From a virus (lineage: Duplodnaviria; Heunggongvirae; Uroviricota; Caudoviricetes): DNA of 44,580 nt. The stretch lies in IMG/VR virus record IMGVR_UViG_2534682161_000019; one strand, written 5' to 3'. Both the position numbers and the translations under genes were made by a program. The stretch's first letter is position 1. Every line of letters starts with the position of its first letter. Shown here one piece after another: positions 1 through 44,580 of this stretch. Below the pieces are notes generated by a model. It made no database searches, had not been told where the DNA came from, and saw only the letters and a list, made by a program, of their open reading frames with translations.

Positions 1-390
1 ATGCGTTACCTTTCATCGGTGAAAATAAGCGTACAACAACTATTTATGCTGGCATTAGCGATGATAGTTATTGGTTCTTTCGGAGTGTGTTTATTTGTTT
101 ACTATATTTTTATCGATAATTGATATTTTTTTTGGGTATTAAAACAGAGTGGCGCAAACGAAAATATAAATTCGCTATAAAGACGGGGGTGAGTATTAAA
201 AATAATAACTACTAAGTTAAAATCTTTAAAAGTGTTAAAAACATCACATTTAATTATGTTGGGTACTGGAGAATAACCCGTCGTTTTGTTAAAAATAATT
301 TCGCATGATGAATCCCCCTGTGCGGAGGGGCAATCAGCAAGCAGGAATATGGATAATCGCGGATTCAGGTGCTGATACTGAACTCACCGG

Positions 391-810
391 GTGACACCCG
401 GCGCCATGCAGATGATGAAAGTGATGAGTATACCTGCCCCTCTCCGGAGGGGCTTTTTTATAGGCGAACGGATTTCAACCACAATTTATGAGGCTGCGCA
501 ACTGCGTGGCCTTTTTCGTTTTGCGGGCTGCGGTTCCCCTCTTTTGATTCTCCGTGTAACCGGAGATATTGCGAATACGTATGTGCTTAACGGTAACAGT
601 GTGTATATACCTGCCCAGGTATTTACCATGAATCTGGTGATGCTGGGTAGTGCTGAACACCTGTACTTTAACGGTAACGAGCAAACACCAGTTTTCTCTG
701 CGATCCTTTCGAGGATACAGACAGTGTCTGGAGCGGCAGAAATCCGGGGTATGGTGACGACAGTTACAGACCAGTCTGCATCGCAATCTGGATCAAAGTA
801 TTCAGGCTGA
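391..810 (+). CDS. hypothetical protein, probably a remnant gene of a degraded neighbouring prophage
   Basis: 139-aa ORF in the six-frame track; no motif I recognise; lies just upstream of a truncated lom-like fragment. Confidence 0.25.
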   Translation: MTPGAMQMMKVMSIPAPLRRGFFIGERISTTIYEAAQLRGLFRFAGCGSPLLILRVTGDIANTYVLNGNSVYIPAQVFTMNLVMLGSAEHLYFNGNEQTPVFSAILSRIQTVSGAAEIRGMVTTVTDQSASQSGSKYSG

Positions 811-886
811 ATGCGGGGACACCCGTGACGGTGTCGGTTTCAGGTAATGCAGTGACGGTTATCTGGATGTCGAAGGCGTAAACACG

Positions 887-1170
887 ATGAAGATGCCACA
901 ACTACCGGCAAAACTGAGTGCCGGGTATCTTCATGCCCGTTCTGATATGTCCGGCAGTGATGATTTAACCGGGTTCAATGTGAAATACCGCTATGAATTT
1001 ACGGACACGCTGGGGCTGGTGACGTCATTCAGCTATGCAGGAGACAGGAATCGCCTGCTTACCCGTTACAGTTATACCCGCTGGCATGAAGACTCCGTGC
1101 GTAACTGCTAATTCAGCATGATGGCGGGTGTGGCTTACAGCCGTGTTTCCACCTTCTCCGGGGATTCGTA
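887..1170 (+). pseudogene. lom: truncated Lom/Ail/PagC-family outer-membrane protein gene fragment
   Basis: 74-aa ORF (887-1111) with ...[37 protein letters not shown] almost identical to the interior of the intact Lom at 41239-41838, then a frame break and a further ...MAGVAYSRVSTFSGD piece; the N-terminal signal peptide and C-terminal beta-strands are missing. Confidence 0.7.
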
Positions 1171-1325
1171 ATTAGCTTGCTAAGCATGCGATGTCAGGCT
1201 GATTAGTGAAGTGATGTTGTTCGCATTTTGTCAGGGAGGGGGTATTGAGACTTTTTTGGAGAGTAGAGATCTGGTGTGGTTGTAAAAATTGTTGTTGGCA
1301 TTGAGAGCTGAAAATATACCAGGCT

Positions 1326-1359
1326 CTAAAAAACTAAGGGGTTACCATTTGGTAACCCC
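1326..1359 (-). terminator. rho-independent terminator-like hairpin downstream of the tRNA-Ser 3-prime fragment
   Basis: Perfect inverted repeat GGGGTTACC-ATTT-GGTAACCCC (1338-1359) followed on the minus strand by a T-run (A-run 1327-1332 on plus). Confidence 0.5.
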
Positions 1360-1369
1360 TTATCTTATT

Positions 1370-1429
1370 TGGCGGAAGCGCAGAGATTCGAACTCTGGAA
1401 CCCTTTCGGGTCGCCGGTTTTCAAGACCG
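1370..1429 (-). other. 60-nt 3-prime fragment of a tRNA-Ser gene (serT-like), putative prophage attachment-site remnant (attL side)
   Basis: Reverse complement reads CGGTCTTGAAAACCGGCGACCCGAAAGGGTTCCAGAGTTCGAATCTCTGCGCTTCCGCCA, which matches the anticodon-stem-to-CCA part of E. coli serT as I remember it; the 5-prime half of the tRNA is absent (sequence beyond 1429 is unrelated); integrase lies 140 bp away. Confidence 0.7.
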
Positions 1430-1569
1430 AAGAAAAATAAAGAAAAATCAGTATAATACGCAAAATAGCCGAAAAGTTAATCAGACTTAACACCAAGAAA
1501 AATCAAGATGTTAGGGAGTTATTCAGAGTTAATATACCAGGTCTTTTGCCAGAAAATTTTCTGGATTGT

Positions 1570-2589
1570 CTACTTACTGACCACAAGCGGCAAATCCAGT
1601 GTTGGCGTGATTTTGGTTTTACGATCGTAAATCAACACCTGATTTTCTGTTTTGTGTCCACTGAAAATTTGTTTGTCGCGACTGCTGCCTTCGTAATCTG
1701 AAATTCCTTTGGCTTTTATGTCATGGAAGTTGCACCCAAACGGAACACCGGCTTTTTGCTCGGCTGCACGTTTAGCCTGATTCCACCAGTTGTTCAGCGT
1801 TTTAGCTATGACCTTCCCGCCTTTGGTTGTGTTGATCACATACTCGCATGTGCCGGAAGATACATTTCGGGCTAACTGGATCGCCGTACGTAATCGTGGA
1901 GACCATTCCTTGATTTGTTTGGTGCCGGTCTTGTTTTGCTCAATGTAAATCCCTTTGTCCATAATATCCTGCCATTTCAGCTCGAGCACATCACCGAGCC
2001 TTGCCGCACAGAGATAGGATATCTCCATTGCAATACGTAACTGTGGAATTGCTTCCGCATATATCGCAGCATACTGTTCATCGGTGATGTAAACAGTACG
2101 GGCTTTAAGCGTGAATTTTCTGACTCCTTTGCATGGATTATTTTTCACATACCCACGCTCATATCCCCATCCGTATACGCGACTCAGACTTGCCAGTTCA
2201 TGGTTTGCCTGGGTCTTGCTCTCAAGCCCCCGCTTATCCATGAAAATTCTTACCTGCTCAATTTTTACATTATCAGCAAGCATTTTCCCGAATACCGCCA
2301 GTAATGCCCTTTGATGTTGCCGATAATCTTTTTGGGTTCGGGGGGCCAGTTCTGTAAATGCAGGGGAGTCCATAAACATGTGCCATAATTTAGCTACGGT
2401 CATTATGTCGTGGAGTTTTGCCTTTTCCAGTTCATAATTTTGCCAGACTTTAGCCACGCTGGTTTCCCGCACTCTTCCTAGCTTTATCGTCCTTGTGCTT
2501 CCTTTGGGCTTCCATACGTAACTGTAACCATTCGATCTAACGCGCGGTGGCAGTACATTATCTTTTTTGTCTTTTCTTGGTCTTCCCAT
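1570..2589 (-). CDS. int: tyrosine site-specific integrase (lambda Int family)
   Basis: 339 aa; C-terminal ...FHDIKAKGISDYEGS...FSGHKTENQVLIYDRK resembles the lambda Int catalytic region (GHKSDTMASQYRDDR); adjacent to tRNA fragment; overlaps the xis-like ORF. Confidence 0.9.
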   Translation of the reverse strand: MGRPRKDKKDNVLPPRVRSNGYSYVWKPKGSTRTIKLGRVRETSVAKVWQNYELEKAKLHDIMTVAKLWHMFMDSPAFTELAPRTQKDYRQHQRALLAVFGKMLADNVKIEQVRIFMDKRGLESKTQANHELASLSRVYGWGYERGYVKNNPCKGVRKFTLKARTVYITDEQYAAIYAEAIPQLRIAMEISYLCAARLGDVLELKWQDIMDKGIYIEQNKTGTKQIKEWSPRLRTAIQLARNVSSGTCEYVINTTKGGKVIAKTLNNWWNQAKRAAEQKAGVPFGCNFHDIKAKGISDYEGSSRDKQIFSGHKTENQVLIYDRKTKITPTLDLPLVVSK

Positions 2590-2809
2590 TATTCAGTGCC
2601 TCAAAATCGGGTTCAGCAGAAACCAGTTCAGATACTTTTGACATTGCTGTTAGTCCACGTGGAATATCACAGCGTAGAACTATCGGCTCGTTTTTAGGCC
2701 CGATTAAAAATGGGATGCCGTGCAGTCTTAACTGGTGTTGCTGTCTTGTGTATCGCTTGTATTTCGTGATCTCTTGAATCTCTGCTGGCGATAGAGTTAA
2801 TTCATACAT
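2558..2809 (-). CDS. xis: putative excisionase / small DNA-binding protein
   Basis: 83-aa basic ORF immediately upstream of and overlapping the int start, the canonical xis position; sequence itself not confidently recognised. Confidence 0.5.
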   Translation of the reverse strand: MYELTLSPAEIQEITKYKRYTRQQHQLRLHGIPFLIGPKNEPIVLRCDIPRGLTAMSKVSELVSAEPDFEALNNGKTKKRQKR

Positions 2810-2875
2810 GTGGTCACATGCCTTACAGCATGACCGCCGCCAATATAATTCGGAGGCGGCGATCAGGGTTGAACA

Positions 2876-5359
2876 TTAAAAATCAGCCTGACTCGGGATC
2901 AGTTTTTGTATTGTAGCTGTAACGTATTTTGCCTGGTGACGGGCGTCATCCAGTGCATTGTGGTGCACGCCTTCGAATGGAATAACGGTTCTGGCATCAA
3001 AGTCGATTGTTTTTCCCAGCTCAACGATTGTGCGTACATCGCGATCGTTGTGGTAGCGCCACGGGCAGGGGATGTCCAGACGTTCGTATGAGGTGCGCAA
3101 AATTGCGTTATCGAAAGTTGCACCATTACCCCATACCTGAACGAATTTTTCATCTGAGTATTCGTTGATGAACTCCCGAAACCGCGAAAGGGCATCCTTC
3201 AGTTTTACCTGGTCTGTTAAAATGGCAGCTCTGGCTTCACTGGACTGCTTCAGCCACCATTCGATGGTTCCACCGTCAGGAACAGCCCCTGTATTCATTG
3301 CGTCAGTCAGACTGATAACGATATAAAATACTGGCCCGATTTCCCCTGTTTGTGGGTCGAAGAAAACCGCACCAATAACCACGATGGGCGCATTGGTGTT
3401 GGTTCCCATTGTTTCAAGGTCGATCATCAGGTGGTACCACACTCTGCTGGTGGATGTGATAACGTGATGACCGTTCACCGCAATTAAGGGATCTGCCGTC
3501 TCGCCAGTTTCATTATCGCTGGCGTGGTCCTGAGCGCTGCCAGCATTCTCCTTGTGTGGATGTTCAGCGCCTTCCATTTCCTCCGGATCATTTTCCTGAA
3601 CTTCAACCTGATTCTCTTCATCGAATGTTTCCTGGTATGTTGCGTCGCCCATCACCGCACCACAATCAGGGCAGTTGCCGCCGCCGGTCTGACCGCAGGC
3701 GGTGCAGACTTTTTCCGCTTCCTGTTGCGCTACTGGCTCAGGTTGTTTCGTTTCTGGCTCGTTTTGTAACGCATTTGGGCTGTTTTGTTCCGCGTTCTGG
3801 TCGTTCTGTTCCGTTTCTTGCTGGTTCTGATTCACAGAATCGCGGGTTTCAATCCCCTTCACCCATTTCGGATCATTCGGGTCGCTAATCCCTGCAACAA
3901 ATTCACTACGTGATACAGCAAGCAACTTATCGGCGTCAGGCTGGCTGATATTGGCTGCCTGCATAATTTTGTTTACTTCGTCAGCGGTAACTTTTACCGG
4001 CTCCGGTTGTGCGATCGTGTCAGATGCACCAGTATTTTGTTGTGAACCTGAGTATGTACCGTTTTTGCGGGCAAAATATTCTTCTTTCGTGATTTCAGTA
4101 GCCCCTGCAGCCAGCGCCTTATTCAGACCAGAAAGTTTGTTTGCACGACCGTATTTTTCGCCATCCTTGTCGGTGAAGAGGAAGTAGAACGGCCCCTCAC
4201 GCTCTACAGATGATTCGACTTCCACTTTGCATTCGGTTTTTTCGTTGTCGTGAATTGCCGTTTCCACTGCGTCAGTTTCTGGTACTGGCGACGAGAGAGT
4301 ATTAGCTGTGCCCTGATTTGTTCCTTCGTCATCTTCAAACACGCCCTTTGTAGTCAGGTATTCAGTGATGTATTTGTTCAGTGCCACGGGATCTTTGTGA
4401 ATGTCGATCGGGCGTTCACGGACAAGGCCAAAAATAGTCTGGCGGCTGTAGCGAAGCGCATCAGGTTGTTTGCGCATTGATGCGGAGATGCGCTTCCAGT
4501 CTTCGCGATCTCTGGCGATAACTTCATTTTTAGCCCAGCGAAGGATGCTGCCGTCAATGTTTCCGGCATCCGCATCACCAGGCCAGAGATAGTAGGCCAG
4601 CTCCCTGTCCAGGGTTTTCCATGTCTGCTTGTATTCGCGATGAATGGCGGCAGTTACAGGAGGGATTTTTTCTGCTGGGTTTTCAGTGTGCTGTCGGTTG
4701 GCTTTGGCGCGGGCAAGATCAACAACAGACGTGTATTTTCCAGTCTCTTTGCGCTCTGCGTCCTGCCGTTTTTTCCAGTTACGTAATTCAACCTGAATTT
4801 CGGGCCATTTGGTACCCGGCTTACATTTGTGTTTAACCCATCCGATAGCGAACAGTTTGCGTTCCGGATACATAGCGTTAATTTCAGGCGTTTTCATCAG
4901 TGCTTCAACGATATGCCCGTCAAAGGTAGCCACGTCTTCTTGCAGTAATTCCTGCGCGTCAATCGCCATATCAACGGTGATGTTTTCACATGTACCGAAC
5001 TTAACCAGGACCGCGTTCTGTACTTCAAGGGACAGCTTGTCAAAATTGACGTTAATAGGATCGGATTCTGGTTCGACCGGAATAAAGGAAGCGGATTCCT
5101 CATCCCAGTGGTTTTCCTGCATATATTCGGTATCCCAGGAGTCGATAGCAGGGCGGGGCATGCCGGGTTTATCTTCGCAGACAAGAAATTTATAAGCGCA
5201 GTCCTGAGCAGCAGGATATTGCTCCAGGAATTGCCAGGTAAATTTGGCACGGGCGCGGCGTTCATCACCGGCTTCAATGGCAGTGGCTACAGCAACTGCG
5301 CCCTCTTCTTTTATTGCCTGTTCGTCCGGAATGGCGGCGCAAATAAAGACTTTACTCAT
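2876..5359 (-). CDS. large early-region protein with C-terminal DnaQ-like (DEDDh) 3-prime-5-prime exonuclease domain (type often annotated exodeoxyribonuclease VIII-like in E. coli prophages)
   Basis: 827 aa; C-terminus carries Exo I (MIDLETMGT), Exo II (WGNGATFDNAIL) and Exo III (HHNALDDARH) motifs; Cys4 ribbon CTACGQTGGGNCPDCG; low-complexity Q/N/E-rich linker. Confidence 0.7.
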   Translation of the reverse strand: MSKVFICAAIPDEQAIKEEGAVAVATAIEAGDERRARAKFTWQFLEQYPAAQDCAYKFLVCEDKPGMPRPAIDSWDTEYMQENHWDEESASFIPVEPESDPINVNFDKLSLEVQNAVLVKFGTCENITVDMAIDAQELLQEDVATFDGHIVEALMKTPEINAMYPERKLFAIGWVKHKCKPGTKWPEIQVELRNWKKRQDAERKETGKYTSVVDLARAKANRQHTENPAEKIPPVTAAIHREYKQTWKTLDRELAYYLWPGDADAGNIDGSILRWAKNEVIARDREDWKRISASMRKQPDALRYSRQTIFGLVRERPIDIHKDPVALNKYITEYLTTKGVFEDDEGTNQGTANTLSSPVPETDAVETAIHDNEKTECKVEVESSVEREGPFYFLFTDKDGEKYGRANKLSGLNKALAAGATEITKEEYFARKNGTYSGSQQNTGASDTIAQPEPVKVTADEVNKIMQAANISQPDADKLLAVSRSEFVAGISDPNDPKWVKGIETRDSVNQNQQETEQNDQNAEQNSPNALQNEPETKQPEPVAQQEAEKVCTACGQTGGGNCPDCGAVMGDATYQETFDEENQVEVQENDPEEMEGAEHPHKENAGSAQDHASDNETGETADPLIAVNGHHVITSTSRVWYHLMIDLETMGTNTNAPIVVIGAVFFDPQTGEIGPVFYIVISLTDAMNTGAVPDGGTIEWWLKQSSEARAAILTDQVKLKDALSRFREFINEYSDEKFVQVWGNGATFDNAILRTSYERLDIPCPWRYHNDRDVRTIVELGKTIDFDARTVIPFEGVHHNALDDARHQAKYVTATIQKLIPSQADF

Positions 5360-5452
5360 TTTGTTTTAACCTCATTACAGATTTAAGGGTGAACAAATCC
5401 CTGCCATTGCTGGCATATAAAAATGAAACCGGATATTAATTACGGTGCTGTT

Positions 5453-5644
5453 TTAAAGTCCTGCCGGTATTTCGTTATTATTAGTGTGAGTAGTTTTATC
5501 TACCGGATAACAGTTACCGGGAATTTTTTGTTCTGCTGCTGCAGCCATGCATTCTTTCATTGAACCGTATAAGCCAGTCACCAGCTCAAGAGATTCGCCG
5601 GAAACAAGATAAACTGTCAGAACGAGTGCAAATGTTGTATTCAT
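5453..5644 (-). CDS. hypothetical small protein (hydrophobic N-terminus)
   Basis: 63-aa ORF in the leftward early operon, stop overlapping the next gene start (ATGA). Confidence 0.4.
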   Translation of the reverse strand: MNTTFALVLTVYLVSGESLELVTGLYGSMKECMAAAAEQKIPGNCYPVDKTTHTNNNEIPAGL

Positions 5645-5829
5645 TGTTTATATCCTTTTTGCAGCAGGTCCAGACGAGCCAGCATTGAAGGAATGCATAC
5701 TTCATTTAACAGGTCCTGCTCGAGTTTTCTCTGCTTAATGGCGTCTTCAATAAATGTTTTGTCTCCAGTGATAACGCCAATTTCGAAACGAAGTTCAGAC
5801 GTGATGGCATTACATGATAACTTTTCCAT
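5641..5829 (-). CDS. hypothetical small early protein (RacC-like position)
   Basis: ORF track gives 5641-5934; the internal ATG at 5829 (MEKLSCNAITSELRFEIG...) is preceded by a GAGGA RBS whereas the 5934 start has none, so the shorter start is preferred. Confidence 0.4.
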   Translation of the reverse strand: MEKLSCNAITSELRFEIGVITGDKTFIEDAIKQRKLEQDLLNEVCIPSMLARLDLLQKGYKQ

Positions 5830-6406
5830 TATCGCGTCCTCAACAATGAATTTTGTGATGCGGTGCCTGGTGCCTCCAGGTGACGTTAACCAGTTAACAA
5901 TTAACGCCGGATACAGAGAATCCACCCATAACACTGTTTTTGGTTTTAACTGTTCCGCGTGCGCTGAGCCGCATTCACCGCATCACAAAATTCACTTTTA
6001 AAAAAGGGCGGCAGAGCAGTCACGGAGTAAAACTGATACCGCCAAATGTCACCAGAATATTGATAACAGAGGGCGTTGTAGCGGGGTTGTCACTTAAGCG
6101 TATGGTCAACCTGACAACCCGGTGTCCTCAACGGGGAAAGGCGTCCCTCCCACCCCCGCCATACTTACCGCCGCGCCATTTCGCGGGTCGCCACAACCGG
6201 AAGCGCACGGTCGAATTAAATTTAACGACACCGTGCAGTGAGACGAACTTCGCCGTGCGCTTTCGTGTTGTGTGCCTGCTTTTAACCACGTCAGGCGAGG
6301 TGGTTTCCGTCATTCCCCAACGACAGGAAATCTGTATAATCTGGGTATCCCCAACGATCCAAGGAAATCATATGACAGAGCAAAGAGCACAAGCAGGTGA
6401 TGGTGT

Positions 6407-6613
6407 ATGGACCGGGATGATATTCTTGACAGAATTTTTTATGGCTATTTTCTTGAGCAACTGTTTTCTGTAGCGACTGGTCGTCTCGATAAACTTCTCT
6501 CAGTAGTGAGTATTATCCTCGGTTCATCTGTCATTGGCGGATTCATTCCGGAAATTTCTGGCGTTTTTATTGTTGTGATCGCAACCGTCCAAACGATTTA
6601 TGGATTCGGATAA
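6407..6613 (+). CDS. hypothetical small membrane protein (rightward ORF inside the leftward early region)
   Basis: 68 aa with a long hydrophobic stretch LLSVVSIILGSSVIGGFIPEISGVFIVVIATV; opposite orientation to flanking genes, as sieB is in Rac. Confidence 0.3.
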   Translation: MDRDDILDRIFYGYFLEQLFSVATGRLDKLLSVVSIILGSSVIGGFIPEISGVFIVVIATVQTIYGFG

Positions 6614-6628
6614 AAGTCAGGTAATACC

Positions 6629-6853
6629 ATGAGAAAATCCGCAGAATATTTGCAGCTTTTTGATGATGCAGAAAAATATTCTGATTCGGAATTGAAAATT
6701 CAGTTAAAAACTCTGGAAAAAACAGATAATCATATTTGGTCATCACTTAAAGATATTGCGATCTTAAAAACACAGATCAAAATAGGCGTCTCCATCGAAC
6801 AACAAGAGAAGTTGCCCACAAAATCCAAATTGATGCGATTTCTTTGTGGTTAG
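6629..6853 (+). CDS. hypothetical protein, same frame as 6407-6613 and separated from it by one stop codon
   Basis: 74-aa ORF; ATG 15 nt after the preceding TAA. Confidence 0.3.
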   Translation: MRKSAEYLQLFDDAEKYSDSELKIQLKTLEKTDNHIWSSLKDIAILKTQIKIGVSIEQQEKLPTKSKLMRFLCG

Positions 6854-6942
6854 GAATATCCAGATTGTTAAAGAGCATGCCGGAGGTTTATCCGTGTCCG
6901 GCGCACGCACTTCATCTGCGGAGAACTACTTGAGCTCATTGG

Positions 6943-7158
6943 TCAGTAGTTTTCAATCACTCGCGAAACGTTTAATGCCGCGCTTTTTGCCAGAGTGGTA
7001 ATATCCTGCTCCGCTGACACCAGTTCTTTAGAGAGGCGCTCTTTGTAGTCAGCGGCCTGCTTCAGGTCATTAATGGCGCGTATCTTTCCGCACATCCATT
7101 CGTAAATTTCATCCTCGGTATAGTCTGGTGCGATGATGACGGGTTCTCGTTTCTGCAT
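6943..7158 (-). CDS. hypothetical early protein
   Basis: 71-aa ORF in the leftward operon. Confidence 0.4.
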   Translation of the reverse strand: MQKREPVIIAPDYTEDEIYEWMCGKIRAINDLKQAADYKERLSKELVSAEQDITTLAKSAALNVSRVIENY

Positions 7159-7187
7159 ACTGATTCCTCGAGGTGCCGCTTCGCTTA

Positions 7188-7316
7188 TCAGTCGTTAGAT
7201 TTTGCCGAACTGGAAAGCGCCTGTTTAAACTCACTGAAGCTGAGAGCTTCTTCGCCTTCGGCAAGGCCTTCGAAGTATTCTTCGTAAGCCTTTTCCATGA
7301 TTGCGTCGAAATCCAT
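7188..7316 (-). CDS. hypothetical small acidic protein (42 aa)
   Basis: Not in the ORF track (under 60 aa); ATG at 7316 preceded by AGGTGAG RBS; MDFDAIMEKAYEEYFEGLAEGEEALSFSEFKQALSSSAKSND; fits tightly between flanking leftward genes. Confidence 0.35.
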   Translation of the reverse strand: MDFDAIMEKAYEEYFEGLAEGEEALSFSEFKQALSSSAKSND

Positions 7317-7317
7317 A

Positions 7318-7554
7318 TCACTCACCTGAATTTCTTTCCAGCCAGCGACGCGCGCCAGCTTCGGTTTTAAACGTTTTGCTTCTGGTATACGTCATCGCGG
7401 TGAACGTGCCGTCCTGGTTGGGAAACACGCCGTACACCAGAGATTCGTTGTTGCCAAGATCGATAGTATCCATGCTGACCTCATTTCCCCTTAACGCCGG
7501 GGTAGCGGAACAAAAACCTGCTGCATAGTTATTAAAGTTGAACCCTGCCGTCAT
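7318..7554 (-). CDS. hypothetical protein, first gene of the leftward early operon
   Basis: 78-aa ORF; an alternative start at 7473 (MDTIDLG...) has a GAGG RBS; not Arg-rich, so not an N-like antiterminator. Confidence 0.4.
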   Translation of the reverse strand: MTAGFNFNNYAAGFCSATPALRGNEVSMDTIDLGNNESLVYGVFPNQDGTFTAMTYTRSKTFKTEAGARRWLERNSGE

Positions 7555-7649
7555 GTTCTTACGCCTCGGGCTGGCTACTTAACCCCTGACCACTGCCGGG
7601 TAACTCTAGGTATTGCCCTGCGTTCTGTGGGGCGGGGTGGGTTGGCATG

Positions 7650-7700
7650 TATATAATGTACTTTATGTTCAGTGTTGTAAAGTACTTTGAGTACATTTTA
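7650..7700. promoter_or_regulatory. leftward early promoter/operator region (OL-like) with ATGTACT operator motifs
   Basis: ATGTACT at 7656-7662 (+) and 7690-7696 (-); 13-mer ATGTACTCAAAGT on the minus strand (7684-7696) is identical to one at 8240-8252. Confidence 0.45.
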
Positions 7701-7771
7701 TGTGTAAAAAAATGAGATGGGAAAAAGTGAAGCACAAACCCGGAGGGGGACGCTACCGGATTTATGCTGGT

Positions 7772-8191
7772 TTAAGAGGCTTTTTGTTTTTTCTTTCGTG
7801 CTAACTCTTCGTAAATTGCATTGTACTTTTGTTTTTTCTCCTCAAGAGTTTTTAAAAGTTCATCTGTCTCACTGTCAGGGAGCTCGTCCAGAAGATCAAT
7901 GATGATTTTTTGTCTTGGATTTAACTCCTGATAGAAACGTACCTGTCCACTTTCTTCTGTATCCTCTCCCAAAAGATAGGTTGGTGTTGTTCCAATGAGT
8001 GTTGCTAATTCCCTTAATTTCTCTCGGCGAGGAATTGTTTCGCCATTAAACCATTTGCTAACCGCTTTTGGTGTTAATTTCATTCGACGGGCAATTTCTG
8101 CCTGCCTTCCATGTTGTTCATAACCAGCGTTTTCACAGGCTAGCGCAAGCCTACTGGCGAACTCTTTACGCGCTTTATCTTCATGAACCAT
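7772..8191 (-). CDS. prophage repressor, HTH XRE family (RacR/DicA-like, no S24 peptidase domain)
   Basis: 139 aa; N-terminal HTH (...QAEIARRMKLTPKAVSKWFNGETIP...); acidic C-terminus; divergent from a Cro-like gene. Confidence 0.7.
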   Translation of the reverse strand: MVHEDKARKEFASRLALACENAGYEQHGRQAEIARRMKLTPKAVSKWFNGETIPRREKLRELATLIGTTPTYLLGEDTEESGQVRFYQELNPRQKIIIDLLDELPDSETDELLKTLEEKKQKYNAIYEELARKKKQKAS

Positions 8192-8199
8192 AAGTTCAA

Positions 8200-8260
8200 T
8201 GATATTCGCTCTTGAATGTACTGTCAGTTCTGTTATAGCATGTACTCAAAGTTCACATTG
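8200..8260. promoter_or_regulatory. divergent promoter/operator region between repressor and cro-like gene (OR-like)
   Basis: ATGTACT motifs at 8216-8222 and 8240-8246; shares 13-mer ATGTACTCAAAGT with the OL-like region. Confidence 0.5.
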
Positions 8261-8270
8261 TGAGGGTGAT

Positions 8271-8525
8271 ATGAACCAGAAAACACTTGAAGATGTAATC
8301 AAAACTGTTCGCGTTTCTGTTGTGGCCGACGTTTGTGGTGTCAGCCAAAGAGCAATCTACAAATGGATGGATAACGGAAAATTGCCTCGCACTGAATATA
8401 CCGGCGAAACAAATTATGCTGAAAAAATCGCTCATGCATCAAACGGATTATTTTCTGCCGATGCAATTTTAACTATTGGCAGAAATAAAACTACTACGAA
8501 AAAGCTGTTGGGAGTTGATTCATGA
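8271..8525 (+). CDS. Cro-like / YdaS-family small HTH regulator
   Basis: 84 aa from the ATG at 8271 (RBS GAGGGTGA); HTH-like VADVCGVSQRAIYKWMDNGKLP; divergent from the repressor. Confidence 0.6.
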   Translation: MNQKTLEDVIKTVRVSVVADVCGVSQRAIYKWMDNGKLPRTEYTGETNYAEKIAHASNGLFSADAILTIGRNKTTTKKLLGVDS

Positions 8526-8947
8526 AAATCAAGCATGAGCACATCCGCATGGCGATGAATGCCTGGTCGCATCCGGACGGCGAAAAAGTTCCGGCAGCTG
8601 AAATAACCCGGGCTTATTTTGAACTGGGTATGACGTTTCCGGAACTGTACGACGATTCACACCCAGAAGCCCTGGCTCGCAATACTCAGAAGATTTTCCG
8701 CTGGGTGGAGAAAGACACCCCTGATGCGGTTAAAAAAATTCAGGCGTTGTTACCAGCGATCGAAAAAGCAATGCCACCTCTGCTGGTGGCCCGAATGCGC
8801 AGCCACAGTTCAACCTGGTTTCGGGAGCTGGTGGAGACGCGGGAACGACTGGTGAGAGACGCTGATGATTTTGTCGCAGTGGCGATCGCTGGTTTCAATC
8901 AGATGAATCGTGGTGGTCCGGCGGGAAATGCCGTGGTGATGCACTAA
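8522..8947 (+). CDS. YdaT-like / CII-like early regulatory protein
   Basis: 141 aa directly after the cro-like gene (start overlaps its stop); same position and size as ydaT of Rac; assignment from recollection. Confidence 0.45.
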   Translation: MKIKHEHIRMAMNAWSHPDGEKVPAAEITRAYFELGMTFPELYDDSHPEALARNTQKIFRWVEKDTPDAVKKIQALLPAIEKAMPPLLVARMRSHSSTWFRELVETRERLVRDADDFVAVAIAGFNQMNRGGPAGNAVVMH

Positions 8948-8970
8948 AAGCACGGTGTTCGGAGTTTTTT

Positions 8971-9918
8971 ATGAGCAGCAAGCTTCATGGTCTTGTCTGG
9001 GAAGGGTGTGCCTTCACCGGCATGATCTTATCCAGGGTGGCAGTAATGGCTCGCCTTGCAGATTACAGCAATGACGAAGGTGTGTCATGGCCTGCAGTGG
9101 AGACCATTCGTCGTCAGATTGGGGCAAAGAGTGAATCAACGGTTAAAGCGGCGATAGCGGAACTGGAAAAGAACGGCTGGCTGACGAAGGAGGAACGTAA
9201 GGTCGGTGGGCGTAATGAAAGCAATATCTACCGTCTTAATGTGGAAAAACTCGAAGCAGCAGCAGCGGCGGCGCGTGAGGCATATAAACCGAAAAGAAAA
9301 ATTAACCCGGTAAAAAATGACCCGTCAAATATTGACCCCTCAACGGTTGACCCCTCAAATTTTGATGGATCAACCGTTGATAAAAAACATTCGGTTAGGG
9401 GGACGATGGTTGGCCCCGATCCGTCAGTATTAAAACCTGATCCGCCAGATAAAAGATCTTCTTGTCCGGACGCTTCGCAACCGGACCCGCAGATGGCTGA
9501 ACAGGATTTTTTAACCCGACACCCTGACGCGGTTGTGTTCAGTGCGAAAAAACGCCAGTGGGGCAGCCAGGAAGATTTAGCGTGTGCGCAGTGGATCTGG
9601 GGGCGAATCGTGAGTCTTTACGAGCAGGCTGCCAGCGATGATGGCGAAATCATGCGACCGAAAGAACCAAACTGGACTGCATGGGCCAATGATGTGCGCA
9701 CAATGCGGATGCTGGATGGCAGAACTCACAGACAAATTTGCGAAATGTTTGGTCGGGTACAGCGGGATCCATTCTGGGTAAAAAACATCATGAGTCCGGC
9801 AAAACTCCGGGAAAAATGGGATGAGCTGGTTATTCGTCTGGGGCGTTCGCCTGTACAGCGTTGCGTGAATCACATTTCTGAACCGGATACCGAAATTCCG
9901 CCGGGGTTCAGGGGGTAA
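8971..9918 (+). CDS. replication initiator protein (O-like; N-terminal winged HTH)
   Basis: 315 aa; N-terminal HTH (...VSWPAVETIRRQIGAKSESTVKAAIAELEKNGWL...); internal DPSNIDPSTVDPSNFDGSTVD tract encoded by iteron-like DNA repeats. Confidence 0.6.
   Translation: MSSKLHGLVWEGCAFTGMILSRVAVMARLADYSNDEGVSWPAVETIRRQIGAKSESTVKAAIAELEKNGWLTKEERKVGGRNESNIYRLNVEKLEAAAAAAREAYKPKRKINPVKNDPSNIDPSTVDPSNFDGSTVDKKHSVRGTMVGPDPSVLKPDPPDKRSSCPDASQPDPQMAEQDFLTRHPDAVVFSAKKRQWGSQEDLACAQWIWGRIVSLYEQAASDDGEIMRPKEPNWTAWANDVRTMRMLDGRTHRQICEMFGRVQRDPFWVKNIMSPAKLREKWDELVIRLGRSPVQRCVNHISEPDTEIPPGFRG
9313..9381. repeat. iteron-like direct/inverted repeats inside the replication gene (putative origin)
   Basis: Repeated TGACCC(C)TCAA units (aaaaatgacccgtcaaat / attgacccctcaacgg / ttgacccctcaaat / tttgatggatcaaccgttga) followed by an A-run. 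Confidence 0.45.
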
Positions 9919-9960
9919 GTGTTGATTTGAGGTCATGAAGTTATTTTCTCAGGAGAGTTT

Positions 9961-10362
9961 ATGGGGGCTATTTATACCGAAGAACAGCGGGAAAGATTAC
10001 AGCGTCACATCGTTGACCTTGTACGTAAAAACGGGCGTATGAAAATGCCACAACTGGCATCGGCAACATATGCTTCACATGATTCCATTCGCCGGTACCT
10101 GAAGATGCTGGTGAGCCAGGGCGAAGTGTATGTTGTCAGCGGAAAAGGGGTATTCCTTTCAGAGAGAGTTTACCGTGAATGGCTGGCAAGTTCGGCAAAA
10201 AAATCAAGGGTTATCCGCAAACCAGCACAAAAACAGGGTAAGGCCGGAGTACAACCCTACGACCGGCACCAGAACGTAATTTGCCGGGAATGTCGTAACA
10301 GCGAATCAATGCAGCGGGTACTGGCTTTTTACCGGGGTGGATTTCAGGAGCTCGTATCGTGA
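9961..10362 (+). CDS. hypothetical protein
   Basis: 133-aa ORF; ATG preceded by AGGAGAG. Confidence 0.45.
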   Translation: MGAIYTEEQRERLQRHIVDLVRKNGRMKMPQLASATYASHDSIRRYLKMLVSQGEVYVVSGKGVFLSERVYREWLASSAKKSRVIRKPAQKQGKAGVQPYDRHQNVICRECRNSESMQRVLAFYRGGFQELVS

Positions 10363-10667
10363 AAAAGTGGGTGCGTGCCGAGATACTGATTCTACGGCAG
10401 TGTGCGGGAACAATGACGGTGGAATGTATCGGGATGCTTATTGGTCGTAGTGAGGCTGCGGTCAGAACGAAAGCGCGGGAACTGGGTATTAGTATGATGT
10501 TACGGGGTGATTATCACCAGTCAGCAAAATATCCGCAGAGTGATATTGAGCTGGCGCGACAGCTGCATCAGCTTGGCGTGTCCAGGAGAGAAATCGCCAG
10601 AAAATTTGGAATGCCGCTGCGCACAGTGAATAACTACGTTTATTTCGACAGGAGGGTGTCTGCGTGA
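10359..10667 (+). CDS. hypothetical HTH-containing protein
   Basis: 102 aa with two HTH-like stretches (GRSEAAVRTKARELGIS and GVSRREIARKFGMPLRTV); start overlaps previous stop. Confidence 0.45.
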   Translation: MKKWVRAEILILRQCAGTMTVECIGMLIGRSEAAVRTKARELGISMMLRGDYHQSAKYPQSDIELARQLHQLGVSRREIARKFGMPLRTVNNYVYFDRRVSA

Positions 10668-10897
10668 AAATCCTGTATCAGGATTACGGCCCGGTGGGAC
10701 AGGTGGTTATCAGCAGTACTGTAATGGAGTTCCGGAAGCATAACCGTGTGGTGGATGCAGTACTGTTAGCCTGTCCGGGGATATCGGCGAGCCGTGCAGG
10801 TGTGTTTTTTATGAAGACGAAGTTATATGGCAGTACAGCGTGGATAAAGAAGGCGTACCGGGTAGCGTTACAGGAGGTAAACAGTGAGCGAAATTAA
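10664..10897 (+). CDS. hypothetical protein
   Basis: 77-aa ORF translationally coupled to its neighbours. Confidence 0.35.
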   Translation: MKILYQDYGPVGQVVISSTVMEFRKHNRVVDAVLLACPGISASRAGVFFMKTKLYGSTAWIKKAYRVALQEVNSERN

Positions 10898-11345
10898 CTG
10901 TCAGGCACTGCGAGAGGCGGCAGAGAAAGCAACTAAAGGAAGCTACATCGTAGGGCATACGTCTGTTAACCAGCATGGCAATTTAACAGGAGTTTTTGTT
11001 TGTCAAAAATGGAAAGGAGAACCCGGTGGCGTGATTGCAGAATGTCATGTTAACTGCCTGGTTGAAACAGATGCTCAGGCTTACGCAAACGCTGAATTTA
11101 TTGCTGCCTTTAATCCAAAGGTTGCGCTGGCGATACTGGATAAGCTGGAAGCTAAAGACAAGCGCATTGCAGAACTGGAGGCGAGGGAAATCCAGTTACC
11201 TGCTGGCTTCGACCTTCGATATGGACACCCGATAAATGCTGATGAGCGACATGTGATGATACCTAAAGAAAATGGCAACTGGATTCATCGGACTGACTTA
11301 GAGCACTCACTACGTGTTGCAGGGATTCGTATTAAAGGAGACTAA
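10884..11345 (+). CDS. Ead/Ea22-like protein
   Basis: 153 aa; resembles the Ead/Ea22-like family common in E. coli prophages (recollection only); coiled-coil-like middle. Confidence 0.4.
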   Translation: MSEINCQALREAAEKATKGSYIVGHTSVNQHGNLTGVFVCQKWKGEPGGVIAECHVNCLVETDAQAYANAEFIAAFNPKVALAILDKLEAKDKRIAELEAREIQLPAGFDLRYGHPINADERHVMIPKENGNWIHRTDLEHSLRVAGIRIKGD

Positions 11346-11346
11346 C

Positions 11347-11703
11347 GTGGAAATAAAACCAGAAGATGAGTTAAGTAATATTGTTTTATTTCCGGTAAAA
11401 GAGGATGACCCACGTAATCAGGTTAATTTTCTTTATGAGCCATCGGAAAGACCATATTGTCATCACGACTCTGTCCGGGTTGACGAAAAAGAGCGTCAGG
11501 TCCGCTGTAAAATCTGCGGTGCAGTTGTGGAGCCATTTGACTGGATGCTCTCTGTGGCGAAAAGAGAAACCAGACTGGCAGATGATGTAAGGATCTTGCG
11601 CCAGGAGGAACGGGAAAGGCGGAGAAATATAGAAAAGCTAATTCAGATTGAGCGTAACGTGAAAGCGCGGATACGCAGGGCGACAAAATCCAGAACAGAA
11701 TAA
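11347..11703 (+). CDS. hypothetical zinc-ribbon protein
   Basis: GTG start 7 nt after a perfect AAGGAG RBS (track gives an upstream overlapping ATG at 11314); CHHD...CKICG Cys/His cluster; Arg-rich C-terminus. Confidence 0.45.
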   Translation: MEIKPEDELSNIVLFPVKEDDPRNQVNFLYEPSERPYCHHDSVRVDEKERQVRCKICGAVVEPFDWMLSVAKRETRLADDVRILRQEERERRRNIEKLIQIERNVKARIRRATKSRTE

Positions 11704-11751
11704 TTAAATTTAGCACTGTTAAAAATTTAATCCTTAACCGGAGGTATATCA

Positions 11752-11946
11752 ATGTCAAACGCACAGAAAGTTATTAACGCTGAAAAATATAACGAGTGGG
11801 TGAAAAAGTTCTCAGAGCAGATTTTTAAAATTACTGGCGACGAGAATGCGGCAAAAAATGAATTAGAGCCGTGGACACCTGAAGGTGTCGCCCCAAATTA
11901 TTGCTGGTGGATGTTGATCCAGTTGATGCTGCAAATGAAGCGATGA
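11752..11946 (+). CDS. hypothetical protein
   Basis: 64-aa ORF; GGAGG RBS upstream. Confidence 0.4.
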   Translation: MSNAQKVINAEKYNEWVKKFSEQIFKITGDENAAKNELEPWTPEGVAPNYCWWMLIQLMLQMKR

Positions 11947-11998
11947 GTTATCACAACGATTAATGTCAGGAGGCCGCCCGAAAGGGCGGTAATGAAAA

Positions 11999-12689
11999 GT
12001 GACTGAATTAACCAAAGAGCAATTAATCGAAGAAGCCAAATTAAAAATAGCGATTGCGAAATGCCACCCCAATTCAGGGATGGCACGGGTAGAGGGCGAG
12101 TTATTCAAAATTGCACTGGCATCGCTGGTAGCAGAACCGCTGGTGCCCGTCATGTATAAAGGAATGAAACTGTTAACAAAAGAGGGGCTTGAGCTTATTC
12201 GTGACGGTATTGCGGAGGCTACGGGACTGGAAGCAATGTGTATGGCTGATGCTTTGCTGTCTGGGGGGGGGGGCAGTGCCGTCAGTGCCGAAAGAAATGT
12301 ATTGGCAGGATGCACCAGTTGAAAGTAGCAGCAAAGCAGCTGCATACGCTACAGGCTGGAAAGCCTGCCGCGAAGCCATGCTTCAGTCCGGAAACTTTCG
12401 GGATAATAAGAATTCGTCAACCAACAATTTTCGGGAAATCCCGGAAACGTCAACCAGCTCTCAGGGAACTCCGGCTGGCTGGATAAGCTGTAGTGATGCA
12501 GTTCCTGCTGAATATTGCGATGTGATTCTGCGCGATGATCTCGGGAATGTATTCCCCGGTTCATGGGATAAGGTTTTTTGCCCCACTCGTGGCGGGAATA
12601 AGATGGCTTTTGTGGACAAAGACGGCGTCGAAGTAGAGAGCTCAACCCACTGGATGCCGCTACCAGAATCGCCGAAGGTGGTGAAGTGA
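11999..12689 (+). CDS. DUF551-like protein interrupted by a frameshift at a G11 homopolymer (possible pseudogene, phase-variable gene or sequencing artefact)
   Basis: ORF 11999-12322 and ORF 12189-12689 are in different frames and join across GGGGGGGGGGG at 12263-12273; removing one G gives a continuous ~229-aa protein ending ...WMPLPESPKVVK. Confidence 0.45.
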
Positions 12690-12762
12690 TGGAAAATGAA
12701 TTCGAAAATGCTATCGCCACGGTGCAGCCAAAATCAATAGTTGAGTAGACTTACTCTGAGGC

Positions 12763-12791
12763 TTGACTACGAGGTTACCATTAGGTGTAAT
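12763..12791 (+). promoter_or_regulatory. sigma70-like promoter upstream of the AT-rich island
   Basis: TTGACT (12763-12768), 17-nt spacer, TGTAAT (12786-12791). Confidence 0.4.
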
Positions 12792-12863
12792 TTAGAGTAA
12801 GTTGGTAGCCTCAGTTGTCGAAGAGGCATAATGGTGATTGTTAGTTGATGCAATAATTAAGGA

Positions 12864-13355
12864 ATGTTAATGCCTACTAATGCTGAACAACCAGTATCAA
12901 TTAGTAAACCGAAGACCGTTACACTTCGTGCTTTTGAAATAAAAAACACTGCACTTTCGAAAAGTTCTAGCGAAGCTAAGGCCGATTTGATAGCAAGGCT
13001 TAGTCAAGTAAAACAGGCAAAAGATAGATGCATGTTGTTAAATCCAGAAGATCCTAAGCAGGAAAGAGATGTTCTTTCGTATTTTAAAGAATCTCCTGTT
13101 ACTGATTCAGTATTTTGCACTATGTTAAGGATTACATCTGACAAAGAAATCCAACACATAACAGATTCTCTTTTTGAGAAAGAGGTCTTTTCTCTGGATG
13201 ATATAGAAACATCTCATTTAGATGTGTCAGCAATATGTAAAGGCCATTACTATTTTTGCATGAGTGATGATTTTTTAGTTACAAATCTCCCATTAAATAA
13301 AACGATTGTGCGTTTACAAACGTATCTGAGTTGGTTTACAAATAATGAGCTTTAA
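12864..13355 (+). CDS. hypothetical protein, first gene of the AT-rich island
   Basis: 163-aa ORF; AAGGA RBS favours the second ATG at 12870; no recognised motif; AT-rich codon usage unlike the surrounding prophage. Confidence 0.5.
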   Translation: MLMPTNAEQPVSISKPKTVTLRAFEIKNTALSKSSSEAKADLIARLSQVKQAKDRCMLLNPEDPKQERDVLSYFKESPVTDSVFCTMLRITSDKEIQHITDSLFEKEVFSLDDIETSHLDVSAICKGHYYFCMSDDFLVTNLPLNKTIVRLQTYLSWFTNNEL

Positions 13356-13370
13356 GAATTCACCCCACTA

Positions 13371-13883
13371 GTGTCAGCAAAAGGGAAAACGAAACTTAGT
13401 GATTTAAAAGCCATAATCGTTAAAGATCCAGAACCGTTAGTACCGACTGCTATGTGTGATGAGTCTGGTGTTAGAAGTAAAAAGGGAGAAATTACGGTTA
13501 GCGAAGGTCATAAATCTATCAAGTTAACACAAAAAGTTCTGGATATTATCAGGAGTTCGATGTCAGACTCTGAACAACTTAATGATATGATGCTGAGTCA
13601 AATGATTTCTGCTGAATTGTTAATAAAATTTAAAAAGCCACGCAGAATGACAGATGATGAATATAGTAGAGCTTTAGGGGCTTATTTGAAACCCGTTAGC
13701 GATCTTGATAATGTATCATTTAAGCGAAAAGATAACAAAACAGAAGTGAAAGGCAAGGATTTGCTGTTAACAAAGTCTGTAAGTATTGAAACGACACAGT
13801 CAGGTAAATTAGTTGAGCATCATTTGCTACAAGAGATGAGCAAGTTTTTGCTAGAGTTAAGCAATGAAAAAAATAGCGGTTAG
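13371..13883 (+). CDS. hypothetical protein, second gene of the AT-rich island (same frame as the first, separated by one TAA)
   Basis: 170-aa ORF with a GTG start and no clear RBS; in-frame continuation of 12864-13355 across the stop at 13353-13355. Confidence 0.45.
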   Translation: MSAKGKTKLSDLKAIIVKDPEPLVPTAMCDESGVRSKKGEITVSEGHKSIKLTQKVLDIIRSSMSDSEQLNDMMLSQMISAELLIKFKKPRRMTDDEYSRALGAYLKPVSDLDNVSFKRKDNKTEVKGKDLLLTKSVSIETTQSGKLVEHHLLQEMSKFLLELSNEKNSG

Positions 13884-14325
13884 CGTATTATCAATATTGC
13901 TGCTCACATTGTTGGCTAGTTCAGTCTGGGATGTTCGTCCGGACGGTTTTTTTGCGTCGACAGTTTTTACAATTTCTGGAATAATGTTCTCAATTGGATT
14001 AGGGCTAATTGTGAATTTTAGCACATCCGGTGTAAGGAACCGTGGATACATTCTGCGTATTAGACGTAATGTAATGAGGGTGAGGAATTCATTTCTATTA
14101 TATTTTGGTTTGTCGACTTTTTCTTACATAGCAAATCAATATCTTACTGCTTTTGAGTTTTCTTTAACCTTTGGTGATGGTATCAAAACATGTTTTAGCG
14201 CATCCATATTCTTTTGCTTGCTTATAATTTATTCCTCTATATATTTTGTTGTTAATTTTATAGAGTTGCAAAAACTCAATAATGATATTTTTGATAAAGT
14301 CAATGCGGAAATAACTAACAAATGA
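13864..14325 (+). CDS. hypothetical integral membrane protein (about 4 TM helices), third gene of the AT-rich island
   Basis: 153 aa; hydrophobic segments SVLSILLLTLLASSVW, VFTISGIMFSIGLGLIVNF, FLLYFGLSTFSYIANQYL, FSASIFFCLLIIYSSIYFVVNFI; overlaps the upstream ORF by 20 nt. Confidence 0.55.
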   Translation: MKKIAVSVLSILLLTLLASSVWDVRPDGFFASTVFTISGIMFSIGLGLIVNFSTSGVRNRGYILRIRRNVMRVRNSFLLYFGLSTFSYIANQYLTAFEFSLTFGDGIKTCFSASIFFCLLIIYSSIYFVVNFIELQKLNNDIFDKVNAEITNK

Positions 14326-14523
14326 AATGGCTTTTGTGTGCATGTTAAATAAAGAATACATGGCATCATTTAATGATGTCATGTGTAACGAGCGAAAAGC
14401 CTTTTGAACGGTTTTCATAAGTTATATTGAAAGATAAAATTGCTGCGGGTGCTTGAGGCTATCTGCCTCAGGCATGAACACCAACGGCAGATAGATAAAA
14501 GCCCCACCCGACTATAAATCGAA

Positions 14524-14742
14524 GTGAGGCCCCTATATGCTCGTCACATACAGATTGCCTCTTACGGACCGAAAGGTCAAGGAGAAGCAGGCTATGAAGC
14601 AGCAAAAGGCGATGCTAATCGCCCTGATCGTCATCTGTTTAACCGTCATAGTGACGGCACTGGTAACGAGGAAAGACCTCTGCGAGGTACGAATCCGAAC
14701 CGGCCAGACGGAGGTCGCTGTCTTCACAGCTTACGAACCTGA
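14524..14742 (+). CDS. mok: mok-like overlapping reading frame of the hok toxin locus
   Basis: 72-aa ORF starting upstream of hok and overlapping it in another frame, ending 7 nt before the hok stop. Confidence 0.5.
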   Translation: MRPLYARHIQIASYGPKGQGEAGYEAAKGDANRPDRHLFNRHSDGTGNEERPLRGTNPNRPDGGRCLHSLRT

Positions 14743-14749
14743 GGAGTAA
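14594..14749 (+). CDS. hok: Hok/Gef-family type I toxin (HokD/RelF-like)
   Basis: 51-aa product MKQQKAMLIALIVICLTVIVTALVTRKDLCEVRIRTGQTEVAVFTAYEPEE: single TM helix plus conserved C-terminus; matches HokD as I recall it. Confidence 0.85.
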   Translation: MKQQKAMLIALIVICLTVIVTALVTRKDLCEVRIRTGQTEVAVFTAYEPEE

Positions 14750-14915
14750 GAGACCTGGCGGGGAGAATTCCCTCGCCACCTCTGATGTGTCAGGCTTCCT
14801 CAACGCACCCGCACTTAACCCGCTTCGGTGGGTTTTGTTTTTTCTGTGCATTCTGGTTTACAATTCGCACGCCAGCCTGAACAACTGGCACCTGCTGCGC
14901 CAGCAGAGACAACCG

Positions 14916-15194
14916 ATGGCGCACGATACCAAATTACACAATTCTGATGATTCTGCCGTCTTTGCCAGCAGGCACGGGCTGCGTTCTCACGCATTCAAAT
15001 ATGACTGGTATCAGCACGATCCCTGTACTGAAGAACAGGCCGAATGGCTGATTCATAACTACCGCAGACGTGGGTATGAGTTTAAGAAAGCCCTCAGTCT
15101 CGATTATCGTCACTGGATAATCTACGTCAGGCTCCCTTATTCCGAACGCCCGCCGCGTCCATCCCGCACATTCCAGCAACGGATCTGGAGGTAA
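14916..15194 (+). CDS. hypothetical protein (DUF1364-like/Rem-like position between hok and DUF968 gene)
   Basis: Track gives 14787-15194 with a GTG start and hydrophobic N-terminus; the internal ATG at 14916 yields a 92-aa product; start uncertain. Confidence 0.35.
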   Translation: MAHDTKLHNSDDSAVFASRHGLRSHAFKYDWYQHDPCTEEQAEWLIHNYRRRGYEFKKALSLDYRHWIIYVRLPYSERPPRPSRTFQQRIWR

Positions 15195-15195
15195 C

Positions 15196-16245
15196 GTGCG
15201 GGTATTACTTCGACCTGTTCCGGTGCCGGAACTCGGGCTGGTGGTCCTTAAGCCGGGCCGTGAATCTATGCAGGTATTTCATAATCCCCGGGTACTGGTG
15301 GAGCCGGAACCGAAAAGCATGCGCGGTCTGCCGTCCGGAGCTGTTCCTGCCGTTCGCCAGGCGCTGGCGGAAGATAAATCATTACTGCCATTTTTCAGCG
15401 ATGAGCGGGTGATTCGTGCTGCTGGCGGCGCTGGTGCACTGTCTGACTGGCTGTTGCGTCATGTCAAATCCTGCCAGTGGCCTCATGGTGACTATCATCA
15501 CAGTGAAACCGTCATACATCGTTACGGTACCGGCGCGATGGTGTTGTGCTGGCACTGCGACAACCAGTTGCGTGACCAGACCTCCGAATCACTCGGGCAA
15601 CTTGCTCATCAAAACCTGTCGGCATGGATGATTGACGTCATACGCCACGCAATGAATGGCACACAAGAGCGGGAATTATCGCTGGCTGAATTGTACTGCT
15701 GGGCTGCTGTAAATGATGTAGTGGATGCCATGACCGAAAATATGGCGCGTCGAATCCTGAAGCGTCCGGGTGAAAAAATCCGCTCAATATACCGCGAGAG
15801 CGACATCATACCGGGAGAACCGACAGCCACCAGCATACTGAAGCAGCGCACAAAAAATATTGCGCTACCACCTTACGCCCACCAGCAACAGAACCCACCA
15901 CAGGAAAAGACGGTGGTCAGCATCGCCGTTGATCCGGAGTCTCCTGAATCTTTCATGAAGCGACCTAAACGTCGCCGTTGGGTAAATGAGAAATATACGC
16001 GCTGGGTGAAGACTCAGCCGTGTGCGTGTTGTGGTCAACCAGCCGACGATCCCCATCACCTGATTGGTCATGGTCAGGGCGGAATGGGAACAAAGGCCCA
16101 CGATATTTTTACACTACCGCTGTGCCGGGAGCATCACAACGAACTTCATGCGGATCTGCTGGCGTTCGAAGAAAACCATGGTTCCCAGATTGATTTAATT
16201 TTTCGTTTTCTTGATCACGCCTTTGCAACCGGCGTGCTTGGGTAA
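15196..16245 (+). CDS. DUF968-like protein (YdfU-like) with C-terminal HNH-like Cys/His motif
   Basis: 349 aa; GTG start 5 nt after GGAGG; C-terminal ...CACCGQPADDPHHLIGHG...CREHHNELH. Confidence 0.55.
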   Translation: MRVLLRPVPVPELGLVVLKPGRESMQVFHNPRVLVEPEPKSMRGLPSGAVPAVRQALAEDKSLLPFFSDERVIRAAGGAGALSDWLLRHVKSCQWPHGDYHHSETVIHRYGTGAMVLCWHCDNQLRDQTSESLGQLAHQNLSAWMIDVIRHAMNGTQERELSLAELYCWAAVNDVVDAMTENMARRILKRPGEKIRSIYRESDIIPGEPTATSILKQRTKNIALPPYAHQQQNPPQEKTVVSIAVDPESPESFMKRPKRRRWVNEKYTRWVKTQPCACCGQPADDPHHLIGHGQGGMGTKAHDIFTLPLCREHHNELHADLLAFEENHGSQIDLIFRFLDHAFATGVLG

Positions 16246-16257
16246 AAGAGGTTACTG

Positions 16258-16629
16258 ATGCGTATAGAGTTTGTTTTGCCTTACCCGCCGACGGTGAACA
16301 CCTACTGGCGACGTCATGGCAGCACATATTTTGTATCAAAAGCCGGTGAGCGTTATCGCCGTGATGTGGCGTTCATTGTTCGCCAGCAGCGGTTGAAATT
16401 AAACCTCTCCGGAAGGCTGGCGATAAAGATTATTGCAGAGCCACCGGATAAGCGCCGTCGTGACCTGGACAATATCCTGAAAGCACTGCTGGATGCGCTG
16501 ACACATGCGGGGCTGCTTATAGACGACGACCAGTTTGATGAAATCAATATTGTGCATGGTCTGCCTGTTTGCGGTGGGCGACTGGGTGTGAATATATTCG
16601 TAATAAGAGGATGTAATGATGTTGCGTGA
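16258..16629 (+). CDS. rusA: RusA-family Holliday junction resolvase
   Basis: 123 aa; [12 protein letters not shown]...[27 protein letters not shown] matches RusA (PPS.N.YYR...RRRDLDN...DAL..AG...DD). Confidence 0.8.
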
Positions 16630-16990
16630 TATTCAGCTGGTTATGGAGCGGTGGGGAGCATGGGCAGCAAGTAATCATGAAGATGTAACATGGTCCTCGA
16701 TAGCTGCTGGTTTTAAAGGATTAATCCCGACTAAAGTGAAATCACGTCCTCAGTGTTCTGATGATGACGCCATGATAATTTGTGGCTGTATGGCACGATT
16801 AAACAAGAATAATCAGTATTTGCACGATTTGTTGGTGGATTATTACGTAGGTGGAATGACATTTATGGCTCTTGCACGTAAGCATAGATGTTCTGATGGG
16901 CTTATTGGTAAAAGACTTTATAAAGCTGAAGGTATTATTGAAGGAATGCTTATGGCTCTGAATGTCCGGTTAGATATGGATATGCGGTAG
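16616..16990 (+). CDS. Q: late-gene antiterminator Q (phage 82/21-type, Quu-like)
   Basis: 124 aa; [18 protein letters not shown]...[14 protein letters not shown]...LLVDYYV... resembles E. coli prophage Quu antiterminators; immediately upstream of the late region. Confidence 0.7.
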
Positions 16991-17137
16991 GGATATATAG
17001 TGACGAGGGTTATGTTTTCCGTGTTTATAATTAATATGTTTATTTTTTGATGGTCATGAATTTTATGGAAGGTAAACAAAATGTTGCCAGGTGAATTGAA
17101 AATATTGATAATCAATCATCATCATTAAATAAAAGGA

Positions 17138-17961
17138 GTGTTTATGTGGATTGTGTTAGCACTGTCACTGTCAACTCTCAGTTGGCATAAGGTAGTGGCT
17201 TTTTCATTGTTGACGGTGTCTGTTGTCCTGGCTGTGCTTAATGATATTATTGATTGGCCGGTGTTGTTTTTTGTTGCTACAATCGTTTTTTTTATTATTT
17301 TGAAGTTCAACTGGAAATATAACGCCTGGGCTAAATCCATATATGAAGCTGGCATAGTTTTATCAGCCATAGCATTATCTTTCCATTTATGGCCAGGGTT
17401 TCACAATCCTGTAGTGCTAAAGTCTGTCACTGTCGGACCTCAAAGCACTCCCTATACAATGTATTTTAATTTTGATAAAGCGCTGGTGCCATTTTTGTTA
17501 GTCCTGTGTACAGCTTCTTTGTTTAAAAAAGAAGTGAAATCAGAAGTGTCTTTGTGGAAATGGGGGGCTCTGTTGCTCTCTGTTCCTCTTATACTGTTTT
17601 TGGCTGTTTTTTTGGTGGGTTAAAGCCAGAGATTCATTTTCCAGAGTGGTTGCCAGAGTTTATATTGGCTAATTTGTTTTTTGTGTCTCTGGCAGAGGAG
17701 TCATTATTTAGAGGGTATATTCAATCACGGCTATCAGAAGTGACGTCTCCATTGGTTGCGTTAATTGTGGCGTCTTTGTTGTTTGGTTTTTATCACTATT
17801 CAGGTGGTGCTTTACTTGTATTATTTGCCACGTTATCTGGTGTTGTGTATGGATTGTCATGGATGTGGAGTGGGTGCTTGTGGGTGGCAACCCTTTTCCA
17901 TTTTGGTCTGAATCTGTGTCACTTGTTATTCTTTACCTATCCATTCTTAAAACATAATTGA
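17138..17961 (+). CDS. CPBP-family intramembrane metalloprotease (CAAX protease/Abi domain), disrupted by a frameshift in a T7 run
   Basis: ORFs 17138-17623 and 17554-17961 overlap in different frames; second part carries CPBP motifs EESLFRGY, FGFYHY, HFGLN; adding one T to the T7 run at 17607-17613 restores a single ~275-aa multi-TM protein; AT-rich. Confidence 0.65.
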
Positions 17962-18102
17962 TTTTTTTCTATGGCTTTAAATTTATAACACTGAAAAATA
18001 GCAGTATGTGACATTTGCATGAAAAATATGCACGGCAAAGCATTTACGTACGTAAAAAATCATGTATGCTTTTAAGAGTGGTTATTTCACCGCATAGCCT
18101 GA

Positions 18103-18126
18103 ACCCGCCTCTGAGCGGGTTTTTTG
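18103..18126 (+). terminator. rho-independent terminator after the CPBP gene
   Basis: ACCCGC-CTCTGA-GCGGGT hairpin followed by TTTTTTG. Confidence 0.55.
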
Positions 18127-18248
18127 TGCCCGCAAAGTAGCGCAGTGCGTTAAATGTGCTGGTAGTTATTAATACTGGTCTTTCTGCTTGCTGGCTTTTT
18201 AGACAAGAGTTATTGGTATGTCACGTTAACCAGAAAAGGGAAAAAGAC

Positions 18249-18446
18249 ATGCTAAAACAGCAGGATATGACCGAAACCGCCAGAGTGGTGTTTAATGAAT
18301 TAAGCGTCACCGAACCGGCGACCGTCGGGGAGATTGCGCAGAATACTTACCTTTCACGCGAGCGCTGCCAGTTAATACTGACTCAGCTTGTTATGGCGGG
18401 TCTGGCAGATTATCAGTTCGGTTGTTACAGACGCCTTCCGCAGTGA
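18249..18446 (+). CDS. hypothetical small winged-helix-like protein upstream of the methyltransferase
   Basis: 65 aa from the ATG at 18249 (AAGGGA RBS); ...VGEIAQNTYLSRERCQLILTQLVMAGL... resembles a DNA-binding wHTH. Confidence 0.45.
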   Translation: MLKQQDMTETARVVFNELSVTEPATVGEIAQNTYLSRERCQLILTQLVMAGLADYQFGCYRRLPQ

Positions 18447-18596
18447 AGGCTTTTTAATTTGTGGTAATGGGCGGCTGGTGGGTGTTAGCGGCACCTGCCA
18501 GCCATCTGCTCATGCGTTGGGGTCACAAGCAAACCTCAGGCCCATCTGCTTTGCGCAAAAGCGGTATGAGCCTATCAGAGAAGTGCTTATTGATCT

Positions 18597-19146
18597 ATGG
18601 CTAATACTGTAAAAATATCCAGCTGCGAGTTAATCAACGCTGATTTCCTGGAATTTATCCAGACCTTACCGGAAAACTCTGTCGATCTGATAGTCACAGA
18701 CCCGCCATACTTTAAAGTGAAGCCCGAGGGCTGGGATAACCAGTGGAAGGGCGACGATGATTACCTGAAATGGCTGGATCAGTGTCTGGCGCAGTTCTGG
18801 TGGGTATTAAAACCCGCCGGAAGTCTTTACCTGTTCTGTGGTCATCGCCTGGCATCTGATATCGAAATCATGATGCGTGAGCGCTTTAATGTGCTGAACC
18901 ACATTATCTGGGCGAAGCCGTCCGGGCGCTGGAACGGGTGCAACAAGGAAAGCCTGCGGGCGTATTTCCCGGCAACAGAGCGCATTCTGTTTGCGTCCGG
19001 GAGATTTGGTTGCCGACTTTTTCATGGGGTCAGGCTCCATAATAAAAGCAGCGCTGGCACTTGGGGGCATGGCGTTAAGCGTTGAACTTGAGTCTGAACG
19101 TTTTGAGCATACTGCGGGTGAAATAGTTACGTTGGCAGATAATTAA
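18597..19146 (+). CDS. DNA methyltransferase (N6-adenine/N4-cytosine type, DPPY motif), apparently frameshifted or internally deleted
   Basis: N-terminal frame contains TDPPYF; the SAM-binding motif (PGDLVADFFMGSGS...ALALGG...) is in a different frame ending at 19146; the combined length is short for this family. Confidence 0.55.
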
Positions 19147-19260
19147 ATCACTGCACAATAAGCTAATGAATTGATGTTAACTTCCCGTATTATTGGGCTA
19201 CTTCGAGAGAAAGGTGCATTACATTTCAGATGTATTTCATCTCACATCCGAGGAAGCAAT

Positions 19261-19336
<76 letters not shown>

Positions 19337-19339
19337 TAT

Positions 19340-19414
<75 letters not shown>

Positions 19415-19546
19415 ACATTTGATAGAGGCGTATTGCAGCACTGGCGTATTTTTATTACGTGAGGACAGATTGTTTTTTTAGGAACTCTCAGTTTTCGGGC
19501 TATGTTTTGAGGCCAGGTTAGCCTCAGTGCTGATTTTTTACAATAC

Positions 19547-19615
19547 CGGAATGGTGCATTATTGGTTGGGTTACGTAGTGAGCCCTATGGCAGGTACCGG
19601 TGATGCACCATTCCG
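19547..19615. other. long imperfect hairpin (13-bp stem, ~43-nt loop) downstream of the tRNAs
   Basis: CGGAATGGTGCAT (19547-19559) pairs with ATGCACCATTCCG (19603-19615). Confidence 0.4.
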
Positions 19616-19694
19616 ATGTTGTAAACATCACTTAGAGTAAGTTATAGAACAATTTGCTACTAAGTAAAACCTGAAACCTGGGAATACATCTTTA

Positions 19695-19718
19695 CCGCCA
19701 CACTTGGCGGTTTTTTTT
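19695..19718 (+). terminator. rho-independent terminator (possible tR-prime-like late terminator)
   Basis: CCGCCA-CACT-TGGCGG hairpin followed by TTTTTTTT. Confidence 0.6.
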
Positions 19719-19816
19719 ATTCTGTTTTTTCATGGCTCGCTACGGCGGCCTTTTTCATGTATACCCTGGCGGTTATTATGATGGCTTGTTTATTTGTTCA
19801 TAAGAGGATTGATACA

Positions 19817-20299
19817 GTGGTCACTTATGCTGATATCAGGGCAAAACGGGCCGAAATACTGAAAGCTAAGCAGGAATACATTCAGCGGTTGCGGGATACA
19901 GCCACAAGGCTGGTCAATGCCTATGAGTCTTCACTGGCGTTGCCGGAACTGCAATGGCGAGACATTGAGGGTGAGTTACATCCTTACGTCTATATTTGCT
20001 TCAATGGCTTCAGTGTCCGACCGGAGGATTTGCAGGTAGACCTTAGGGACGGAGTTGCGTTTAAATTATACACAGTTGTTGATGACAATCCCCGCCAGTC
20101 TGCAAGTATGGAAGTTGGTGTAAAGATTGTGCTGCTTGATGGCGATAACCTGACGATTTCAGTTAATGGTTATGGGGACAGAACATTTTCGCACGTAGAT
20201 ACCGATGCAAAAATTAACGAGGTATGCGAGTTCATCAAAGACAGTATTTTAATGTCGATGAATGATGTGAATTTGGCAAAGCATCTCTGCCGAAGATAG
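19817..20299 (+). CDS. hypothetical protein (moron at the position stx occupies in Stx phages)
   Basis: ORF track 19757-20299; GTG at 19817 lies 9 nt after an AAGAGG RBS; no recognised motif. Confidence 0.4.
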   Translation: MVTYADIRAKRAEILKAKQEYIQRLRDTATRLVNAYESSLALPELQWRDIEGELHPYVYICFNGFSVRPEDLQVDLRDGVAFKLYTVVDDNPRQSASMEVGVKIVLLDGDNLTISVNGYGDRTFSHVDTDAKINEVCEFIKDSILMSMNDVNLAKHLCRR

Positions 20300-20509
20300 A
20301 AGGCAGGAGTCGTAAAAAGGAATCGTTCGAAAATCTCAGAATCACCAGGCTGCGCATTTGCGTGGCCTTTTTTGTATCCGCGCCACGCCCGGCGCATATC
20401 AAAAACCACAGAGCCTTTCAGGGGTGAGCTTACGGGATGGTCAGTGTGACTTTCTCTGTGGGCTGGTCACCCCCGGGCGCAGGCTCACCCACTAAAAGGA
20501 AAAGTCACG

Positions 20510-20935
20510 ATGTTTGGTATTTTCAAAAAGAAAACACGCAAGGCCATTACCGAAGTGAAGAAGATGGAGAACCGCGACGCAGTGGAGGCGACCGTCTGGG
20601 GTGCGTATTCCATTGCATACGCTGACGACACCTGTGACTCGAAAGAAATCGCGGTACTGGAGAAAACCATTGCAGCACTTCCTGCCTTTGCGCCGTTCTC
20701 CGGTGAGATTGCACAAATGAGTGCAAATATCCGCGCCCGTTATGAAGCGTCGCCGCGCTCTGCCAATGCTGAAGCCCTTCGCCAGCTGGCTGATGTCGCC
20801 GGTACTGATGACGCAGTGAATGTGCTGTGCCTGTGTCTGGATATTGCAGACCAGGATGGCATTGGGCCGGAGGAAGAAGTACAGCTCAAGAAAATTGCTC
20901 AGGCGCTTCAGTTACCGCTGGAGCAGTACCTGTGA
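20510..20935 (+). CDS. TerB-like (tellurite-resistance TerB domain) protein
   Basis: 141 aa; layout ...AYSIAYADDTCDSKEIAVLE... and ...DIADQDGIGPEEEVQLKKIAQALQL... resembles the two TerB repeat units (ADG..S.EE / SDG.FDDDEK...IA..LG). Confidence 0.5.
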   Translation: MFGIFKKKTRKAITEVKKMENRDAVEATVWGAYSIAYADDTCDSKEIAVLEKTIAALPAFAPFSGEIAQMSANIRARYEASPRSANAEALRQLADVAGTDDAVNVLCLCLDIADQDGIGPEEEVQLKKIAQALQLPLEQYL

Positions 20936-21084
20936 AAAGTGCGCGCCTTGTACTGGCTGCCATCCTGCTGTTTCTGGTAGTGGTGGTGGATTTTACCGGA
21001 CGGCTGATGTCGGTACTGGCAGATGGTGTGCTGGTGGTGATGGTGTTGGTCGTGCTCCGGCCTTTACTGCGCAAATCTGAATAA
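20932..21084 (+). CDS. hypothetical small hydrophobic peptide overlapping the TerB-like stop
   Basis: GTG at 20932 overlaps the TGA of the upstream gene (GTGA); 50-aa product VKSARLVLAAILLFLVVVVDFTGRLMSVLADGVLVVMVLVVLRPLLRKSE. Confidence 0.3.
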   Translation: MKSARLVLAAILLFLVVVVDFTGRLMSVLADGVLVVMVLVVLRPLLRKSE

Positions 21085-21195
21085 CACCACGCAAAAGGCA
21101 TCTGCGGGTGCCTTTGATTGGGTGTTGTTTTTACGGGCCGCTGGTGGCCTTTTTTGTTTCCATTATACAACGCCCGCATCTGCGAGGTGGGGGTT

Positions 21196-21411
21196 ATGAA
21201 ATCCATGGACAAAATTTCAACGGGCATTGCCTATGGCACCTCCGCAGGCAGTGCTGGCTACTGGTTTTTACAGTGGCTTGATCAGGTCAGTCCGTCACAG
21301 TGGGCTGCGATTGGTGTATTAGGGAGTCTGGTTCTGGGCTTCCTGACTTATCTGACAAATCTGTACTTCAAAATAAGAGAAGACAGAAGAAAGGCTGCGA
21401 GAGGTGAATAA
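21196..21411 (+). CDS. S: pinholin S21-type holin with dual-start motif (antiholin/holin)
   Basis: 71 aa [71 protein letters not shown]; matches phage 21 S21 as I recall it; Met1 and Met4 give the two starts. Confidence 0.85.
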
Positions 21412-21908
21412 TGCCTCCATCATTACGAAAAGCCGTTGCTGCTGCTATTGGTGGCGGGGCTATTGCTATAGCATCTGTGTTAATCACTGGTCCAGGTGGT
21501 AACGATGGTCTGGAAGGTGTCAGTTACATACCATACAAAGATATTGTTGGTGTATGGACTGTATGCCACGGACACACCGGAAAAGACATCATGCTCGGTA
21601 AAACGTATACCGAAGCAGAATGCAAAGCCCTCCTGAATAAAGACCTTTCCACGGTCGCCAGACAAATTACCCCGTACATCAAAGTCGATATACCAGAAAC
21701 AACGCGCGGCGCTCTTTACTCATTCGTCTATAACGTGGGTGCTGGAAATTTCAGAACATCGACTCTTCTTCGCAAAATAAACCAGGGTGATATCAAAGGC
21801 GCATGTGATCAGCTACGGCGCTGGACATACGCTGGCGGTAAGCAATGGAAAGGGCTGATGACCCGTCGTGATATTGAGCGTGAAGTCTGTTTGTGGGGGC
21901 AGCAATGA
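21411..21908 (+). CDS. R: SAR endolysin (phage 21 R-type lysozyme, T4-lysozyme fold)
   Basis: 165 aa; N-terminal signal-anchor-release domain ([23 protein letters not shown]) then catalytic ...[26 protein letters not shown]... Confidence 0.85.
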
Positions 21909-22372
21909 GCAGAGTAACCGCGATTATCTCCGCTCTGATTATCTGCATCGTCGTCTGTCTGTCGTGGGCGGTCAATCATTACCGTGATAACGCCATCGCC
22001 TACAAAGAACAGCGTGATAAAAAAGTCAGTGAGCTGAAGCAGGCGACTGCCACCATCGCTGACATGCAGCAGCGTCAGCGTGATGTTGCTGCGCTCGATG
22101 CAAAGTACTCGAGAGAATTAGCCAATGCGCAAGCTGAAAATGAAACTCTGCGTGCTGATGTTACCGCTGGTCGTAAGCGCCTGCGGATCAACGCCACCTG
22201 TCCAGGCTCCGTGCGTGAAGCCACCGCCACCGCCCGCGTGGGCAATGATGCCAGCGTCGAACTCTCTCCAGTTGCTGGACGAAACGTTCTCGGTATCAGA
22301 GACGGAATCATCAGCGACCAGGCAGCATTGAGAACGCTTCAGGAATATATCCGTACTCAGTGCCTGAAATAG
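21905..22372 (+). CDS. Rz: i-spanin Rz
   Basis: N-terminal TM helix then coiled-coil-rich periplasmic domain; ATG at 21905 preceded by a GGGGG RBS (track begins at the upstream GTG 21893). Confidence 0.8.
22125..22331 (+). CDS. Rz1: o-spanin Rz1 (lipoprotein embedded in the +1 frame of Rz)
   Basis: [22 protein letters not shown]... lipobox LVVSAC; proline-rich mature region (PPPPPAW); fully nested in Rz. Confidence 0.8.
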
Positions 22373-22599
22373 TTTTTTCAATGCGTTGTATCGTCGCCGT
22401 ATTTCCGCATTAACAGAGACCGCAGCCCTATGGGGAGACTCCTCTGCGCGAGTGTGCGGGGATAATCAAAAACGATACACACCGGGGTTTACTGCGTTAA
22501 CGGAGCGCGGCGTTGTCCCCTCATAGTCGCCTGGCCGGTGCGATGGTGGAAGAAACCGGAACACATTACAAAATGATAACAATTATCATTTTTCGGGTC

Positions 22600-22700
22600 C
22601 TCCTGGCGGGGTGGGCCTGTACACGGGGCGGGTCGGCGCGGAAAAAAGCGCATTTTTGTGATTTTATCGTCATCATCATCATGTATGTAAACTGTTGTTT
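22600..22700. other. putative cos site (cosN-like cohesive-end region) upstream of the terminase small subunit
   Basis: GGGCGGGTCGGC at 22626-22637 resembles the lambda cohesive end GGGCGGCGACCT; located between Rz and terS as cos is in lambda. Confidence 0.4.
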
Positions 22701-22828
22701 TTAATGTAATTGATACAAAAAAGATGATGGTTGTGGCCAATTTTTGTTCGACATCTTTGTGTGGCGGCATTTCTTTACAAAAAAAACAGAATCACTTCTG
22801 TTCAGAGGGGTATGTGGAGGAGGCGTAG

Positions 22829-23305
22829 ATGGACGGCGAGCTGAAAAATATGAAGTTAAATATTAATCAACTGGCAGCCCTTTCAGGCCTGCACCGGCAG
22901 ACCGTTACCGCAAGAATGGCGGATGTTCCTCTTGCTCCGGGCAGTAATGAGAAGAAAAAACTTTATCTCCTGACGGACCTGATTACTGCGCTGCTGGCAA
23001 AAACACCATCTACCGAAGATGAGGAGATGAATCCACACGATCGCAAGGCATGGTATCAGTCCGAGCGCGAGCGTCTTAAATTTCAGCATGAAACTGTTCA
23101 GCTTGTCCCTGTCAGTGATGTCAGGCGGTCGTTTTCCGTCGTGGTGAAAGCCATTGTGCAGATACTGGAAACCTGGCCTGACAGGCTGGAGAGGGACAGG
23201 GGGTGGACTGCATCACAACTGAACGAAGTGCAGATCGTTGTTGATGAGATCCGTGACACGCTGGAAAAGGCAGTGATTGCCTGCTGTGATGAGGCTGATA
23301 TGTGA
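22829..23305 (+). CDS. terminase small subunit (Nu1-like position, N-terminal HTH)
   Basis: 158 aa; ATG 5 nt after GGAGGAGG; N-terminal LNINQLAALSGLHRQTVTARMADVP; immediately precedes and overlaps the gpA-like terminase. Confidence 0.65.
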   Translation: MDGELKNMKLNINQLAALSGLHRQTVTARMADVPLAPGSNEKKKLYLLTDLITALLAKTPSTEDEEMNPHDRKAWYQSERERLKFQHETVQLVPVSDVRRSFSVVVKAIVQILETWPDRLERDRGWTASQLNEVQIVVDEIRDTLEKAVIACCDEADM

Positions 23306-25425
23306 ATCCGGTTAACGAGTGCCATAGCCGCGCATCCGATATCTGGCGCGAAGTGGCCTCGCTGTTTCGCCCGCCTGGCCGGTTACCAGTAGCGGAAGCC
23401 ATCAGGCGTTATATGCGGGTACCACGGGGAGCCAACACTTCAGGTCCGTGGGAGTCATCGCTGACGCCCTATATGATTGACCCCATTAATACATTATCAG
23501 CCCGTGAATATGACGCGGTGGTGTTTGTCGGACCGGCGCGAACCGGGAAAACCGAAGGGCTGATTGATGGCTGGATTGTGTACGGCATCATCTGTGATCC
23601 GGCGGATATGCTGGTGGTGCAGATGACTGAGACGAAGGCGCGTGAGCATTCCAGAACGCGTCTTTCCAGGACGTTTCGCCACAGTCCGGAGGTCAGTAAG
23701 CGCCTCAGTCCTTCCCGTAATGACAACAACGTCCACGACAAAATGTTTCTTGACGGCTCATTCCTGAAAATTGGCTGGCCGTCGATCACCGTATTTTCCT
23801 CCTCGGATTACCGTCGTGTGGCGCTGACGGATTATGACCGTTTTCCTGAGAACGTCGACGGTGAAGGGGATGCCTTCACGCTGGCATCAAAGCGTACCAC
23901 CACCTTTATGTCCTCGGGGATGACCCTGGTCGAAAGTTCGCCCGGGCGGGATATCACCGATACCAAATGGCGTTGTGGTGGCGCACATGAGGCACCGCCA
24001 ACAACGGGGATCCTGTCACTGTATAACCGGGGAGACCGCCGCCGGTGGTACTGGCCGTGTCCGCACTGCGGGGAATATTTTCAGCCGGTGATGGATAACA
24101 TGACCGGTTACCGGAATAACCCTGATTTTGTGGCTGCCGGGCAGGCGGCCCGCCTGATGTGTCCGCACTGCCGCGGCCTGATTGCTCCGGAACAGAAGCG
24201 TGAACTGAATAACCAGGGGATCTGGCTGCGGGAAGGCGAACGGGCAGCGGCGGATGGCAGTATTACCGGAACCCCTCGAAATTCCAGAATAGCAAGTTTC
24301 TGGATGGAGGGGCCGGCAGCGGCGTTTCAGACCTGGGAACAACTGATTTTTAAGCTGCTGGCGGCAGAAGAAGAGTATGAGCGAACCGGCAGTGAAGAGA
24401 CCCTGAAAGCGGTGGTAAACACCGATATCGGACGACCCTATCTGCCCCGTTCAGCCACGGAACAGCGTAAAAGTGAACTGCTTGAACAGCGTGCCGAGCC
24501 GTTTCCCCGGCGATCTGTGCCGGATGGTGTGCGTTTTATTGAGGCAACGGTTGACGTACAGGGCGGTAAAAATCGCCGTTTTGTTGTGCAGATCACCGGA
24601 TACGGAGAACAGGGGGAACGCTGGATTGTTGATCGCTACAACATCCGGCATTCACTGCGCTGCAGTCCCAATGGTGAAAGTCTGCCGGTTGATCCGGCGG
24701 CATATCCGGAGGACTGGGATTTGTTGCTGACGGATGTGCTCCATAAAACATGGCCGCTGGCTTCTGATCCGGATGTGCGCATGCGTCTGATGGCCATGGC
24801 GGTGGATACGGGAGGGGAAGCCGGGGTGACAGATAATGCCTATCGTTTCTGGCGTCGTTGCCGGAGTGACGGACTGGGCAACAGGGTGTTTCTGTTCAAG
24901 GGGGATGGTCTTCGCCGTGACAGGCTGATTAACCGTACCTTCCCGGATAATACCGGCAGAAGTGCCCGCCGTGCCAGAGCCAGTGGCGATGTCGCGCTGT
25001 GGCTGGTTCAGACGGATGCGTTTAAGGACCGTGTAAATAATGCCCTGTGGCGTGACACACCAGGGCCGAACTATATCCACTTTCCCGACTGGCTGGGGCG
25101 GTGGTTTTACGATGAGCTGACCTATGAAGAGCGCGGCAGTGACGGAAAATGGCGAAAACCGGGCAGGGGCGCTAACGAGGCGTTTGACCTGCTGGTGTAT
25201 GCGGATGCGCTTGCCGTTCTGCATGGTTACGAAAAGATCCGCTGGCCCTCCGCACCGGACTGGGCACAGCGGGAAACGTGGCTCGTTTTTCCGCAGGAGC
25301 GTTCTGGTGAAACGGCATCCCCGGAACTGACGGCCGGGGCAGAAAAACGCCGTCGTCGGAAGAAAAAACTGCGGACGGAGCGTGCGGAAGATAATCCATG
25401 GATAACATCAGGAGGCTGGTTGTGA
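23302..25425 (+). CDS. A: terminase large subunit (lambda gpA family)
   Basis: 707 aa; Walker A VFVGPARTGKTE; paired CPHCG motifs (WYWPCPHCGEYF, LMCPHCRGLI) as in lambda gpA. Confidence 0.9.
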   Translation: MNPVNECHSRASDIWREVASLFRPPGRLPVAEAIRRYMRVPRGANTSGPWESSLTPYMIDPINTLSAREYDAVVFVGPARTGKTEGLIDGWIVYGIICDPADMLVVQMTETKAREHSRTRLSRTFRHSPEVSKRLSPSRNDNNVHDKMFLDGSFLKIGWPSITVFSSSDYRRVALTDYDRFPENVDGEGDAFTLASKRTTTFMSSGMTLVESSPGRDITDTKWRCGGAHEAPPTTGILSLYNRGDRRRWYWPCPHCGEYFQPVMDNMTGYRNNPDFVAAGQAARLMCPHCRGLIAPEQKRELNNQGIWLREGERAAADGSITGTPRNSRIASFWMEGPAAAFQTWEQLIFKLLAAEEEYERTGSEETLKAVVNTDIGRPYLPRSATEQRKSELLEQRAEPFPRRSVPDGVRFIEATVDVQGGKNRRFVVQITGYGEQGERWIVDRYNIRHSLRCSPNGESLPVDPAAYPEDWDLLLTDVLHKTWPLASDPDVRMRLMAMAVDTGGEAGVTDNAYRFWRRCRSDGLGNRVFLFKGDGLRRDRLINRTFPDNTGRSARRARASGDVALWLVQTDAFKDRVNNALWRDTPGPNYIHFPDWLGRWFYDELTYEERGSDGKWRKPGRGANEAFDLLVYADALAVLHGYEKIRWPSAPDWAQRETWLVFPQERSGETASPELTAGAEKRRRRKKKLRTERAEDNPWITSGGWL

Positions 25426-25634
25426 GCACAGAAGAAGCCAGAGAAATGATACAGCGGTACCGTGAAGCGGAAATGGCCGTACTGGAGGGGAAGTCTGTCA
25501 CCTTCAACGGACAGCAACTGACGCTGGAAAGCCTTTCTCAGATCCGCGCCGGACGTCAGGAGTGGGAACGCAGGCTTGCCGCGATGGTGAGCCGCAGGCG
25601 GGGAAAACCGGGATTTAAACTGGCGAGGTTTTAA
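25422..25634 (+). CDS. W: head-tail joining protein gpW-like
   Basis: GTG 6 nt after AGGAGG, overlapping the terminase stop; ~70 aa ending ...RRRGKPGFKLARF (lambda W ends ...RRRGPAGFYV). Confidence 0.7.
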   Translation: MSTEEAREMIQRYREAEMAVLEGKSVTFNGQQLTLESLSQIRAGRQEWERRLAAMVSRRRGKPGFKLARF

Positions 25635-27136
25635 TGGCAATTATTGATGATGTGATAGGCGTGTTCTCTCCAGGCTGGAAAGCGACCAGACTGCGTTCAA
25701 GGGCGTTAATCATGGCCTATGAGGCGGTGAAACCGACCCGGACACATAAAGCCCGGCGTGAAAATCGATCTGCTGATCAACTCAGTAAATATGGCGCGGT
25801 TTCCCTGCGGGAGCAGGCCCGTTTTCTGGATATCAATCATGACCTGGTGATTGGTGTGTTTGACAAGCTTGAAGAGCGGGTGATTGGTGCCAGAGGAATT
25901 ACTGTGGATCCTCAGCCATTACGAAAAAACGGGGAAATGGCGGCAGAGCTGGCTGCGGATATCCGCCGGTTGTGGGCTGAATGGTCCGTGAGTCCCGATG
26001 TGACAGGGCAGTATACCCGTCCCGTGCTTGAGCGTTTACTGCTGCGGACCTGGCTGCGGGATGGTGAAGTGTTTGCGCAGATGGTCAGTGGTGCGGGAAA
26101 CGGTCTGGAACGGACGGCGGGAGTGCCATTCTGGCTTGAAGCGATGGAGCCGGATTTTGTTCCTATGCGCAGTGATGAATCCGCCGGGCTGAATCAGGGG
26201 GTTTTTCTTGATGAGTGGGGCAGACCGAAAAAATATCTGGTTTATAAAAATTATCCGGTCAGTGGTCGGCAGAGTGATACGAAAGAAATCGCCGCCGGAA
26301 AAATGATCCACCTGAAGTTCACTCGTCGTCTGCATCAGACGCGAGGCTCATCCATGTTATCGGGGGTGCTGATGCGGATCAGTGCCCTTAAGGAGTATGA
26401 GGATGCGGAACTGACAGTGGCGCGTATTGCTGCGGCGCTGGGACTGTATATCCGTAAAGGTGACGGACAGGACTATGAAGATCCGGGGAGCAAAGAAACC
26501 GAGCGGGAAGTCCATATCACCCCGGGAATTATTTATGACGATTTGCGCAAGGGCGAGGATATCGGCATGGTCAAATCCGATCGTCCCAATCCCAACCTTG
26601 AAACTTTCCGCAACGGCCAGTTGCGTGCAGTGGCAGCTGGCAGTCGTCTGAGCTTTTCCAGTGCGGCGCGTAACTATAACGGCACCTACAGCGCCCAGCG
26701 GCAGGAGCTGGTCGAGTCCACGGATGGTTACCTGATCCTGCAGGACTGTTTTATTGGTGCGGTAACCCGCCCGGTGTACCGGACATGGCTGAATATGGTG
26801 GTTGCGGCAGGTCTGCTGAAAATTCCGGCGGATGTGGAGATGAAGACGCTATATAACGCGACGTATTCCGGTCCGGTGATGCCGTGGATTGACCCGGTTA
26901 AGGAGGCTGAAGCCTGGCGGATACAGATCCGGGGTGGTGCCGCGACGGAATCCGACTGGATCCGCGCAGGCGGGCGCAACCCGGATGAGGTCAAACGTCG
27001 CCGTAAGGCGGAAACTGAGGAAAACCGCAGGCTGGGGCTGGTCTTTGATACTGACCCCGCCAACGACAAAGGAGGCAACAGTGCCGGAACTGAACAACAG
27101 CGTCAGCAGGCCACCGACAGCCAGCATGAAGAATAA
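25634..27136 (+). CDS. portal protein
   Basis: 500-aa ORF directly after W and before the protease-capsid gene; size and position fit a portal. Confidence 0.75.
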   Translation: MAIIDDVIGVFSPGWKATRLRSRALIMAYEAVKPTRTHKARRENRSADQLSKYGAVSLREQARFLDINHDLVIGVFDKLEERVIGARGITVDPQPLRKNGEMAAELAADIRRLWAEWSVSPDVTGQYTRPVLERLLLRTWLRDGEVFAQMVSGAGNGLERTAGVPFWLEAMEPDFVPMRSDESAGLNQGVFLDEWGRPKKYLVYKNYPVSGRQSDTKEIAAGKMIHLKFTRRLHQTRGSSMLSGVLMRISALKEYEDAELTVARIAAALGLYIRKGDGQDYEDPGSKETEREVHITPGIIYDDLRKGEDIGMVKSDRPNPNLETFRNGQLRAVAAGSRLSFSSAARNYNGTYSAQRQELVESTDGYLILQDCFIGAVTRPVYRTWLNMVVAAGLLKIPADVEMKTLYNATYSGPVMPWIDPVKEAEAWRIQIRGGAATESDWIRAGGRNPDEVKRRRKAETEENRRLGLVFDTDPANDKGGNSAGTEQQRQQATDSQHEE

Positions 27137-29105
27137 ATCCTGGTTCAGGATGCAGGCGGGTGGTCAGGGTGAGGCGGATATTTATATTTATGACGAGATT
27201 GGTTTCTGGGGCGTCACCGCGAAGCAGTTTGTCAGCGATATGAATGCCCTGGGTGATATCACCCACATTAATCTCCACATCAACTCACCGGGTGGCGATG
27301 TCTTTGAAGGCATCGCCATTTTTAATGCCCTGAAAAATCACGGTGCGGCCATTACCGTGTATGTGGATGGCGTTGCCGCCTCGATGGCATCCCTGATTGC
27401 GATGGCCGGTGACACGGTCATTATGCCGGAAAATGCCTTCATGATGATCCATAAACCCTGGGGGATCAGCGGTGGTGATGCGGAGAAAATGCGCACTTAT
27501 GCCGAACGTCTGGACAAACTTGAGTCGGTTATGGTGCCGGTATATGCGCAGAAAACCGGAAAAACTACCGATGAAATTGCCGCCATGCTGGCGGATGAGA
27601 CCTGGATGTCCGGTGCCGAGTGTCTGGCACACGGATTTGCTGACCAGGTGACGCCAGCCGTTAAGGCAATGGCATGTATTCAGTCAACACGTACAGAGGA
27701 ATTTAAAAAGATGCCGGAATCCATCCGAAATATGATCACGCAGCCACACAACAGTGCCCCGCGTGATACCACAGTGACAATCCCTGCACCGGCGGTAACA
27801 GAACCATCACCGGTACCGGCAGTGTCTGATGAGGCGACCATTCGCGCCCGCGTTATGGCTGAGCAGAAAGCCCGCATGTCAGGCATTAACGATCTGTTTG
27901 CCATGTTTGGCGGGCGCTATCAGGCGCTTCAGGCGCAGTGTGTGGCCGATCCTGACTGTTCGCTGGAAATGGCCCGCGAGCGCCTTCTGAATGAAATGGG
28001 CAAGGAGTCCTCGCCGACCAACAAAAACACACCGGCCCATATTTATGCCGGAAACGGCAATTTTGTGGGAGACGGGATCCGCCAGGCGATGCTGGCCCGT
28101 GCCGGATATGAAAATGTCGAGAAGGATAATGTCTATAACGGGATGACCCTGCGTGAATGGGCTCGCATGTCACTGACCGAGCGTGGTATTGGGGTGGCCA
28201 GTTATAACCCCATGCAGATGGTCGGGCTGGCGCTGACGCACAGCACCTCTGATTTTGGCAATATTCTGCTGGATGTGTCGAACAAGGGGCTGATCCAGGG
28301 CTGGGAGGAATCAGAAGAAACCTTCCAGAAGTGGACCCGTAAGGGACGCCTGTCAGACTTCAAAACAGCGTATCGCGTGGGGATGGGCGGTTTTGGTTCT
28401 CTGCGTCAGGTTCGTGAAGGGGCGGAGTATAAATACATCACCACCTCAGATCGCAAGGAGACCATTGCTCTGGCCACTTACGGGGAGATTTTCTCCATCA
28501 CCCGCCAGGCCATTATCAATGATGACCTGAATATGCTGGTTGACGTGCCGATGAAGATGGGGCGTGCGGCGAAGGCAACGATTGGTGACCTGGTTTACAA
28601 GGTGCTGACGGATAACCCGAAACTGTCAGACGGTAAGGCGCTGTTCCATGCCGATCACAAAAATATTGCCACCGGCGGGATCTCCGTTTCCGGGCTGGAT
28701 GCGGCCCGTCAGATGATGCGCCTGCAGAAAGAAGGCGATCGCGCCCTGAATATCCGTCCGGCCTTTATGCTGGTGCCGGTGTCACTGGAGACGGTGGCGA
28801 ACCAGACCATCAAATCGGCCAGTGTGAAAGGGGCGGATGCAAACGCCGGTGTCATTAACCCGATCCAGAACTTTGCCGAAGTAATTGCGGAAGCGCGTCT
28901 TGATGCGGCAGATCCGAAAACCTGGTACCTGGCTGCGGCACAGGGCACCGACACCATTGAAGTGGCCTGGCTCGATGGTGTGGACACCCCCTACATTGAC
29001 CAGCAGGAAGGTTTCACCACTGACGGTATCGCCACAAAAATCCGTATTGATGCCGGTGTGGCACCACTTGACTGGCGCGGGCTGGTGCGTTCGTCGGTGG
29101 CCTGA
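27081..29105 (+). CDS. fused prohead protease (ClpP-like) - scaffold - major capsid protein (Gifsy-2-type head gene)
   Basis: GTG at 27081 5 nt after AAAGGAGG; N-terminal ClpP-like domain (...HINLHINSPGGDVFEGIAIFNALKNH...VDGVAASMASLIAMAGD...MMIHKPW...), central linker, C-terminal ~300 aa resembling an HK97-fold capsid protein. Confidence 0.75.
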   Translation: MPELNNSVSRPPTASMKNKSWFRMQAGGQGEADIYIYDEIGFWGVTAKQFVSDMNALGDITHINLHINSPGGDVFEGIAIFNALKNHGAAITVYVDGVAASMASLIAMAGDTVIMPENAFMMIHKPWGISGGDAEKMRTYAERLDKLESVMVPVYAQKTGKTTDEIAAMLADETWMSGAECLAHGFADQVTPAVKAMACIQSTRTEEFKKMPESIRNMITQPHNSAPRDTTVTIPAPAVTEPSPVPAVSDEATIRARVMAEQKARMSGINDLFAMFGGRYQALQAQCVADPDCSLEMARERLLNEMGKESSPTNKNTPAHIYAGNGNFVGDGIRQAMLARAGYENVEKDNVYNGMTLREWARMSLTERGIGVASYNPMQMVGLALTHSTSDFGNILLDVSNKGLIQGWEESEETFQKWTRKGRLSDFKTAYRVGMGGFGSLRQVREGAEYKYITTSDRKETIALATYGEIFSITRQAIINDDLNMLVDVPMKMGRAAKATIGDLVYKVLTDNPKLSDGKALFHADHKNIATGGISVSGLDAARQMMRLQKEGDRALNIRPAFMLVPVSLETVANQTIKSASVKGADANAGVINPIQNFAEVIAEARLDAADPKTWYLAAAQGTDTIEVAWLDGVDTPYIDQQEGFTTDGIATKIRIDAGVAPLDWRGLVRSSVA

Positions 29106-29127
29106 TAACCGCGTTATCACAATCACT

Positions 29128-29146
29128 GCCCGAAAGGGCTTTTTTT
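29128..29146 (+). terminator. short terminator-like hairpin after the capsid gene
   Basis: GCCC-GAAA-GGGC followed by TTTTTTT; short stem, so weak. Confidence 0.3.
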
Positions 29147-29191
29147 ATGCCTGAAAACAGCCCCCCGGGGGCTGTCCGGAGAGACAGCATT

Positions 29192-29518
29192 ATGGCTAAA
29201 AATTTTGTACAGGACGGCACCACCATTGAGCTGGTGAATGCCGGGGATCAGACCATTCTGAGCGGTGCCGCTGTGGTGGTTGGCAGCATGGTGGCAGTGA
29301 CCATTACCGATATTCCTGCCGGGAAGACTGGTGACGGGTTCGCCGAAGGCGTGTTCCTGCTGCCCAAACAGTCTGCCGACGATATTCAGGCCGGTGTGGC
29401 GGTTTATCTGAAGGACGGGACTGTGCAGCCTGCCGCAGACGGTGCAGTGGCGGCGGGAATGGCATGGGAGCATGCGCCGTCAGGCACCACCACGGTGGCG
29501 GTTAAAATCAATGCCTGA
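29192..29518 (+). CDS. putative head decoration / small head structural protein
   Basis: 108 aa directly after the capsid gene (lambda D-like position and size); Gly/Ala/Val-rich. Confidence 0.4.
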   Translation: MAKNFVQDGTTIELVNAGDQTILSGAAVVVGSMVAVTITDIPAGKTGDGFAEGVFLLPKQSADDIQAGVAVYLKDGTVQPAADGAVAAGMAWEHAPSGTTTVAVKINA

Positions 29519-29792
29519 TCTGTTTGCGCGAATGTGCAGCCGGATGGACCTGGCGACCGTACGCATGATGGGGAAAACGGCGGAGATTAACGGCGTAGTG
29601 TATGACGTGATACCGGAGTATGAGTCTGCGGATATGGGGGCGCTTTCCGGCAGTCAGTTGTCACTGGTGGTGTTTTCAGCGCAGTACCGGCCGGCCCGCG
29701 ATGATGTGGTTGTGTTTGACGGTCGCTCACTGGTGGTGACCCGTTATGACACGTACAACGGTAATCCCCGGATTTTTGTCGAACAGGAATAA
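29511..29792 (+). CDS. putative head-tail joining protein (FII-like position)
   Basis: 93 aa from the ATG at 29511, overlapping the previous stop; lies between head genes and gpZ. Confidence 0.4.
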   Translation: MPDLFARMCSRMDLATVRMMGKTAEINGVVYDVIPEYESADMGALSGSQLSLVVFSAQYRPARDDVVVFDGRSLVVTRYDTYNGNPRIFVEQE

Positions 29793-29794
29793 GT

Positions 29795-30418
29795 ATGGCG
29801 ATAAAAGGTCTGGCGCAGGCCATGAAAAATCTGGATGCGATTAACCGCCGTGCCGTTCCCCGGGCTGCCGCCACGACGCTTAACCGTGTGGCGGAGTCCA
29901 TCATCGCGAAAACGGCCTCTTCGGTTGCCCGGGAGCTGGCGGTCCCACACCGTCTCATCCGTGAGCGTATCCGCCTGCAACGGGCCAGCGCAGACAGGGT
30001 TTATGCGAAGGTCATCATCAACACCGGTAATCTGCCCGCCATAAAACTGGGGACGGCCAGCGTGCGGCTTTCCCGCAGAAAGCGGCGAAAGAAAGGTGAG
30101 CGTTCGGTCACGAAAGGCGGTAGCAGTGTGCTGATTGTCGGGAAACGACGGATCCCGAATGCTTTTATTACCCGGCTGGAAAATGGCCGGTGGCATGTGA
30201 TGCAGCGTATGCCGTGGGCATCATCGTCCACCGGTGCGGACAGCAAAGGGAGGACGAAACGCCACCGTCTGCCGATCGAAGTGGTGAAGATTCCGACTGC
30301 CGGACCGCTGGCAGAAACCTTTGAACGTGAACGGGACCGGATGTACCGGGAAAAATTACCGGTGCAGATGATGAAAGCCATGACGCATCAGTTACGCCTG
30401 GTGCTGAAAAGAAAATGA
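29795..30418 (+). CDS. Z: minor tail protein Z (lambda gpZ-like)
   Basis: 207 aa; MAIKGL.QA..NL..I...AVP.AAA...NRVA.S........VARE...........R.RL.RA..... pattern and ...RLENGRWHVMQR... match lambda Z. Confidence 0.85.
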   Translation: MAIKGLAQAMKNLDAINRRAVPRAAATTLNRVAESIIAKTASSVARELAVPHRLIRERIRLQRASADRVYAKVIINTGNLPAIKLGTASVRLSRRKRRKKGERSVTKGGSSVLIVGKRRIPNAFITRLENGRWHVMQRMPWASSSTGADSKGRTKRHRLPIEVVKIPTAGPLAETFERERDRMYREKLPVQMMKAMTHQLRLVLKRK

Positions 30419-30430
30419 CAGGGAGGGTGT

Positions 30431-30829
30431 ATGAAACACCGTGAAATACGGGCGGCAGTTCTGTCTGCCCTGAAAGAAAATATTTCTGAGCGGGTGAGCT
30501 GGTTTGACGGCCGCCCGGTTTTTATTGATGAACAGGAACTACCTGCTGTTGCTGTTTACCTGACTGATGCGTCTGCTGCTGACGAGTTCGTTGATGAGGG
30601 GACCTGGGAGGCGACACTGCATATTGAAGTTTTTCTCAGGGCAAAAGAACCGGACTCGGCACTGGATATGTGGATGGAAGAGAAAATCCTTCCTGCGCTG
30701 GAGGCGGTTCCCGGCCTCAGTGCGTTACTGCTGAAGATGAATCTTCAGGGGTATGACTACCGCCGGGATGATGAGTTTATGATGTGGGGATCGGCAGATC
30801 TCCTGTGGAAAATTACCTACGAGATGTGA
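30431..30829 (+). CDS. U: tail terminator protein U (lambda gpU)
   Basis: 132 aa [14 protein letters not shown]...FDGRPVF.DE...PAVAVYLT...W.A.LHIEVFL...GYDYRRDD...ITYEM, closely matching lambda U. Confidence 0.9.
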
Positions 30830-30836
30830 GGACGAT

Positions 30837-31586
30837 ATGGCAATACCAAATCCTCTTGAGCCGGTGAAAGGTTCCGGCACCACACTATGGGTGTACACCG
30901 GCACTGGTGATGCTTATGCAAACCCGCTGTCAGACGATGAGTGGACGCGCCTGGCAAAAATAAAGGATCTGACACCCGGCGAGATGACGGCAGAATCCTA
31001 CGATGATAACTATCTGGATGATGATGATGCGGACTGGGTATCCACCGGGCAGGGGCAGAAATCAGCAGGGGATACCAGTTTTACGCTGGCCTGGAAGCCC
31101 GGCGAGAAAGGGCAGCGCGATTTGATCGCCTGGTTTGACAGCAGTGAGAGCCGAGCCTACAAAATCCGTTTCCCGAACGGCACGGTGGATGTGTTCCGTG
31201 GCTGGGTGAGCGCCATTGGTAAAGCGGTGACCGCCAAAGAGGTGATCACCCGTACCGTGAAGATCACCAATATCGGCCGTCCGTCGCTGGCGGAAGATCA
31301 GGGGGACATCACGCCGGTCACCGGTATTACCGTGACGCCATCAACGGGCAATGTGGCAAAAGGTCAGAATATCACCCTGACTGTGGCCGTTCAGCCGGAA
31401 GGGGCGACGGATAAAACCTTCCGCGCCACGTCAGCGAATCAGAATTTCGCCACCATTACCGTGAAAGGGAACACGATCACGGTGAAAGGTGTTGCGGCCG
31501 GTAAAGCGCAGATCCCTGTGGTGACCGGAAATGGTCAGTTTGCGGCAGTGGCAGAAATTACCGTCACGGATGGTGTTGCGGGTTAA
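30837..31586 (+). CDS. V: major tail protein V (lambda gpV) with C-terminal Ig-like domain
   Basis: 249 aa; ...[51 protein letters not shown]...[16 protein letters not shown]... nearly identical to lambda V. Confidence 0.95.
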
Positions 31587-31606
31587 GCTGAGGGAGTGAT
31601 AAAAGC

Positions 31607-32038
31607 ATGTTTCTGAAAACAGAACAATTTGAATATAACGGCGTGTCCGTCACCCTTTCCGAACTGTCTGCGCTGCAGCGTATTGAGCATCTTGCCCTCC
31701 TGAAACGGCGGGCAGAAGAGGCTGAAGCCAGCGGCAACCTGCAGGTGAGCGTGGAAGACATTGTCAGAACCGGGGCGTTTCTGGTGGCGATGTCCCTGTG
31801 GCATAACCATCCACAGAAAACGGAGTCACCGTCAATGAATGAGGCTGTGATGCAGATTGAGCAGGAAGTCCTGACCACCTGGCCTGCTGATGCCATTGCC
31901 CGGGCGGAAGACGTGGTGTTGCGTCTGTCCGGGATGAGTGAGCCTGTTCATGTGGATACGGATATCACCGAAGTGGCGAAAAATAATGCGCTTACTGATG
32001 ATGATTTTTCTGCGGGAAAGTCTTCGACGGCGAGCTGA
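31607..32038 (+). CDS. G: tail assembly chaperone G (lambda gpG)
   Basis: 143 aa MFLKTEQFEYNGVSVTLSELSALQRIEHLALLKRRAEEAEA..., closely matching lambda G. Confidence 0.9.
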   Translation: MFLKTEQFEYNGVSVTLSELSALQRIEHLALLKRRAEEAEASGNLQVSVEDIVRTGAFLVAMSLWHNHPQKTESPSMNEAVMQIEQEVLTTWPADAIARAEDVVLRLSGMSEPVHVDTDITEVAKNNALTDDDFSAGKSSTAS

Positions 32039-32469
32039 ATTTTGCCCTCAGACTGGCGCGTGAGATGGGGAGGCCTGACTGGCGCACCATGCTTGCCGGG
32101 ATGACATCCACCGAATATGCCGACTGGCACCGTTTTTACCGCACGCATTATTTTCAGGATACCCAGCTGGATATGCATTTTTCCGGGCTGATGTACGCCG
32201 TACTCAGCCTGTTTTTTTGCGATCCGGATATGCATCCGGCGGATTTCAGTCTGCTTGCACCCCGACGTGATGATGAGCAGACGGAGATGCCGGATGAGGA
32301 CGATATGCTGATGCGGAAAGCGGCAGGACTTTCTGGTGGTGTCCGCTTTGGGGCTGACGGGAAGGAAATCGTTACGGTCAGTGATGACATGCGGAGCAGT
32401 ACAGAGGATGAAGCCATGCTGATGATGGTGTCTGAGGGAATTCCAGGAGGTGTACGCTATGGCGGGTAA
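31607..32469 (+). CDS. GT: tail assembly chaperone G-T fusion made by programmed -1 ribosomal frameshift
   Basis: Slippery heptamer GGGAAAG at 32014-32020 in the G frame, as in lambda; the -1 frame continues into the T-like ORF (...DWRTMLAGMTSTEYADWHRFYRTHYFQD...), which matches lambda gpT. Confidence 0.8.
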
Positions 32470-35071
32470 TTTTGCCGATCTGACAGCTGTTCTTACACTG
32501 GATTCAACCCGTTTTTCTGAAGAGGCTGCACGGGTAAAGAAAGAACTGGGTGAAACCAGTGACCTTGCGGATTTGATGGCCGGGCGTGTCAGCCAGTCTT
32601 TTAAGAAACAGGCCACTGCCGTTGAACAGGGCCTGAGCCGTCAGGCGCTGGCTGCACAAAAAGCCGGGATTTCCGTCGGGCAGTATAAAGCGGCCATGCG
32701 TACCCTGCCAGCACAGTTTACGGATATCGCCACGCAGCTTGCCGGTGGTCAGAATCCCTGGCTTATTCTGCTGCAACAGGGCGGTCAGGTGAAGGACGCC
32801 TTCGGCGGGATGCTCCCCATGTTCAGGGGGCTTGCCGGTGCGATCACCCTGCCGATGGTCGGGGTCACCTCGCTGGCGGTGGCGACAGGTGCGCTGGCGT
32901 ATGCCTGGTACCAGGGGGATTCCACGCTTTCAGCGTTTAATAAAACCCTGGTTCTTTCCGGTAATCAGTCCGGACTGGCTGCCGATCGCATGCTGACGCT
33001 CTCCAGAGCCGGACAGGCAGCAGGGCTGACGTTTAACCAGGCGAGCGAGTCACTGGCAGCCCTGGTGAATGCCGGTGTGCGTGGTGGTGAACAGTTTGAT
33101 GCCATCAACCAGAGTGTGGCGCGTTTTGCTTCTGCATCCGGTGTGGAAGTGGACAAGGTTGCAGAGGCTTTTGGAAAGCTGACCACCGACCCGACGTCGG
33201 GACTGATGGCTATGGCGCGCCAGTTCCGTAACGTGACGGCAGAGCAGATTGCGTATGTTGCGCAGCTGCAGCGTTCGGGTGATGAGGCAGGGGCCTTACA
33301 GGCGGCGAACGATATCGCCACAAAAGGCTTTGATGAGCAGACCCGTCGCCTGAAAGAAAACATGGGGACGCTGGAAACCTGGGCGGATAAAACCGGGAAG
33401 GCATTCAAATTGATGTGGGATGCCATCCTGGATATCGGTCGTCCTGAATCCTCAGCGGATATGCTCGCCAGTGCGCAGAAGGCATTTGATGAGGCGGATA
33501 AAAAATGGCAGTGGTACCAGAGCCGGAGTCAGCGCCGGGGAAAGACCTCCTCTTTCCGTGCCAACCTTCAGGGTGCATGGGATGACCGTGAAAATGCCCG
33601 TCTGGGGCTGGCGGCAGCCACGCTGCAGTCGGATATGGAAAAAGCCGGTGAACTGGTGGCAAGGGACCGGGCTGAGCGTGAGGCGTCACAGCTGAAGTAT
33701 ACCGGAGAGGCGCAGAAGGCGTATGAGCGCCTGCTGACGCCACTGGAGAAATATACCGCCCGTCAGGAAGAACTGAATAAGGCACTGAAAGACGGGAAAA
33801 TTCTGCAGGCGGATTACAACACGCTGATGGCGGCGGCGAAAAAGGATTATGAAGCGACGCTGAAAAAGCCGAAACAGTCCGGCGTGAAGGTGTCTGCGGG
33901 CGATCGTCAGGAAGACAGTGCTCATGCTGCCCTGCTGACGCTTCAGGCAGAACTCCGGACGCTGGAGAAGCATGCCGGAGCAAATGAGAAAATCAGCCAG
34001 CAGCGCCGGGATTTGTGGAAGGCGGAGAGTCAGTTCGCGGTACTGGAGGAGGCGGCGCAACGTCGCCAGCTGTCTGCACAGGAGAAATCCCTGCTGGCGC
34101 ATAAAGATGAGACGCTGGAGTATAAACGCCAGCTGGCTGCACTTGGCGACAAGGTTACGTATCAGGAGCGCCTGAACGCGCTGGCGCAGCAGGCGGATAA
34201 ATTCGCACAGCAGCAACGGGCAAAACGGGCCGCCATTGATGCGAAAAGCCGGGGGCTGACTGACCGGCAGGCAGAACGGGAAGCCACGGAACAGCGCCTG
34301 AAGGAACAGTATGGCGATAATCCGCTGGCGCTGAATAACGTCATGTCAGAGCAGAAAAAGACCTGGGCAGCTGAAGACCAGCTTCGCGGGAGCTGGATGG
34401 CAGGCCTCAGGTCCGGCTGGAGCGAGTGGAAAGAGAGCGCCACGGACAGTATGTCGCAGGTAAAAAGTGCAGCCACGCAGACCTTTGATGGTATTGCACA
34501 GAATATGGCGGCGATGCTGACCGGCAGTGAGCAGAACTGGCGCAGCTTCACCCGTTCCGTGCTGTCCATGATGACAGAAATTCTGCTTAAGCAGGCAATG
34601 GTGGGGATTGTCGGGAGTATCGGCAGCGCCATTGGCGGGGCTGTTGGTGGTGGCGCATCCGCGTCAGGCGGTACAGCCATTCAGGCCGCTGCGGCGAAAT
34701 TCCATTTTGCAACCGGAGGATTCACAGGAACCGGCGGCAAATATGAGCCAGCGGGGATTGTTCACCGTGGTGAATTTGTCTTCACGAAGGAGGCAACCAG
34801 CCGGATTGGTGTCGGCAACCTGTACCGCCTGATGCGGGGCTATGCGGAAGGTGGTTATGTGGGCGGTGCCGGAAGTCCGGCGCAGATGCGGCGGGCTGAA
34901 GGCATTAATTTTAATCAGAACAATCACGTGGTGATTCAGAACGACGGTACGAATGGTCTGCCAGGTCCACAGATGATGAAGGCAGTGTATGACATGGCCC
35001 GCAAGGGTGCCCGTGATGAAATTCAGACACAGATGCGTGATGGTGGCCTGTTCTCCGGAGGTGGACGATGA
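32459..35071 (+). CDS. H: tail tape measure protein H (lambda gpH)
   Basis: ATG at 32459 8 nt after AGGAGG (track begins at the upstream GTG 32450); ~870 aa, long stretches essentially identical to lambda H (...QALAAQKAGISVGQYKAAMRTLPAQFTDIATQLAGGQNPWLILLQQGGQVKD...). Confidence 0.95.
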   Translation: MAGNFADLTAVLTLDSTRFSEEAARVKKELGETSDLADLMAGRVSQSFKKQATAVEQGLSRQALAAQKAGISVGQYKAAMRTLPAQFTDIATQLAGGQNPWLILLQQGGQVKDAFGGMLPMFRGLAGAITLPMVGVTSLAVATGALAYAWYQGDSTLSAFNKTLVLSGNQSGLAADRMLTLSRAGQAAGLTFNQASESLAALVNAGVRGGEQFDAINQSVARFASASGVEVDKVAEAFGKLTTDPTSGLMAMARQFRNVTAEQIAYVAQLQRSGDEAGALQAANDIATKGFDEQTRRLKENMGTLETWADKTGKAFKLMWDAILDIGRPESSADMLASAQKAFDEADKKWQWYQSRSQRRGKTSSFRANLQGAWDDRENARLGLAAATLQSDMEKAGELVARDRAEREASQLKYTGEAQKAYERLLTPLEKYTARQEELNKALKDGKILQADYNTLMAAAKKDYEATLKKPKQSGVKVSAGDRQEDSAHAALLTLQAELRTLEKHAGANEKISQQRRDLWKAESQFAVLEEAAQRRQLSAQEKSLLAHKDETLEYKRQLAALGDKVTYQERLNALAQQADKFAQQQRAKRAAIDAKSRGLTDRQAEREATEQRLKEQYGDNPLALNNVMSEQKKTWAAEDQLRGSWMAGLRSGWSEWKESATDSMSQVKSAATQTFDGIAQNMAAMLTGSEQNWRSFTRSVLSMMTEILLKQAMVGIVGSIGSAIGGAVGGGASASGGTAIQAAAAKFHFATGGFTGTGGKYEPAGIVHRGEFVFTKEATSRIGVGNLYRLMRGYAEGGYVGGAGSPAQMRRAEGINFNQNNHVVIQNDGTNGLPGPQMMKAVYDMARKGARDEIQTQMRDGGLFSGGGR

Positions 35072-35397
35072 AAACCTTCCGCTGGAAAGTGAAACCCGGT
35101 ATGGATGTGGTTTCGGCCCCTTCCGTCAGGAAAGTGCGCTTTGGTGATGGCTATTCCCAGCGAGCGCCTGCCGGGCTGAACGCTGACCTGAAAACGTACA
35201 GCGTGACGCTGTCTGTCTCCCGTGAGGAGGCCACGGCGCTGGAGTCGTTTCTGGCTGAGCACGGGGGCTGGAAAGCCTTTCTGTGGACGCCGCCTTATGA
35301 GTGGCGGCAGATAAAGGTGACCTGCGCAAAATGGTCGTCGCGGGTCAGTATGCTGCGTGTTGAGTTCAGCGCAGAGTTTGAACAGGTGGTGAACTGA
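35068..35397 (+). CDS. M: minor tail protein M (lambda gpM)
   Basis: 109 aa MKTFRWKVKPGMDVVSAPSVRKVRFGDGYSQRAPAGLNADLKTYSVTLSV..., matching lambda M. Confidence 0.95.
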   Translation: MKTFRWKVKPGMDVVSAPSVRKVRFGDGYSQRAPAGLNADLKTYSVTLSVSREEATALESFLAEHGGWKAFLWTPPYEWRQIKVTCAKWSSRVSMLRVEFSAEFEQVVN

Positions 35398-36095
35398 TGC
35401 AGGATATCCGGCAGGAAACACTGAATGAATGCACCCGTGCGGAGCAGTCGGCCAGCGTGGTGCTCTGGGAAATCGACCTGACAGAGGTCGGTGGAGAACG
35501 TTATTTTTTCTGTAATGAGCAGAACGAAAAAGGTGAGCCGGTCACCTGGCAGGGGCGACAGTATCAGCCGTATCCCATTCAGGGGAGTGGTTTCGAACTG
35601 AATGGCAAAGGCACCAGTACGCGCCCCACGCTGACGGTTTCTAACCTGTACGGTATGGTCACCGGGATGGCGGAAGATCTGCAGAGTCTGGTCGGCGGAA
35701 CGGTGGTCCGGCGTAAGGTTTACGCCCGTTTTCTGGATGCGGTGAACTTCGTCAACGGAAACAGTGACGCCGATCCGGAGCAGGAGGTGATCAGCCGCTG
35801 GCGCATCGAGCAGTGCAGCGAACTGAGCGCGGTGAGTGCCTCCTTTGTACTGTCCACGCCGACGGAAACGGACGGCGCTGTTTTTCCGGGACGTATCATG
35901 CTGGCCAACACCTGCACCTGGACCTATCGCGGTGATGAGTGCGGTTATAGCGGTCCGGCTGTCGCGGATGAATATGACCAGCCAACGTCCGATATCACGA
36001 AGGATAAATGCAGCAAATGCCTGAGCGGTTGTAAGTTCCGCAATAACGTCGGCAACTTTGGCGGCTTCCTTTCCATTAACAAACTTTCGCAGTAA
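35397..36095 (+). CDS. L: minor tail protein L (lambda gpL)
   Basis: 232 aa MQDIRQETLNECTRAEQSASVVLWEIDLTEVGGERYFFCNEQNEKGEPVTWQGRQYQPYPIQGSGFE..., matching lambda L. Confidence 0.95.
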   Translation: MQDIRQETLNECTRAEQSASVVLWEIDLTEVGGERYFFCNEQNEKGEPVTWQGRQYQPYPIQGSGFELNGKGTSTRPTLTVSNLYGMVTGMAEDLQSLVGGTVVRRKVYARFLDAVNFVNGNSDADPEQEVISRWRIEQCSELSAVSASFVLSTPTETDGAVFPGRIMLANTCTWTYRGDECGYSGPAVADEYDQPTSDITKDKCSKCLSGCKFRNNVGNFGGFLSINKLSQ

Positions 36096-36100
36096 ATCCC

Positions 36101-36844
36101 ATGACACAGACAGAATCAGCGATTCTGGCGCACGCCCGGCGATGTGCGCCAGCGGAGTCGTGCGGCTTCGTGGTGAGAGCGCCGGAGGGGGAAAGATATT
36201 TTCCCTGCGTGAATATTTCCGGTGAGCCGGAGGCGTATTTCCGTATGTCGCCGGAAGACTGGCTGCAGGCAGAAATGCAGGGTGAGATTGTGGCGCTGGT
36301 CCACAGCCACCCCGGTGGTCTGCCCTGGCTGAGTGAGGCCGACAGGCGGCTGCAGGTGCAGAGTGATTTGCCGTGGTGGCTGGTCTGCCGGGGAGTGATT
36401 CATAAGTTCCGCTGTGTGCCGCATCTCACCGGGCGGCGTTTTGAGCACGGGGTGACAGACTGTTATACGCTGTTCCGCGATGCCTATCATCTTGCAGGTA
36501 TCGATTTGCCGGATTTTTACCGACATGATGACTGGTGGAAATCAGGTCAGAATCTCTATCTGGATAATCTGGAGGCCACAGGGCTGTATCAGGTGCCGTT
36601 GTCATCAGCACAACCGGGCGATGTGCTGCTGTGCTGTTTTGGTTCATCGGTGCCGAATCATGCCGCCATTTACTGTGGTGATGGCGAGCTGCTGCACCAT
36701 ATTCCTGAACAACTGAGCAAACGAGAGAGGTATACCGACAAATGGCAGCGACGCACACACTCCCTCTGGCGTCACCAGGCATGGCACGCATCTGCCTTTA
36801 CGGGGATTTACAACGATTTGGCCGCCGCATCGATCTGCGTGTGA
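36101..36844 (+). CDS. K: tail assembly protein K (lambda gpK; JAB/MPN plus NlpC/P60-like domains)
   Basis: 247-aa ORF; MTQTESAILAHARRCAPAESCGFVV...HSHPGG... matches lambda K; the 3-prime end overlaps the I ORF by ~100 nt, so one boundary is uncertain. Confidence 0.9.
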   Translation: MTQTESAILAHARRCAPAESCGFVVRAPEGERYFPCVNISGEPEAYFRMSPEDWLQAEMQGEIVALVHSHPGGLPWLSEADRRLQVQSDLPWWLVCRGVIHKFRCVPHLTGRRFEHGVTDCYTLFRDAYHLAGIDLPDFYRHDDWWKSGQNLYLDNLEATGLYQVPLSSAQPGDVLLCCFGSSVPNHAAIYCGDGELLHHIPEQLSKRERYTDKWQRRTHSLWRHQAWHASAFTGIYNDLAAASICV

Positions 36845-37413
36845 AAACGGGGGCCGAAGCCATCCGGGCGCTGGCCACACAGCTCCCGGCGTTTCGTCAG
36901 AAACTGAGCGACGGCTGGTATCAGGTACGGATTTCCGGGCGGGACGTCAGCACGTCCGGATTGACGGCGCAGTTACATGAGGTTCTGCCTGACGGCGCTG
37001 TGATTCATATTGTTCCCAGAGTCGCCGGGGCCAAGTCAGGTGGCGTATTCCAGATTGTCCTGGGGGCTGCCGCCATTGCCGGATCATTCTTTACTGCCGG
37101 AGCCACCCTTGCAGCATGGGGGGCAGCCATTGGGGCCGGTGGTATGACCGGTATCCTGTTTTCTCTCGGTGCCAGTATGGTACTTGGTGGTGTGGCGCAG
37201 ATGCTGGCACCGAAAGCCAGAACTCCCCGTACACAGACAACGGATAACGGTAAGCAGAACACCTATTTCTCCTCACTGGATAACATGGTTGCCCAGGGCA
37301 ATGTTCTGCCCGTTCTGTACGGTGAAATGCGCGTGGGGTCGCGGGTGGTCTCTCAGGAGATCAGCACGGCAGACGAAGGGGATGGTGGTCAGGTTGTGGT
37401 GATTGGTCGCTGA
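36742..37413 (+). CDS. I: tail assembly protein I (lambda gpI)
   Basis: 223 aa MAATHTLPLASPGMARICLYGDLQRFGRRIDLRVKTGAEAIRALATQLPAFRQKL..., matching lambda I; start may be the internal Met (MARICLY...). Confidence 0.85.
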   Translation: MAATHTLPLASPGMARICLYGDLQRFGRRIDLRVKTGAEAIRALATQLPAFRQKLSDGWYQVRISGRDVSTSGLTAQLHEVLPDGAVIHIVPRVAGAKSGGVFQIVLGAAAIAGSFFTAGATLAAWGAAIGAGGMTGILFSLGASMVLGGVAQMLAPKARTPRTQTTDNGKQNTYFSSLDNMVAQGNVLPVLYGEMRVGSRVVSQEISTADEGDGGQVVVIGR

Positions 37414-37472
37414 TGAAAAACGTTTATGTGAAACCGCCTCAGGGCGGTTTTGTCGTTTCTGGAGCGTGAGGA

Positions 37473-40400
37473 ATGGGTAAAGGCAGCAGTAAGGGGCATA
37501 CCCCGCGCGAAGCGAAGGACAACCTGAAATCATCCCAGATGCTGAGCGTGATAGACGCCATCAGCGAAGGGCCGGTTGAAGGTCCGGTGGACGGATTAAA
37601 AAGTGTGCTGCTGAACAGTACGCCAGTGCTGGACAGTGAGGGGAATACCAATATCTCCGGTGTAACGGTGGTTTTCCGGGCAGGTGAGCAGGAGCAGACA
37701 CCGCCGGAGGGATTTGAATCCTCCGGCTCCGAGACGGTGCTGGGTACGGAAGTGAAGTACGACACGCCGATTACCCGGACCATCACGTCTGCAAACATCG
37801 ACCGTCTGCGCTTTACCTTCGGTGTGCAGGCACTGGTGGAAACCACCTCAAAGGGGGACCGGAATCCGTCGGAAGTCCGCCTGCTGGTTCAGATCCAGCG
37901 TAATGGTGGCTGGGTGACGGAAAAAGACATCACCATTAAGGGCAAAACCACCTCGCAGTATCTGGCCTCGGTGGTGGTGGGTAACCTGCCGCCGCGCCCG
38001 TTCAATATACGGATGCGCAGGATGACGCCGGACAGCACCACAGACCAGCTGCAGAACAAAACGCTCTGGTCGTCATACACTGAAATCATCGATGTGAAAC
38101 AGTGCTACCCGAACACGGCACTGGTCGGCGTGCAGGTGGATTCGGAGCAGTTCGGCAGCCAGCAGGTGAGCCGTAATTATCATCTGCGCGGGCGCATTCT
38201 GCAGGTGCCGTCGAACTATAACCCGCAGACGCGGCAATACAGCGGTATCTGGGACGGAACGTTTAAGCCGGCATACAGCAACAACCCGGCCTGGTGTCTG
38301 TGGGATATGCTGACCCATCCGCGCTACGGCATGGGGAAACGTCTTGGTGCGGCGGATGTGGACAAATGGGCGCTGTATGTCATCGGCCAGCATTGCGATC
38401 AGTCGGTGCCGGACGGTTTTGGCGGCACGGAGCCGCGCATCACCTGTAATGCGTACCTGACCACACAGCGCAAGGCGTGGGATGTGCTCAGTGATTTCTG
38501 CTCGGCGATGCGCTGTATGCCGGTATGGAACGGGCAGACGCTGACGTTCGTGCAGGACCGACCATCAGATAAGGTGTGGACCTATAACCGCAGTAATGTG
38601 GTGATGCCGGATGATGGCGCGCCGTTCCGCTACAGCTTCAGCGCCCTGAAGGACCGCCATAATGCCGTTGAGGTGAACTGGATTGACCCGGACAACGGCT
38701 GGGAGACGGCAACAGAGCTTGTGGAGGACACGCAGGCCATTGCCCGTTACGGTCGTAACGTCACGAAGATGGATGCCTTTGGCTGTACCAGCCGGGGGCA
38801 GGCGCACCGCGCCGGGCTGTGGCTGATTAAAACGGAACTGCTGGAAACGCAGACCGTGGACTTCAGCGTGGGTGCCGAAGGGCTTCGCCATGTACCGGGC
38901 GATGTTATTGAAATCTGTGATGATGACTATGCCGGTATCAGCACCGGTGGTCGTGTGCTGGCGGTGAACAGCCAGACCCGGACGCTGACGCTCGACCGTG
39001 AAATCACGCTGCCATCCTCCGGCACCACGCTGATAAGCCTGGTTGACGGAAATGGCAATCCGGTCAGCGTGGAGGTTCAGTCCGTCACCGACGGCATGAA
39101 GGTGAAAGTGAGCCGTGTTCCTGACGGCGTTGCCGAATACAGCGTGTGGGGGCTGAAGCTGCCGACGCTGCGCCAGCGCCTGTTCCGCTGCGTGAGTATC
39201 CGTGAGAACGACGACGGCACGTATGCCATCACTGCCGTGCAGCATGTACCGGAAAAAGAAGCCATCGTGGATAACGGGGCGCACTTTGACGGCGACCAGA
39301 GCGGCACGGTGAATGGTGTCACACCGCCAGCGGTGCAGCACCTTACCGCCGAAGTCACCGCAGACAGCGGGGAGTATCAGGTACTGGCCCGCTGGGACAC
39401 GCCGAAGGTGGTGAAGGGCGTGAGCTTCATGCTTCGCCTGACCGTGGCAGCGGACGACGGCAGTGAGCGGCTGGTCAGCACAGCCCGGACGACGGAAACC
39501 ACATACCGCTTCAGACAACTGGCGCTGGGGCGTTATATGCTGACGGTCCGGGCTGTAAATGCCCGGGGGCAGCAGGGTGATCCGGCGTCGGTATCGTTCC
39601 GGATTGCGGCACCGGCAGCGCCTGTCACTATTGAACTGATACCGGGGTATTTTCAGATAACGGCAGTCCCGCGTCTTGCGGTGTATGACCCGACGGTACA
39701 GTTTGAGTTCTGGTTCTCGGAAAAACGGATTGCTGATATCAGGCAGGTTGAAACCACAGCCCGCTATCTTGGCACGGCGCTGTACTGGATAGCTGCCAGT
39801 ATTAATATCAGGCCGGGCCATGATTATTACTTTTATATCCGCAGTGTGAACATCGTCGGTAAATCAGCGTTTGTGGAAGCTGTCGGCCGGCCGGTTAATG
39901 ATGCTGAGGTGTATCTCAATTTTTTTGAAGGGAAAATAAACAGCACCCTGCTGGGGCAGGAGCTGAACGATCGTATTAATGCCTCGGCATTGCGCAGTGA
40001 AGTTGAGCAACTGGAGGATGAGATCAATCAGCAGATAGAGAGTGATATTGCTGAAGTGACCCAAAAAATCGGGGAGACAGAAAACAGCCTCACACAGCTG
40101 GTTGCGAAAAAAAATGATGAGCTGTCACTGGGTATATCACAGGTGAGCCAGAGAGTGGATAACGTCAGCAGCGAACTCACGCAGACGGTCAGTCAGAGTA
40201 ATGAGGAGAATGCACGCCAGATAGCGCAGGTTCGCCAGTATGTGGATCAAAAAAGCAGTGAAATCATGACGACAACGGACCAGAAGCTGGGAGATCAGGA
40301 GGCCACCATCCAGCAGATACAAAAGGTTCAGACGGACACCAGTAATAACCTGAACAGTATGTGGGCCGTGAAACTGCAGCAGATGCAGGATGGTCGCCTT

Positions 40401-41171
40401 TATATTGCGGGTATCGGTGCCGGTATTGAGAACACCCCTGACGGCATGCAGAGCCAGGTGCTGCTGGCGGCAGACAGGATTGCGATGATTAATCCTGCGA
40501 ATGGCAACACAAAGCCGATGTTTGTTGGTCAGGGCGATCAGATATTCATGAACGACGTGTTCCTGAAACGCCTGACGGCTCCCACCATTACCAGCGGCGG
40601 CAATCCGCCGGTATTTTCCCTGACACCGGACGGGCGGCTGACGGCGAAAAATGCCGATATCAGCGGTAACGTGAATGCGAACTCCGGGACGCTCAACAAC
40701 GTCACGATTAACGAGAACTGTCGGGTTCTGGGAAAACTGTCCGCCAACCAGATTGAAGGCGATCTCGTTAAAACAGTGGGCAAAGCTTTCCCCCGGGACT
40801 CCCGTGCACCGGAACGGTGGCCATCAGGGACCATCACCGTCAGGGTTTATGACGATCAGCCGTTTGACCGGCAGATTGTTATTCCGGCGGTGGCATTCAG
40901 CGGCGCTAAACATGAGCGGGAGAATAACGATATTTATTCGTCATGCCGCCTGATAGTACGGAAAAACGGTGCTGAAATTTATAACCGTACCGCGCTGGAT
41001 AATACGCTGATTTACAGTGGCGTTATTGATATGCCAGCTGGTCGCGGCCACATGACGCTGGAGTTTTCGGTGTCATCATGGCTGGTAAATGACTGGTATC
41101 CCACAGCAAGTATCAGCGATTTGCTGGTTGTGGTGATGAAGAAAGCCACCGCAGGCATCAGTATCAGCTGA
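37473..41171 (+). CDS. J: host specificity protein J (central tail fibre/tip attachment, lambda gpJ)
   Basis: 1232 aa; sequence closely matches lambda J throughout as recalled (e.g. ...[58 protein letters not shown]...). Confidence 0.95.
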
Positions 41172-41190
41172 ATTTTATAACCCATATACG

Positions 41191-41214
41191 GGCGCCAGAA
41201 ATGGCGCCTTTTTT
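41191..41214 (+). terminator. rho-independent terminator after J
   Basis: GGCGCC-AGAAAT-GGCGCC hairpin followed by TTTTTT. Confidence 0.6.
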
Positions 41215-41238
41215 ATTGCAGAAAAGCGAGAGGTAATT

Positions 41239-41838
41239 ATGCGTAAATTATGTGCTGTTATTTTGTCCGCAGTAGTCTGGCAGATCGCCGCTGCTACGCC
41301 AGCGAGTGCAGCAGAGCATCAGTCCACACTAAGCGGCGGGTATCTTCAGTCCCATACTGATATGCCCGGAAACGATGACCTGAAGGGCATTAACGTGAAA
41401 TACCGTTATGAATTTACGGACACGCTGGGGCTGGTGACGTCATTCAGCTATGCAGGAGACAAGAATCGCCAGCTGACCCGTTACAGTGATACCCGCTGGC
41501 ATGAAGATTCCGTTCGTAACCGCTGGTTCAGCGTAATGGCGGGGCCGTCTGTGCGCGTGAATGAATGGTTCAGCGCGTATGCGATGGCGGGTGTGGCTTA
41601 CAGCCGTGTGTCGACTTTCTCCGGGGATTATCTCCGCGTAACTGACAATAAGGGGAAAACGCACGATGTGCTGACCGGAAGTGATGACGGTCGCCACAGC
41701 AACACGTCTCTGGCGTGGGGAGCTGGCGTGCAGTTTAACCCGACCGAATCCGTGGCCATTGATATTGCTTATGAAGGCTCCGGCAGTGGCGACTGGCGCA
41801 CTGACGGTTTCATCGTGGGTGTCGGTTATAAATTCTGA
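41239..41838 (+). CDS. lom: Lom outer-membrane protein (Ail/Lom/PagC family), lysogen-expressed moron
   Basis: 199 aa with signal peptide MRKLCAVILSAVVWQIAAATPASA; beta-barrel sequence ...[23 protein letters not shown]...GFIVGVGYKF as in lambda Lom. Confidence 0.9.
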   Translation: MRKLCAVILSAVVWQIAAATPASAAEHQSTLSGGYLQSHTDMPGNDDLKGINVKYRYEFTDTLGLVTSFSYAGDKNRQLTRYSDTRWHEDSVRNRWFSVMAGPSVRVNEWFSAYAMAGVAYSRVSTFSGDYLRVTDNKGKTHDVLTGSDDGRHSNTSLAWGAGVQFNPTESVAIDIAYEGSGSGDWRTDGFIVGVGYKF

Positions 41839-41863
41839 TTAGCCAGGTAACACAGTGTTATGA

Positions 41864-41891
41864 CAGCCCGCCGGTTCAGGCGGGCTTTTTT
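41864..41891 (+). terminator. rho-independent terminator after lom
   Basis: CAGCCCGCC-GGTTCA-GGCGGGCT hairpin followed by TTTTTT. Confidence 0.6.
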
Positions 41892-41902
41892 GTGGGGTGA
41901 AT

Positions 41903-43993
41903 ATGGCAGTAAAGATTTCAGGTGTCCTGAAGGACGGAGCGGGTGAGCCTGTCGTAAACTGTGCGATTGAATTGCGAGCCAGAAGAACCAGTCCGACAGT
42001 TGTGGTTAATATTGTGGCAACCTGTCTTACGGGAAGTGATGGCGGGTATACTATTAATGCTGAGCCGGGATTTTATGATGTATTTTTGTCCCGCTCAGGG
42101 CATCCTCCTGTAAAGGCGGGGGAAATTTATGTTGCACCGACAGATGAGCCGGATACGCTGAATGCTTTTCTGGATGCACCAAAGGAGGGTGATTTACGCC
42201 CTGAGGTAATGAAGCGTTTTGAGGAAATGGTAAATACCGTTGTTCGCTTGTCTGAGCAGGTGGTCAGTGACAGGGAGAGAGCAGAAACAGCTGCTGATGA
42301 TGCAATCAATGCAGCAACATCTGCGGCGGTTAGTAAGGATGAGGCAGAAGAGCTAAAAAATCAGACACAGCAGAGCGCCGAAGCTGCAGCCGGAAACGCA
42401 CAGCAGACGGCACAGGATGTGACGACAACCGCAACGGCCCGTGATGATGCGGAACGTTTTGCGGGTGAGGCTGAAAACAGCGCACAGACATCAGGCACAG
42501 CGCGGGACGAATCAGTCGATGCCGCCGAACGTGCCCGCCTTTATCATAATACCGCATCATCAGCAGCGACCAGTTCAGAACTGTCGGCAAATGCTGCGCT
42601 GGGGCACAAAAACAGTGCCGCCGAATACGCCCGACAGGCTAAAGCCAGCCAGGATGCAGGTGCAGACAATGCGCAGGAAGCGAAACAGTACAGGGATGAG
42701 GCGCAGCAGATAGTTGATGACCTGAATGCAACAAATGCCAGCACGACAGAAAAAGGTCTGGTGCAACTCTGTAGTTATACGGACAACGACAGCGAGGAAC
42801 TGGCTGCCACGCCAAAGGCTGTCAAAGCCGTCATGGACGAAACGAAAACAAAAGCGCCACTGGACAGCCCGGCCTTCACCGGCACCCCAACCACCCCAAC
42901 CCCACCGGATGATGCCGCCGGTCTGGAAGCAGCGAACGCAGCGTTTGTGCGCAAACTGCTTGCTGCGCTGGTTGGCTCATCACCGGAAGTTCTGGACACC
43001 CTGAACGAGCTGGCAGCGGCGCTGGGCAATGACCCGAACTTTGCGACGACAATCACAAACGCGCTGGCAGGCAAACAACCGCTTAATGACGTCTTAACGG
43101 CAATCAGCGCACTGACGCAACGGGCAGATAATCTTCTGTACTTCAATACAGACGGGAATGCCTCACTGTCTCTGCTGTCAGAGAAGGGCCGCGCATTGCT
43201 GGCGCATGACACGGCTGAAGCCATGCGCACGGAGCTTGAGCTGAGCGCGGCTGCGACGATGGAACCCCAGAGTGATATCCGTGACCGCACACCGGGCAGG
43301 CTGGCCCTGTCCGGGATGTATGGGTTTGGACAGGCATTCACCAGCGCCGAAGCTCTGTCATTTAACGGACAGGCTGATTTCGTTATATGGCTGCAGACAG
43401 TCACCCCGGGGCGTTATGCGGTCAGTATTGCGGACTCCTCCACGCTGCTGGTGGGCACCACGAAATTTAACGGTATCATTGATGTGATGTGGTCACCGTC
43501 TGATAACGATGGTTCAGACTCAGCGCGTAAATTCAAAACGCTGCTGTACTACAACCAGTATTACGAGGATGAGCACAGCATACATTGTATGCGTTATCGC
43601 TACAGTGGTAACAGCTGGAATGCAACATCAAGCCTTATTGTGTATGACGGCAACTCCCTGGCATATCTGATGTCCTCAACCGCCGGTAATGGTCCGTTCT
43701 CATATTACCAATACCCGGCCGTCGGTGTGCCGATTATGGCGGTATATCAGGGAGAAAGTTTTGGTGAAAATGCTTCTCTGGGACTCGGTGATACTGTGCC
43801 GGGTTCCCGTCTTGGTCCTCTGGCCATGAGTGCACAGGTTAGTGATACAGGGACATACGCATCCTCACCGCAGGTTGTGATTGGCGGTGCCGGTGAATAC
43901 AACTTCCCCGGTCGTTACACGGCGCTTTCGGGCCTGGGTAACAATTATGGTACTCAGCGTGGCTTTATCGGTCTTTTTGTACGCATTGAGTAA
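41903..43993 (+). CDS. stf: side tail fibre protein Stf-like (lambda-like N-terminus, divergent C-terminal distal domain)
   Basis: N-terminus MAVKISGVLKDG.G.PV.NC.I.L.ARR.S.TVVVN... and central ...ATPKAVKAVMDETKTKAPLDSPAFTGTPT.PT...NELAAALGNDPNFATTITNALAGKQP... match lambda Stf; the C-terminal ~250 aa differ. Confidence 0.85.
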   Translation: MAVKISGVLKDGAGEPVVNCAIELRARRTSPTVVVNIVATCLTGSDGGYTINAEPGFYDVFLSRSGHPPVKAGEIYVAPTDEPDTLNAFLDAPKEGDLRPEVMKRFEEMVNTVVRLSEQVVSDRERAETAADDAINAATSAAVSKDEAEELKNQTQQSAEAAAGNAQQTAQDVTTTATARDDAERFAGEAENSAQTSGTARDESVDAAERARLYHNTASSAATSSELSANAALGHKNSAAEYARQAKASQDAGADNAQEAKQYRDEAQQIVDDLNATNASTTEKGLVQLCSYTDNDSEELAATPKAVKAVMDETKTKAPLDSPAFTGTPTTPTPPDDAAGLEAANAAFVRKLLAALVGSSPEVLDTLNELAAALGNDPNFATTITNALAGKQPLNDVLTAISALTQRADNLLYFNTDGNASLSLLSEKGRALLAHDTAEAMRTELELSAAATMEPQSDIRDRTPGRLALSGMYGFGQAFTSAEALSFNGQADFVIWLQTVTPGRYAVSIADSSTLLVGTTKFNGIIDVMWSPSDNDGSDSARKFKTLLYYNQYYEDEHSIHCMRYRYSGNSWNATSSLIVYDGNSLAYLMSSTAGNGPFSYYQYPAVGVPIMAVYQGESFGENASLGLGDTVPGSRLGPLAMSAQVSDTGTYASSPQVVIGGAGEYNFPGRYTALSGLGNNYGTQRGFIGLFVRIE

Positions 43994-44007
43994 TGAGGAA
44001 ATCAGGC

Positions 44008-44580
44008 ATGAAAATCAGAGCGGTGAAAGGTATCAGAAACGCACATTATCTTGAAAATGGTGCGGTTGACTGCGAGGTGTTATTTGAAGGTGAAACGGAG
44101 TTCGCCCTGTATACTGCCATACAGGATGATATGGCCCCGACAGGCCAGCATGTCTGGCAGGAGCTGCAAAGCGGGAAATGGGGCGAAATCGCCCCGTTCA
44201 CTGTCACGCCGGAACTTATTGCAGCGGCAAAGGATGCCAAAAGGCGGGAAATTGAGGCATGGCGCGACAGTCAGGAAAACGTTGAGTTTATTTTCACGTT
44301 TGATGGCCGTCGTTTTGATGGCGGAAAAACCTCGCAGTCACGCCTTGCCCCCGTGGTTGCAGCAGCACAGGCCGGACTGCTTCCGGATGGTTTTTTCTGG
44401 ACTGATGCGGATAATAACAACGTCGTACTGACCAGGGAGAAACTTATTGCGCTGAACGATGCCATGATGGTGGCCATGGTGGCGGAGGGATTTAAAATCC
44501 ACGAACGCCAGCGGGAGATGAAGGAACAACTGAATAATCTGGATGACTTGGCTTCAATTCGAGCGTTTGGCATTTGCTAA
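44008..44580 (+). CDS. putative tail fibre assembly/chaperone-like protein (non-canonical)
   Basis: ATG at 44008 7 nt after GAGGA (track begins at 43993); ~190 aa ending at a TAA at the window edge; downstream of stf where tfa normally sits, but it does not resemble lambda Tfa as I recall it. Confidence 0.35.
   Translation: MKIRAVKGIRNAHYLENGAVDCEVLFEGETEFALYTAIQDDMAPTGQHVWQELQSGKWGEIAPFTVTPELIAAAKDAKRREIEAWRDSQENVEFIFTFDGRRFDGGKTSQSRLAPVVAAAQAGLLPDGFFWTDADNNNVVLTREKLIALNDAMMVAMVAEGFKIHERQREMKEQLNNLDDLASIRAFGIC

Follow-up and report, generated by a model that had tools for sequence, protein, structure and literature searches.

A Gifsy-2-type head gene that very probably joins protease, scaffold-like and major capsid parts in one polypeptide of an Escherichia coli lambdoid prophage, with a proposed head-assembly pathway

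In Gifsy-2, the protease and coat genes are described as fused, the capsid as having T=7 geometry and the cement protein as a trimer located at the 3-fold axes, as summarised in PMC12315714, PMC8538268 and PMC8814770, and Effantin et al. 2010 (Virology 402:355) is given as the source for the fused gene in PMC12315714 and PMC8538268. In Pseudomonas phage MD8, gp5 exhibits the same protease-scaffold-capsid architecture in a single gene, and published HHpred mapping ties it to lambda gpC, HK97 and Mu capsid proteins (PMC8508860). Fusion annotations are also frequent in papers on actinophages, and in one automated capsid survey no HK97-fold capsid protein could be obtained for Gifsy-2. A fused protease-scaffold-capsid gene is already known, and is common in E. 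coli prophages.

The window analysed here is the whole 44,580-nucleotide stretch of viral DNA (Caudoviricetes; IMG/VR record IMGVR_UViG_2534682161_000019), and all features are given on its plus strand. The gene at 27081..29105 (674 aa, 73.3 kDa, stop codon included) is very probably the Gifsy-2-type tripartite head gene of an E. coli lambdoid prophage, encoding a three-part polypeptide for which a head-assembly pathway is proposed below. Its frame is uninterrupted from 26880 to the stop codon at 29103-29105 and, from a GTG at 27081, comprises 674 codons plus stop. The original prediction had been made from the sequence without database searches and described one gene of about 674 aa fusing protease, scaffold and capsid; domain searches place all three parts in this single open reading frame.

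The prediction of a strong ribosome-binding site and a GTG start is likewise borne out. A Shine-Dalgarno (SD) sequence, AAGGAGG, is read at 27069..27075, 5 nt 5' of the GTG, forms an anti-SD duplex of -11.6 kcal/mol, and is kept in alignments of enterobacterial relatives. A RefSeq copy with 99.6% identity is annotated from an ATG equivalent to window position 27126, and start annotation varies among records of E. coli phages and prophages, which use the GTG, an ATG of the 27126 type, or the ATG of Met24. The column of GTG 27081 is GTG or ATG in 63 of 66 aligned relatives, mostly with an SD, whereas the 27126 column is ATG in only one of 65. Given these columns, and since the annotated Gifsy-2 start (MPEV...) lines up with GTG 27081, the alignments support this codon over the RefSeq ATG as the start, a correction that is of practical value.

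The polypeptide matches NCBIfam NF045540 (ClpP-like prohead protease/major capsid protein fusion) over aa 32-672 with 994.5 bits against a cut-off of 475, and it matches phrog_133 over its full length with 1141.9 bits. NCBIfam NF045541 (scaf_prot_MCP2) matches only the scaffold-capsid part, aa 215-671, at 416.6 bits, below its cut-off of 525. The major capsid protein domain occupies aa 384-671 (28230..29093) and is related to the Mu gpT/HK97-fold family, with matches to Pfam Phage_capsid_4 (PF25209; E 9.7e-56, 190.4 bits against 27) and Mu-like_gpT (39.8 bits), and its profile matches the solved capsid chains 8rkc/8rkx (E 7.8e-12) and 9jod (8.7e-9). The C-terminal ~300 aa, which had been predicted to be an HK97-fold-like capsid protein, can thus be assigned at the level of sequence families. 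AlphaFold models of the full-length protein (43 sequences) and of aa 211-674 (41 sequences) had mean pLDDT values of only 36 and 38, because the homologues used were all at least 61% identical, and the capsid domain was below 50 in both. Since both predictions are poor for the protease and capsid domains, the HK97 fold of the capsid domain rests on the sequence-family evidence.

Pfam and family searches returned no family match for aa 193-384. This part of the protein had been called a central linker, a description that fits two variable linkers but not the conserved helical domain of about 60 aa that lies between them. The segment at aa 220-250 (27738..27830) is a variable Pro/Thr/Ala-rich linker that aligns without consensus and is modelled with low confidence. 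It is followed by a conserved three-helix domain at aa 251-309 (27831..28007), with predicted helices at 251-274, 281-289 and 295-309, and this is the sole confidently modelled part of the protein (pLDDT 70-82). A profile alignment of the middle part to the Nu3 portion of lambda gpC is weak (E 5.2e-5, probability 67%); this match and the lack of another scaffold gene make the middle part a scaffold-like candidate. A further conserved stretch at aa 320-383 (28038..28229), bounded approximately from the alignments, may be read as the capsid protein's N-arm or as the last part of the scaffold. Maturation cleavage probably takes place within aa 310-384, and the solved JBD30 capsid protein starts close to the position that corresponds to aa 384.

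By analogy with Gifsy-2, HK97 and lambda, assembly would begin at the portal, where copies of the polypeptide would together form a T=7 procapsid that encloses the protease and scaffold parts. The tethered protease would then remove everything N-terminal to the capsid domain by a cut in aa 310-384, the fragments would exit, and the shell would expand during DNA packaging. Trimers of the downstream cement protein (29192-29518) would finally stabilise the shell. A strict 1:1 ratio of protease to capsid protein would be unusual, a consideration that bears on whether the gene has a second start.

Lambda Nu3 is made from an internal in-frame start within C, which provides a precedent for such a start here. 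A candidate internal ribosome-binding site, GAGGA at 27696-27700, precedes an in-frame ATG at 27711-27713 that encodes Met211 (27696..27713 together). The gene may accordingly be read as giving two products, the full-length protein and a scaffold-capsid protein initiated at ATG 27711, with a probability that, judged from nucleotide conservation, falls slightly short of even. The predicted second product would comprise aa 211-674 (464 aa, 50.5 kDa) and would lack the protease, and how many protease copies a procapsid receives would then depend on the ratio of the two starts. All 70 full-length relatives, down to about 50% identity, possess both the ATG and an AGGA core exactly 10 nt 5' of it. 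The codon bearing the "AG" varies between E, K, Q and G, yet the nucleotides are kept, and no other third position among the 610 codon columns is as conserved (G in 69 of 70); this extends to Pasteurellaceae genes, in which G is the last base of only 14-28% of E/K/Q codons. Eleven conserved codon columns are start-capable, and an upstream SD core is found only at codons 1 and 211. In viral contigs, the SD core is present in 21 of 21 unique contexts with the ATG but in one of 11 with a non-start codon. The residues found at position 211 in 137 distant representatives are A, V, I, P, T and L, with Met in few of them, and therefore the protein itself needs no Met here. Gene callers choose the ATG of Met211 if the 5' part of the gene is missing or frameshifted, and two proteins in which another, unmatched N-terminal domain (annotated as peptidase U35) is joined to this capsid family exhibit a Met and an SD-like motif at the end of that domain.

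On the other side, the SD core is weak, at -6 kcal/mol in the window, and the ATG and SD probably had a single origin and were then maintained, so that their co-occurrence counts as one evolutionary event. Alternatively, the SD-like motif could make ribosomes pause, and the Met-Pro could function in processing or docking. The broader reading of two nested products is more tentative: throughout the gammaproteobacterial subfamily the tripartite gene would be a nested pair, in which translation rather than one copy per capsid subunit would set the dose of protease. No mention of a protease-less second product was found in the literature searched, and the primary Gifsy-2 paper, which lay outside that search, may already report it.

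Two further candidates relating to Met211 were rejected. The start of lambda Nu3 is not positionally equivalent, as it aligns at about aa 150, and two proteins that begin exactly at the Met-Pro (P0278 and P0229) are not natural split genes, as one lies on a 1.5-kb contig fragment and the other follows a frameshift in a degraded prophage. A sliding-window analysis of third-position entropy was uninformative, its signal being dominated by the Met-rich catalytic region.

The gene sits in a head and tail module. On its 5' side lie a DUF1441 small terminase, a GpA-type large terminase, a small head-tail adaptor and a portal gene of the lambda family (25634..27136; Pfam Phage_portal_2, E 9.6e-80; phrog_21), the last 56 nt of which overlap the start of the fusion gene. 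On its 3' side lie a head decoration (cement) protein gene (29192..29518, 108 aa; Pfam Phage_cement_2, E 6.3e-19; phrog_122), a gene for an FII-like protein, and then homologues of Z, U, V, G, T, H, M and L. A search of solved structures found no sequence match for the decoration protein. A small hairpin, GCCC-GAAA-GGGC followed by seven T, can be read between the head and decoration genes at 29128..29146; a terminator scan did not flag it, the stem being too short for the scan, and the mEp460 record marks a rho-independent terminator at the corresponding site. A survey of domains and genes across the head region found no separate protease, scaffold or capsid gene between portal and tail, as had been predicted. 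The lambda-type character attributed to the surroundings applies to the large terminase, portal and tail, but not to the small terminase, which is of the DUF1441 and not the lambda Nu1 type. The pairing of the fused gene with a lambda-type terminase and tail had been considered noteworthy, a view that does not hold, as Gifsy-2, mEp460, cdtI and CP-1639/Stx-type phages share the gene order, and a Gifsy-2-type head is ordinarily accompanied by a large terminase, portal and tail of the lambda type. The order of portal, fusion gene and decoration protein is common to Gifsy-2, mEp460 and BR133a.

Many E. coli lambdoid prophages are defective, and the copy of this gene in VT1-Sakai is interrupted by IS629, so the gene could be intact in a prophage that no longer uses it for heads in this strain. 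This is unlikely, given that the head and tail genes examined, which run from the small terminase to L, are all intact and follow the canonical order, and that the gene is 97-99% identical to the copies in Stx-converting and CP-1639 phages. The prophage may not be inducible.

The ClpP-like character predicted for the N-terminal ~180 aa was confirmed by domain searches. A ClpP-related head-maturation protease domain lies at aa 32-190 (27174..27650), where NCBIfam Clp_rel_HeadMat (NF045542) scores 220.8 bits against a cut-off of 120, and Pfam CLP_protease matches aa 45-191 (E 1.5e-36). Alignment to solved ClpP structures (E 4e-17) places Ser101 (27381-27383) and His124 (27450-27452) on the catalytic Ser and His, and Glu173 (27597-27599) on the catalytic Asp, making these three residues the catalytic candidates. 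Among 138 sequences, the Ser and the His are each conserved in 136, and the third position is Glu in 114 and Asp in 17. The candidate triad therefore ends in Glu, differing from the Ser-His-Asp triad of cellular ClpP. The clear similarity to ClpP would also be expected of a cellular-type subunit partnering ClpX or ClpA in ATP-dependent proteolysis, but it is very improbable that the domain is such a subunit and not a head-maturation protease. The domain falls far below every ClpP equivalog cut-off (for cellular ClpP, MEROPS S14, TIGR00493: 64.5 against 308.6 bits), exceeds the cut-off of the head-maturation model, is covalently attached to a capsid protein, and occupies the position of a prohead protease gene.

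Of 5426 complete E. coli genomes, 2064 contain relatives of the gene; the uninterrupted architecture, with at least 80% of the query covered, is found in 1904 complete genomes of this species. Full-length relatives occur in the Gammaproteobacteria, in Enterobacterales, Pasteurellales, Shewanella and Pseudomonas, and make up most of the representatives of the best 150 clusters at 50% identity. The gene is also found in isolated phages, such as mEp460, LLS, Ayreon and cdtI. The reading that the long open reading frame is an artefact, in which separate genes were merged by a sequencing error or a recent frameshift, found no support beyond the sporadic 1-nt errors that occur in this region in draft assemblies, and is as good as refuted because the architecture is conserved, being unbroken in the 1904 genomes, in 70 full-length genes from four orders of Gammaproteobacteria, in the isolated phages and in most of the 150 representatives.

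About ten proteins of 1158-1159 aa, named "portal-protease-capsid", were considered as four-part fusions and rejected as sporadic errors or mutations. One of them was examined: it lacks a single G two codons after the GTG start, and none of the 5426 complete E. coli genomes contains the sequence with this deletion. A protein of this length would result from any -1 indel in the doubly open overlap of portal and fusion gene.

In itself the fused gene is of minor importance. Its Gifsy-2 counterpart has been in the literature since 2010, NCBI maintains a curated model for it, and more than one third of complete E. coli genomes carry it. Such genes are often labelled just "Clp protease" or "protease/scaffold", so that the capsid gene is hidden from automated capsid surveys. 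The internal start, if real, would explain how the phage avoids about 415 protease domains per procapsid and would carry the nested-gene logic of lambda C/Nu3 over to a three-part gene.

Among known systems, the statement that this arrangement has been described for Gifsy-2-type heads proved accurate. The Gifsy-2 gene (STM1034.3n, NC_010393, 22471-24561) possesses the same three parts and start position and is 60% identical over its full length, and it lies between a portal gene on its 5' side and, on its 3' side, a decoration gene whose product is 51% identical, together with FII/Z/U/V/G/T/H tail genes. Relative to its Gifsy-2 counterpart, the window protein is shorter by 22 aa and carries indels in the N-terminal tail and in each of the linkers, and residue 172 is Asp where Gifsy-2 has Lys, whereas the aligned acid Glu173 is common to both. 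CP-1639, the Stx2a- and Stx2d-converting phages and VT1-Sakai carry the gene in the same context and are 95-99% identical to it in nucleotide sequence along its whole length, a figure that falls to about 77% for the mEp460 group; the VT1-Sakai copy is split by IS629, whereas the window gene is intact. The Pseudomonas phages MD8, F10 and BR133a also possess a single protease-scaffold-capsid gene, which in BR133a is 57% identical over its full length, but they have another host and a longer N-terminal tail. Fusions of the NF045541 type (Alteromonas phage JH01, Shewanella phage 1/44) share the C-terminal capsid family, a Pro/Ala-rich linker and a downstream decoration gene, and the Arthrobacter and Microbacterium "capsid and protease fusion" proteins, with the same C-terminal capsid family, are grouped with them. 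The N-terminal domain of these NF045541-type fusions is different, however, being annotated as peptidase U35 and lacking a Pfam ClpP match.

Lambda is alike in having a portal followed by a protease with an in-frame scaffold, together with a decoration protein, and residues 122-396 of gpC align weakly with the protease-scaffold part of the window protein. Lambda E, however, is a separate capsid gene, no similarity was detectable between gpE and the window capsid domain (hhalign E 0.47, probability 0.1%), the lambda decoration gene lies 5' and not 3' of the capsid gene, and the window protease fits ClpP/S14 and not S49 as in lambda. In HK97, the protease gp4 is encoded by a separate gene and belongs to another family, and the head has covalent cross-links and no decoration protein, whereas the window gene is followed by a decoration gene. 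HK97 gp5 nevertheless resembles what is proposed for the window protein, in that a scaffold function precedes an HK97-fold capsid protein in one chain and is cut off by the head protease, and the predicted 211-674 product would be laid out like gp5, the capsid protein coming after about 110 aa of scaffold.

The head gene is a single open reading frame on the + strand (27081-29105), open from 26880 to the stop codon at 29103-29105, and its product from the GTG at 27081 has a computed size of 674 aa and 73.3 kDa. Pfam searches placed CLP_protease at aa 45-191 (E 1.5e-36) and Phage_capsid_4 at aa 384-671 (E 9.7e-56), together with a weaker match to Mu-like_gpT, and found no family match in aa 193-384. 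The full length of the protein is matched by phrog_133 in PHROGs and by NCBIfam NF045540 (994.5 bits versus a cut-off of 475), and NF045542, a ClpP-related head maturation protease domain, is matched at 220.8 bits versus a cut-off of 120. The original prediction of one gene fusing an N-terminal ClpP-like protease, a scaffold and a C-terminal capsid protein is thus confirmed as an observation and supported in its interpretation, and the domain mapping it proposed as a check recovers the protease domain.

A GTG start with a strong RBS had also been proposed, and AAGGAGG is present at 27069-27075, 5 nt before the GTG, where the portal gene (25634-27136) overlaps the head gene by 56 nt. When 70 full-length genes are aligned, 63 of 66 have GTG or ATG at the position of GTG 27081 and 49 show an SD core, and the annotated starts of Gifsy-2 and BR133a align with this codon. 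RefSeq (PGAP) begins a 99.6%-identical copy 15 codons downstream of the conserved SD-plus-GTG start, at the ATG that corresponds to 27126, a column with ATG in 1/65; the mEp460 record uses the Met24 ATG, which is present in 41/70 and lacks an SD. On this comparison GTG 27081 is the best-supported start. Databases disagree on the start in this gene family, with the GTG, the 27126-type ATG and the Met24 ATG all in use.

About ten database proteins of 1158-1159 aa run portal, protease, scaffold and capsid together as a single ORF (overlap at window 27081-27136; 6001-9480 of comparison loci L003 and L004). In one example a single G is deleted two codons past the GTG start, within the portal/head-gene overlap, and none of the 5426 complete E. 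coli genomes contains the exact sequence with this deletion; these proteins therefore look like sporadic errors or mutations, which are likelier than a lineage.

Alignments to solved ClpP structures place Ser101 (GVAASMAS) and His124 (MMIHKP) at the catalytic Ser and His and Glu173 at the catalytic Asp position; among 138 sequences, 136 keep the Ser, 136 keep the His, and the third position is Glu in 114 and Asp in 17. The domain scores far under every cellular ClpP cut-off in NCBIfam. The predicted "central linker" does lie between protease and capsid, but it breaks down into four stretches: the short conserved MPxSIRNM, a variable linker rich in Pro/Thr/Ala (aa 220-250), a three-helix unit that is conserved (aa 251-309) and another variable linker (aa 308-320). 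When 16 relatives were combined into a profile, aa 65-310 aligned with lambda gpC residues 122-396, the Nu3 part included (E 5.2e-5, probability 67%), a weak match that is nonetheless consistent with a scaffold role for the middle part. For the capsid part, a profile built on the C-terminal 355 aa in seven diverse phages gave matches to capsid chains of known structure, 8rkc/8rkx (a Mu GpT domain protein) at E 7.8e-12 and 9jod at E 8.7e-9, and sequence comparison detected no similarity of the capsid part to lambda gpE. In two AlphaFold runs the three-helix unit was the sole confidently modelled part (pLDDT 70-82) and the protease and capsid domains gave no usable prediction, so that the capsid fold assignment rests on family membership.

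An in-frame ATG at 27711 (Met211), about 20 aa past the protease domain, is a candidate internal start. Among the 70 aligned relatives, which extend down to about 50% identity, codon 211 is ATG in 70/70, and in 70/70 it is preceded by AGGA at a distance of exactly 10 nt. The codon supplying the "AG" encodes Glu, Lys, Gln or Gly and the nucleotides are nevertheless kept, its third position showing the highest conservation among 610 codon columns (G in 69/70), even in Pasteurellaceae genes, where just 14-28% of such codons end in G. Eleven conserved columns are start-capable, and only codons 1 and 211 have an SD core upstream. In viral contigs, the SD core occurs with ATG at codon 211 in 21/21 unique contexts and with a non-start codon in 1/11 (Fisher p = 1.7e-7), among sequences that are phylogenetically related, so that this co-occurrence really represents one origin, maintained since. 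Two proteins in which the same capsid family is fused to another N-terminal domain, annotated as peptidase U35 and without a Pfam match, likewise carry, where that domain ends, a Met accompanied by an SD-like motif. In 137 more distant representatives Pro212 is conserved while position 211 is occupied by Ala, Val, Ile, Pro, Thr or Leu, and therefore the protein itself needs no Met there. Internal initiation at Met211 is suggested by this comparative evidence, and would yield a second product of 464 aa (aa 211-674, 50.5 kDa). The conserved AGGA/ATG could alternatively constitute a translational pause site, and a protein-level Met-Pro motif at Met211-Pro212 is a further alternative. The 464-aa product would share the layout of HK97 gp5, would be nested as lambda Nu3 is in C and, if made, would ease the one-protease-per-subunit stoichiometry.

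The whole window is an E. coli lambdoid prophage. The genes upstream of the head gene encode a small terminase (DUF1441), a large terminase (GpA type), a small head-tail adaptor and a portal of the lambda family; those downstream encode a cement/decoration protein (29192-29518), a protein resembling FII and then the counterparts of lambda Z, U, V, G, T, H, M and L. The head region of the window has no additional gene for a protease, scaffold or capsid protein, in agreement with the original prediction for the interval from portal to tail. The lambda-type terminase and tail, which had seemed noteworthy beside the fusion, stand as regards the GpA-type large terminase and the tail homologues; the small terminase (22829-23305) is DUF1441 and not Nu1 type, and therefore the packaging module is lambda-like only in part, and lambda-type terminase, portal and tail are the usual company of this head type. 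Between the head and decoration genes, a hairpin (29128-29146; 4-bp stem, GNRA loop) is followed by seven T, and the mEp460 record annotates a rho-independent terminator at the equivalent site; this region should belong to a Q-antiterminated late operon. Near its end the G-like ORF (31607-32038) carries, in the zero frame, the slippery heptamer of lambda type, G GGA AAG (32014-32020), and with the T-like ORF (32065-32469) in the -1 frame this fits the conserved G/GT tail-chaperone frameshift. Adjacent tRNA-Thr(TGT) and tRNA-Gly(TCC) genes (19261-19414) precede the lysis and packaging genes, and the same pair is present in a related prophage of strain 06-00048.

The head gene is very common, with relatives in 2064 of 5426 complete E. 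coli genomes, RefSeq genes 99.6% identical, copies 95-99% identical in CP-1639 and Stx-converting phage records, and about 77% identity in isolated phages such as mEp460, cdtI, Ayreon and LLS. Full-length relatives were found in Enterobacterales, Pasteurellales, Shewanella and Pseudomonas, and of the best 150 cluster representatives at 50% identity, which reach down to 36% identity, most are full length. The VT1-Sakai copy (AP000400.1, 23239-26576) is broken by IS629, which would knock out protease, scaffold and capsid at once. Alteromonas phage JH01 and Shewanella phage 1/44 (L007 1478-3511; L008 1493-3559) carry the same capsid family behind another N-terminal domain, annotated peptidase U35 and without a Pfam ClpP match, with a Pro/Ala-rich linker and a decoration gene downstream. 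Given different N-terminal domains on the same capsid family, fusions of protease and capsid seem to have more than one origin.

By analogy with Gifsy-2, HK97 and lambda, the polyprotein would form a T=7 procapsid that is built on the portal and encloses the protease and scaffold parts, and the tethered protease would then remove everything N-terminal to the capsid domain, cutting somewhere in aa 310-384 to leave a mature protein of 31.6-38.7 kDa (computed masses). DNA packaging would be accompanied by shell expansion, and the cement protein would bind and stabilise the shell.

The fusion is correct as described and already known, given the RefSeq and E. coli copies, the relatives in Gifsy-2 and MD8, and published descriptions. 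The likeness to Gifsy-2 heads named in the original prediction is borne out by a product (NC_010393, 22471-24561) 60% identical to the window protein over its whole length, by the same gene order, and by the statement in PMC12315714 that the Gifsy-2 prohead protease and coat genes are fused. The Gifsy-2 cement protein is described as trimeric and sitting on the 3-fold axes (PMC8538268), and its capsid geometry as T=7 (PMC8814770). For Pseudomonas phage MD8, published HHpred mapping connects gp5 with lambda gpC, a scaffold like Nu3 and the capsid proteins of HK97 and Mu (PMC8508860), and the protein of BR133a, a member of the same group, is 57% identical to that of the window.
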